From positions 4,712,001 to 4,776,000 of the forward strand of contig NC_089433.1 of NCBI RefSeq assembly GCF_026210795.1: a DNA stretch of 64,000 nt. Reading direction: 5' to 3'. The notes beneath the pieces are model-generated. The model made no database searches, was not told where the DNA came from, and was given only the letters and a program-made list of their open reading frames with translations. This DNA is from Rhizophagus irregularis. Taxonomy: Eukaryota. Position numbers and translations under genes: made by a program. Numbering within the stretch: the stretch's first letter is position 1; the number at the start of each line of letters is the position of its first letter. Of this stretch, positions 1 to 64,000 are shown one piece after another.

Positions 1-1626
1 CGTGTAACGCAAGTTGATATGCAATGTCTGGATGTCCGTTCGGTAAAAGTGTCATTCTAAATAAAATAAAATAAATATGTTCATCAAGAATCATACTATG
101 AACATGTCGAGAATGATATTTCGTGACATTGTGCAACAAAAAAAACGTTAAATGGCATTCGGACTATACCGGTTTCCGTTTCCTAGTTATTAGTTGTATT
201 ATTAATCATTTTTCTTCGCATATGCGATAAATAATAAATCTCTTTTTTTACAAATATATATATACTCTCAACTATCCTACTCCCAACTTTCCTCTAAAAA
301 AAATACTACAGTATCTAAAAAAAGAATACTTTCTCTAAAAAAATTACTATCTCTAAGAAAAACCTCTCTGTATATAGAAATATAGAGTTTATTGGACGTC
401 GATAGAAGGGAAAGAGCAACATAAAAAATTATTTTTAAATAAATAATGAATAATAAAATATCATTTTTTTTAATCATTTATTTTTGTTGCACCGTGCGAG
501 GTATTTTTTTATTTTTTCATGCACAAGAGTAATGGGTATCAATACTGTATCGGTAAGAAAAAATTCATTATCATATCAGATATTATGTTCATGAGTTAAG
601 ATAGTATTTATCTCTTTTTTTATTTACTTATTTGACATTAGAACGTTACTGGTTTTCTAGATGAGATAGTAACAGGTAAATTTTTAAATCAATATTTATT
701 GTGTCTTAAAATAAAATGATACTTCATTAGAAAAAATAGTTAAAAAGAAAGTTTTTCTTTTGTTATGATATTTGAAGGGGTAGCGTATGATAGTAATAAA
801 GGACATTTCTATTTTTATGAAACTATATTCCGATAATTTTTTTCATGTACACAATATCCACGATCAACATATAATCGGCAAATGCAGTTAACTAAATAAA
901 TACATAATGTATAGCCATATTCATCTAAACGATACGCATACTGAAACTTCTAAAAATTCTGTTTATAATATTAATAACCTGACTTTTTAGTTCAAAATTC
1001 TTGAATTATAAGAAATTTTAAACCTAATTCCAACATAAACGACGACGTACTGAGTCCTCTTCATTATTTTTATTTCGAAAATTCAAATTACGTCGATCAT
1101 TTATTATTCACAATTATACTAACCTCAGCGAAGCATAATATGAATTCAATAACTTTCTATAAAAGGTTAATCACATTTCTTTCAATAATCGGACATTACT
1201 CTTTTTTTAGTTAGTATATTCCTCATTAAAAATATAATGAATTTCTTTTTTTGTAAATAAAGAATAACTTGTTTCACTTAAAAAGCAATAATATATTCCT
1301 TTATTTGTTATTGACATAGAAATACGATAATTCCCTATAAAAGGCTAACCAAATTATTTCAATGACCGGATATTATTCTTCTTTTGGTTATCATATACCT
1401 ATTTTGAAATCACAATCCATATTATGCCCCCGTTCGTTATTAGATTAAGATAACCTTTTTTACTTACAAACAAGTAAAAATATTCCTTTAGTAGATTCAA
1501 TACAGTTGCGATAATTCTTCTATAAAAATCTCTATACTTTTTCATTTTTTTGAAAATTCGTTTCGTTATTAGAAAAAATAAACTTTTATTTATAAACTGA
1601 TAAATATTCCTTTAATTGCTTTCAAT

Positions 1627-3023
1627 ATGGAAGAAATTAAGATCGATGATGATGTTTTCAACCAATTAAAAGAACTTCACGGTCAATTAACTGAAGAACA
1701 AAATTTGTTAATAGACAAATTAATATTAAATGATGAATTAAAAGAACGTTTTAAAGCGTTTCATTTATGTGATGAATGTAAACAACCTAACACCGGTAAT
1801 GATTGGTGTCAATCATGTAATGCTAATCGTTTTAAACTAAATTTCAAAAATTGGTCTAGCGGAAACGATATCATTGATGAGTTTATTCAAAAAGCGCAAC
1901 TTGAGGCTAAACATTATCGTGGAGTATTAGAATGGATTGATTATGATAGATTTGAAGACGTTAAATATTTGACCAAGGGAGGATTCGGTATTACTTATAA
2001 AGCAATTTGGAAAGATGGTAATATATGTAATTGGGATTCTAAAACAAATAAATGGCAAAGAAGTAATTTCGACGAAGATCAGATGACGAAAGTTGCTTTA
2101 AAATCTATGCAAAACTTACAAGATATTACAATCGAACTTTTAAGAGAAGTAAGTTTTTTTTTTTATTTATAATAAATAATTCTTAACGATATTAATCTAT
2201 AAAATGCTAATATTATTATTCTTTTTAGATTGAATTACATGTTGTAACGCCTGGTAAAAATGGTGGGGAAATTTGTTGTTATGGTATCACTAAAGATCCA
2301 GAAACGAATAACTTCTTGTTTGTGATGAGTTTTGTAGAAAATGGTGGTTTAAGACATCATTTAGATAAAAATTTTAATTTAATGGATTGGAGACAAAAGT
2401 TAACGATTTTAAAAGATATTGCGAATGGTCTTAACGAAAATCATTATGATAATAAATTAAATGATATCAATAGCGCTTATATTACTGATTTAGGATTATG
2501 TCAATTAGCAATTACAGAATTAAAATCTTTTCATAATGATAATAAAGAAATGTATGAAGTATTACCTTACGTAGCTCCTGAAGTTCTAAAAGGAGAAAAA
2601 TATACTAAAGAAAGCAATATTTATGGATTTGGGATTATTGCATTTGAAGTTTGCACAGGATTACCTCCTTATCAAAATATGAGTCATGAAGAAATATTGG
2701 CTAGTGAAATTTGTAAAGGGTTGAGACCAGATAACGATTATAAAATCCCTCAATTAATTATTGATTTAATTAAAAGTTGTTGGGATGCGGATCCTTTAAA
2801 ACGTCCTAAAATAGAAGAATTATGTAATGAATTAGTAAATTTATGTAATTATAATTCAGAAATATCTAAACAATTTGAGGAGGCTGATAAAATTAATGAA
2901 AAGTTATCTATTCCATTAACACCTGGTATAATCTTGTATACAACAAATTCTCAAGCAGTTTATACAAGCAGATTTTTAGATTTTGATAACCTTCCAGAAC
3001 CTAAAAATGCTGATGATGATTAG
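1627..3023 (+). CDS. TKL-family protein kinase-like gene, probably a catalytically dead pseudokinase; exons 1627-2148 and 2229-3023 (about 438 aa)
   Basis: Has a CxxC/WCxxC N-terminal module, GGFGITYKA Gly-loop, VALK, DLG and APE motifs. A GT-AG intron (2149-2228) joins the two ORFs in frame (..LLRE|IELH..YGITKDP). The HxD catalytic loop is missing. Confidence 0.9.
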
Positions 3024-6000
3024 ATAATTATGGTTAATTCAATCACTTTTATAAGTATCTAACGTATTATATAATTATATTTTATATTTTTTTTTTTTTG
3101 ACTATTTTATCGAAAACAAAAAAATATGAAGTTCTCGATAATTCATGTTATTTTATTTCCTAATCTTAACATAACTTATTTTCTTATTTAAATTATAATA
3201 AAATTTTAAATCTTTTATAAAATACATGAAAATAATAAGTATTACTTTAAAATTAATAGTAAAAGAAAGAGCTTATTAAATATCATTATCAGTAAGATGA
3301 CGATTATCACGTGAATTAAAATTTTAAGTATACCACACAATTTTTAATTACCAGTTACATGAGAACTTTATCAATAAATGAGCGCGAGTGAATTAAATAC
3401 AAGCAAAATCGAAACGTTAGTATTAAATCATTAGTTTAAAAATTAATTAACGGTTATTCTTAATTCCCACTACAAGTGTTTAATGCCGAGTTTATAGAAA
3501 ATTAGGCCGAATTATTGAATACCGTAAAGTGATTTCGATTATGTCACGAAACGGCCGGCATTAAGAAATTAAGAAATTAACTATGTGACGAATAAGGGGT
3601 GAGGATTAAGTTTTTACCTACTCGAGAAAAACTGTACCTCAGATACTTATAGAAAAATGGAAACAAGAAAGGGTGTGACGTATGTGACAAAAAACAGTCA
3701 CGTGAATTTTCGTGACATTTTTGAAGGGTAACGCAGGGTAATCAGTGATTTTCAACTGCGCCACGTGTCAATCGATTCTTAGTTAAAAATGTCAAATTTT
3801 TTGCAACATTTTATTTTTTCGAGAGTTGACTTAAAATTAATCTGTAAGCTCTATTCCAGCAACATGACCGTCATGACGGTAATACAAAGCATAGGAAAAT
3901 GGCAACTAAATTCCACGTCTTTAATTTTAAAATTTTAATTACGCGGTCTCCATAATTAAATTTTGAACGAACTTTTTCTGTTTTACTCTGTATTAATGGA
4001 AATACTACATTATAAATATATCTTCTGGACTAACTTGTTAGTTGTTACATCTAGTTTTTATATTTTTTATGTTATTTAGGGTCCTTAAATAATCTCAGGA
4101 TTCAGTAACAACATAAAGATAATCAAATTATATCATTAATTAAAATATTTGAATGTATATTTGCAAATTAAGAGTCAAAATGTAAATTCTTTATATTCCT
4201 ATTTGAAAAAGTATTAATTATTTAAAATAAAGAAAAAAAACATTTATTATAAAATCGTTATCTTAAAGTCTCGTGATAAAAATACTGTAAATTTCATTTA
4301 TAACGTTATATTATAAAAAAAGCATAACCCTTAATCCTTATCGTAATTCGTAATATTATTGTAAAAAAATTAAAATTAATTTTCTTTTCACTCACATGTT
4401 AACGTTAATAAAAGAAAATATAGAATATTTTAGCGTAACATTACATTTTAATTATACGGTAAATTCATAATTCAAAGACTTATTCTTTTCAATACTGCGA
4501 CCAGAATAATAAAAATATGTGAAAAGGTTTGAAAATTATTAAAAATTCAATCAGAATTAGAAAATCGACGTTCTTTGTAATATAAATATAAAATCGCAAA
4601 TCGAAGTATTCTTCGATACTGAGTAAAAAATTAGAAAACTAGAGTTTCAATAGTTTTAATAGTTTTATAAAATTTCTCAATTAATCCAATTAAGATTTGT
4701 TTTTTCACATGACATTTAAATATTTTTATTTGACGATTGAAAAATATTCACAAACTAGATTTTTTAGGCAAATTGGCTTTTAGAACTATCAAGTTATTAT
4801 AATCATGTTTTATTGGGCTGTAAACTTTCTGTAATCACTGAGGAACTTTTAGGTGCTTATCCATCGCGTGCCACTATGTAACGATGTCATAATGTCGGGC
4901 AAAGCGGATTTTTTTTTTTGTGCATCCGTCAAAATAATATTTTAACCTTCATATTTGATGTATATAACCTCATCTTTATACAAGCCTTGTAAAAAATTTA
5001 TTCGTAATTTCTGTAATTTCTGTAAAATCTCCGTGAATATGATACATTCATGGAAAACGGAAAAAATATACATTTACGGAAAAATAACTAAAAATCTAAG
5101 CAACTTGGATAATTCCCATGTTTTGTAGTTATAAATTCCGTGAATATGATACATTTACGGAAATATTAAATTTTTGAAAACGACAATAAACATTGTGCTC
5201 TGGAAATTTTTTAATGTTCCACATCCCGAAATTAGAATATGTTTTAAAAAATATCATTTATTATAATGATTATTATTAAATGAAAATGTTTGGCGAAAAA
5301 TCAGGGGCGTTTGTTTGTGAAATCCTGATGCCTGAATGAGAATGTACACAATAAAATTCACAATCAAATTTAAAATCTTATAATATTAGAACCCCGCTTT
5401 CATTAAAGTACTATTATGGTAATAATAAAAATAGGAATTATTAATTTATATAAGTGCCGTCGGAATTATTTCTACGATCACGTAATGTGCCGTAACGAAC
5501 TCCTTTTAAAAAATTCATTTTATTTAGGAACGGCTCTTCCGGATTTTTTTCCGGTAAGTGGAAAAGAGGTTTTTTTTAAACATTATTTTTAAGATACGAC
5601 ATTATTTATTATTCAGGATATAATTGATATATCCCCTACAATAGTAAGTGTTTTTAGTATATCGTGAGTATAAATATAGTATGTTTTATTGTTGAATCTT
5701 ATTTTCTTTCGCTTGATTTTTCTTTCATTTTTAAAAGATTTTAAAAAAATGCATGATTTAATTCTAAATAATATTGAGATTACGAATAAATTAAAGAAAG
5801 TTTTTCTCATTTGGAAAATGCAAATCTTTCCGAATTACTCATACTTTAAATCCGTTTATTATCTAGTATAATCAATAGTTTATATTCATTTGTCCGTTCC
5901 TAGGAGATTTTGCAGTTAAAAATTAAGTTGCTACCCAGTACATTTGCATAATGGTGCCGATCAGGGGATAAGTAATACACGTATCTCCAATTTATATTAC

Positions 6001-6805
6001 GCAAAATATCAGTATGCATCAATGAAAATGAATGTCGAATTATCATCGATATATACGTTGCCAATACCGGAGATACTTTCTTCGAAACCAAATTTAGATA
6101 AATTAAGCTGTTTTTTTGATTTTTCAATGTCTGTAATTAAGAAGAAATATAGATATCCTATGGGTTTATCTTTTATCTTTTACTAATTCGTTTCTTTTAA
6201 AGTAAATTTCAAAAAAAACATCCTTATTTACCGGGAAGTCAGGAGGTTTGAAAAACTATTTTTTTTATCTTATCCATTTATGTCACATATATTTGCATTG
6301 GCATTCCTATTACGGTGTCAAACAGAACCTATAATTAGATTGAAATAGACAAACACAAATATTTTTAATGGATAGTTTTTCTTTTATTACCATTTTCGTA
6401 AATGTTGACAATTTAAATATTGAATATACACCGAACAAAATAAAATTATTTTAGATAACGGAATATAAATCAAAAACAATATTATTCGCATGTACAATGT
6501 GTTCACTTTCGTTTATATTTCCTGATTGTCTAATTTCTAAAAATGATTATTAAAAATACCTGATACATATTTTAAAGGATTCAATGTAAATATGTAACAT
6601 TTCGGTTTTTTTGTGTTCTCGGAATTTGACTCCTATTTATTATTTAGGTTCTAGATTCTTCTTATTAGAATTTTCCTTTGGCTTCCAACGCAGAATTCTT
6701 TATTTTTCATCATTAATAACTCAACTAATTTTAGTAATAAGAAAGGGTATATATACACTCTATTAGTTGATAAACTAAACCTTTTTTTTTTTAGTATGAA
6801 GGTTA

Positions 6806-8371
6806 ATGGAAAACAAGCCAACCATTAACTCATTAATGACACACAAACCACACCTGAAAATGTTTAAAAATTGTACTGAATGTAATCGAATAATTTTCAG
6901 CGAAATTAATGCCAACTGCTATCAATGTTGTAAATTAAGAAGTATTCCGTTAAGCGGAAATAAAGTTGTTGATGACTTTATAAGAAGATATACATTAGTT
7001 AACGGTGAAGTGTGTATAGAATTTGTTCCTTTCGATAAATTCAAAGATGTAAAATATATTGGTGAAGGGGGATTTAGTAGAGTATATAGTGCCACTTGGA
7101 AAGAAGGTCCGATAGCTAATTGGAATGACGAAAAACAAAAATATGCTCGTCATGGTAAAATAACAGTTGCACTTAAGGAACTTAATGAATCTAAAAACAT
7201 AAGTCCTAAGGAATTAAATGAGGTACGGTATTTTACACCAATTCAAATTATAAAATCTCGTTGCAAATCATTAGTATATTAACAAAAATAAATATTATTT
7301 TAGCTCAAGATATATTTCAATATTACTTTAAATTGGAAAAGTGATAATTTCAATTATATTAATATCAACACGTATTATGGGATTACCCAGAATCCCATCA
7401 CTCAAAATTTTATGATCGTCATGAAATATTTTGAATCAGGGGATTTAGCGCATTGTTTATTTAATAAATTTTTTAATTTTAGCTGGTGTAATAAGTTAAA
7501 TGTTTTAAAGGATATTGCATCTGGATTGAAAGATATGCACAGCACAAATATTATCCATAAGGATTTTCATAGTGGAAATATTTTTATTACGGGGAATTTT
7601 TGCATGAATGCATTTATCGCTGATTTTGGGATTAGTAAATCTGCATTAGATGATGATGATGAGATTTATGGAATTATTCCCTATGTTGCTCCAGAAATAT
7701 TTCTAAGTCATAAATATACTAAAGCGTCGGACATATATAGCTTTGGTATGATCATGTGGGAGGTAATGACAGGTAGAAAGCCTTTTTGGGATCGAAATCA
7801 TGACGCAGAACTTATTGTTGAAATATGTATAATTGGAGCTCGACCTCCAATTGTTACGGATGCGCCTGAGGGCTATATTGAATTAATGAAAGAATGTTGG
7901 CATCCTAATCCAAATGAAAGGCCGACGGCTACTGAGTTAAAAGGAAAACTTTGGAATATTCTGGACGAAGAACAAGATCCCTTTTCAACTCCAACTAAAA
8001 TTACGAAGACACCGGATATTGGACCTGTAACAGCAAATAATCCATGCGCTATATATAAGAGTAGAGCTTTAAGCGCAATGATAAAATCTATAGAATTTAC
8101 TAAATGTTTAAAAATTCAAGGTAATTTTAATATTTTATTAATAATTTAACTGTTAAATTTCATTACTATCTCAGAGAAACTAAATTCTCTCTTTTTTTTA
8201 TTTAGATTATTTTACAAAAGAACTTGAATTTGATATTGACATTGATAATAATCATAGTAATTGTAAGTAATGAATATACTTGATTAATAACACAATTAAA
8301 TTCGTATATTAATAATTTATTTATAATTTATAGATTATATTACCAGAGAAATTGATTTTGATATTTATTAA
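6806..8371 (+). CDS. TKL-family protein kinase; exons 6806-7222, 7304-8120, 8206-8262, 8334-8371 (about 442 aa)
   Basis: Has GEGGFSRVY, VALKEL, IIHKDFHSGNI, DFG, APE and DIYSFG motifs. Canonical GT-AG introns keep the frame. Two short C-terminal exons encode YFTKELEFDI / YITREIDFDI repeats. The true start may lie further upstream. Confidence 0.9.
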
Positions 8372-9420
8372 AGAATTCTTTTGATGAAGTCTTTAATCCA
8401 ATTTTATCGGTTGATTTTCTTGAATAGATGGGAGCGCATCATTTAATTATTACAAAATAGAATTTCTTATGTAGGAAGGACATAAAATAATATTGATTAT
8501 ATGATATCTTTTATTTTTTTTTCGTTTCGTTTTAATAATAAATATTTTTTTAAAAAAAAGTGTGTAGTATGATATACGAAGAATCTTATAAAAAGAATAA
8601 ATATTAAACCAAAAAAAAAAGTCCAAAAAACTTTAACCGGTTAATTAACTGGTTATTATTAAAAAATTTTTTTGATTGTAAATTGTACCGATTTTTGACA
8701 TATTTAGTTGTAAGGAAAGTATTAAAAGCTTCGAGTTTGGGAACACGCGAACCATATCTCTGGGGCACATTATATATATTTTACCAGAATTATGGTCAAA
8801 GTAGTTTTGACCGGTTAACCGGTTAACCGGTAATATTTGTTACCAAATACATAGCGTTGCATTTAATGCGGTTAAAGTAAATTAATACAATTAAGAGTAT
8901 ATTATTAAAAAAAAAAATAATAATAATAATCTAAAATAATCATTTAATTTTAATTTATTGATGACTTATATACATAACTGAATCATTTGTTAACGCAACT
9001 TCACGCTAATAATTTAAAATACAAAAAATCATAAAAATTTTGGTGCTAAAATTATCACACAATTTTATCTTTCTATAAAAAAAAAAATCTCTTGTAATAC
9101 CGACAACAGTACGTAATTTCTAATATCTTTTATTTTCATAGTTCACTAAATGAAGTTAACCTTTAAATAAAAAAGTCGATTTAATGATTTAGTGATAGTT
9201 AATGTTTGCTTTTTATTGAATAAATATATATTAAACAAAGAAAAATATTTTTTAACATTAAAATAATGATCGGATGTTGAATTTTGAATAGTGATTTATC
9301 CTATAGTTTAAAATTAAACTCTTTAGTAAAAAATAATTAACGAAATGTTTAATTTGTCACGTGGCTATCTGGCCAGAGTTATAGGGTTATGGAATTATGT
9401 GCTGTACGTGATAAAATGAG

Positions 9421-10203
9421 GATTCAGTGAAATATTCAAAGACTTTTCGTTGGGCATATCGTAACGAAGATATTCACCCTGTAACACTTTTACTTTTAAA
9501 ATCATATATAACCACCGATTTGGTTGGAATATTTCGATCTCACTTTAATACGATGAAAACTATTAGGACGCTACTTTTTCCCTTCATGCAATTGTGTAGT
9601 ACTTCGTTCAAAAGTAATATTTGGAAATTACGTAACGAAAAATGGAAAGCATTACGCGATGAGCTAAACCTTACGAAAAAATCATTCAAAGATTATAGGA
9701 AAAAATTTTATTAATGAAAGACGAAATATTGGGACTTCTTCTGTACCTAATTCTTCTAATAGGCAGCATGATCGTGAATATGGTTATATAAACCCGTTTA
9801 ATGACTTTAGAAATTTTAAATTAGATAAAGAATTTTTGTTTATTTTATTTTCATCTTCTAACTTTTTACATAGCGGTTCCTTCTTTTCACATCTAGAATG
9901 TAACGATTTTTTAGATTATTCATCTCCTGTATGTTCATTTGATTATAACATTTATAATGTGTAAGTACGCCACAACTTCATATAATTATATATAGGGTCC
10001 TTTTTCTAGATAGTCTTTTTTTGGAGGGTTCTCTCCTATTCCTTCGTCGGTCGGGGCGTTGGGATAGACTACAGTTTCCATATAATTAGAAGTTTGGGTC
10101 CGTTACCAAAATGGATGATAGCAAGAAGTAGGATAAATTCCCTTTTGTTGGGTATATGTTCTGTTTAATTGTCTGTCCAACTTCACATAAAATAAATAAA
10201 TAA
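9421..10203 (+). mobile_element. 5'-truncated non-LTR retrotransposon (LINE) copy with (TAAA)n tail and 17-bp target-site duplication
   Basis: GTACGTGATAAAATGAG occurs at 9404-9420 and 10204-10220, with an AAAT repeat tail just before the second copy. The encoded FILFSSSNFLHSGSF matches the 3' end of the LINE at 25.5-29 kb. Confidence 0.85.
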
Positions 10204-10392
10204 GTACGTGATAAAATGAGTGACAAGTAGGATTTCTACACTGAAAAAATTCTATCGATTTTATTAATTTAATCATGATATTTTCATTTGATATGTAATT
10301 GAAAAATAGAAATTAGATATAAATTTTCATAGAAGAGCCTTGAACGGTTTGAACCATTAATTAGAAATCCTTTAAAACGGGTTCTTAATGTA

Positions 10393-10522
10393 CAGTGAGG
10401 CCTGTGAGGGTGTACGATATTAATGTACGAACTGACCGGAGTTGACGTTAACGCTATAACGTGCAAGTGCATAACCCCTAAACTCGGGCCAGTTCGTACG
10501 TTAATTTCGTACACCCCGACTG
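10393..10522. mobile_element. Tc1/mariner-type MITE
   Basis: TA-CAGT...ACTG-TA termini and an imperfect inverted repeat of about 35 bp (GGGTGTACGATATTAATGTACGAACTG / CAGTTCGTACGTTAATTTCGTACACCC). Confidence 0.7.
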
Positions 10523-11431
10523 TACGTTAAGGACGTCCACCTTTAAAGTAGCTCATTAAATTCAAAATTCCCACATTTTACTGTGATTAATTAATTCCTA
10601 GGTAAACGATACTACTTTTTTTTTTTAGTTAGGCATAAATTAGAAATGTCCTGTTTGCTTACTTTGTATAATCAATTGCATAAACTGCGAGTACAAATAA
10701 TTATATATAAATGATTTATATTGGAATCATATGTTTTATTTTTTCCAGAAATGGGATTGCTCATTAAATTATTATGACTTTAGGCTACTTTAGACCTATT
10801 TTCTCAGATAATCTCAATATTTTTTTCTCGCGTGCGTATGTAGTCCGACTAGTAAATACAGAAACATGTCAGTGGCAATTTCATAATTCGAATGTGTAAG
10901 AAAAAATTATGTAATAATAAACATACCTTACTTCTGAGGACTCTATTTATCAGAGATTTCTCTTCCTTTATAGCTCTATATCCCATTATTCCTAAAAGTA
11001 TATCCACTCTTTTTAATTCTTAGAATAAAGAATTATTAGTTAATATTTCACGTTGTTCCAGTAAATATTTTAGAGCTACGAGTATTGCTGTAAAATAGTG
11101 ATTGACTCGGTCAAAAACACACTGCAACTCACGGTTCAGTAGTGCCTCTCTATTTATGGACTACTGATGAATCACTACTGACTCTCAGAGTCATCACTGT
11201 ACAACTTCACGATTCACTAGTGTGTAGCAACAATAACTCACGGTCTACTAAGAATCTTAGAAGTTCTTGGCTCATCAGCAGCCCTTTTTTTTTAAAAAAA
11301 AATACAAACTTAGTATTTTTTCATATCGACTTCGCCGTTTATCGGTCTTTATTCTATGAAAGGGCAATGAAAAAAAAATAAATCATAGAGAATCATGAAA
11401 ACAAGAAAGTCGGGAAAAATGACAACACCTT

Positions 11432-12934
11432 CCCTATAAAAAAATTGGATACGTTTTTTATAAAGTTTTTATACGATTTTTTTTCCTTAGAAATAACGTA
11501 TCATAATAGGATACGGAAAAATGCACAATTCCGTATCACCAAAAATATGGTTTGGATACGGAATTTGCACGGGATTTATATGGAATTTACATGATTTGAT
11601 CACTGATTTTATCACGAAATTTATACGATTTGGTCACTGAATTTACTATTTGTATTACAGTTTACTATAATTGTATTTACATAAATCTAATTTCACTTTA
11701 TTAAATTAAATAAAAAATAAAAAATAAACAAAGTACAAATACATTATGAAAATTCCCTCTTTATTAAAACCACCTATTGCAACCTAAATTATCTATAAGT
11801 TCAGGTTCATTTGTAGTCAAACAACCTAAAAGAACAGAAAAAAAGATTGGAAACAAAACCCCCCATCTGCAATCGTCCAAGTCACCAAAGGTCAGCATTC
11901 CTACAAAAAAAGAAAGAGAACTCCAGAATGTCTGACCTACATAAAAGAAAAGAATTATGAGGCGTCTAATGAAAAAGAAACCAAAACAACAAAATAAATC
12001 CAAAACTGACCTACAAAAAAAGAAGACTCTGAAGCAACAAAACTGAAACAACCTACAAAAAGAAAAGAATCTGAACCCAACATACAAAAAAACAAAAAAA
12101 TTTGAACTGACCTAAAAAAAGAAAAAAATCCTGAATCATCCTACAAAAAGAAAAGGACTCCCAAACTGATCTACAAAAAAAAAAAAAAAAGAAACTGAAT
12201 ATTCTCACAAAAAAAATCTGCTGGCCTATGAAATTAAATCCAAAAAAAATATTTTTTTAAAAAGAGGGATAACGAAGTTAGGAAAGTTAAAAAAAAATTT
12301 TTTTTTAAAGGGAGGACGTCAAAGTTAGAAAAATAAAAATTTTTTTATAAAGAGGAAATAGAAATAGAAAGAAGAAATTTTTTTTAAAAAAAAAAGAAGA
12401 GTGGGAATAAAAGAAAAAATTTTTTTTCAAAGTAAAGTGACGAAAAAAAAATTTTTAAAGTGAGGTACGAAAAAAAAAATTATTTTTAAAAGGGGTGACG
12501 AAAAAAAAAATTATTTTTAAAAGGGGTGACGAAGAAAGAAGAAAAATTTAGAAAAAATAACAAAAATAAGACAAGAGAAAGAGAAAGGAAAGGAAAGACA
12601 GAAAGGAAGATCGGAAGATCAAACTCATCAAAGTAAGGGTTTATATAAAAAACAAAAAACGTATCATAACAAAACAATAAACAATCATGTGATCTCGTGT
12701 TATGATACGGAATTTTTGTAAAATTATCTTCTAAAAATATTAAGTTTAAAAATTCCGTATACATTCCGCATGATTAATTTTTTCCCGTATACATTTCTTA
12801 TACATTAGTTTTTTAAAAAAATGTTCAAAAATGAATTACTTATTAAATATACGGAATTTGTATACGGAATCTATAGAAACGTACATAAAATGTATACAAA
12901 ACGTATCCTTTCCGTATACATATTTTTTATAGGG
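11432..12934. mobile_element. Non-autonomous CCC-terminal DNA transposon (CMC/CACTA-like), 1.5 kb
   Basis: Terminal inverted repeats CCCTATAAAAAA...TTTTTTATAGGG and a 3-bp TSD (CTT) on both sides. Subterminal GATACGGAA/TTCCGTAT repeats and A-rich internal repeats. The left 450 bp is near-identical to 56812-57262. Confidence 0.85.
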
Positions 12935-13724
12935 CTTGTTTAAGCAAAGTGATCATGACTCGACCCACGTTATATACATACTCGTTAAAAAAATCACCGC
13001 TTTACACAGTATCATGTGATTTGTGGCGCAACTAATAATATCAAGCATGCGTAGCATTATGGCGCAGCGCGTTAATTTTTGAGGACGCAGCCCGTTATAC
13101 ATGAACGTTCTAGTCGTTCCAATCGTTCCATGCTAAAGAATCCTCAAAATTCTACAATGAAAACTGCCATTCATAAAGTTCATAACAGAATGCACTTCCC
13201 GTCTAGCTTCCAAGCCTGTTCATACATTTCTTTTTTCAAATCATGAGAGAACGAAGAGAACGAAGTAAAAAAATTCAAATACGAAAATTTCACACTTTGC
13301 ATAATTAACTAGTTTTTAATATATTATAACGAATATCGGTATATCGAGATGTAATAACTACATAATATGTCGTGCTGCGTGGCATGATTATGATATATAT
13401 ATATGATAGTACTTAAATGTCTTTACAACCAGATATATATGAATATTATAAATTAACTAAATATTTACGATACAGTTAAAGAAAAATAAAAAATATAGAA
13501 ATCACTTATAAAATCCTTCATTACTGTATAATAATACTTTGGTGATATTGACAAAATATACGTCAGTATGAGTAATGTGCTCATTTATGCAGAATATGCG
13601 AGGCGTTAACATTAAATTCCTATTGGTCACCACATTATTCTAAATGGAAAAGAACGAAAACAGAAGAAAAAATATTTTTCCAATATTGCCAAGCATTAAC
13701 GACTACATGACAAATAATAAACAA

Positions 13725-16700
13725 GAACGGAATTCGTCCGATTGTACTACATAAGAGTGCTGCGGGTAACTTGAAAAATCTTGTTTTACAACTTCCTACG
13801 GTAGAAACTATTTTTGTACATTATTATCTTTAAAATAGATTGAATAAAAATAGAAAAATAAAGCAAACATTGTATTTCCAAAACACTAAAAAAGGAAATA
13901 CATTCAAATATACAAATTTACAAAAGTTCATATTGTTTTCATATTTTTAAAGTAAACGTGTAACATATTTATTAACATAAATGGAATGATAATACCTTTC
14001 ATATTGTCGCACAAAAAAAAATTATTTAGAAAATGAACATTCGGGATAATCTTTTTAAGGAATATTTTGCAACAACGAATGAAATTCTAATTTAGTTAAT
14101 AAACTTCCAATGAAATTTTGTCTATGACAATATTATCATACCATTTTTTTTTGACGAATTCATTTATTTTCGTTTAATAACATTAAAATAGTTTCAATTA
14201 ATGATAATACATACATATACATACCGTACATTGATATTTTTCTTTTATGCAGAAATAATTTAATAATTTTTGATAAAAAATTTGCTCATTTACATATACA
14301 AAAATGGCTTTTTTTTCTTTGCAAAGTAAAAATTGATGAACCCCTGATTTTACCTAATTTTACCTTGTTATTGGATAATCCGATGCAATGCCTGCAATAA
14401 AATGTTACATCTTATGCGTTGTATGTTCAAATTAAGAAATTAGAATAATAAGATCGGATACACGACATAAAATTCCGGAATCAGAATTTCCGGAAAGTAA
14501 TCGGTCATTGATTTCCGTTCTTCCGTTAAAAAAACTTTGATCTAATCTATCGATTATTACAAATTCATTATTGCAGATAGTGCATATTTTATGCATATTT
14601 TTTTTTATATAAAGAACGACATAAAATAGTCCCAAAAAAATAACGACAATAAGTTTTAATTTTAACGATAAAAAACCTGTTAACGAACAATTACTAAGAT
14701 TAAACTTTTATTTTTTTTTGTTTAAAAGTTTAGTCTTAAAAATTTTTTCACACCCTTTTTTTAAATATAAATCTCATTATTTTCTCGAATTATATAAATA
14801 AACCATCTTCTCTCTCCTTCAGTACATATAAAATTATCATAAAAAAAAAAACTTATAATCATATATTAAAATCATTATACATATACTTATAATCTTACAA
14901 TCATACATTTATATATTTCACATTTCACGTCTTAAAAAATTCTTTCTTAAACAACAAAAACTTACAATAATTATTCATCATGTGGCAAAGATTTTTAGGA
15001 GCTTCTTCACTTGTCGCAGTTGTCGCGATAAATACTACTTCAAAAGTCGTTCATCCTCCACAGGATCATCATCACCATCATACTCATCATAATAAAAAGT
15101 AAGTTATATATATCTATGATTCATCGTTACATATATATTATTATATACCGTACGAAACTTGTAATTAATAATTAACTTTCTTTATAGGGAAGAAAATCAT
15201 GATTATAATCATTACAATAATCAACCTCATTATCATTTTACATTCTCAAGAAATGGTCAGACTGAAAATACTGATCCTATAAACAACACTAAATCAAAAA
15301 AGTCAAAATCCAACAAGCGACATACAAATAAACACTACTTATAATGATTTTTTTTTGATATTTTGGGACATTTTATTACGTTTTAATTTTCCACTTCCTT
15401 TTTTGTATTTATATTATTAAATGAATTTCTTTCTTTTTTTTATCTTTTTTTTTGGAAAAAAATTAAATAAGTATTATATTAATTTGTATTAAATGTAATT
15501 TAAATAAAAAAAAATCATTTCATACTTTTAAAAAATAATTTTTTTCTTTTGTTGGTTAGCATTTACCAAATTAATTTCGTCTTTAAAAAGTAAAAAAAAT
15601 AGAGTCCAAACGACTATCAACCAATAGATCGACGCTCATTGACGCTATTAAAAAGGTTAAAGGTGAAACAATAAACATATTTATACAAGTTTTTTCTAGA
15701 TCGTTAATAATAAAACCCTCCTGAAAAGTTAAGAAGGAAATTTAGGCGCTTTCCTGAAATAATAACGATAATAAATTTGTTTAGGATCTCATATACTTTT
15801 CCTTAGAAAGTTGGCTGTAGGTTGCTGTAGGTTGATACTAGCTATACTTGTAATAAAATTATTTGCGCATTTGTATTAGTTCGATTTCTTCTATTTTTGA
15901 TACCCTTTTATATTTTTTAAAAATTTTTTGTTAATTAACAATATCGTGTTATTTTAGAATAATCCAAAAGTTTTTTAGCGGAGATGGTTACACCAATCAC
16001 GGGACTGACTTTTTTCCATATTTAAACGAGATTTTTGATTTTCTTTTTGCGAGAAAAAATTTTTTTTTTCCTTCCGCTAATAATGAATTATTATTTATAA
16101 TGTGATTTTATAATAATTTTAGTGTAAGTCATAATATTAATTACGTTAAATTAATTTATTTATTTTGAATAACTTTTTTGAAAAAAAGTTATATGATTTC
16201 TATAATAAAGTAAGCATTTTCATTTTTACTTTTTTTTATATCAAAAGAAAAAAAAATAAAAGAAAAGAAAATATATATTTATATCTCGAAATTGACGAAC
16301 ATTTGGCTCATTTTTTTTTTCGCTGAAAAAATATATATATGTGTATATATTTTCCGATGAAGCATTTTAATCGACTTTTGAGAACAATTTTTTATCTAGA
16401 GTAAAAATTTTTTAAATTTTTTTTTTTATAAATACGAATAATTAAGATATTAATTTATCATTACTCCTTTTTTTTAGACATTTTTTTCGTTAACGTAAAA
16501 CGAATAACGTGTGTTTGATTTCACCCAAGCTAAACCATTCTATGGCTTTTTAGCGTCATACGCTAAATCAATTCATGGTTATAAAGAAGGAGTCATGGAA
16601 GGAGTCAGCTATCCACCCTTACTACATCACAGTTATGCAGTACACCAGAAGAACAAGCTGTCACAAATAAACCCGATAATTGTATATGAACTTGACTTGA

Positions 16701-16975
16701 TATGAACCTGGCATGTGTAATCACGTATATTATTTAACATATGATGAGTACGACTGTTATTCTAATGGTTCAAGAGACGATTACTAATTAGAGGGGGCTA
16801 AAAAATGTACTGTACAAAGCTACTATAAATATTTGTAGATTTTTGTTAGCGCTAATCAATAAAAGAAAATATGTATATATACATATTTTTTTTTTTTTGT
16901 AAGAATTTTTTATTCTAATAAATCTGACGATTCTAATTTTTAAAAGATTTAATAACTTGACGAATTATTGTATTT
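13725..16975 (+). repeat. Segmental duplication, copy A (paralogous to about 29431-33795)
   Basis: Colinear shared blocks, e.g. AACGGAATT.TCCGATTGT, GAACCCCTGATTTTACC, the small two-exon gene, TACTTTTCCTTAGAAAGTTGG and AAATGTACTGTA.AAAG.TACT.TAAATA.TTGTAG. Confidence 0.85.
14980..15344 (+). CDS. Small unannotated two-exon gene (14980-15098, 15188-15344), 91 aa: hydrophobic N-terminus, His-rich middle, Lys/Arg-rich C-terminus
   Basis: Translates as MWQRFLGASSLVAVVAINTTSKVVHPPQDHHHHHTHHNKKEENHDYNHY...KSKKSKSNKRHTNKHYL. It has a GTAAGT..TAG phase-2 intron, and both ORF and intron position are conserved in the paralog at 30737. Confidence 0.8.
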
Positions 16976-18845
16976 TGATTGGACAAATTAACGCATTATA
17001 AAATATTTTACAAAAGGATTAAAAAAATATTTAAAAAGATTCTTGACAATATATTCAAGAGCGGGAGAAAAGGTGTAAAATTTTTCTATTATTTTTTTTT
17101 TATTCTTATTTTATTAATATAGACAGAATTTTTCTATTATTTTATTTTATTTTATAAATTGAGACAATGACGGGAGCCATACAAGCCTGGAAGCTGTGTC
17201 TTTACAAAAGTGACAAACACGCACACGCTACAAGTTATTAACCAAACCTTCGCAAAGATCGCATTGCTTAATACTTAAAAATCAACACTAGGCATTGCCT
17301 GCATTATACAGAAAGATTCGAGATTAATTAGAAAAAAATTTTTCAAATTTTCTATTATTATAATCTATATTTTATATTACAATCATTAAAACATTATTAC
17401 GTGATGGTAACATTTCAGATCTAAAAATATAACTGATAACAAGTTACGTTATTATTTTTTTTTTACTTTATACAATCAATAATCAATGAAATTCAGTCAA
17501 AATTTTTTAAATCAAGATGATGAGATGATTTCATCCTCAAAAATCAAAATCCATTTTATTTTAATACAGAATTGATTTTAAATAATAATAAGAAAAATAA
17601 AAAAAAAAAATTACTTCACTTTAGGAAAGCCTGTCGGTAACAATTTATAATTCGGTTAGCCGGTCCGGTTAAAAATCGGAAAAATATATTATAGTAGTGG
17701 TCATAAGTATCCAACCCCTCATAATTTCTAAAGTCAAGTACAACGCCATTAAAATTTTTTAGAGTTTAAGTGTGATGCTAACCTTGATAAAGTGTAGAAT
17801 TATAAACATTATGATCGATGAATTTTAACTGCAAAATGCCGATCTTTTCTTACGTTATGCGTATAGAACTAAGGTGAAATTAAAAAAATTCTATAATGGC
17901 TCTTGAAAATTTATATTTCAAAAAAAAAACTATATACCTAGAAGGTTAAGGCATGAAATGATGAAGGAATGGAAATATTATGTCATAAATCTATTACTTA
18001 TGACCGCTATTGCACACAAAAAATCAGTCAAGGAAAAATACATGTGCTAAAGGGTATTTGCTTTATTAATAGTCTTCATATGATTATCCAAAGCTGTTTG
18101 TCCTTTGTATTGTTTATAACAGATGGGTCACTTAACCATTGCTTCTTTTGGTAAAGAAATAGTTGAAAGTGAAACAAGTTTCTAGAATATTGACGCAAGT
18201 ATATATACAGTACAATAAATGTAAAGCGGTAAACATAAACACCAGAGGTGTATTTAAGTAGCATAGTTTAATTTTATTAGCTGACAATTGATATGATGGT
18301 CCCTCTTACTGATCGCAAAAATGTCCCCAAAAATTTTAGGGACTTCCTCTATTGGCCGATATGAGGATAGAAATCATGTTTTTCAATGATAAAAATATTA
18401 ATGATGATGATAGTCATACATGTTATCTGTTATAGTCAATTATCTGGTTCAGTTTAATATTAAATACTATGTAATATGTCATGATTATAATATCATATGG
18501 TACAAAATACAAAAAGTTGGTGTAGCTAAATATTCAGTGCAGATACATTATTTTAATTATTTTATCATCAAAAGGTGTAGTGCTAGGACCCCAAAATATA
18601 TATACAAAGGTAAGGTGGCGGCCAAAAAAATTTACTATTAGCTGTACGCATTTTTTCAGGGCCGGAATTATGATAATATTGGTCAATATCCAAAAAAGGT
18701 AATACCTTCCACCAGGAATTATCTATAGGGAAAGATTTTCATAATTTTTTTTTGCTGATGGTACGCGAACTTTAACCTAACCTTTTTATGTATATTTCAG
18801 GGTCCTGTAGCGCTTATAAAATGCTGATGGCAGCTAAAGAACAAA

Positions 18846-19330
18846 TGGACAATTCTAACACTTATATTGATTGGTTAGAAAAAGCAATATCAGAAGATTA
18901 CATCAAATACCATATTATAATCATGAAGATTTTACTAATAAAGAAGGAATAAGTAATGGGTCTTTTAGCTTTAAAATTTCCATTTAATTTAACTATTAAC
19001 AAAATTGTAAATATTTAATAAACTCAAATGGAATTATAAATATAAATTAGCACTACAACTTGCAAATGCTGTAAAATGTTTAAAATGTTTGCATAATGAA
19101 GGAATTATTTATTGTAATTTGGTAACATAATAATTTACTGTATATTAATTTTTTTAATTTGACTACATCAAGCAATAAACTAATATATATGTTCATTTTA
19201 GCATGCATAAATGTACTTGTACTTCAAAATAGAATAAAGTTAGCAGATTTTGGTTTATTAAGAAATACTAACTAATAAATCATATAATCCTTGTTGTATT
19301 TCCTATGTTGACTAAAATATTTAAATAAAA
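18846..19330 (+). pseudogene. Degenerate TKL kinase fragment
   Basis: Fragments IDWLEKAISEDYIKY, YKLALQLANAVKCL, HNEGII and IKLADFGL are interrupted by frameshifts, deletions and stops. Confidence 0.75.
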
Positions 19331-19745
19331 GTCAACAATACAAATTAAATACAACCAACTATTGAGATAAGTACAAAAAATTTTACATCATTCTATACAT
19401 TAGAAATGGTTTTATATACTTATTATTTTAATAATTTATATTTGATAATTAAAAAAAAGATTTATTTAAATTACAAACTAAGTAATTTGTAAAATATTCA
19501 CTACTCTATCCTAGTGTTTATATAATTCTAAAAAGAGAATATGTATTTGATATTTGGATAAAATATAAAAAAAAGGAATTATTTAAATTACAAACTAAAA
19601 ATCTTTGAAACATCTTACTACTCTAGCTTTAGTGTTTAAATAAATCAAAAAAAGAATAAAATAAATAAAAAACAATTTTTGTTGAGTACATGATATCAAA
19701 TATCATTTAAAAAGAAACTATAAACCTTTTTTAAAACACAAATAA

Positions 19746-22700
19746 TTAGTCTGTTTTAATATCTAAATAATTAAATAAATAAAATTAGTTTCATGTAAAT
19801 AATTTGCAAATTAAATTATTTTATATCATACTATATTACATACCTAATGACTTCAAATTAACCATACATTCACTCAAATCTTCACTTACAAGCATTTCAT
19901 TCACTTTTATACTAGCTTGTGAATCTTCACTTTCAGGAATTCCATTCAATTTTTTGCTAGTATTTTCATCTGTTTTAATATTTAAATAATTAAATAAATA
20001 AAATTAATTTCACAAAAATCACTTGCAAGATTAATTTTATACATACTAAATTACTTACCTAACAATTTCAAATCTTTAATCATATAATCATTCAAATCTT
20101 CACTTACCAGCATTTCACTTTCAAGAATTTCATTCAATTTTTTACTAGTAAAATTAAGCAAGCGACTTGTATAACAAGCCTGTGGATGAGATTCAGTAAC
20201 AAGATTATTATGTTCAATTGGTGCATTTATAAATTCCATAGCATTGCGTTTTAATACTTCATCAATATCTTTAATTTCCTTGCCATAAGGAAGATAAATC
20301 CATTTTTTAATAATTTCTAAAACTTCCTCAGAAGATGGCCTTTTTAATGGATCTTCATCCCAACATTTTTTCATTAAATCTACATAACATTGTGGAGTAT
20401 TTTCAATAATTTCAGGACGTTCACCTTTACAAATACTTAAACTAAGTTGAATATCATGTGCTCTATTGTTAAATGGTGGTATTCCAGATGTAAATTCCCA
20501 CATAATCATAGAAAAACTGTATATATCACTAGCTGAAGTATAAGATTTGCCTCTTAAAACTTCAGGTGCCATAAATGGTACAACACCAAAAATCTTATAC
20601 TCTTTTAAAAATGATTTTACAGGTTGACATAATCCTAAATCACTAACATAAATTTTATATGCTCTATTCTTTTCATCTTTTTCATAATAATTATGATTTA
20701 AAATATTGCCATCATGAAAATCACAATGAATAAGATTTTGCTTATGTATCACATTAAGTCCAGAAATAATTCCATACAACATATATAATTTTTGATCCCA
20801 AGCACTTTCAACTATTCTTGTTAAGTTTTCTCTTAAATTACCTTTGTTTGCATAATACATTACTGCCATATATTTTAAAGTATCTGGATTTTTTGTAAAT
20901 CCATAAAAATAAATAATTTCAGATGAATCTAAACAACTTTCATGACATTCCCACTATAAAAAATAATAATATATTAATAAAAGTAGATTATAATTTAAAT
21001 TAAAAAAATAAAATAATATACTATCATACTTCATTTAAAAATTCATTCAAATTTTCATTTAAATTATTATGACATTTAAGAATTACTTCTTTATCATTCT
21101 TTAACCAAATAGCTTTGTATATGGTACCAAATCCTCCTTTATTAAGATATTCAACATTTTTAAATTTATTATAAGGAATCCATTTTAATCCTTTTTCCAA
21201 AATAAATTTATCCATAATTGTATTTTCACTTTTTCCAAATCTATAAATTTAAAGAATTAAAAATATATTAAAGTTTATAATAAAATTTACACTAAAACAC
21301 TAATGTTAAGATTAAAATTAACACTTACTCTAAAATTCAAATAGGAATTTAAGATAATATATGTCTTAGTTCTTGTATAAATATATACAATAATAAGTTA
21401 TATTTCACAACTTACCAACTAAAGTAATAGAAATTTTAAATGAAAGAATACAGTTAATAAATAAATATTATATAAAATATGTAACAATAAAAATAACAAA
21501 TAACCTACAAGCTATATTATTAAATAATTTTTAAATAAAGAATTTAGTTAGTTTAAATTATATGTAAATATTATAACAATAAGTAATAATAGAATTAAAT
21601 AAATAACTTACGATCTAAAAGAAATTACAAAATAATTTTTTAAATAAAGAATTTGATTTAATAGTTTAAATTATATGTAAATATTATAACAATAAGTAAT
21701 AATAGAATTAAATAAATAACTTACCATCTAAAAGAAATTACAAAATAATTTTTTAAATAAAGAATTTAGTTAGTTTAAATTATATGTAAATATTATAACA
21801 ATAAGTAATAATAGAATTAAATAAATAACTTACGAGCTATATTATTTTAAATAAAGAATTTAGTTAGTTTAAATTATATGTAAATATTATAACAATAAGT
21901 AATAATAGAATTAAATAAATAACTTACGAGCTATATTATTTTAAATAAAGAATTTAGTTAGTTTAAATTATATGTAAATATTATAACAATAAGTAATAAT
22001 AGAATTAAATGAATAACTTACCATCTAAAAGAAATTACAAAATAATTTTTTAAATAAAGAATTTAGTTTAATAGTTTAAATTATATGTAAATATTATAAT
22101 AATAAGTAATAATAGAATTAAATAAATAACTTATAACTTACAATCTATTGAATAAAGAATTTAGTTAGTTTAAACTATATGTAAATATTATAACAATAAG
22201 TAATAATAGAATTAAATAAATAACTTACGATCTAAAAGAAATTACAAAATAATTTTTTAAATAAAGAATTTAGTTTAATAGTTTAAATTATATGTAAATA
22301 TTATAACAATAAGTAATAATAGAATTAAATAAATAACTTACCATCTAAAAGAAATTACAAAATAATTTTTTAAATAAAGAATTTAGTTTAATAGTTTAAA
22401 TTATATGTAAATATTATAATAATAAGTAATAATAGAATTAAATAAATAACTTATAACTTACAATCTATTGAATAAAGAATTTAGTTAGTTTAAACTATAT
22501 GTAAATATTATAACAATAAGTAATAATAGAATTAAATAAATAACTTACAAGCTATATTATTTAAATAATTTTTTAAATAAAGAATTTAGTTAGTTTAAAT
22601 TATATGTAAATATTATAACAATAAGTAATAATAGAATTAAATAAATAACTTACGATCTAAAAGAAATTACAAAATAATTTTTTAAATAAAGAATTTAGTT

Positions 22701-25020
22701 TAATAGTTTAAATTATATGTAAATATTATAACAATAAGTAATAATAGAATTAAATAAATAACTTACGATCTAAAAGAAATTACAAAATAATTTTTTAAAT
22801 AAAGAATTTAGTTTAATAGTTTAAATTATATGTAAATATTATAACAATAAGTAATAATAGAATTAAATAAATAACTTACGATCTAAAAGAAATTACAAAA
22901 TAATTTTTTAAATAAAGAATTTAGTTTAACAGTTTAAATTATATGTAAATATTATAACAATAAGTAATAATAGAATTAAATAAATAACTTACGATCTAAA
23001 AGAAATTACAAAATAATTTTTTAAATAAAGAATTTAGTTAGTTTAAATTATATGTAAATATTATAACAATAAGTAATAATAGAATTAAATAAATAACTTA
23101 CGATCTAAAAGAAATTACAAAATAATTTTTTAAATAAAGAATTTAGTTTAATAGTTTAAATTATATGTAAATATTATAACGATAAGTAATAATAGAATTA
23201 AATAAATAACTTACCATCTAAAAGAAATTACAAAATAATTTTTTAAATAAAGAATTTAGTTTAATAGTTTAAATTATATGTAAATATTATAATAATAAGT
23301 AATAATAGAATTAAATAAATAACTTATAACTTACAATCTATTGAATAAAGAATTTAGTTAGTTTAAACTATATGTAAATATTATAACAATAAGTAATAAT
23401 AGAATTAAATAAATAACTTACAAGCTATATTATTTAAATAATTTTTTAAATAAAGAATTTAATTAGTTTAAATTATATGTAAATATTATAACAATAAGTA
23501 ATAATAGAATTAAATAAATAACTTACCAACTAAAAGAAATTACAAAATAATTTTTTAAATAAAGAATTTAGTAAGTTTAAATTATATGTAAATATTATAA
23601 CAATAAGTAATAATAGAATTAAATAAATAACTTACGAGCTATATTATTTAAATAATTTTTTAAATAAAGAATTTAATTAGTTTAAATTATATGTAAATAT
23701 TATAACAATAAGTAATAATAGAATTAAATAAATAACTTACGATCTAAAAGAAATTACAAAATAATTTTTAAATAAAGAATTTAGTTAGTTTAATTTTACA
23801 GTATGTAAATCTTATAACAATAAGTAATAATAGAATTAAATAAATAACTTACGAGCTATATTATTTTAAATAAAGAATTTAGTTAGTTTAAATTTTACAG
23901 TATGTAAATATTATAACAATAAGTAATAATAGAATTAAATAAATAACTTACGATCTAAAAGAAATTACAAAATAATTTTTTAAATAAAGAATTTAGTTAG
24001 TTTAATTTTACAGTATGTAAATCTTATAACAATAAGTAATAATAGAATTAAATAAATAACTTACGAGCTATATTATTTTAAATAAAGAATTTAGTTAGTT
24101 TAAATTTTACAGTATGTAAATCTTATAACAATAAGTAATAATAGAATTAAATAAATAACTTACACCCTATATTATTTAAATAATTTTTTAAATAAAGAAT
24201 TTAGTTAGTTTAAATTATATGTAAATATTATAACAATAAGTAATAATAGAATTGAATAAATAACTTACGAACTATATTATTTAAATAATTTTTTAAATAA
24301 AGAATTTAGTTAGCTTAAATTGTATAACAATAGAAATATAGGCATCATATAACTTACACCCTGAATTATTATTAATTTTTTTTTTTATTAGTTAGATATA
24401 AATATAATAAGAAAGGTATTTGCTATAAATTGAATATATTACTTACAATCTATTTATTTAAATTAAGAATATAATTAATTAAATTATATTAAATATTGAT
24501 AAATAAATATAATAAATTAATATTCTTAAGTATTATAACTTACTAGCTGTAATATAATTAATTAGTTGTTATTTGAATATTATGTAAAATAAATAAAGTA
24601 AAAAACTATTAATTTAAACAACTGATAACTTACAAACTATAGTATTAAATGAATTATTTAGTCACATAGGATATAATAAAAATAATAAGTAATTTTATTA
24701 TTATTTAATTATAAGATAACCTATTAACTTACGAGCTAAATTATTTAATATAATTTTTATATAATGCAGTTAGTTTGTATATTATATATAGGTTTATTTA
24801 CAGATAAGTATTCAAATTATTTGCAATAAAAATTTAATATTTCAGATACCTTCAAATTCTTCAGAGCCATTTTTATTTTCTTCAGAGCCATTTTTTTTAT
24901 TAATACTACCGGAAACTAGTTTTATCATATTACCAATTTGTTAAAAATTTCAAAATTCTTATTGTATTAAATGTTCATACTATATATACGATTTTTACCT
25001 TTACCAATACATTGACCCAT
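19746..25020 (-). CDS. TKL kinase with N-terminal MGQCIGK motif and a micro-exon-encoded segment; exons 25020-24999, 24915-24850, 33 x 3-nt micro-exons (24735 to 21416), 1-nt exon 21329, 21240-21030, 20953-20059, 19969-19844, 19762-19746 (478 aa if all included)
   Basis: The kinase motifs GGFGTIYKA, VILK, IHCDFHDGNIL, DLG, APE and DIYSF are intact. Every junction is GT-AG and the exon lengths sum to 1437 nt with no internal stop. The kinase part is high confidence; the micro-exon N-terminus is inferred. Confidence 0.75.
21241..24849 (-). repeat. Tandem array of about 87-120-bp units, each one intron plus a 3-nt exon; near-identical core at about 21500-24310, diverged units at both ends
   Basis: The plus-strand pattern ACTTAC-NNN-CT(A/G) recurs 33 times (once as ACCTAC), equal to minus-strand YAG|NNN|GTAAGT. 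Most units contain TTAGTT(AG), i.e. a minus-strand CTAAC/CTAA branch-point-like motif. Confidence 0.95.
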
Positions 25021-25484
25021 TACTATGTATTATATCAAAATTTTCTCTAACTGAAAAGAATAAAACAAATCTTTTTTTTCTTCTTTTTTTTATTATTTAT
25101 TAAACGCCTTATTAGTATGAGTAAATATGGTAATAATATTTATGCAAATTCATTATGTACATCATAAGTATTGCATATATGCACATATGACATAAATGTT
25201 GCATATCAATCAATCTTTATTGTTACGTAGCAAACATCACGAAATAGAGAAAATTGTCTCATATTAAATATATAAATTTCAAAAGTCATTAAGAAGGTCA
25301 AGTTTGGCTGCTTTGCAAGTTTACTTAGAATGACAAAGGTAGTTTTAAATATCACTATCGATTTTTTGTAAAATTGAAAAATGATCGGCACATATTCATT
25401 TTCTAGTTTTATTTTAAAAAAAAAGTTGCGGAAATATTTGGACAAAGTTACAAGTCAGTTACTAAAAACACTAAAAAATATATC

Positions 25485-28400
25485 AAATTCTTCAACATAA
25501 TAGAGTAGGAGTGTAAGGTTCCTCCTACATGGAAATTGTTTTCAATCTTCAAGCCACACCCTCAAAAAAAGACCTACATATAATGGTTCAAGACCTATCA
25601 AAAGTGTATGATCGCGTAGAAATCCCGCTTTTAGAGCTGGCATTATGAAGAATTTGCATTCCTAAAACTTTAATCACTTTTATTATCAACCTTTTTACCA
25701 ATAGGAAAATCAAGTTATCTTTCAAGATTGGATTGGCGACCCATATAATGTCACAACGGGAAATCCATTTGTCCATTATTATGGGTTATCTACCACGATC
25801 CCATATTCGAGACTATAAATAACTCCCCCCACGCTGGCATTTCTTATGAAGATAAAATTCCAACTCGTATCCCTAATGATGATCTAGATCACAAAATCCA
25901 AGGTTACTTGGACGATACCATCTGGTTATCAGATAATTTGAATACATTACAATAAAACCCGGCCATCGCTGACAATTTTTACCAATTAGCCAATATCAAA
26001 ATCAATAAACACAAATGGACAAAATGACGCTTCTAACTAATAATAACGACATAGCAAAAGATCCTCATCTAACGATCAATTTTGGACTCTTATTAATTTT
26101 TGATACTGTTGTCTTTATTAGACCCATTTGCGCTAAGGTAGGCTCCTAATATTCTGGTAGCTTTTCCTATAGGTAGAATGTTAATTTTAACTGAATCATT
26201 ACCAAAAATAAAGATGGTGAATTACGTTACCTTTCTAATACGGAAAAAAGAAAATCACTAATGATCACGTGATTTAGTGATCAACAAAGTCATTATACCA
26301 AAGGATAGAATACTTAGCTTTCTTTAGCATAGTTTAGATAGCGTTTGGCTTTTTATTTAATTAGTTCTTGTCTATCTTTCTGTAATCTTGTTCACATGGG
26401 TAATAAAAATAAAAATAAAAATAGAATACTTAGCTTTCATATTTTAAAATCAATTCCATTTTACGATCAGTTTTAAACATATAACACATTTACCCAAAAA
26501 TACATATAATTCGATTATTTATAGCTCTATTTATCTACATATAAACAATATTTTTGATAATCAAATGAAAGCTCAAGCTTCTATATTTGTCGCTCAAGCA
26601 AACTCTCTTCACACTTCAAATACTTTAAAATTTTTAATGTTACTTAGTCAATATCGTTTTTGGTTACCTTTTGATTCTAATAACTTTTTTTCTCTTTTCG
26701 ACTTGTTCCTCGTTCATTTTCACGTTTAGGATTTTTTATTTACTTTTTTTCGTTTTTACAATCTTTCTATTTCAACCAATTTTCAATTTAGAGTTAAATT
26801 ATATTATTAATCCAACCCACTTGTTTCCATATTAATAGTCTTCGTCAAAAAGGTATCATGTTTCTTGACCAGATTATCACAATTGATTCAGCTTATTTAT
26901 TGGAATATAAGGACATCAAAACATCGCTAATTAACAAAACAGGTCACATTCCAAGATGATACAGTTTTTTAAAAGAACACATCACCCTACAAAATAACAC
27001 GAATCGGCTTAGTATCGATCTGGGACAGAAGTTGATACAAAATCCACGCGTTCAACGGCTGAAAATACCGATGTAATGTTCAGACCCTATTAGTCATACT
27101 GGAAACCCCAAATGGATCGCTACGTGAGCTCCTTTCATTAAGGATGTTGTCTACGGGAAAATTTTGACCCCTAACACACTTTAACATTACTTCGCCAATT
27201 ATATATATAGAACATTGGATACATCAATTACCAATCAACGTGATAATACCTCAGCATGCAACAGTTGTAGTCTTCATTTTCCTTATTATATAGGTCCCCA
27301 AAAACCAAAGTGTATTGTGAAAGTTAATTATACACCAGCATCAAAAACGTAATTTACAAATGCTGGCAGCGCACAACATCAACAAAATTCAAGACCTTAG
27401 TCATCCAAACTACCGTCTACTCGCCTATAATGATTATTTAATTCAGCACAATCAATCACCGCCTCCGACATCAATTAATAATTTAGTGTCTACCCCAGAC
27501 TCAACTTCGCGGATAAAAACCAACATTCATCAATCACTAACCTTATCACACCAAAAGAATTACATCCTCTTTGATCAATATTACAGAAGTGCTATCAAAT
27601 TTCCACAGCATCCAATACTATACAGATGGATCTTACCAACCAGATATTGGTACAAACGATATGCACATGGGCTATCCAATTTAGATGAACTCAACGTCAC
27701 TTATCATGGCTCTTTACAATACATTCCGTCTTCAGTTAAAGCTGAAATCATGGCAATTTTAACAGCATTAATTACCGCTCCATTTGGTGGCCTTATTACG
27801 ATCAATACCGATTCACAAGCAGCTATAGATGCATACCATAAATCTGCCAACTTATCCTCAATTTCACCTCAAAGATATAATAAAACTAATAATAACACAC
27901 TTTGGACTTCTATCCATCATATTATTCTAACTTTAAAACTTTAATACTGTTAAATTCAACAACATTAAGGCGCATTCTGGTGATACATCCAATGATATTG
28001 CAGGCGCTCATGTAAAAGAAGGAAGATTTACACAATTGCCAACTGCGATCATACAAGAGAATTTACCGGATCAAACTGTCACGCTAATTTGGTACCTTTA
28101 GACAAGGATGTATCGGTACCTTAATTAATTACAAGCAATTAGATAATCACCTAAATCACAAAAATTTATCAGACACTAAACAACATACGGCTAACCACTG
28201 ATTAATTGGTCTTTATCAAGTAAATGGTTTAATTACAACTCTCGTTCAGATGGTACTAGCACTTTACATACCAAGGACACAGTATGGAAAATCCAAGCTT
28301 CAAATAATACTTTACCTATACTCAAGAAATTTCCCAAAATTAATATTGAACCAAATTATCTGTCTGCTTTGTACCATACAATCCACCTTTCAACACATGG

Positions 28401-28996
28401 CGTAACAATTGGCGGAATTATTGCACAAGGAAGGAGACAAATTACTCATTTGTATTCGGGCTTTTACTAATAAATCATTATTTACAAATGCCCTTCTTTT
28501 ATTAAGATCTTATGTCACCTATGACTTAACTAAAATCATACAAGCCCATATGTCTTTGCACAAATGAACCATCACGACCGCGCTCAAATTTTAGCACTTT
28601 CATTACAAGAAATCAAAGGCAACATTATTTGAAAACAACGTTCCAATAAAATGGAAACAAAGGAAACAAAGAAAATGGTTTAGCCAAACGACATTTTATT
28701 AATTACCGAAAAAACAATGGTCCATTTGCAATACCTCAAAGAGACACTGATGCACCTTCTCCAGCTACACACCGATCTAATCCTCGTTCAGGAACCTCGA
28801 AGTTCGAATACTGTAATCCTCAGCACGATTTTAAGAATTATAAAAATCAACAAGATTTACTCTTTATATTATTCTCTTCTTCCAATTTTTACATAGTGGA
28901 TCCTTTTACCACAATTTGTCTTCTCTCATAGAAATAGTTCGTACACAAAATCCATTTGTAGTCATTGAAATAATTATTTTACAACGTAAAAAAAAA
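25485..28996 (+). mobile_element. Decayed non-LTR retrotransposon (reverse transcriptase + RNase H), many stops and frameshifts
   Basis: RT remnants DLSKVYDRV, INLFTNR, LSPLLWVIYHDPIF-like and GYLDDTIW. RNase H remnants KAEIMAILTAL, TDSQAAI and KAHSGDTSNDIA. An A-tract lies at about 28988. Boundaries are approximate. Confidence 0.85.
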
Positions 28997-30736
28997 TATT
29001 TTACGTGATGTTATTAATAAAATGTATAGTACTATTTATGTGAGGCGCTACAATAATGCTGATATTAGTAACATTAATTCTTATTTCGCAGTATTCTTAA
29101 TGGCACAGTGTTCGGAAATAACCTGGTCATTGCGTTTTTAAAAAATGTGGCGCTGTTATGCTAGAATTATCGAAATGACGTAGGTCATTTGTCATTTGAA
29201 TCATTTGTCATCTCGAGTCATTGTTAAATGGCGACAAACTTATTGGATGGGAAATATTGATCCAATGAGATATTTATTGTTTACTAATTTTTTTTAGCCA
29301 AATCTTATCGAAAGTGGGGGAAAAATTTTTTACCATAAAAAATGTTTAATAATCATACAGTACCGGTATCTAATTGTCTATATAATAAATAAAAATTATT
29401 TTTTATTAGTAAGAACAATTGTGAAGTTATGAACGGAATTCATCCGATTGTATTACTTGAGTACTGCGAGTAACTTTAAAAATTCTGTGATACAACTCCT
29501 GCGGTAAAAACAAGTTGTACTTTAAATAGATTTAATAAAATTAGAAAATAAAGCACATCATATCATTAAAAAAGGAAATAGATTTTTAAAAAAAAAAATT
29601 TATAAAAAGATCATATTGTTTCATTTTTTTAAAGTATGTTACTTATTTGTTAACTAATTTGTTTTTCATATTGTCGCACGCAAATTTAAAAAAAGAAAAT
29701 TTTTTTGAGAGATGATCTTTTTAAAGGTATGAGTAATAAATTAATTATGCAACAACGAATTGAATGAACTTCAAATTTAGGACATAAAACGCCCAATGAA
29801 ACTTTATTTTGAGAAAAAAAAACAAAACAAAAAAAGTAAATAATATGATACCATTTTTCTTGGCGATTAAACGATAAAATTTATCTTTAATGATAATACA
29901 TATAAAAATTCTTTGTAAGTAAATATCAAGGAACCCCTGATTTTACCCTTTTTTTTTTTGAAACACAATGAGATTTAATAAAACATACGATATTATTGAC
30001 AATGATATGTCATTGGTTAATTGATGCATTGACCGTAGTAAAATGTTACATGTGTTCAAATTAAGAAATTGACCGTAGTAAAAATGTTACATGTGTTCAG
30101 ATTAAGAAATCAATACATTAATAAGATCGGTGATGTACGACATATAATTTTCCGGAATCAAAGCTTCCGTGTCTGCATAATAATCGGTCATTGACTTCCG
30201 TTAAAACTGTTGTTGTTAACTTTAATCTAATCTATCGATTATTATAAATTCGTTATTACAAATAAATTGTTTAACCTAGTTGATGCATCCATAGTTTATA
30301 TGCATATTTTTTTATATAAAGACGACATAAAAATATCTATTCAAATATTAATTTTTAACGATAAAAAAAACCTGTTGACGTTAATTTTAACGATAAAAAA
30401 ACCTGTTGACGAACAATATTAAAATTATTTTTTTTTTTGGTTGATCCGAATAAAAAAAAACTTTAATTTTAAATATTTATACATTGGTTAAAATTTAATC
30501 TTAAAATTTTTTTCACTCTCTTTTCTTTCCTTCTTCACTTTCTCTCACGTATATATTAAATTATCCTTCAAAACTTGTAATCATATACTTGTAATCATAT
30601 ACTCTTGTAATCATATACTACTTGTAATCATATATCATTATCCCATCAATACATACATTCTACATTCCACATTTCCACGTCTTCAAAAAAAAATCTTTTT
30701 TCTTTAACAACAAAAACCTTACAAGAATTATTCATA

Positions 30737-31121
30737 ATGTTTTTCAGAGTCTTAGGAGTTACTTCACTTGTTGCAGTTGTCGCGACAAACACTTCAAGAG
30801 TCGTTCATCCACAGGATCGTTATCATACTAAAAAGTAAGTTATATCAATGATTTATCGTTATATACAGTACGAAACATCGTTATATACGGTACGATTAAT
30901 AAACGAATTTTCTTTATAGGGAAGAACAACAAACTTCAAATTATAATCATAATCATTATAATGTTCATCCTCATTATCAATTTCAATATCAACTTAAACC
31001 AAAATATCCTGCATTCACAAGATATAGTCAAGGGGTAGACATTGATCCTACAAACATTACCAAAAAATCAAAATCAAAAAGATCAAAGTCCAACAAGCGA
31101 AACACGAATAGACACCTATGA
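30737..31121 (+). CDS. Paralog of the small gene at 14980; exons 30737-30834 and 30920-31121, 99 aa
   Basis: Translates as MFFRVLGVTSLVAVVATNTSRVVHPQDRYHTKKEEQQTSNYNHNHYNVHPHY...KKSKSKRSKSNKRNTNRHL. Same phase-2 intron, and the length differences versus the paralog preserve the frame. Confidence 0.8.
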
Positions 31122-32595
31122 TCTTTTTTTTTGTATATTTTGAAAGACATTATTGATTTATTTTTTTTATTTCATTGTATTTCTTCTTGTAATTTATATT
31201 GTTAAATGAATTTCTTTCCTTCTTCTTTTACATTCATTTTTTTTCTAAAAAAAAATAGCAAAGTATCATATTGTAGCATTATTTATTATATTCATAGTGT
31301 GATTTAAATAAAAAACAATTTAATGTAACTTTAAAAAATATTTCTTTGTTGATTACCATTTAAGTGGGGTGGTCGTGGTCGGTGACTGATTGGTCGTCCC
31401 TAAAAAGGTGACGTTAAACTCCTTAAAATAGCATTTAATAAAATCCAGTCCAGAAGAACTAGCCGAATTCAAAAGTTCGACGCTCGTCAATGCTAGGTAA
31501 ATTGATAAAAATTACTAATTTTCCAGATCGTTAATAAAACCTTAGTATTTTCTCAAAAACTAATACTTTTCCTTAGAAAGTTGGACCTGGTATACTTGTA
31601 GGTTGATACTAGCCATATATTTACTTTTGGTTTATAATAATACTGATTGCTTTAATCTTTTTTTTTATTTTCAAACAGGATTAATGGACGTTTCGTAACG
31701 ATCTAACTTTGCATGCGATTTCATTTTTATTTTAAGTATAAATATTCTATTATTTACGCATTTATATTAGTTTAATTTCTTCTAACAACAAATTTTATAT
31801 TATAATTGTCATATAGTGTTTTAATCTAACAAATAACGGATAGGAAATATCTAACTATGTGGTGATACGTAAGTACAGTATATAGATTCAATAGTAAAAT
31901 TAAAGATTAGTAGGGTTAGGAACTTAGGGTTAGGGTTAGAATTAGGATTTAATGGATTAGTTTATTAATATAGGTCTAAATAGTAGAACCCAATATTTTT
32001 TTTTTAACGCAGATGATTACACCGATCACGGGATTTTGGTTTTTTTTTATTTAAAATGGGATGTTCTTTTTTTTTCTACCGCTAACAATGTTGAAACTCT
32101 TTCAAGATTCGGGGGAAAATTTTCTTTTTTAATACAATTTACGATAAATTTTTAATGTAAATTATATTATTTATTATGTTAAATCAACTTATTTATTTTT
32201 GAAAGTGACTTTTTTTGAAAAAAAAGTTACAAGATTAACGAGAAACTACAATAAAGTAAGTGAATTCATTTTTTTGCTTTTTCTTCAAAGAAAAAAAAAA
32301 CAAAAGAATAGAGAAAAAAAAATCTAGAAATTAATGAAATTAATGAAATTGTCAATGAGATAAAACATTTCACTCAATTTTTCTTGCTGAAAAAAATTTT
32401 TTTCAATGAAGAACTTTAATCAGACTTTGAGACAATTTCTATCAACAATAAAATTTTTTTTTTTTATAAAGTACGAATAATGGATATTAATTTAATCATT
32501 ATTCTTTTTTTTAGATTTTTTTTCGTTAATGCAAAAGATGAATGACATGTGTGTATGAGTTAAATCATTCTATGATCTTTAGCATCATGCGCTAA

Positions 32596-33525
32596 TGGGG
32601 AAGACCCACAGAAATGTAATGGGGACTACCGGGCGGGCGAGCAAGGCATGGAAAAACAAAAATGTAACGGGGGACTACCGGGAGGGCGAGCAGGGCATGA
32701 AAAAGCAGAAATGTAATGGGTGCCGGGCGGCGAAAATGTGCAGAATAATTTTGCTGTAATGGATGATGTAGTCAACTGGTTTTCTGCCCGGGATTCGAAT
32801 GAGCACCGACAAAACGCATTAGGACGCTGCTATAAAGCGCTCGTTAAAGAAACCGGCGTTGGATGGTCGCGGCAGGGCATGGAAAAGCAGAAATGTAATA
32901 GGGACTGCCAGGCGGGCGAGCAAGGCATGGAAAAGCAAAATGTAATGGGGACTGCCAGGCGGGCGAGCAAGGCATGGAAAAGCAAAATGTAATGGGGACT
33001 GCCAGGCGGGCGAGCAAGGCATGGAAAAGCAAAAATGTAATGGGGACTGCCGGGCGGGCGAGCAGGGCAAAGCAGAAATGCAATGGGTGCCGGGTGGCGC
33101 AAATGGGCAGCATAATTTTGCTGGAATGGATGACTGGTTTTCTGCTCGAAATTCGAATGAGCACCGACAAAATGCATTAGGTTGTCAAAGATACAACTCT
33201 GTCGCTGCTAGAAAGCGCTTCGTTAAAGAAACCGGCGTTAGATGGTCGTGGCAGGGCATGGAAAAGCAGAAATGTAATGGGTACCGGGCGGGGCAGATAA
33301 GATTTTATATTTTACATTATTACAGGAATTTATTATGTTTCAAAGCAGTAAACATTTTTATTTATGAAATACTTTTATTTTATTTATTATATAAGTCCCT
33401 ATAAAAAATTTTTTAGAAAATTGATCACATGTTTGAGGTTTTAAAAAACCAGAAAAATGATTATTAATTCATTAATTGGAGTTTTTTCCAGAAAATTGTT
33501 TAGAAGCAACTTGTAGTTCTCCCCA
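32596..33525. mobile_element. GC-rich inserted element with about 47-bp internal tandem repeats and imperfect TGGGGA...TCCCCA termini
   Basis: Absent at the homologous position of copy A (CGCTAA^ATCAATTCATGG, about 16567). Contains repeats of GCAAGGCATGGAAAAGCAAAATGTAATGGGGACTGCCAGGCGGGCGA and a larger duplicated block. Confidence 0.7.
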
Positions 33526-33814
33526 CACCAAGTCAATTCATGGTTATATACACCACAGTTTTGCGGTACAGACGTACAGCAGAAGGACAAGCTGTTACAG
33601 ATGAACACCACGATATATGAAACTGGCTGATTAGAGGAAAGGGCTACAAATGTACTGTATAAAGTTACTGTAAATACTTGTAGAAGGATTTGTGTTAGCG
33701 CCTAGCAAAAGAAATATATATATATATATATTTGATTTTTTTATTCTAATAAATCTTATCGATTCTAAATTTGAACTTAACGAATTATTTTAATTGAACA
33801 TCAAGGTGGGATGT

Positions 33815-34010
33815 TACATAGTTTGTTCGAAAGATAGGATGTTTTGTATTGAAGTATCTAGAGAGGAAGTTACAGAAGGAGGAGTAGTAGTTGTAGTATT
33901 AGCAGGAGGAGCAGAAGCACCGGTAGGTGCAGGTTCGTCAGTTTCCATAGCGTCGTCACACGCTTTGTAGTAGCAGGTGGATAGGACAAAAGGACAGGCT
34001 AAGCGTGTCA
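33815..34010 (-). other. Short GC-richer coding-like remnant, possibly from a LINE ORF1 N-terminal region
   Basis: AMETDEPAPTGASAPPANTTTTTPPSVTSSLDTSI is a low-complexity peptide with an abrupt composition change. The family assignment rests on recollection only. Confidence 0.35.
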
Positions 34011-34502
34011 TGATTTATAAAAAATATTATAAAACGCAATATTTAACAACATTAGAAACAATAAAAAGTTTTTTAACTTTATAAGGTGGTAAAAGGGTGT
34101 AGATTTTATTATATTCTATATCAAAATCATCAAAATCTTGAAATTTCATTTTACATTTTATTCTATATATCTATACTAACACATTCTAACACATCATCAC
34201 CTTGTAATCATTATCTTGTAATCATTATCTTGTAAAACAACAAGAATGAGAATTTAGGGACAATGAAATAATGAAATATTCACTTAAATTTCAATATTAA
34301 GAGGGTACATTGGTAATTTATCCGATAGCGTTAGCTAAAGATGCACGATGTCCATAGATGTATATAGAGATGACATTATCCATTTGAATTTGATGATAGA
34401 ATTTGTCCAACGAAAAAAAATAAATGAAGATAATATTAAGATTAAGATTATGTAGAGTATTGTTTTGTAAGTCCGGGATTTTTTTAACGTAAATATTTTC
34501 TC

Positions 34503-34750
34503 AATAATCCATGATCGTGGTATGTCTTATTACGCAAAGATTTCAAATTAGATTAGGTCTTAATAATCCATGATCTTGGTATGTCTTATTACAGATTTCA
34601 AATTAGATTAGGTCTTAATAATCCATGATCGTAGTATGTCTTATTACGCAAAGATTCAAATTACATTAGGTGTTAATAATCCATGATCAAATTAGATTAG
34701 GTGTTAATAATCCATGATCGTGGTATGCAAAGATTCAAATTAGATTAGGC
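34503..34750. repeat. Tandem repeat of about 58 bp, 4-5 imperfect copies
   Basis: AATAATCCATGATCGTGGTATGTCTTATTACGCAAAGATTTCAAATTAGATTAGG recurs. Confidence 0.85.
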
Positions 34751-35479
34751 ATCTCATAGACCAAATTAACGGTGAAGAAATTTTATTTAAATAGCAAGGA
34801 ATTTACGTTTATATTGGGGATTTGGGGGTTACTTTTTTTTTAAAAAAAAAAAATAATTAACGTTTGTAATTCAACATCGTTGAAAATTATAGTTCAGATT
34901 TCTACGATCCTAATGTCTTATTACGTGATGTGATAAATTATTTGGTGGGATGAATATCAAATCTTTTTTTAATTATTTCACATTATACAATTTGAGCGAT
35001 GTAGATAAGATTGTCTTTGACCGATATTGGTCATGATCATTACCACTTATTGAGTAGCATTCAAGGTGTAGTAATATTAAATTATCATCAAGATAGGACT
35101 GGCCTGATCTTTTAAAAAGATCTTACGATTAGACTATTAGAGTTATTTAATTTTAAAACAATTCGTACCAAACTTTAAAAAATAAATCCAAAACTCGCAT
35201 TCACAATTTAAAAATTATAATAATTCAAAAAAAAGTTTTTTAATTTTATATAAAGTTTATTAATAAATTTTTGATTCCAAAATTCGCATTCAGAATCTGA
35301 AAATTATACTAATTTAAAAAAAGTTTTTTTTTTTAATTTTATATACAGTAACTTTTCAACTTTATAATCTTATTCTGAAAAATCAAATGGTAAATAATTA
35401 AGTTGTCAAATTAATAATAATTACCTGATTGATGTTACTGCCATTGTCTTTAGGGGAAAAGGCGGGAACTTTTATCTTT

Positions 35480-36080
35480 GAATTCTTAACGTTTAAGAGT
35501 TTTAAAAAGGACATCTTTCACCTACTTTCTCTTCTTGATTAAAATAAAAAATATAAATATGAAAAAATTCAATTAATTTTAACTCGAATTAATCGATTGA
35601 TGTGGAAATCCAGTTTTAGAGAGAACATCTTTTCACATTTCTCGCCTACTTTCTCTCTTAACTTAAAATAAAAAAATATAAATATGAAAAATTACAATTA
35701 ATTTAACTCGTTTAATAATAGAGAATTAATCGATTGATGCAGTAATCGAACATCTTTTTCACTTACTTCTCTTCAATGTTATCCTTGACTTAAAATAAAA
35801 AATAATTAATCGATTGAGCGCTGTTGATTGGATAGGCTGTTTCTGCTGTCGGGAATTCAGTTTAAAAAGAACATTTTTTCATATTTCTCACTTACTTTCT
35901 TTCTCTCCAGTGTTAACCTTGACTTAAAATAAAAAAAAGAAGAATTAATCGATTGATGCGGGAATCCAGTTTTAAAAAGTACACATTTCTCACCTAATTT
36001 CTCTTCGGCTCTTCGACTTAAAAAAAAAAAATATAAATATGAATTAATTTTAACTCGTTTCAATAATAATTAATCGATCT
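35480..36080 (-). repeat. Degenerate tandem units of about 95-135 bp resembling duplicated intron + micro-exon modules
   Basis: About five units with minus-strand TTTTATTTTAAG acceptor, short purine-rich exon and GTAAGT/GTAGG donor; ATCAATCGATTAATT recurs. Confidence 0.65.
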
Positions 36081-36465
36081 ACAATAACCCCCTAATATAA
36101 TTAATTAATTTACCTTTAACAAATAGAAATGAATTGAAAAAATTACCATCAAATTTGGGACGTTTTTTACGTTGATAAGGAATTAACTCAATCTTTTGTA
36201 TTTCTCGATCATAGGGAACACGTTCTGGAATATAAAATAAATATAACATAACGTAAATAGGTTCGATAGCTATCATAACTTCAAGGTTTTCATCAGGATC
36301 ATTATGATCATCAGGAACATCAGGGGCATCAGGATCAGATGGTAGTTTTAATTTATCAAACAATAAACATAAGTAAAAAATATTGCGGGTAAATACAATA
36401 ATAAAAAGGGCAAATAAAAAAATATAAGCCAAATATTCTAAGTATTTAATTTCTAGAAGAACCAT
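35994..36465 (-). CDS. Small predicted membrane protein; exon 36465-36114, probably spliced to 36016-35994 (ending VEEPKRN*)
   Basis: A-rich context before the ATG, a hydrophobic segment (YLAYIFLFALFIIVF), a PD-rich linker, and an AAAG|GTAAAT donor with a downstream T-tract AAG acceptor. Confidence 0.55.
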
Positions 36466-39400
36466 TTTTTTTTTATTATTATTTATAAAAGTTTGAAAAA
36501 GAGCTATTGAAAGTTTTGAAAACGAAGAAATATCAAATATGTATATATATATATATATAGAAAAATATTTTCAAAAAAAAAAATGTTTTTTTTGCGCGAT
36601 ATTGCGATATTGCGATATTTATAGAAAAAAAATTTATAAAGATAACGAAATAACCTAAATAAGTGAGAATAAGTCGCGATCATTACAAACAAAGTAAGCC
36701 GAGATGTGCGACGATTGCGACGATTGCGACAATTATAAACAACGCGCGACACGTCTTTTTATTCGTGATCTCCACGAATGTCGTAATTAAAAACCCCTTT
36801 TTAAGTTTAAAAAAAAAAAAACCCCTTTATGATTTATAAACATGTTTGACAGATCAGATCAAGGAGGTAATTAAATCACAAGTTTATTCACTAAATTTAT
36901 ATAATATGCACCAAACATATATCCCTTGATACAAACAGTATTTTGTACACTTATCAAACGCGTTTATGTTGTTTTTTTGCTTTATTTATTTACTATGAAA
37001 AAAAAAAGTGTACAATATATATACAAATATATAAAGAATTGGAGTTACGAAAATTACGTAAATTAATTTGTCATCCTCCCTTCTCCCCAAACCAGAAGAA
37101 AAATATAAACTAATGTAACCAAAAATAAATTAAATAAATTATCTGTTATGGGGAATTCCTTGTGCAATGTCGATCTACAAGATATAGAACTCCCTTTCCT
37201 TTTTCACCACCATCACCTTGATCATCCTAAAATGACGCCATGTCATATGAACATCTACCACATACAATTCCCTTGTTTGTGTTCCTATTTATAAACTTTA
37301 TAAAAATCATCTTTTCCAACTGAAAATATCCAACAACAACATCATGAAAATCATAACGAGCCTCAAGGCTGTGCTCAACTCGGTATTAATTGATTTTACA
37401 CGTGATTTTCTATGATCATCTCCTTGGTAGTGTGTTACCATGGGGTTCGCACATAATTTATCATACATCATTAGAAATTTATAGTAACATATAAAGAAAA
37501 TCAAAGTAATAAAGAGAAAATCGGGTAATAAAATATACAAGTTCATGCAGGAGAGACGAATAATATTTGAAAATAATTCTCAATTATGGTAAAATTGGAT
37601 TACAAAATATTTTCATTAGATTTACTATTTTAATATTGACTTTCAGCCAGAATTACAAAAATCATGTGATAACTGACCGAAAATGATCGTAAATCGGGAT
37701 ACGGTAAAAATTATACAAATAAAAAAATTTACAATAAAATACAATAAAATACAGTAAGTACAGTAAAAAAAGTACCTTTCATCCATTATAGACAATATAA
37801 ATCAAAATATCCGAAAATGTTATTTTATTTATTATTAATGACGGATTTAATTATTTTATTATTATAACCAAATTAATCACCATATTTCCAAAAAAGTAGT
37901 TCATTGAGATAAGGATTATGATTATGATAATATCGATGACACATTAAAATTAAGGTATATGCGATATATATATACTGTATATCGTAAACCAATAAACCTT
38001 TTAACAGTTGATCAATAACGTCATTGGAGAAAAAGGGCTTTTTTTTTACTATATACAAAAGAAACAAAAAAGTACAAAAAGGAAAAAAAAAATGAGTTCA
38101 TGTTGATTCTAAAACATACATATAATAATTATATTTACCTTATTAGTAAGGTAAAATAAAAATAAAACAATCGAAAGAAAAATGATATTTATTTTTGGTT
38201 CAAAATATTTTAAATATTTTAATTACCTTTTATATTTCATTTATTTCATTATATAATGTTCGGGATTTTTTGATAATTTAACGGAACATCCCGAATGTAT
38301 GAACCAATGATGAATAAAAGTTTTTTTTTAAAAAAAAAACAATTCAAAACATCAAAAAAAAAAAATTTATCCAATCATTTCAAAAAATGAGGTACGGACC
38401 GAACTATTAAAATACTGATAAAGTTAATTTTTTTTTTATTTTTTACTTTATTTATTTTTTGACTTGAAATGGCTTTATAAAGATCGGTAATATTATGCTA
38501 CTTAGCCAACAAATTCATTTTATGGACTTAAAAGTTCATTTATAACCAAATAAATCATTATTTATGTACATCAATTTTGTATTTGGACGAGTTGAAAGAA
38601 GGAAAAAACCATGACATGAGCACATGACAAAAAATTGAACAAAAACACACACACACACACACAAAGCACACAAAAATCTTTTCTTGGCGTAATAGTGAAA
38701 AAAGATATTGAAGATAATAAATGGATTAATAGATTGTATAATTATGGATTCATAAGAAGTAGTAGTATAAGTAGTATAGTAATTTTTATTATCCGCGTTC
38801 AAAAAAACTGATTATAAATCGATAATCAACTAATCACAGAAGTGTAATATTTTTTCATGTATCAAAACATTCCAATTAAAAATTCCTGTTTAACAATTGT
38901 TCGGTTGGTTACAATTGTCGTAATATTACGATTTAGAAGCACGAAAACGGATATCAACTGCATACAAGGTTATACGACGATCGAACCGCCAAAAAAAAAA
39001 TCCAAATATTGATACACAGAATACACAGAAATTTCCTAAGGAACAAATATTACGCCGTGATCCCAGCCACACTCAAAAGTAAAAAATTCGGAACCAAGCC
39101 ATTCCCAGAATTTTCTAAATAGAATATCATTTAAGGATTTAAATAAATTTTCGGGCGAATATCATCTTGTTTTTTATGCATCGTGCGTATTAAGGTTTAA
39201 AAATTGCGTAATTTCAAGAAAATTTGAAACAACGTACAACTGACACATTTGTTATATAATTTCACGTTAAAATATATTAACCGAAGCATAATGAAAATCT
39301 TTTTTTTTTATTATAACAGAGAGAGAAGAAAGAAAAAAAAGGGTCATTTATTACTATATTGAAAGGGATTATTTATATGTTCCTACTTTTTGGTTAATTT

Positions 39401-40622
39401 GTCTTTTATAGAAAAAAAAAAAGTTTCTTGAATACATTTATTGCATTTATTGCATATTACACATGTTAAATTGTTCAAATTATCTCATTGTGAATTAATA
39501 ATTGAATGTTGATGTCGTATTATTTGATATTATTTGATATTATTTGATATACAGTAAATAGTATAATATGTATTTTTTCAAAAAGTAAATAAAGTAAAAT
39601 AATAATTTTTCAAAAAGTAAACGTGGTTAGATTCTATAATAGAGTTATTTTGAACTCCTTTTAAAATTAACAAAAAATGGTAATTTTTTTTAGGAACTCA
39701 AGTTCCGTTATAAGAAAATTATTTCCCCGGTTTTAGGGATAAGGGATAAATGAATTTTTTTTATTATAAACGGGATTAATATTAAAGTTTTTAAATGTAT
39801 AAAAGGGATTTTTTTTTTTACAACATTAACATTACAAATAAAACAAAAGGAAAATAGAATTAATTATATTTAAAAAGTAAGAATCTTCATTGTTTCTTTT
39901 ATTCACCGATTATTATTATGTTTTACCGATTATTAAAATAATAATATCTTGTTTCATTTTTTTTAAACCGTACAGTAAAAAAATTTTACGGAAATAATTT
40001 TTTATGTCCTATATTATAAAAAAATAAAGTTTTAGTTATTAAACTATTTTTAGTCATCTATAAATATAAAATGAAATACTACCATATAATAATTAATTGT
40101 TCATTGTATGTACAAATATAAAAAAAAATAAAATAAAATAAAAAAAAGCAGGGCTGGAATGGGTGAAATGGTTGTTGAATAAGCTGAATAAATAAATCAT
40201 TGTTTACAAATAAACCATAAAGAGAGTTGATCGGCCGATCATCCCTTACGCTTTTGTCAAGTTATTTATGTTGTTTAAAAGAATAATAGAAATATACTGT
40301 GAGAAATTTCGATTCTATTGATTTAATCTACAAATTACATATAAAGAAATAGATTGATATAATAGTGTAATTTTTTTATATAAAGAGGCGACTTTTTTCG
40401 TTCGTAACATTTATTCTTTGAAAAAACATCTCAAAAAAAATATCAAAATATTTTTTTTTTTTTAAAAAAAAATCAATTTTTTATAAATACTTCAATACTT
40501 CAATACTACAATACTTTAAACTTCAAAATTTCAAAATTTCAAAACTTCAAAACTTCAAAACTTCAAAACTTCAAAAACATTTTTCGTCTTTTTCTTTAAC
40601 AATTTTATATCATCTTAAAAAA

Positions 40623-41249
40623 ATGTCTGTCGTCGTCGTTGAACAACAAAACTTGGAACAAAACTTGGAACAAAATATCGTCGAAAATATCGAAAATATC
40701 GAAAATATGGAATTTCAAAATCCAATAAATCCAATAAATTCATTCATACCTAATTCTCAATTATCAGAATCTCCATTAGAAGAACCTTATTTATTTGAAG
40801 GAGAAGAATTTTATTATTATTATTATAATAATCAATTTACACCAGAAGAACAAGCAATATTGGGAATTACTTATGATGGTGATAATCAAATGTATAATAT
40901 AAATGAACAAGTTAATTCAATATTAACTTGGTCACCGGAAATTGAACTACAAAATCATATGAACGAGTTTCCTTATTTATATAATGGTATCATAGAAAAT
41001 GATAACTTTGATTCCTTTAATCCTTTTATGGTACAACCTTCCGTATATAATGAATCAACAACATTAGGCGGTAATTTATTATTAACACAACCACTCTCTG
41101 AAGTAACTCAAAATGTAATTGAAAATCAACAATTCCAATCATATAATTGGTGTGATTTATCATCCTTTTCGGATGCACACCAATTTATTATTGATAATAA
41201 TATTTCTACTAAAATTGCTGAACAAAATAATAATAATAATATTAATAAT

Positions 41250-41286
<37 letters not shown>

Positions 41287-41342
41287 TATCATCTGAAAAT
41301 CATTATACTGCTTGGACCGATTTTCAATTATTAGAAGCTTAA
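40623..41342 (+). CDS. Intronless Asn/Gln/Glu-rich, acidic low-complexity protein (239 aa), unknown function
   Basis: A long open frame in very AT-rich DNA with AAAAAAATG start context, upstream TATATAAA (about 40377) and a CTTCAAAA-repeat leader. Internal repeats preserve the frame. Confidence 0.7.
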
Positions 41343-43829
41343 AACCTTAAAATGGTTTATAAAAAGAAATGGACTTTTATATATATTTTATTAATTTTTT
41401 TCATTATTATTTAGTCATTTTAGATATTATTTTGTCTATCCACTACTAGCATTGCATTTTTTTTATATTAAAATAAAATTCATTTTGTACATTCTAAAAA
41501 TTTTTTTTTTTTAACTTGATTACACAAGTATAAATTAATTTGTTTTTTTGTTTTGCATCTAATTTTGTTCAACAAGTTTCAATTTATTTCGTCGTTGTCT
41601 TCTAAATCAATTATAAACAAGCTGTAAAGGGACGCCAATTTTAGTGTCGACGTCGACTAACCAATCAAAGTTTAATGTAATATTTACTACTGTCAACAAA
41701 AATGGTAATTTCTTTAAAAATATATATATATATATATATTTTTTATTACACGGAAATAAATAATCGTCCATTTTATTTTTTTCCATTTATGCTAAAAAAA
41801 GTCTTTGTTAATAATCATTTAATAAAATTTGTACGACCTTAAAAATGCAATCCTGAAACGTGAAAAAAAAAGAAATTTTCTTTTTAAATAATAATTTTTC
41901 CTATATTTAATTTTATCAAATAAATTACTTTAAATAATTTAATCAAACTTTCTCCGCATGAAAAAAATTTAAATGATTCGCGTTAATTTAATCGATTCTG
42001 TAACTTTATGCCGAATTTTGTGATACAAATTATGTCAAAGACAATGCTTATTGTAATAAATTTCTTGCAGCTGATTATTTTTTTGGTGCTTACCAAAAAA
42101 AGCGATTTAATTCGAAAAAAAAAAAATAAAATAAAATTTTATTTAAATTAGAATTTGGAATAAATTTTTTTATCAATGACAAAGAATCTTCTTTCAAAAA
42201 ATTAATTATTGTGTATATACATACATTATACATTATATATTATACAAGTATAACAAGTATACAAGTATACAAGTTTACAGTTTACAGAAAAAGTATTCTT
42301 ATTGCATAAACATAAAATTTTTTATGATTGAATTTTAATTTGGAAATTTTCCCATTCAAAAAAAAAAAAATAAAGTACGTAAACAATTCTTACAATGGTT
42401 GGCGTGGCGTCAGTGTAACTTTTATTTAAATGAAATTTTTTAGTGTAAAATTGACAAAATCGTTACATCATTCATTCAATGATACTTTATTAACTTTGTT
42501 ATTTAATTACTAAAATTAAAATTATAGATATTACAAGACTAGTCCAAAAATTATCTTTATTCGGCAATTAGCTTTTTTTTTCTTTATTACTTTTTCTTTT
42601 TTTCTTTTACGGCTTCATCCTTTATTACATTATGTACATTTTGAATAAATATTTATTTTTTTATAATTATTTATTTTCGTATTTGTATTTGTAATATATT
42701 ATTTATTATTATTAAAAAAGGTTTTAAAAAGCATTATTATTTATAATTATTATTATAATATTATTATGAAAGAAAAAAAAACAAGTTTTTCGTTGCTGAA
42801 CAGATATTGGTTGGACGTTTAAACATGTTAAACGAAGGGGAGATTTTTTAAATATTTTTATGTTAAACAATATAAAAATTTTTTCGCTATTGTTATTCGT
42901 ACTAAACTTTAACGGTCCTCGGCTAACTAAAAAACTGTGTTACTTTCCTTCATGGCTATAAAATTTCAAACATGTGCTTGAGTGTTTTTCCATGCAGAAA
43001 TTTCAACAAAATTTTCAACATTTCGACATCAATAAAAAAATGTACTTACACTAATCGACCACGATTAAGTTGCGACTTTTTGAATCATAAACTGTTTAAC
43101 AAGATGAAACAAATTATAATTAATACCGTTAGAGATTTTGTACTTTGAATTCAGGCATATGATTATTTATATTTTAGGTTTATTATATTTTTTTTACAAA
43201 GAAAATAAATAACTTTTTTTTTACCCCCTTGCAGATAAAACGAAATAAAAAAAAAATAAAAATAAAAAAATAAAAAAATAAAAAATTTCGTCGTAACTGC
43301 GCCACACGACAATCAATTATAGGTCAAACCCTTAAAAACAATAAGTCATTTTAATTATACTAACAAAAAATATACAAAAAAATATTTATTCATAATAAAT
43401 AAACTAATTAAAAAAACTTTAAAAAATTTTTTTTTTAATAATAAGGATATTATAAGTAAAAAATGAACTTTTTTTTTTTTTGTGGTTGTAAATAAAATAA
43501 ATTGTAAATAAAATTGTAAATAAAATTGTAAAAAAATCATTGGTATTTATTGGTGAGACTTGCGAGAAAATTATTGGATGATTTTTTTTAAAGTACAAAA
43601 TAACGAGTCTAACCTTCTAAAGGTATAAAAAAAAAAATTCATTTTTCGTAAAATAGAAATTTTTTTTTTTTATTTATAGATTTAAGATATTAATTATATG
43701 TCCTTTATCGGATATATTTTTGAGTTCATAAATTCCAAGTCGTTTATGTTTAAAAAAAAATTCTGATTATATTTTTTTATTTAACATTTTTATATTTTTT
43801 ATATTTTTATAATGATATATTTGTTTACT

Positions 43830-44587
43830 GTATTTCGAATTTTAATGAGCATATTTCGAAGGATTTCTAATTAATGTTCAAAATCCTTTTCTATTAAAAT
43901 GTTAAAATGTTATATTGGTTATATTAAAATTTCATAATATCAAAATATGATAAAATCATATTTGCCAGTAATTGTCAGTTGTCACCTCTAATTTGTCACA
44001 TACTTAATTTCACAGCGCCGTAATTCCGGTAACGTCACCGTAAAAAACGTGACTTTGGCCGGGATCAGGGCATTAAGAGTCGAAATATGTAACAAGTAAG
44101 CGGTGACAAATAGGATTTCCATACCGAAAAAATTTAAAGTCCCCTGGAGTCCTGGATTTAGTGAAAATGGAAAACGGGGACGTGGTGACAAATATTTTTC
44201 ATGTGGTCACGTGATAGTAAAATTTACGGTAACGCTGGGAAATTAGCGCTGGGGAAATTAGCTAGAAAATCACGTGAAGGTGAATTTTGATGGCGATCAG
44301 TGTTTTTTCTACATATTAAAACTGTGAAATGTCGGGACGACTCGTTACTTGTAATGGGTAGTATAGCGTCTACTTGTTTTGTATCTCCTCAGTACTCGTC
44401 TATATCTTAAAAATAAAAATAAATATAATAAACTGTAAATGCTTCGTTAATCTTAAACTATACCTAAATCAGTGCTAAATCACTATTCAACAGTACTCTG
44501 AAAAATATTTTTCATCGCTAAATATAATATTCAGTTGTTCAATAAACTAAACCCTATTATAAAAAATTTTATCCGTTATTTCTATAA
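43830..44587 (+). repeat. Direct repeat, copy 1 (copy 2 at about 50641-51140)
   Basis: Shared blocks GAAGGATTTCTAATTAATGTTCAA, GTGACTTTGGCCGGGAT.AGGGCATTAAGAGTCGAAATATGTAACAAGTAAGCGG and GCTAGAAAATCACGTGAAGGT; both copies end in TTTTATCCGTTATTTCTATAAA. Confidence 0.85.
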
Positions 44588-44809
44588 AAATGAGTCTTAC
44601 ATGGATCCATTAACGGAAAATGTTAAATAATTCGATAAATTCCGTGATATAAGGTTATTAATTCAGGAAAAATGAGCCTTTTCCTATAAAAAAATTTTGA
44701 TCACATGTCGGAGTTTTTTTGAATACAAAGAGTTTTTCCCAGAAAATTTTTTATAGGTTTACGGAAAAAAGATGGAATATAAAAAAACGGATCGACTTTT
44801 TTTACAAGG
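44552..44809. mobile_element. CCCT-terminal MITE carrying a nested 75-bp hairpin mini-element (44683-44757)
   Basis: Reverse-complement homolog of 54458-54606, which lacks the nested insert. The insert has CCTATAAAAAAATTTT inverted termini and a TTT duplication. Confidence 0.7.
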
Positions 44810-46759
44810 AATATTTTTATTAATTATCGCTAAATCATTATTACTATTAATTCTAACACATTATTAAAGATTAAAAATTACAAATATTAAATGACAGGTT
44901 AGAAATTTAGAATATCGGTCTTCAATCATCCAATAAAAAAAGTATTACTATTACTGTATTACTATTAGAATTAGTTATTAATAAACGTTAAAAAAATATC
45001 GATCCATTAGGATCGAAATTCCCTGACTTTGTGAACAAAAATATTATAAATTATGTACTGTTATCGGGAATTTATACTTTTATGTATGTATTATAAATTA
45101 ATCAAACTTTGTCAGTCTTCTTTGACGAGAGAACTTAATAAATTTTCTGTTAAAATTTTATATACAAAAATCATAAAAAATTTTGATGTTAAAAATATAG
45201 TAGTACAACGTCAATTTTTTATCCTTTATAATTCCCAATAACAAAAGGTATTTATCATGACCTTTTAATGCTTTTCTTAAATATAGTAAATATAGTAGTA
45301 ATTTTTTTTTTAAAAAAAAAAAGAAATTATATAACATATATAGATCACGCGCAGTATCTGATTTATTTTAGTTTAATTTGGTTGAATGAACCATTAGAAT
45401 TTGATCCATTTGTAAGAAGAATCATTGTTTAAAATGCAAATCTTTTTACTTAATGGTATCTTGGGCGCTTCTTTAATATACTGTATTATTTCAAAATTCT
45501 TATTTTCCATGTATATATATATATATGATGTTATGACGTTTATGCATTTGGAAGCTGAAGCTTGCTAGAAATAATTATTCATGCAAGGAATTATAAATCA
45601 TTAATTTTTTTTTTACCATATTATTATATTATTTTGGTATCTATAATAAATCAACTCGGAGGATTGAAATTGTTATTATTTAAAAAAAAGTAATTAAAAA
45701 AAAAATATAAATTATGATAAATATTCTGAAGATGAATAATAAACCACCCGTTGATAAGGTTTTATTATTAAATTATTCTTTCAACAAGATAATAACATAA
45801 TTATAACATAATTAAAAAGAGAAAGTGTATTAATAATATAAAGATAGTTTTTGTACTTTTCCTGGACTTATTTTTATAACAGTTCTAATGATTACATCAG
45901 GAATTAATAACGTTAATATTGTTATAATTTTAAATTATGTTATTTTTCAGTCGATTAGGAATATGCGGGATTTTATTTTATGTCAGACATCCAATATTGA
46001 AATTGTTCAGTTATAGTGGTCGGACACGTAGAAGCTTGTGAAGGCAATATAATTAATAAAGAAATGCGTTATTAATCAGTTATTAGTAGCATTAATTCCT
46101 ATTGTTCACCGCAGTATTCCTAATGACTGACAGTTATTGGATGGGATATCGGTCTTTGATCGATATCTCTTTTCTCCCATCCAATAATATAGAGTTGTTG
46201 ATTGAAAAAAAAATACTATTAAAAACATAGTAAATTTCGATCATCTGCAGATGTATGGATAATGTAGTTTTGTAACGAAAATTAACAGAAGAAAAGGAAG
46301 TAGTAGGAAGAACTCTCTTCTAGGATGATAAAGGTAACGGCTAGGAGCTTAAGCAAACCCGATTCTAGATGATCTAGAGGAAAAGTTAGAAAGATATACC
46401 AGAAACGCAATAGAAAAAGAGTCTCAGAAAAGAGGAAATTATATACAAATTGTTTAAAGGGGTAGGAAGAGAGAAAATGAATAGGATAATAAATACAAGT
46501 ATGAAGACGATATTAAAATTAATATATAGTGAAGGGGAACTTGAAAGATTAATAGAGGAAGTAAATGACATAGAAGAAGAAAGACATAATACAATAGAGG
46601 GATAAATAGAAAAGATCAATTGTTTGATTGTAAGTCCATTTATCACCGTATTGGCCTCGTTTCCCTCTTTCTTTAATGAAACCAACTCGGATTGATGTGT
46701 AGGTAAGTACTTATAAAAACATCCCATATTTCGCCATTCAAAAAATATTTTTTTTCAGG

Positions 46760-47570
46760 GTGAATAGCTTTTCGATTATTTGGAAAATTCTCGACTGGAC
46801 CGATGCACAAACCCGTATTCTTATCAACGAGCGTAGAAGTAGGAACGAAGAATATCATAACTGGGGAGGAATAGATACGTATTTTGGGAAAGTATTACAA
46901 CTAGAATTAATGAAGAATTTGGTTCTAATTTCCTGGGACATCATTGTAAAGAAAAATTAAATAACTTTGTTCGGGATTATAATGTAAGCCCTTTTTCTTT
47001 GCTGGCACAGAAAAAGTTTAAGTACAGTATATAACATTAAGTAATCTCTAGTATTTTTTTCTATCTGGGAACTTTTAATCTTTTTTTCGAAATGAATATG
47101 AGAAAAAAGGCGATGTGTGAATATATATATGAATGGAAGTCGAAGAAACTATAATTAAACCACGGTAGATAAATTAACAGCTCGAAGGAGTCGAACAAGT
47201 GCTAGATATTTTGACGAGTTCCGCACTCACTTTTGGGAAAAACCTGAAAATGCTTTTGATAGGGTTCGTAGTAATACAGTATAAATGTTTCTAATCGTAG
47301 ACAAGGCAGAGGAATTGTTTCACCTGCACCTTCCATTGAGGTGGTTTAACGCGTACTAGGCCAAAGATCATCTAACCGAAGAAGTAGCAATCAAAGAAGT
47401 CGTACACGTTTGGAATCACCATCTGGCTCCACCTTTATCTCGTGATACAGGAATTCCTTCCGGAGGAGGAAATAACACGGCAATGTCATCTGTCCAGTCT
47501 CCATCTTATGATTATGCTACTGACAATCAATGTTCATCGAATATAATTCACTATATTCATGTACGCCTGA
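46760..47570 (+). pseudogene. Myb/SANT-like (trihelix-type) DNA-binding protein pseudogene
   Basis: WTDAQTRILINERRSRNEEYHN, then a frameshift to RNRYVFWESITTRINEEFGSNFLGHHCKEKLNNFVRDYN|GT. Downstream Arg/Ser-rich remnants are frameshifted. Confidence 0.65.
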
Positions 47571-48133
47571 AAATGCTAAAATATTAAATGTAATCTCTTA
47601 AGCCCCCGATATTCATTAGCCTTGCTAACCAGTTAAAGTCTTCAAAGTATGAGGCTCTGGATATTTCGGATAGGATAGACAAACAGGTTATTTCTCCACC
47701 CGGGTTAGATATACTAACGGGACCGCTTCAAGAAGATAAATTTGAATCTTAGTATAAGTTGATAATGAATCGTTAAAAACGCTATAAATCACTAATATTG
47801 CTATAGTAGTGCAGGCGTTAATCAATCTGCATTTGTGGTATAGGTTTCTAATTACTAATAAAAGGATTTGAACTTGGATAGGTGTGGTCGGTACTAATAG
47901 TTTACATATTTTTTATTAACTCGAGTGTAAAAATTTGACATATCCGCGTAATTTTGGAAAGACAAAGCGTTATTCTTATAAATACCTCACATGGTCTGAT
48001 ACGTAATTATGTGCGAATCAGACACGAGGATCATTCATGATTTTGATCTTAAGTGGCTTAGTTTATTCACGGATTTTTCTAATTTTTCAGAGTTCTTTCT
48101 TATCTTTGACGCTATTTTCAACGGAAGCAAAAT

Positions 48134-50472
48134 ATGGAAAATAAAACACCTTTCTCAAGAAGCACCCTTTTCAAATTTTTTACTCAGCCCGAGGTAATAT
48201 CCATGATCAGCTCTATAAACGCAAATGACATGTTCGCCTACTATCAGAAAGAACGGCCAAGCAACAACTTTTCAACAATATACGACGCGCTAAGCAAAGA
48301 TTTAGAAGAAATTATTGATTCAAATTTTTTTAATACGGATATAATGCAGATTTTGAGAAATATTAAGGACACATGGCATGTAAGTAAATTATTTTTTTTA
48401 TGTATATACAAGAGGGATAGCGCTCCCGTTTAAGGGATGTAAGTATCTGAAGGCAAGGAGGGACATATGGGGACTGCGGGTCACTCAAGTTTGGGAATTT
48501 GAGGGCTGTAAGCTATTCACTCAACTCTTCCATAGTCATTTTCGAAGCTGATTTATACAAGTTTTAAAAACTAATCCATTTTTGCTTTTAAGATATGGAA
48601 AAAGCAATTTATTCAACGAAGTCGTGAAAAAGTGGTCAACGAACAGGAGACCCACCGCAAAAATCGATTTGTGAGTGATATCTTTATTTTTTTTTTCTTA
48701 CTAAAAAAAACCAGATCACTACAATCACTGTTTTCTTTATAAGCAAACGATCACGAAATACCAAGAAGGTGTAGTCACGGTTGTCGATTCAGAAGCTATA
48801 AAATGGTCTGAAGAAACGATAAATGAAAAAGGCCCAATCTCCAAGCGACCTCATGAAAACGAAGAAAAAATCACTTCTAATAAGGTTAGCATAGAAACAA
48901 TATTTATATCCAATAGGTAAGATTAGATGAAATTATGTATACTACTAATTATTAAAGATCAAAAATAGAAATGAAGAGATGACAAGAGAAGAAGCGGGTA
49001 CATCAACTTCACCAATAAAGGTCAGGATAACTTAAATTATTAGTCCGCAAAAAACTTGATCTCACCATTTCACGTGCATACAGGTCGATACTTATGGAAA
49101 AGAAAAGTTTGCTAAAGAAAATACTACTCAAGAAGAAGTGCTGAACTCTGTGGTCGAAACTTCCGATATCTTCGGCAAAGTCAAATTCCCAGCATATTAT
49201 GATAAACTTAAGTCTATCTGGCACACCCGAGATGCTGAGGCGAATTATTTTATTATTGATATGGGGGATAAGGAAATACTAAATCAGGTGCATGAACTAT
49301 TGAGCGAGGATGAATTGTTATCGTTGAGAGAGAGACTGATATTGACGGATGAGGATGAATGTATAAGTGTAGAGACGTGTAGGTATATGACGCTGTTTGA
49401 TGAAATTATAAAGGAAGAGTGCTATCACGATAACGATCTGACGGAAGATATGGAAGGTGAAAATGATATCATAACCGATGAGGAAGAGTTTGAGAAAGTC
49501 ATTGCAAAAATGGAGGAAAAAGTGCATCAATTGGACAGCTTATCCGAAAAATTTCATTATCTATCTAATTACTTTCCTATTCCAGCTGAGAGTTACGATC
49601 AATCAAAAATGCCAGACATGTTTATTGTTAAGAGCGTCTCTAGTCACCTTGATACAATCACAAAAATGAATGGCATAATGAAGAACGCTCCTGAACGCAC
49701 ATGGACGGCTCATATATTATCATACCTATTTTTTGTTACATTCTGTTTTATTGATTCATTGCAATATTTCTCATGTGAACGAGATATCTCTACCAAGATT
49801 GACATTCAAGATAATGGTTATAAGGCTGATGGTGTCCTGGAACTTCATGAACGATTCAAGCGAATCCCATTGTTTTTGCTTGAGGTGTCGGATGGTCCTA
49901 TTAATCCGGGTAAAATTCATGGAGATAGAGTAAAGTTAATGAACGAAGGAGTTTTCGCGCTTAATAAATTTATAATGAGCACCGAGCTACCAAAGTGGAA
50001 AGTGTGTGATAAGTTGGGTGTTTTCCTAGCCCAAGGATTTGGTAAAGTTTTTAAATAATTTTAATATTTTGATCCTGCAGTGCTTCTTTGCTTTGGATCT
50101 AATATATTTCTTGTTTGTTTGCTTGTAGACGATAAAGTTATTATTGAGCAAATAATATTTATTGTGCCTGGCTTGTATATTTTTTCGCCATTTACATTCC
50201 CAGCACTAACCATTCCAACTTCTAACACCAATCTAGGACATGCACCTAGGCTCATCCGAACACTCTTGTGTTTGCGATTCAATATTATTAAGAAAATTGA
50301 GATGTTTAAGAAATTTGCGAAGGAAGGTCAGCAATGCTATGTGAACCCTAGAACAAAGTATGCAACTGGTATTACGCCGGGACGACTTAGAGTTGTGACA
50401 TTTGCACAATTTATACCGAAAGTATCAAAAGAGACTAGTAAAGTGAATAGTGGGAAAGGGAGAGGGCTCTGA
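48134..50472 (+). CDS. Six-exon gene (48134-48379, 48593-48670, 48744-48884, 48958-49020, 49084-50041, 50129-50472; about 609 aa) with a C-terminal PD-(D/E)xK restriction-endonuclease-like domain, Crinkler-effector-like
   Basis: GT-AG introns connect the ORF pieces in frame. The motif series ERTWTAHIL..ERDI..GYKADGVL..LFLLEVSDGP..KIHGDRVKL resembles Mucoromycota REase-fold effector domains. Confidence 0.75.
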
Positions 50473-50640
50473 TTAGATGTATTAGTAAAATAGTTTTTCG
50501 TAATTTTTTGTACTTTATCACATCATGTTCGTAATGCTGTCTGTTTAATAAGTGATATTAAGTCATAAATTCAAGTCATGTTTTAAAATATTAAAATTCC
50601 GATTATATTTGTTTTAGCATTTTTATAATTATATATTAGT

Positions 50641-51140
50641 TTATTTCGAAATTTTATGAGAAGGATTTCTAATTAATGTTCAAGATTCCTATTTGTCATA
50701 TTTGTCAGTAATTGTCACCTCTCATTTGCGCCGTAAGCCCGTAACTCCGGTAACGTCAGTGTGACTTTGGCCGGGATTAGGGCATTAAGAGTCGAAATAT
50801 GTAACAAGTAAGCGGGGACAAATAGGATTTCATTTTTTGTCCCGGACTTGAGAACGGGGACGTGAAGTCGTGAAGTCGAAAGGACAAATATTTTTCATGT
50901 GTTCACGTGATAGTAAATTTATGATAACGCTGGGGAAATTAGCACCGACAACACTGGCTAGAAAATCACGTGAAGGTAAATTAACTGTAAAATGTTTCGT
51001 TAATCTTAAACTATAGCAGATAGCTAAATCAGTGCTTCAACAGTCAAATCCGATAACCCTGAAAAATATTTTTCTTCGCTAAACATATTTGTTCAATAAA
51101 TTAAATTCCTATTAAAAATTTTATCCGTTATTTCTATAAA
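50641..51140 (+). repeat. Direct repeat, copy 2 (of 43830-44587), with internal deletions
   Basis: Same blocks in the same order as copy 1. Confidence 0.85.
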
Positions 51141-51327
51141 TATTTTAATAAGAACAGGTACAGAGGTATTATTATAATGCTAGACAAAAAGCTGATTAAT
51201 AATTTGATCAACTATTTATCTTTCATTTCTTATTTACTTATGTGTTCATTATGATGATAAATATTGATCTTGTTCTTAGGACATTTGAAACTTTATGGTT
51301 ACGTAGAATTAACGTCAGTGGGAATCA

Positions 51328-52134
51328 CATTGCCGTGTAACTTCGATTACAGTACGATTTCCCAAATGCTATTTTCCTAAATATACCTTTTCCCGAAGCC
51401 AATTACCTGAATATCAATTTTCTGAACTGGACATTTTCCTGAAATAATCAATTTCCGAATCCTTATTTCCTGAACTTTAATTTCCTGAAATTCTATTTCT
51501 TGAATTCCAGATCTCAATATCTCAAATCCCTATATCCTGAATGAGCAAGTTCCTGAAATATTTAACAATAAACTGTATTTTTAAAAATTTATTACATATT
51601 AGTTTATAAATATTGCACCATATTCCAATTTTTTCTAATTATTCAAGAAGTTCAAATGATATTATTAAATAATTTTAAAAGTGCCATAACATTTATTGGA
51701 AATTGAAGTTAGCTATTACTGAACATTTGTTAATTTCGCAATATATACTGTACATAGGAAAATTACTAACAAAACACTTTATCTATAAGGTATTCCAAAG
51801 TATAATTATACTTTATTATTGAAGTTTCTAAGTTTATTAAAAAAACATCATGTTACAATGCTTAATATAATTTTTCATGATTTAGCAAATATACTGTATA
51901 GATATTGGAATTCGGGATATTGGATCTGAGATATTTGAAATAAGGATATTGAGGTTCGAATATTTGGGATTCGGAATTCGAGAAATAGGATTTCAGGAAA
52001 TTGAAGTTCGGGAAATAAGGATTCGGGAAATTGTATGTTTCAGAAAGGGTCAGTTCGGGAAATTAGTATTCAGGTAATTGACTTCGGGAAAAGATATATT
52101 CAGGAAAATGCGTTCAGGAAATGGTCCGACAATG
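51328..52134. mobile_element. Non-autonomous long-TIR (Mutator/foldback-like) element
   Basis: Imperfect inverted ends of about 200 bp built from ~15-bp TTTCCTGAA / TTCAGGAAA subrepeats, with CATTG.CG...CGACAATG termini. Confidence 0.75.
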
Positions 52135-52591
52135 CTTTATAATTATAGACTTGGTACACATGCACTTGTGTATTTTCAAGTTTTAATTTACCATAACGAT
52201 AAGAAAACAGAAATGTCAGTTAAACTAATCTTCCTCTTACTCCATTAGAAACAAATATGAATACCAAATGATAATAATTAATAGTATGGATCTCGATTCA
52301 ATTAATTTAGTTGGTAATATTTTAAACAGATTAGAAGAGTAAGCCAAAGATAAATACTAATGTTAATTTAAAGAGTAGTAGGCGCAATAAAGGAAAGTGG
52401 AATGTAATTTTTAATACATAAAAATAAATAATAATTTTCGAACTTGTTAACGTCAAGCCGTATCTAGTCACGTCAACAACGTAATACAATATGGCGCAAC
52501 TTTGAGATACGTCACTAATCAAATCATTTTTTATAAAATAGAATAAAGATTTATGTAAAACAACATAATAATATATTATCTCTTTCTATCT

Positions 52592-53947
52592 TTATAAACA
52601 TTTATCTATTAAAGATTGAGTAGGAAATTTTAATATAGGAAAATCCTTATCATTTACAAAAAAACCTATATTACCACCAAGAGAAGATTTAACATGTAGA
52701 TGAGCTTTTCTTTTACAACTACCTAATCTAAAAGAATCTTCAAGAGTTCCAACCAATTCAAAACCAACTTTCTTATTTAGAATTCGACCTTCAAGTATTT
52801 TTATACCAAAAGCTAATTGTGATTTTAATGTAGCAGTAATAATAACAAAAGCTTTGGCACTAGCACTTGGAATATGTGCATTAACTATAGGGTTGAACCC
52901 AGATTGCTCAAAATTTGGTAGGCCTTTAAATGATGCCTTAGCACTAAAATTTGGTAAACTAAAATTACCACCAAATTTAAGAGCTGCTCTTGCATCCGCA
53001 AGAGCATCAGCTGCAGCAACAAGGTCAATTTCAGGGCCGAGTTCTAATAAACCTGGTATATTAAAAGCACCTATTTTGATACTTGCAATAGGAGAATTTA
53101 TAGATGCTTTTTCTTCATGGCTTATTTCTTTTGGAGCTTCAAGGGAAAAATCAAGGTTTACGAGTAAATTTCCACTAAGAGTAATTGAAGCTTCTTTCAA
53201 TTTAGGAGGAAAAATTTTACCTCTAATTCTCAATGCAAGAGCAGCTTCACCTTTTGTAAAACAATTAGCGCAAAGCAATTTAATATTTTTATTATTTATA
53301 AGTGATATATCTGGTTTTGAAGATTTATCACTTGCTGAATCAAATAAAATATTTAAACCTATTTTATTACTAATATTAATTGTTGGAAATGAAATGCCGA
53401 ATCTTTCTTCTAGACTGCGACGAGTATTATTATTTGTTTGTTTCCCTTCGACCCAATTAATATTGATATCGTAATCTTCTAAATTGTGTGGAAAATCGCA
53501 TCTCATAATAGCAAAAGTTGTAACTAATTTAGATTCATCTATAACTCTGTCAGTAGCCTTAAAAAATTGAGTAGACCTTTTACCAAAGCATTCCCATTTA
53601 TGAGAAATTAATAACATAATTCTTTCAGGCCATTTCTTAACGTCCTCGGCCGCTTTTTTGTCCTTTAAGCTGAAAGCAATTTTTCTTTTACCATTTGCCT
53701 CTGTTTTACAAATAACACTTTCTACACCACTTTGATCAGGATTAAATGATGGTAAGTTGGTCTTTAAATTAAATTTTGCCTTATGATATCCTTCTGAAGG
53801 ATCACCAACTTGTTGACTATAGACAGCACTAAGTAAGTTTGTTGTTTTAAATTTTTTGTTACCCATAACAACATCAAAATCTTTTGATGCGGCAACAATT
53901 CCAAAAAAGAAAAGGAGTAAAAGCGAATTTAAAATGAACTTGATCAT
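52592..53947 (-). CDS. Intronless secreted protein (451 aa), predicted beta-rich; unknown function
   Basis: Signal peptide MIKFILNSLLLLFFFGIVAA. The LLCANCFTKG and FNIPGLLELGPEIDL segments resemble a family of uncharacterised secreted fungal proteins. Confidence 0.85.
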   Translation of the reverse strand: MIKFILNSLLLLFFFGIVAASKDFDVVMGNKKFKTTNLLSAVYSQQVGDPSEGYHKAKFNLKTNLPSFNPDQSGVESVICKTEANGKRKIAFSLKDKKAAEDVKKWPERIMLLISHKWECFGKRSTQFFKATDRVIDESKLVTTFAIMRCDFPHNLEDYDININWVEGKQTNNNTRRSLEERFGISFPTINISNKIGLNILFDSASDKSSKPDISLINNKNIKLLCANCFTKGEAALALRIRGKIFPPKLKEASITLSGNLLVNLDFSLEAPKEISHEEKASINSPIASIKIGAFNIPGLLELGPEIDLVAAADALADARAALKFGGNFSLPNFSAKASFKGLPNFEQSGFNPIVNAHIPSASAKAFVIITATLKSQLAFGIKILEGRILNKKVGFELVGTLEDSFRLGSCKRKAHLHVKSSLGGNIGFFVNDKDFPILKFPTQSLIDKCL

Positions 53948-54457
53948 TTTGAATTTCGAAAGTGATACTAAAATTTATTCCAATATTAAGATGATTGAAA
54001 AAATTAAAAAAAATTACGAAAAGTTTGTATCATATATGTAAATAGACAGTATTAGTTCGAATATAATGATATTAGAATATATTTAGACGCGTCTTATAGC
54101 GTCAAAAGGAATGTTAAAAAGAATTATTTGAGAAATGTTTTTTTTTTTTCGTCGGATAAAGAAATTTTTTCAGGATTTATATAAAAATTATTTCAATATT
54201 TTTAAGATTTACATAAATGAAATCATTATATCAGAAACTTCTTTTTGATAATCATTATAATAACGTAAAAAGAATAAACATATTAATAATATTTCATTCA
54301 TTGAAGGTTATTCAGTACTGTACGAATTTGCAAATCTGTTATAGAGCTAGTACAGTACAGTACGATTGATTTTTTTTTATATGACGTCTAATTGTCCAAA
54401 TAACTATTATAATTAAATGGACGCTGGTGTCCAAATAACGGTACATTTAGTCATATT

Positions 54458-54606
54458 CCCTGTTAAAAAGTCGATCCGTTTTTCATATTCCATCTTTTTT
54501 CCGTAAAAGGCTCATATTTCCGGAATTAATAACGGAATTTATCAAATTACTTATATTTTTCTATGAATAGATTCATGAAAGGCTCATTTCTACGGAGTTT
54601 TAACAG
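54458..54606. mobile_element. CCCTG-terminal MITE, itself inside another inverted-repeat element (about 54380-54860)
   Basis: CTGTTAAAA...TTTTAACAG termini; homologous in reverse to 44552-44809. Flanked by GTCCAAATAAC / GTTATTTGGAC inverted motifs. Confidence 0.6.
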
Positions 54607-55679
54607 TTATAAGAATTGATCATTTAGATCTATTTCATGTGATTATTTGGACGCCATTGTCCATTTTACATGTGGTTATTTGAACATCAATTTCGTTTAA
54701 TATTTGAGCATCAGGACATCAATTTTACTCAGAAAAAAAAAAAGAAAAGCATCAGGACATTTAATATTTGGACATTAATATCCATTTAATATTTGGACAT
54801 CAATGTCCATTAATATAATAGTTATTATTTAATATAATAGTTATTTGAATATCACACGAAAAAAAAGAAAAAAAATTTATTAACTGTACATATTTACTAA
54901 AATATATGAGATTTAATAAATATTTAATAAGCGACCAGAAAAATTTAATTAGCTAATAAAGGAAAACAGACTCGGAAAAATCAAAAGATTTGAAAAAAAA
55001 AGTGACCGCAAATTAATAGGCAGTAAGTAGTAGTTATTAAGTACATTTGAAAATTGAAAACCTTAAAAACGAATATTTTCGTCATTTCACGACGAAGAAA
55101 TAATTATAACCTTACTGTTGCGATTCCAAGATTGGGAATAATTGAAATCATAAGAAATTTCTTTTAACTTTATCGGATTAAAATTCAATAAATCAAACGG
55201 AAATTCTTTAAAAAATTTTTTTTTTTCTTTTTTGAACGAACGAAATTTCTATTTCTTTGCGTATTCTGATATCCGATTGAATGGACTTTTAATTTTGTTC
55301 AGATCTTCTGTTATTTCTTTGCTAATTAATGTTATTTTATTTTAAATTTTGTAATCAAATAATTCTTTTGGCAGTCAACCACTTCTATGTACCATATTGT
55401 CAAACCAAAATGGGAATCATTTATTAATTATGGAAATTGGAGTTTCAGGAAACGACTTTGGGGACAATGGCATCAGATGTAATTGATTATCTTATATGTT
55501 CCAAATTCTTTTATTTACTTTTTTTTATTATTCTTTTAATTTTTATAATTAACATGAACGAATAAGATTTTTTTTTTTTAAAAAAGAATTATATTTAGGA
55601 AAGCTTTGAAGATCCTTTTAATTTTTATAATTAATATGAACGAATAATTGAAAAGCTTTGAAGATCAATTTAATTTGAT

Positions 55680-56776
55680 CACGATTTTTCCCGAAATCAT
55701 TTACCTGATTGGCTAATTTCCCAAACTGGACTATTCCTAAAACATACAATTTCCCCGACCCGAATCCAATATTCTGAATCCCAATATTTACTATTTTTAA
55801 ACTTTTTGCTAAATATTAGCCCTGTTCATTTCCGGTCGGTTGCATTTTTCGGTCGGATTTTGTTGTACAAAAATTATCCAATAAAATTTTTTCATTTTCG
55901 ATCGCAAATTGAACTGCTTTAGATTGAAATTTAGTTCGAACTCCTTCTATTGATATATATTTTTTTCTTAAATGTCACGTAAACAGAAATTATCTAATTT
56001 TGGTTGGTTATTTTTGGCGTTCGACCAAAAAACCCCCAAAAAAATTGGGCTAAAAGTTCAGAAAATGGTTGCATTGTACAAACTGATCAGCCCAATCAAA
56101 ATTAACTTAAATCTGACCGAAAAATGCGACCGACCGGAAATGAACAGGGCTAATAATATTTGTTGAATTGCTAAATAAAAAATTATTTTAAACTAGTAAA
56201 ATGTCAAAAAAACACCGCGCGTGTGATCATCACCACACCAGCATTAGCAAATATTCATGACATTTTTAATTCTGACTAAAATTCTACCAGTAGCAATACA
56301 CTTTTAGAATATCTTATAGATAATGTTTTGTTATTAATTTTCCTATGTACAGTATATTGCGAAATTAACAAACGCCTAGTAATAACTAACTTCAATTCCA
56401 ATTAATGTTATGTCACACTTTTAAAATTTTTTAATAATATCGTTTTCATCTGATCTCTTTGAATAGATATATTGAATTATGACGCAATATTTTATAAACT
56501 AATATGTAGTAAATTTTAAAAAATACAGTTTATATATTTCTATAAAAATTTTTAGAAAAATGCAAGTGTCCGGAATAAAAACCAGAAAATCGGAATTTTT
56601 TTTATAGGGATTTCAACAGGAAATTGCCCATTCAGGATATTAGGATTAAGATATTAGGACTCAGATTTCTGGGATTCGGAAAATAAGGATTTGGGAAATT
56701 GTATATTTTAAGAAAGGGTCAGTTTGGGAAATTAATATATTTAGGAAAATGGCATTCAGGAAATGGTCTGACAATG
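55680..56776. mobile_element. Second copy of the long-TIR element, interior in opposite orientation, with nested MITEs
   Basis: Right end GGAAATGGTCTGACAATG resembles 52117-52134. The interior 56290-56530 is the reverse complement of about 51570-51810. Confidence 0.7.
55817..56152. mobile_element. MITE with about 43-bp TIRs (TAGCCCTGTTCATTTCCGGTCGG...), hAT-like termini
   Basis: Near-perfect terminal inverted repeat; no clean 8-bp TSD is visible. Confidence 0.75.
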
Positions 56777-56811
56777 ATTTTATATGTACAAAAAATTTTC
56801 GATACCATTGT

Positions 56812-57262
56812 CCCTATAAAAAAATTGGATACGTTTTTTATAAAGTTTTTATACGATTTTTTTCCTTAGAAATAACGTATCATAATAGGATACGGAAAAA
56901 TGCACAATTCCGTATCACTAAAAATATGGTTTGGATACGGAATTTGCACGGGATTTATATGGAATTTACATGATTTGATCACTGATTTTATCACGAAATT
57001 TATACGATTTGGTCACTGAATTTACTATTTGTATTACAGTTTACTATAATTGTATTTACATAAATCTAATTTCACTTTATTAAATTAAATAAAAAATAAA
57101 AAATAAACAAAGTACAAATACATTATGAAAATTCCCTCCTTATTAAAACCACCTATTGCAACAAGTTCAGGTTCATTTGGAGTCAAACAACCTAAAAGAA
57201 CAAAAAAAAAAATTGGAAACAAAACCCCCCCTCATATAGTATCTGCAATCGTCCAAGTCACC
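56812..57262. mobile_element. Left end of the CCC-terminal element family of 11432-12934; no matching right end found in the window
   Basis: Near-identical to 11432-11890 apart from small indels, then diverges abruptly. Confidence 0.85.
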
Positions 57263-58025
57263 AAATAAATCTCATCTCCGATATTTATCTTAACATTTAT
57301 TATTGGATTAATAATTATATATTCTTTTTTATTTATAATATTTCCAGTTGAATTTTCTTTTGCATATCCTCGTTTCTTTATAACTTCTCTTATACTTTCT
57401 TCTAATTGTCCATTATGATCTCGGAGAATTTTAATAAATATAATTCCATATGAACAATATTCACCATATTTTTGTTTAACTCACATCTCGCTCCTTTAGT
57501 TGTTATATCAATACGCTGAGATTTTTCCATAATTTCAAGTTTTCCTTCTTATTTTATGTTTTGTCCACACACATTTTCTTGTCTTTTTAAATTTGATAAC
57601 GAAATACTCCGTCCACATGTTATCCAAACGTAATATACCTCTTCTTTAACTATGTTTCTCAACCTTTTTCATTTTTCTGATACTGCTATTCAATCTGACG
57701 AAATATTTCCTTACTTTTTAACCTTGTAATAAATGAAATTTAATAATAATCTATCGATGATAAAATATGAAATTATTATTAAATTAATATATCTCAACAA
57801 AGCAATAAACTAATTTATTTTTACTGGATAATGAGTTAATTGAACTTAACTGTTATTTAATAATTAAAATCTAGCAAAATACATAATAAAATTTTTTATA
57901 ATCCATTTTATTAAAATTACTATATTATATTAATAATACAAATCATTATTGTTATTAAAGAATTACTATATTATATTAACAAATCATTAAAGAATATTCC
58001 GTTATTAAAGAATTACTATATTATA

Positions 58026-58904
58026 TTAATAATACGAATCATTAAAGAATATTCCTTTTGAATAAATATCTATTTTTATATCATACCAATCATGATCCTT
58101 TTCTTCATTTTCTATTAACGCTTGTTCACGTTTTCTCAAAAAATTATTATTTACTTTTCTATTTTTACATTTAATAATTTCTTTTCCATCAAACACCTCC
58201 TTTAAACAATATAATCTTCTATTATCCATTGACCAAACCTTTCCTTCATAAACACATATTTCTATTATTGGTAATTCATTTCCATATTTTATTTCCTTAT
58301 TTTTCAATTCATTAACCGTTTCATATATGCTCTTCCTAATTAATCCTCTTCCTTTAAATAATGGATTAATTTTTCTTTGACTATATCTAATAATTTCTAA
58401 TGGTACATCAATCACATCATTATTTTCACACTGTAAATTATTAATAAAAATTATTTCATTAATACTTTTTAACATTATTTTCTCAAAAATTTTTCCCATA
58501 TTTCTCAATTCTATTTTTCCATTATAATCATCACCACAATCCCATTCATTATTATCATCACTACAATCCCATTCATTATCATCATCACTACAACCCCAAT
58601 CATTATTATCATCACTACAACCCCATTCATTATTATCATCACTACAACCCCAATCATTATTATCATCACTACAACCCCAATCATTATTATCATCACTACA
58701 ATCCCATTCATATTCATATTTCTCATCCTTTTTATAGATTAATAAATTATTTTTAATTTTGTAATACAATCTTTTTATCTTAGACATTAACGGTTCTTCA
58801 CATCCTATACACGTAATTTCATTACATTTTTTACAAATATCGTTATCATAACTTAATTCCCAACTTTCAACGGTTTGACCACTTTTAAATTTATTAATTT
58901 TCAT
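58026..58904 (-). CDS. Intronless 292-aa protein: CxxC-x4-CxxC, seven W(G/D)CSDDNN(D/E) repeats, C-terminal ParB/Srx-like (Tox-ParB-like) domain
   Basis: The motif series IRYSQRKI..F..SIYETVNEL..LPIIEI..GKVWSMDNRRLYCLKE matches the IRFSQ...SLDNRRL signature I recall for ParB-like toxin domains. Confidence 0.7.
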   Translation of the reverse strand: MKINKFKSGQTVESWELSYDNDICKKCNEITCIGCEEPLMSKIKRLYYKIKNNLLIYKKDEKYEYEWDCSDDNNDWGCSDDNNDWGCSDDNNEWGCSDDNNDWGCSDDDNEWDCSDDNNEWDCGDDYNGKIELRNMGKIFEKIMLKSINEIIFINNLQCENNDVIDVPLEIIRYSQRKINPLFKGRGLIRKSIYETVNELKNKEIKYGNELPIIEICVYEGKVWSMDNRRLYCLKEVFDGKEIIKCKNRKVNNNFLRKREQALIENEEKDHDWYDIKIDIYSKGIFFNDSYY

Positions 58905-58906
58905 AT

Positions 58907-59491
58907 TTGCACTAATTAATTATTGAAGATATAGAAAGGAAATGGTTGATGTGAGCGAAGAAGTAATTAAAGATATCAGTAGTTAATGAGTGTGAGTTTG
59001 CATAGAGCGTGAGTTTGTAAATTGCACCAATTAATTATTGAAGAAGATATAGAAAGGAAATGGTTGATGTGAGCGAAGAAGTAATTAAAGATATCAGTAG
59101 TTAATGAGCGTGAGTTTGCATAGAGCGTGAGTTTGTAAATTGCACTAATTAATTATTGAAGAGGATATAGAAAGGAAATGGTTGATGTGAGCGAAGAAGT
59201 AATTAAAAATATCAGTAGTTAATGAGCGTGAGTTTGCATAGAGCGTGAGTTTGTAAATTTGCACTAATTAATTATTGAAGAAGATATAGAAAGGAAATGG
59301 TTGATGTGAGCGAAGAAGTAATTAAAGATATCAGTAGTTAATGAGCGTGATTTTGCATAGAGCGTGAGTTTGTAAATTGCACTAATTAATTATTGAAGAA
59401 GATATAGAAAGGAAATGGTTGATGCGAGCGAAGAAGTAATTAAAGATATCAGTTAATGAGCGTGAGTTTGCATAGAGCGTGAGTTTGTAAA
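58907..59491. repeat. Tandem array of 5 x about 118 bp abutting the ATG of the ParB-like gene
   Basis: Units start at about 58907, 59022, 59140, 59259 and 59377 and are near-identical. Confidence 0.95.
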
Positions 59492-59606
59492 ATTATAATT
59501 TTATAGAAATTTAACAAGTAATTTTTTTATTGAAAACTTCATCTCCTTTATCTCCTTTTATAATATTTCTTTTGTGTGATTTTTGTGTTGTGTACGATCA
59601 ATATAA

Positions 59607-59793
59607 TTATGAGTCATCTTTTACGCGGTTTCTTTAGACTATATTAGTACAACTTTAGTTATTGTAATAAAATTAATTGTGTTGATTTTTTATCCAAGTA
59701 TTATGAGTCATCTTTTACGCGGTTTCTTTAGACTATATTAGTACAACTTTAGTTATTGTACAAAATTAATTGTGTTAATTTTTTATCCAAGTT
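59607..59793. repeat. Tandem duplication, 2 x 94 bp
   Basis: TTATGAGTCATCTTTTACGCGGTTTCTTTAGAC occurs at 59607 and 59701. Confidence 0.9.
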
Positions 59794-60035
59794 ATAAAAA
59801 ACTGAAACAATTTTAATGTTGTCACAGATAAATATTTTTGTTTTGAAACAATTTCAAATTTATTATTATGGCATTAAAAGCATAAGTTACAATATAAGAG
59901 CAATGACACATATTTGCTAATATTTTAGGGGCAAAATTCTTAGTGGTTACACAATTTGTAAAGAAAGTGATTGGTTGTAAATGGGGTCAACAAAAATCTT
60001 ACATGGGTTGCTATATTAAAATAATATTAGTTAAT

Positions 60036-60210
60036 ATATGGGGACTGGTCTAGCAAAACAAGGGGTTTGGTCTTAAAAAAAACTTTTTAAGTTTATATGA
60101 CAATTATATGTCAATTCCACTAAAAATTACAAATACACATGTGTATAATAAAATTTCAAAAAAAAATTTTTTGGACCTAACCCCTTGTTTTGCTGGACCA
60201 GTCCCCATAT
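60036..60210. mobile_element. Small MITE with about 45-bp TIRs
   Basis: ATATGGGGACTGGTCTAGCAAAACAAGGGGTT at the left end; AACCCCTTGTTTTGCTGGACCAGTCCCCATAT at the right end. Confidence 0.75.
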
Positions 60211-61169
60211 GTCAAATTGATTTTTAAATTATAATTTTTGCATTATTTATGTGTCAATTTGTATCAAAAAAATATTTCTAATTTAAAATCCATCATTCTA
60301 ATAGATTAAAATATTAATCAAAACATTTATTTCTTGAACAGATTCATAATTTGTCAGTATTAAGAAATTCATTTGCTAAATCTTTAAATTTAAATTTAAT
60401 AAAACATATTATTCTATTATTATCCTTTTAATAAAATAGTTAAATTCCGTCCTCCCTGTCTTAAAGAAAAAAGTGAAAAAAACTGTAATAATATAATATA
60501 TTCTATCAGTTTTAAAAAAGCAATAATATAAGAGATATTTTAATTTAGTAAAATAGTATCAATATGTTGTTATTTATTTTAAATATGAATGAAAAAAAAG
60601 AAATTACATATAAAAAATGCCAGAAGTCCCATAAAAGGAATATTCAGAAAAATACTATTAAAAATAACTTGAACTGTTCAAGTATTTTATAAAAACAATA
60701 AAAATATCTAGAAAATATTCAAAATTGTCATCCAAATTTTTTTTATGTTCAGAATTTGTTAAGTATGAAAGTCTCAGACAATTCAAATTCTAACATGAAA
60801 AAAAATCCTAACCCATTATTATTAGAAATATTAATAATACATGATTAAGTGGAATAAAAAATATGGTGTACAGTAAATGAAATTCTATAGGAAAAGTTTA
60901 ATAAAGCTTATAAGTGGATTAAAAAATAGCATGAAAATGAATTTATAGAAAGTTAAATAAAGCTTATTTATGATGTCAAATAATGAAACTATATTCCTTA
61001 TCTATATTACATCATCAAAAAAATTGTGAACCAACTTTTGCAAGTTTTTTTTTTTCTCATGTTTAATCAATTTTTACTAAATCAAAATTTGTGGAACTTA
61101 AATGGAATTACCATACAATATATAAATTTCCGTGTTTCTTTTTTTAATGATACTGACTATATTAAATGT

Positions 61170-61660
61170 ATGATGATAAATTTTTACCAATGTTACATTG
61201 TCCCAAATTTACTAGAAATTTTGAATATTATATGGTATTACTATTGAAGTTGCTTACATAAAAATATTTCATGCACATAGAAGAATATTATCAACTGATG
61301 TTAACAAAAAAAAATGATGGAATTTAAATTACCAAATAATTTTTCAAATAATCTTGAGATACAAAAATAAGAAATTTGGTATAAAGATAAAAAATAAATA
61401 ATTTATATAATACTATTTAATTTTTTTTTTCTAGGTATATTAATGGAAGGAGGCTTTCTTTAGAGAAATACAATATTTCAGACATCATTAAAATCTTGAT
61501 CGCTTCCAGTGAACTTTGTCTTCAAGCATTAAATCCTTCATTTACAATAATTATTTTTGATTGAAAACAAAAAAAAAAATTTTAATATGATATATCAATA
61601 TGCTTTGAAATTGATTCTTTCATGAAATTACAAAATTTTTGTACTGAATTGGTTACGACT
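61170..61660 (+). pseudogene. Decayed BTB/POZ gene fragment
   Basis: Frameshifted fragments DDKFLP, ITIEV, KIFHAH, FQIILR, LSLEKYNISDIIKILIASSELCLQ and KLQNFCTEL are homologous to the neighbouring BTB gene. Confidence 0.7.
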
Positions 61661-62124
61661 TACGAGTGAAGTTGGCTAAGAAAAAAAGATGATGAAAAAA
61701 AATTTTGGAGTTTCAAATTAAATTAAGTAAGAAAACACTGAACACTGAAATTAAAATTATTTTACTTCTAAAGAATAAATAAATTTGAGCTAAAAAAAAA
61801 AGAGGGAAACGTGCAAGGGAAACACAATTTATATTCCAAATTATTAGAATATTTAATAAGTACAAATTAATAAATACGAATTATTAATTCAACATCTTCG
61901 ATAATTTTTAAATCTCTAAAATGTTAAATCCACTACCAAGAATTTCATATATAAAAATTTAACTGCACTATCGTTATATCCTTTATAAATATTAATTTAG
62001 TTTTGTCTTTAACAAATAAAAACAAACGTGATTAACGTGATTAATAATTATCAAAAAGAAGCCAAGATTTGGTCTCATATATGTTTTATTTTTTTTATTT
62101 AACAAGAAAATTATCGATATTTAG

Positions 62125-63645
62125 TTAGCTTCTTATTATTTGAAAGACTTCATAATCTTCTATTGAAAATTCATCTTCAGTGTCTCTTATATTTCTTTCA
62201 TACATCACTTTTTTACAATAAGTTACATTAAAAGATTTAGTATTTCTAGAAATTATGTTAAGATCTTGGCCGAACTGTGGACCACATGATCTGCTATAAT
62301 CTAATGCTCGCCATGCGTCTCTTACATTACTTAAAATTGCATCTTTAATATTCTTATTTTTAAAAGAAAAAATAAAACTTTTATTAGTATAACACCATTT
62401 GCCAGTAGTTTCCCACTTCATAGGATTATATCCACCAAGAATTTCTTCATTTCCTTTTACTTTAATAAATGTAACAGTATTAGTTTTGCCATCGCATAAT
62501 TCATGAAATTTTTTAGGAGTAAATCCATCTCGACTTCCTCTTAATAATAATTCAAATTTGTATGGTAAATATAATTCCTCATAATTATCATTATTTATAG
62601 CTACTTTATCAACCCATTTTGAAACGGTTGAAATAATATTAGAATCTACAATTTTTGAATCAATAATTTGGGAATCGACAATTTTAATTTCATCATTCTT
62701 AATTTTTCTTGGGCGTAAAACGTTGTATTTTGACACACCACCAGGTTCCAAATAAGAATTCAATAAATCTTCATATAATTGTTGATCTAAGAGTTTTTGA
62801 TATGGACGAACTTTTTGCGAGAATTCTCTAGACGATAAACTAAAAAATCTAATTAAAGGCAAACAGTGTTGCAAAATATTTTTCATCGTTTTGAAATCAT
62901 CATCCGACCAAGTTTTAGGATCCGGAATGAGAGATGGATTTTGTGCAAGACCCCATTTTAATACATGTTCCCACACTTCGATTTCTTTCATTTGTAAATC
63001 ATCATTTTTAATAAGTGAAATTAAAAATTTTTCGGAAAGTGTGGTAAAATCAAAAGATTTGAATATTTTTTCGGGTGATTGAATCATTAAATTTGTACAA
63101 AATTCTTGAAGTTCAAATAAATTATTAGATTGTGAAGAAATTTGTTGAGTAATTCCAAAATGTTGTTCTAACAAATCCGACTTATTTTCAATTAAATATT
63201 TTTGTAAATAATCAACTAGTTCTTGAAGATGAAGCTTATCTGCAGCTACCAATGTATTTAGAATATTTAAAGTTTCTTGTCCATTCAACAAAAGAATTCC
63301 ACCATAAATATACCTATAATAAAAAAAAAAATTTAATTATTAAATATTTACAGTAATGTAAATTTAATTGTGAAAATTAAAAACTTACCTTAAAATAATT
63401 TGAAAAATTTCTGGTGATATATTTGGTAATTTAATATGAGCTAATACGTTATCGTTGTTCTTTTTATTGGAAGCTAATATTCGTCGTAAATATGGAGAAC
63501 GGTAACACAAAATATTCATGTGAGCACGAAAAATTTTTACGTTAGGATCTTCACCAACTTCAATTGTAACATCATAATATTCATTATCTTCCAAAAGTTC
63601 AATATAATTTTGGCTTAATAATTTGGAAAATAATTCAGCAGACAT
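62125..63645 (-). CDS. BTB/POZ-BACK-TLDc domain protein; exons 63645-63389 and 63313-62125
   Basis: BTB (YDVTIEVG..KIFRAHMNILCYRSPYLRR), BACK (DDLQMKEIEVWEHVLKWG) and TLDc (LLLRGSRDGF..FHELCD..ILGGYNP..GPQFG..EDYEVF) motifs; GT-AG intron 63388-63314. Confidence 0.95.
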
Positions 63646-64000
63646 TATTTTACGTATTTTTTTAAAAAAATAAGAAAGAAGAAAAAAAAACTATATTTTT
63701 TATTGTTTTTAAATTTGTGGAGTTAAATAATGATGATAATCTGTGCCCATATATTAGCACAAACTTTTGTTACACAATTCAAGGGGACCAATCGGACCAT
63801 AGTAATCTATCTAATTAAAAAAATTTTGTCATATTTAGATTACCCATATAAATAATTTGAATTGTGTAACATTCAAAAGTGTGATATTCTTGCGCCCGAT
63901 CTATTTCGTATTTATCATATCATCATAATTAAGAAAATCTTTAAACTGATACATTTCCGGTTAATTAAAATTTTAACTGGATTTTTTTTTATTCTAATGA

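Follow-up and report, generated by a model that had tools for sequence, protein, structure and literature searches.

A satellite in Rhizophagus irregularis is probably a chain of three-base exons in a protein kinase gene

Introduction

Can a spliceosome assemble an open reading frame from exons that are no longer than a codon? This question is raised by a stretch of 64,000 nucleotides from the genome of Rhizophagus irregularis (here called the window), where 3.3 kb of DNA is classified by Tandem Repeats Finder as a repeat of 94-113 nt, with 83-99% matching. A sequence-only reading of the window proposed that this "satellite" is in reality a row of 33 micro-exons, each exactly three nucleotides long, that feeds a protein kinase from the minus strand. 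It further proposed that the skipping of various micro-exons gives the kinase a hypervariable segment.

Here, we examine these proposals using the splice signals in the array, RNA reads, and related loci. The explanation that we favor, and hold with reasonable confidence, is that the satellite consists of 33 three-base exons, arrayed in tandem in a gene for a TKL kinase of R. irregularis, the first of which are found in messenger RNA. The whole chain, together with an exon of a single nucleotide, is predicted to add approximately 33 residues of low complexity, which would separate the kinase domain from an N-terminus that is likely lipid-anchored.

Results

The array and its splice signals. 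A pattern search finds 33 sites of the form AG|NNN|GT(A/G)(A/G)G on the minus strand from 24735 to 21416 (coordinates are those of the window). The first micro-exon lies at 24735-24733 and the last at 21418-21416, with successive sites spaced by 87-120 nt; all 33 of the triplets listed in the sequence-only reading are found exactly. Outside of the array, the pattern AG-NNN-GTAAGT occurs just once per strand in the 64 kb, and a chance origin of 33 such sites is therefore excluded. The array is real, and it is missing from the public annotation. Its 33 exons and the 32 introns between them, of 84-117 nt, fill 21416..24735. In 31 of the 33 triplets the middle base is T; the remaining two are GGT. 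On the 3' side of the triplets, a further site, AG|A|GTAAGT, stands at 21329.

From exon 2 of the gene to its kinase exon, 35 introns are counted, each of 84-117 nt. Their donors are GTAAGT in 33 cases, GTAGGT in one, and GTATCT in one (the intron that follows exon 2); their acceptors are TAG (33) or CAG (2). The three ordinary introns of the kinase gene have weaker donors (GTAAAA, GTATCT, and GTATGA). Within the introns, the dinucleotide AG is depleted, with 41 observed where 75 are expected. The branch sites had been described as being of the CTAAC type. The pattern YTRAY, however, has no match in the last 60 nt of 11 of the 37 introns in the gene, and these units carry CTAAA instead.

The units of the array differ in apparent age. 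Young units are, on average, 84% alike, while the cores of the five oldest introns have a mutual likeness of 0.68, compared with 0.66 +/- 0.03 for shuffled sequence. Despite their diverged cores, all five have kept GTAAGT, YAG, and the exact spacing of three nucleotides. This is the pattern that would be expected if the splice signals of the array introns were under selection.

The gene that holds the array. Exon 1 (24999..25020, minus strand, as are all parts of the gene) offers a start codon and 22 coding bases that begin M-G-Q-C and end in phase 1. It is supported by its open frame, by an RNA joint, and by the models of three paralogues (P0029, P0046, and P0068) that start alike. Intron 1 (24916..24998, donor GTAAAA) is 83 nt long, and the RNA joint skips exactly 83. 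Exon 2 (24850..24915) adds 66 nt that encode an acidic segment rich in N, G, S, and E, again ending in phase 1; its frame is open, and RNA depth at 24891 is 3-17. Intron 2 (24736..24849, 114 nt, donor GTATCT) leads to the first micro-exon, as indicated by the frame and by reads that leave the genome at 24850 to enter micro-exon 1.

Beyond the array, the joined frame places an intron of 86 nt (21330..21415) between the last three-base exon (TTG) and a predicted exon of one nucleotide (A, 21329..21329), which takes the frame out of phase 1 and into phase 2. Another intron, of 88 nt (21241..21328), leads from this to kinase exon 1 (21030..21240), where the frame and protein comparison identify the motif F-G-K-S-E-N, W-I-P-Y, and the glycine loop, and where the public model has its start, at an internal ATG. 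After a third intron defined by the joined frame (20954..21029, 76 nt, donor GTATGA), kinase exon 2 (20051..20953) runs for 300 codons to a stop at 20053-20051, its assignment resting on the domains PF07714 and PF00069 of protein P0001. A GTAAGT donor at 20058-20053, inside kinase exon 2, may lead to a further 3' exon.

Reading frame and encoded protein. When 25020-24999, 24915-24850, the 33 triplets, 21329, 21240-21030, and 20953-20051 are joined, the product is 1302 nt long and has a single frame of 433 codons that crosses 36 junctions and continues into the TKL kinase. The sequence-only reading had said that splicing everything would give such an uninterrupted frame, and so it does. The frame is kept only with the one-nucleotide exon; if this is left out of the joined model, the frame stops soon after the array. 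Joining exon 2 straight to the kinase exon would also lose the frame. Because all of the introns in the array are in phase 1, each codon draws its bases from two micro-exons, and the frame survives whatever the number of units. The further claim that no junction between two triplets forms a stop also holds, both for adjacent triplets (0/32) and for junctions made by skipping (0/496). Read in phase 0, the array meets a stop 18 codons past its end, and is off frame with both the acidic exon 2 and the kinase.

The kinase protein is 100% identical to P0001 from R. irregularis DAOM 197198, for which precomputed Pfam assignments give PF07714 and PF00069. A search for its relatives gave 1795 proteins with E <= 0.001 among 2616 candidates. 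The host gene encodes a protein kinase that has a catalytic domain and close relatives in Rhizophagus; we take it to be tyrosine-kinase-like (TKL), and to belong to the expansion of these kinases in Rhizophagus. The public model P0001, at 343 amino acids, starts with M-D-K-F inside kinase exon 1, without the upstream exons and the array. The N-terminus restored by those exons is likely lipid-anchored, to judge from its sequence; a glycine at position 2 with a nearby cysteine, as in M-G-Q-C, presumably follows the rule for N-myristoylated and palmitoylated kinases. The row of micro-exons likely encodes a linker of variable length ahead of the kinase domain. The sequence of this linker is probably only weakly constrained, with relatives varying freely in its length and composition.

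Micro-exons in RNA. Three poly(A) RNA-seq runs carrying the species label R. irregularis were used, about a quarter of each being read. The joint between exon 1 and exon 2 (24915->24999) is present in 14 reads (3+9+2 across the three runs). In one of the three runs, X23, six reads run off the genome at 24850 and into the chain of micro-exons. The reverse complement of their consensus gives the first ten triplets in genomic order with 28 of 30 letters matching, the first 19 of these exactly. These reads span just the first 30 letters of the chain; letters 20-21 differ from the window, and the consensus is a hybrid at micro-exon 7. Agreement among the six is 0.69, for which alternative inclusion and near-identical paralogue reads, the latter being present, are equally good causes. 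Most of the aligned reads are, in fact, 95-99% alike to the window, and paralogues or another isolate therefore contribute to them. Paralogue reads run on in the same E-E-F-E frame at exon 2, with loose ends at 24851 and 24878.

The X23 reads that run into the chain show that micro-exons 1 to about 10 are joined to exon 2 in messenger RNA. The proposal that the "satellite" is a row of micro-exons belonging to a kinase gene thus finds its match in reads that join exon 1 to exon 2, and in reads that run from exon 2 into the first ten micro-exons.

Over 19800-25300, the read alignment is dominated by the paralogue reads together with contigs from run X1. The X1 contigs cover introns, and the run behaves like DNA. 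Its depth over the array was considered as an estimate of copy number and dropped, since the very high depths are sums over collapsed repeat contigs.

The array in related loci. The relatives used for comparison are 80 soil-metagenome loci that encode related kinases, of which the 49 having the W-x-P-Y landmark were used for counts. Upstream of the kinase in these 49, AG-NNN-GTAAGT has 74 sense matches versus 1 antisense match in 22.5 kb; downstream, there are 2 sense matches and 1 antisense match in 89 kb. At least one upstream match is present in 23 of the 29 loci that have at least 300 nt of upstream DNA, and at least two in 17. The micro-exon design is family-wide, lying upstream of related kinases. 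Across loci, the array introns belong to a single homologous family; in the DNA compared, its members were seen solely in arrays 5' of these kinases. Between the window and locus L005, these introns are 86-88% identical, and the kinase exon is 79.7% identical.

The relatives also speak to the frame. At adjacent junctions, phase 1 gives no stops (0/49), while phase 2 gives 10; since shuffling within chains gives no phase-1 stops in 20% of trials, this absence is not significant alone (P = 0.20). Phase 0 gives no stops in 67 triplets. Among skipping junctions, 8 of 87 would make a stop. The site AG|N|GTAAGT recurs at the same place in L001, L003, and L012 (as A) and in L005 (as T), and in L011, L013, L056, and L009 a last exon of four nucleotides makes the same phase shift. 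The phase-1 frame and the one-nucleotide exon, both part of the original proposal, are consistent with these loci. Triplets in the relatives have a middle T in 40 of 74 cases, and include AAA, AGA, GGA, GAT, and GAA.

In paralogues, the kinase exon directly follows a homologous acceptor. Three paralogue models (P0029, P0068, and P0060) fuse an M-G-Q-C or acidic N-terminus in frame to the kinase; many others start at an internal ATG, as does P0001. Segments rich in I, L, M, and G occur in the models P0005, P0029, P0045, P0074, and P0115, with micro-exons, intron read-through, and normal exons being candidate sources.

Discussion

How the chain might be spliced and how it might grow. In the mechanism that we propose, each intron of 84-117 nt would be recognized singly, that is, by intron definition, from a perfect GTAAGT donor, a branch site resembling ACTAAC, and a stretch poor in AG ahead of the acceptor. 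Because only three nucleotides separate each 3' splice site from the donor that follows it, neighboring introns would leave one after another, and every removal would leave one triplet in the message. The array may grow and shrink by unequal duplication of units that consist of an intron plus three nucleotides. The final exon of one nucleotide likely came about when an array-type intron was inserted into the kinase exon, just behind the first base.

Alternative explanations. Those who prefer simple repeats might, of course, regard the array as ordinary satellite DNA, intronic or intergenic, whose likeness to introns is superficial and whose triplets never reach mature message. The tandem periodicity and the likeness of the young units are those of a satellite. 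Yet this view is contradicted by RNA reads that carry the triplets joined to exon 2, by splice signals kept in units otherwise diverged to background, and by arrays that recur at the equivalent place in the genes of diverged relatives; it is scarcely credible. Only slightly better is the notion that the triplets are read in phase 0 as 33 codons for hydrophobic residues or glycine (L, I, M, F, and G), forming a membrane-spanning segment or a small membrane peptide that starts at an ATG in exon 2. Here, the nearly universal middle T, the stop-free triplets of the relatives, and the I/L/M/G-rich stretches at this place in P0005, P0045, P0074, and P0115 are suggestive. Against these stand the loss of frame with exon 2 and the kinase, the stop beyond the array, and the relatives' triplets, which are not generally hydrophobic. 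In phase 1, moreover, the middle T falls at the third codon position, where T is expected in a genome rich in AT. We consider phase 0 very improbable. The chain might also be part of a long leader, with the kinase made from the internal ATG of the 343-residue model, and the upstream frame serving as an upstream ORF or as a splicing-dependent brake on expression. The annotated start of P0001 and the internal starts of many paralogue models are in line with this. It must contend, however, with a frame open from the upstream ATG through the entire chain, with the in-frame fusions in the three paralogue models, and with the conserved phase bookkeeping of one-nucleotide and four-nucleotide last exons, which only a coding frame needs. 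A leader is accordingly an improbable account.

More attractive is a generator of diversity encoded by splicing, in which varied subsets of the 33 micro-exons would give many kinase loops rich in H, Y, P, and D, for example for recognition of non-self or of ligands. Every junction between two triplets is free of stops, all introns share a single phase, the X23 reads agree imperfectly and have a hybrid consensus at micro-exon 7, and the NACHT-ANK genes of Tuber melanosporum are said, in papers that cite the original work, to splice dozens of 3-bp mini-exons alternatively (PMC4986451, PMC3689799, PMC9815663). Nevertheless, the read consensus shows the first ten micro-exons in the order that they have in the genome, its disagreements are explicable by near-identical paralogues, and the stop-free junctions follow from descent from a few founder units (beginning CT, TT, AT, or GG). 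The segment is, in addition, an N-terminal linker having no recognizable binding domain. Because 8 of 87 skipping junctions in relatives would stop, free skipping is not a design of the family. The hypervariable repertoire is thus unsupported so far, and we regard it as unlikely. More speculatively still, arbuscular mycorrhizal fungi might have reshaped the N-terminal intron in a large family of kinases into a cassette of one-codon exons that can expand, where exon choice would give each nucleus or hypha its own variable set of linkers for signaling or for discrimination of self from non-self, in parallel to the mini-exons of truffle NLRs. This we offer as a long shot.

Comparison with known systems. 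The preferred reading, a spliced chain of three-base coding exons, has several partial precedents. In long introns of Drosophila and vertebrates, recursive splicing uses ratchet points (AG|GTAAGT) that leave nothing in the mRNA. There, as here, a 3' splice site is immediately followed by a strong 5' splice site that is regenerated, implying stepwise removal; here, however, three bases are kept per step, as the reads show, and the steps are introns of approximately 100 nt. The micro-exon genes (MEGs) of Schistosoma encode secreted proteins using exons of 6-36 nt. These are likewise rows of tiny, symmetric, frame-keeping exons whose skipping can vary a protein, but the exons in the window have three nucleotides and serve a cytoplasmic kinase.

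The closest precedent is in the "nank" (NACHT-ANK) NLR genes of Tuber melanosporum, which have dozens of 3-bp mini-exons (Iotti et al., 2012, Fungal Biol 116:261, as cited in PMC4986451, PMC3689799, PMC9815663, and PMC10197012). According to those citing passages, on which the comparison rests, both are expanded gene families of fungi having tens of exactly three-base exons in a row. The Tuber genes, however, are NLRs of an ascomycete, with the exons in a C-terminal recognition domain, while the window holds a TKL kinase of the Glomeromycotina with the exons in an N-terminal linker. Alternative splicing is reported there, whereas the reads here follow the genomic order of the first ten. Codons split in phase 1 and a predicted one-nucleotide exon that closes the row mark the array in the window. 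Single-nucleotide exons are themselves described for Arabidopsis (PMC4674806) and Fusarium CYP621A (PMC12940212), where, as here, the frame depends on a single base that separates an acceptor AG from a donor GT; the one predicted here differs by closing an array of three-base exons and by its conservation at four related loci. Many near-identical introns are likewise the product of intron gain through tandem duplication (PMC4974935) and of fungal introner-like elements (PMC4457414), with new ones arising through copying of a segment that carries splice signals. Here, the copied unit differs in being a whole intron plus one codon, in tandem, at one position of one gene family.

The array belongs to a known but rare kind. 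The sequence-only reading knew of no description of such an array in these fungi. Among the matches listed from the openly accessible literature, none treats arrays of this sort in Rhizophagus, in Glomeromycota, or in arbuscular mycorrhizal fungi generally; the Tuber genes, however, are a precedent elsewhere. The report of an R. irregularis assembly with Nanopore RNA (PMC10234402) is silent on satellites, on tandem repeats, and on protein kinases.

Significance. With 33 consecutive exons of three nucleotides and a predicted exon of one, the first ten seen in reads, this gene is an extreme natural test of how the spliceosome finds exons. None of these exons is nearly long enough to be bound by itself. 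To judge from this gene, perfect donors combined with strong branch sites and AG-poor introns appear to suffice under intron definition. Since related soil-metagenome loci carry the same arrays, the gene models of other family members may also omit them. The case also appears to catch in action the gain of introns via tandem copying of units that consist of an intron and a codon. The length of the array likely differs between isolates; if so, it would serve as a marker and might underlie functional variation.

Anatomy of the array

Tandem Repeats Finder reports the stretch ahead of the kinase as a repeat of 94-113 nt. The sequence-only reading had instead taken this apparent satellite for 33 micro-exons of three nucleotides each, and a script search of the minus strand reproduced its list of triplets exactly: 33 AG-NNN-GTRRG sites lie between 24735 and 21416, spaced 87-120 nt apart. 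The window is AT-rich (26% G+C), and AG-NNN-GTAAGT is matched beyond the array once per strand in 64 kb. A block, CTT-ATT-ATG-ATC, is present twice, a visible higher-order repeat.

The 35 introns that lead from exon 2 to the kinase exon are 84-117 nt long. Their donors are GTAAGT in 33 cases, GTAGGT in one, and GTATCT in the intron behind exon 2; their acceptors are TAG (33) or CAG (2). The ordinary introns of the same gene (n = 3) have weaker donors, GTAAAA, GTATCT and GTATGA.

On the minus strand, the joined frame takes in exon 1 (25020-24999), exon 2 (24915-24850), the 33 micro-exons (24735-21416), a predicted 1-nt exon (A, at 21329), and kinase exons 1 (21240-21030) and 2 (20953-20051). 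Together these give 1302 nt and, as had been claimed, one uninterrupted frame into the kinase, of 433 codons; without the 1-nt exon, the frame is lost. The window belongs to strain DAOM 197198 of Rhizophagus irregularis: the 300-codon open reading frame at 20953-20054 (minus) is 100% identical to P0001, the public model of this gene in that strain (343 aa; Pfam PF07714 and PF00069). The predicted product would have four parts in order: an M-G-Q-C N-terminus, an acidic stretch, a linker of about 33 residues rich in His, Tyr, Pro and Asp, and the kinase domain. N-termini like M-G-Q-C are typical of myristoylated and palmitoylated proteins.

At the other end of the gene, the stop of the annotated kinase (20053-20051) falls within a GTAAGT donor (20058-20053, minus strand), and RNA reads show a joint within 19838-20060. 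The next exon, 19969-19844 (minus), extends the kinase frame, resembles the C-termini of paralogues, and ends in the same ...L-G/GT pattern; it therefore seems that repeated modules, each an exon with a phase-1 intron, make up the C-terminal tail. The public model may be too short at its 3' end.

Micro-exons in RNA

Raw reads came from three poly(A) RNA-seq runs (X22-X24) of the same species label. Mapping to the whole locus was dominated by paralogous kinases (486 of 509 X22 reads were only 95-99% alike); a second mapping was restricted to 24400-25300. Here, reads that join 24915 to 24999 number 3, 9 and 2 in the respective runs, and the 83 nt that they skip are intron 1 as predicted.

Six X23 reads depart from the genome at 24850, where exon 2 ends. 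In reverse complement, the 30 letters of their consensus are micro-exons 1-10 in genomic order, with 28 of 30 letters matching and the first 19 exact; micro-exon 7 holds both mismatches, and the agreement of the six reads is 0.69. Because of this match, it is certain for micro-exons 1-6, and very probable for micro-exons 7-10, that they follow exon 2 in spliced poly(A) RNA. A search of raw RNA-seq for array triplets had been proposed with the original observation; on the exon 2 side, it found them. The observation is confirmed: the micro-exons are real, and at least the first of them are used.

Loose read ends at 24851 and 24878 go on in an acidic E-E-F-E frame. These come from paralogues with a longer exon (compare P0029, a protein model of the family), which shows that the mapped reads include some from paralogues and confirms how exon 2 is framed. 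Separately, 10-40 reads per run match just 40 nt of an array unit, at 21743-21782 and 24178-24217; to either side of the match, these reads continue into unrelated sequence that is richer in G+C. Apparently, 40 nt of the array intron family are part of another, abundant transcript.

Related loci

Profile A1, built from 30 family members, retrieved 80 soil-metagenome contigs with related kinases, most of 1-3 kb; in 49 of them, kinase exon 1 can be placed by its W-x-P-Y landmark. In the 22.5 kb that these contigs together hold upstream of the landmark, AG-NNN-GTAAGT occurs 74 times in sense and once in antisense; downstream (89 kb), twice in sense and once in antisense. The sequence-only reading had suggested scanning for arrays 5' of TKL kinases; of the 29 loci whose upstream DNA spans 300 nt or more, 23 carry such micro-exons, 17 of them two or more. 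The longest chains reach 8-10, in L046 and L053.

The window also holds, at 1858-2984 (+) and 6932-8092 (+), two kinase genes that belong to the same superfamily but are more distant (34-45% identical). Near these, AG-NNN-GTAAGT was not found on the plus strand, where its sole match in the window is at 55018.

In the closest relatives, the 1-nt exon recurs as AG-A-GTAAGT (L001, L003, L012) or AG-T-GTAAGT (L005), about 70-130 nt upstream of the kinase exon. In another branch (L011, L013, L056, L009), a 4-nt exon closes the chain and takes it from phase 1 to phase 2 just as the 1-nt exon does. The 1-nt exon most likely goes back to the insertion of an intron behind the first base of the kinase exon, since in several paralogue gene models the homologous acceptor region runs directly into the F-G-K-S motif, and the window flank upstream of the 1-nt exon encodes the same residues.

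Intron signals and age

The array is more than a recent repeat. Its young units are 84% alike; the five oldest introns, behind micro-exons 1-5, have a core likeness of 0.68, against 0.66 +/- 0.03 for shuffled sequence, and none of the five has lost GTAAGT, YAG or the spacing of exactly 3 nt. Across all loci, the array introns can be aligned as a single family, whose conserved blocks lie at the donor, around a branch region with AATTTAAACT-CAACTAA, and close to the acceptor. In the introns of the window (21241-24849) and of L005-L069, the likely branch region (..AATTTAAACT-(C)AACTAA..) is about 24-50 nt upstream of the acceptor, and the interval from there to the acceptor is nearly free of AG in both. 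Among 45 distinct units from relatives, AG is depleted within introns (41 observed, 75 expected); just 3 of the 41 are in the 45 nt next to the acceptor.

Between L005 and the window, array units are 86-88% identical and the kinase exon 79.7%. That introns should be more alike than the exon they precede is unusual, and would fit constraint or an exchange of sequence among arrays.

Two side observations concern such units. At L003:120-175, one unit apparently no longer has a donor or an acceptor, and about 36 nt are left, open in the phase-1 frame; this is possibly a decayed intron that became exon. At 35500-36200 of the window (minus), homologous introns form a further tandem row, all with the ending ...attttaag; they alternate with short exon-like pieces, K/E-rich and about 12-27 nt long, behind which the donors read GTAAGT, GTGAGA or GTAGG. 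This looks like another gene made of copies of an intron with a small exon.

How the array might be spliced and read

Most likely, introns would be removed stepwise. Each short intron would be recognised individually through its near-perfect signals. Because an acceptor and the next donor are only 3 nt apart, neighbouring introns could not be engaged simultaneously, and removal would proceed one after another, the message gaining one triplet each time. With all array introns in phase 1, a codon would be the last base of one micro-exon plus the first two of the following one, and the frame would be kept for any number of units.

A phase-0 reading was also weighed. All 33 triplets of the window are then hydrophobic or glycine codons, but that frame is compatible with neither exon 2 nor the kinase, and polar triplets are numerous in relatives. 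At 49 adjacent junctions in the chains of relatives, phase 1 gives 0 stops and phase 2 gives 10; by itself the absence in phase 1 is weak, as 20% of trials that shuffle triplets inside chains are also stop-free.

Within the phase-1 frame, it is possible that varied subsets of micro-exons are joined to give a repertoire of loops, as the sequence-only reading proposed. Its claim of stop-free junctions holds in the window, where joining any pair of triplets creates no stop (0 of 496 skipping junctions), and the reads vary among themselves. However, paralogues account equally for that variation, the reads keep the genomic order of the micro-exons, and 8 of 87 skipping junctions in relatives would make a stop.

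Place among known systems

Tens of codon-sized, alternatively spliced micro-exons are reported in the NACHT-ANK family of Tuber melanosporum, as cited in PMC4986451, PMC3689799, PMC9815663 and PMC10197012, and single 1-nt exons in Arabidopsis (PMC4674806) and Fusarium (PMC12940212). No description of codon-sized micro-exon arrays in Glomeromycotina was found in the literature searched. The window array is a further case of a rare, already known phenomenon.

Array length would be altered by unequal duplication of blocks of an intron plus 3 nt. As the linkers of relatives show no relation to each other in sequence, the linker is probably tolerant, its length and composition free to drift.
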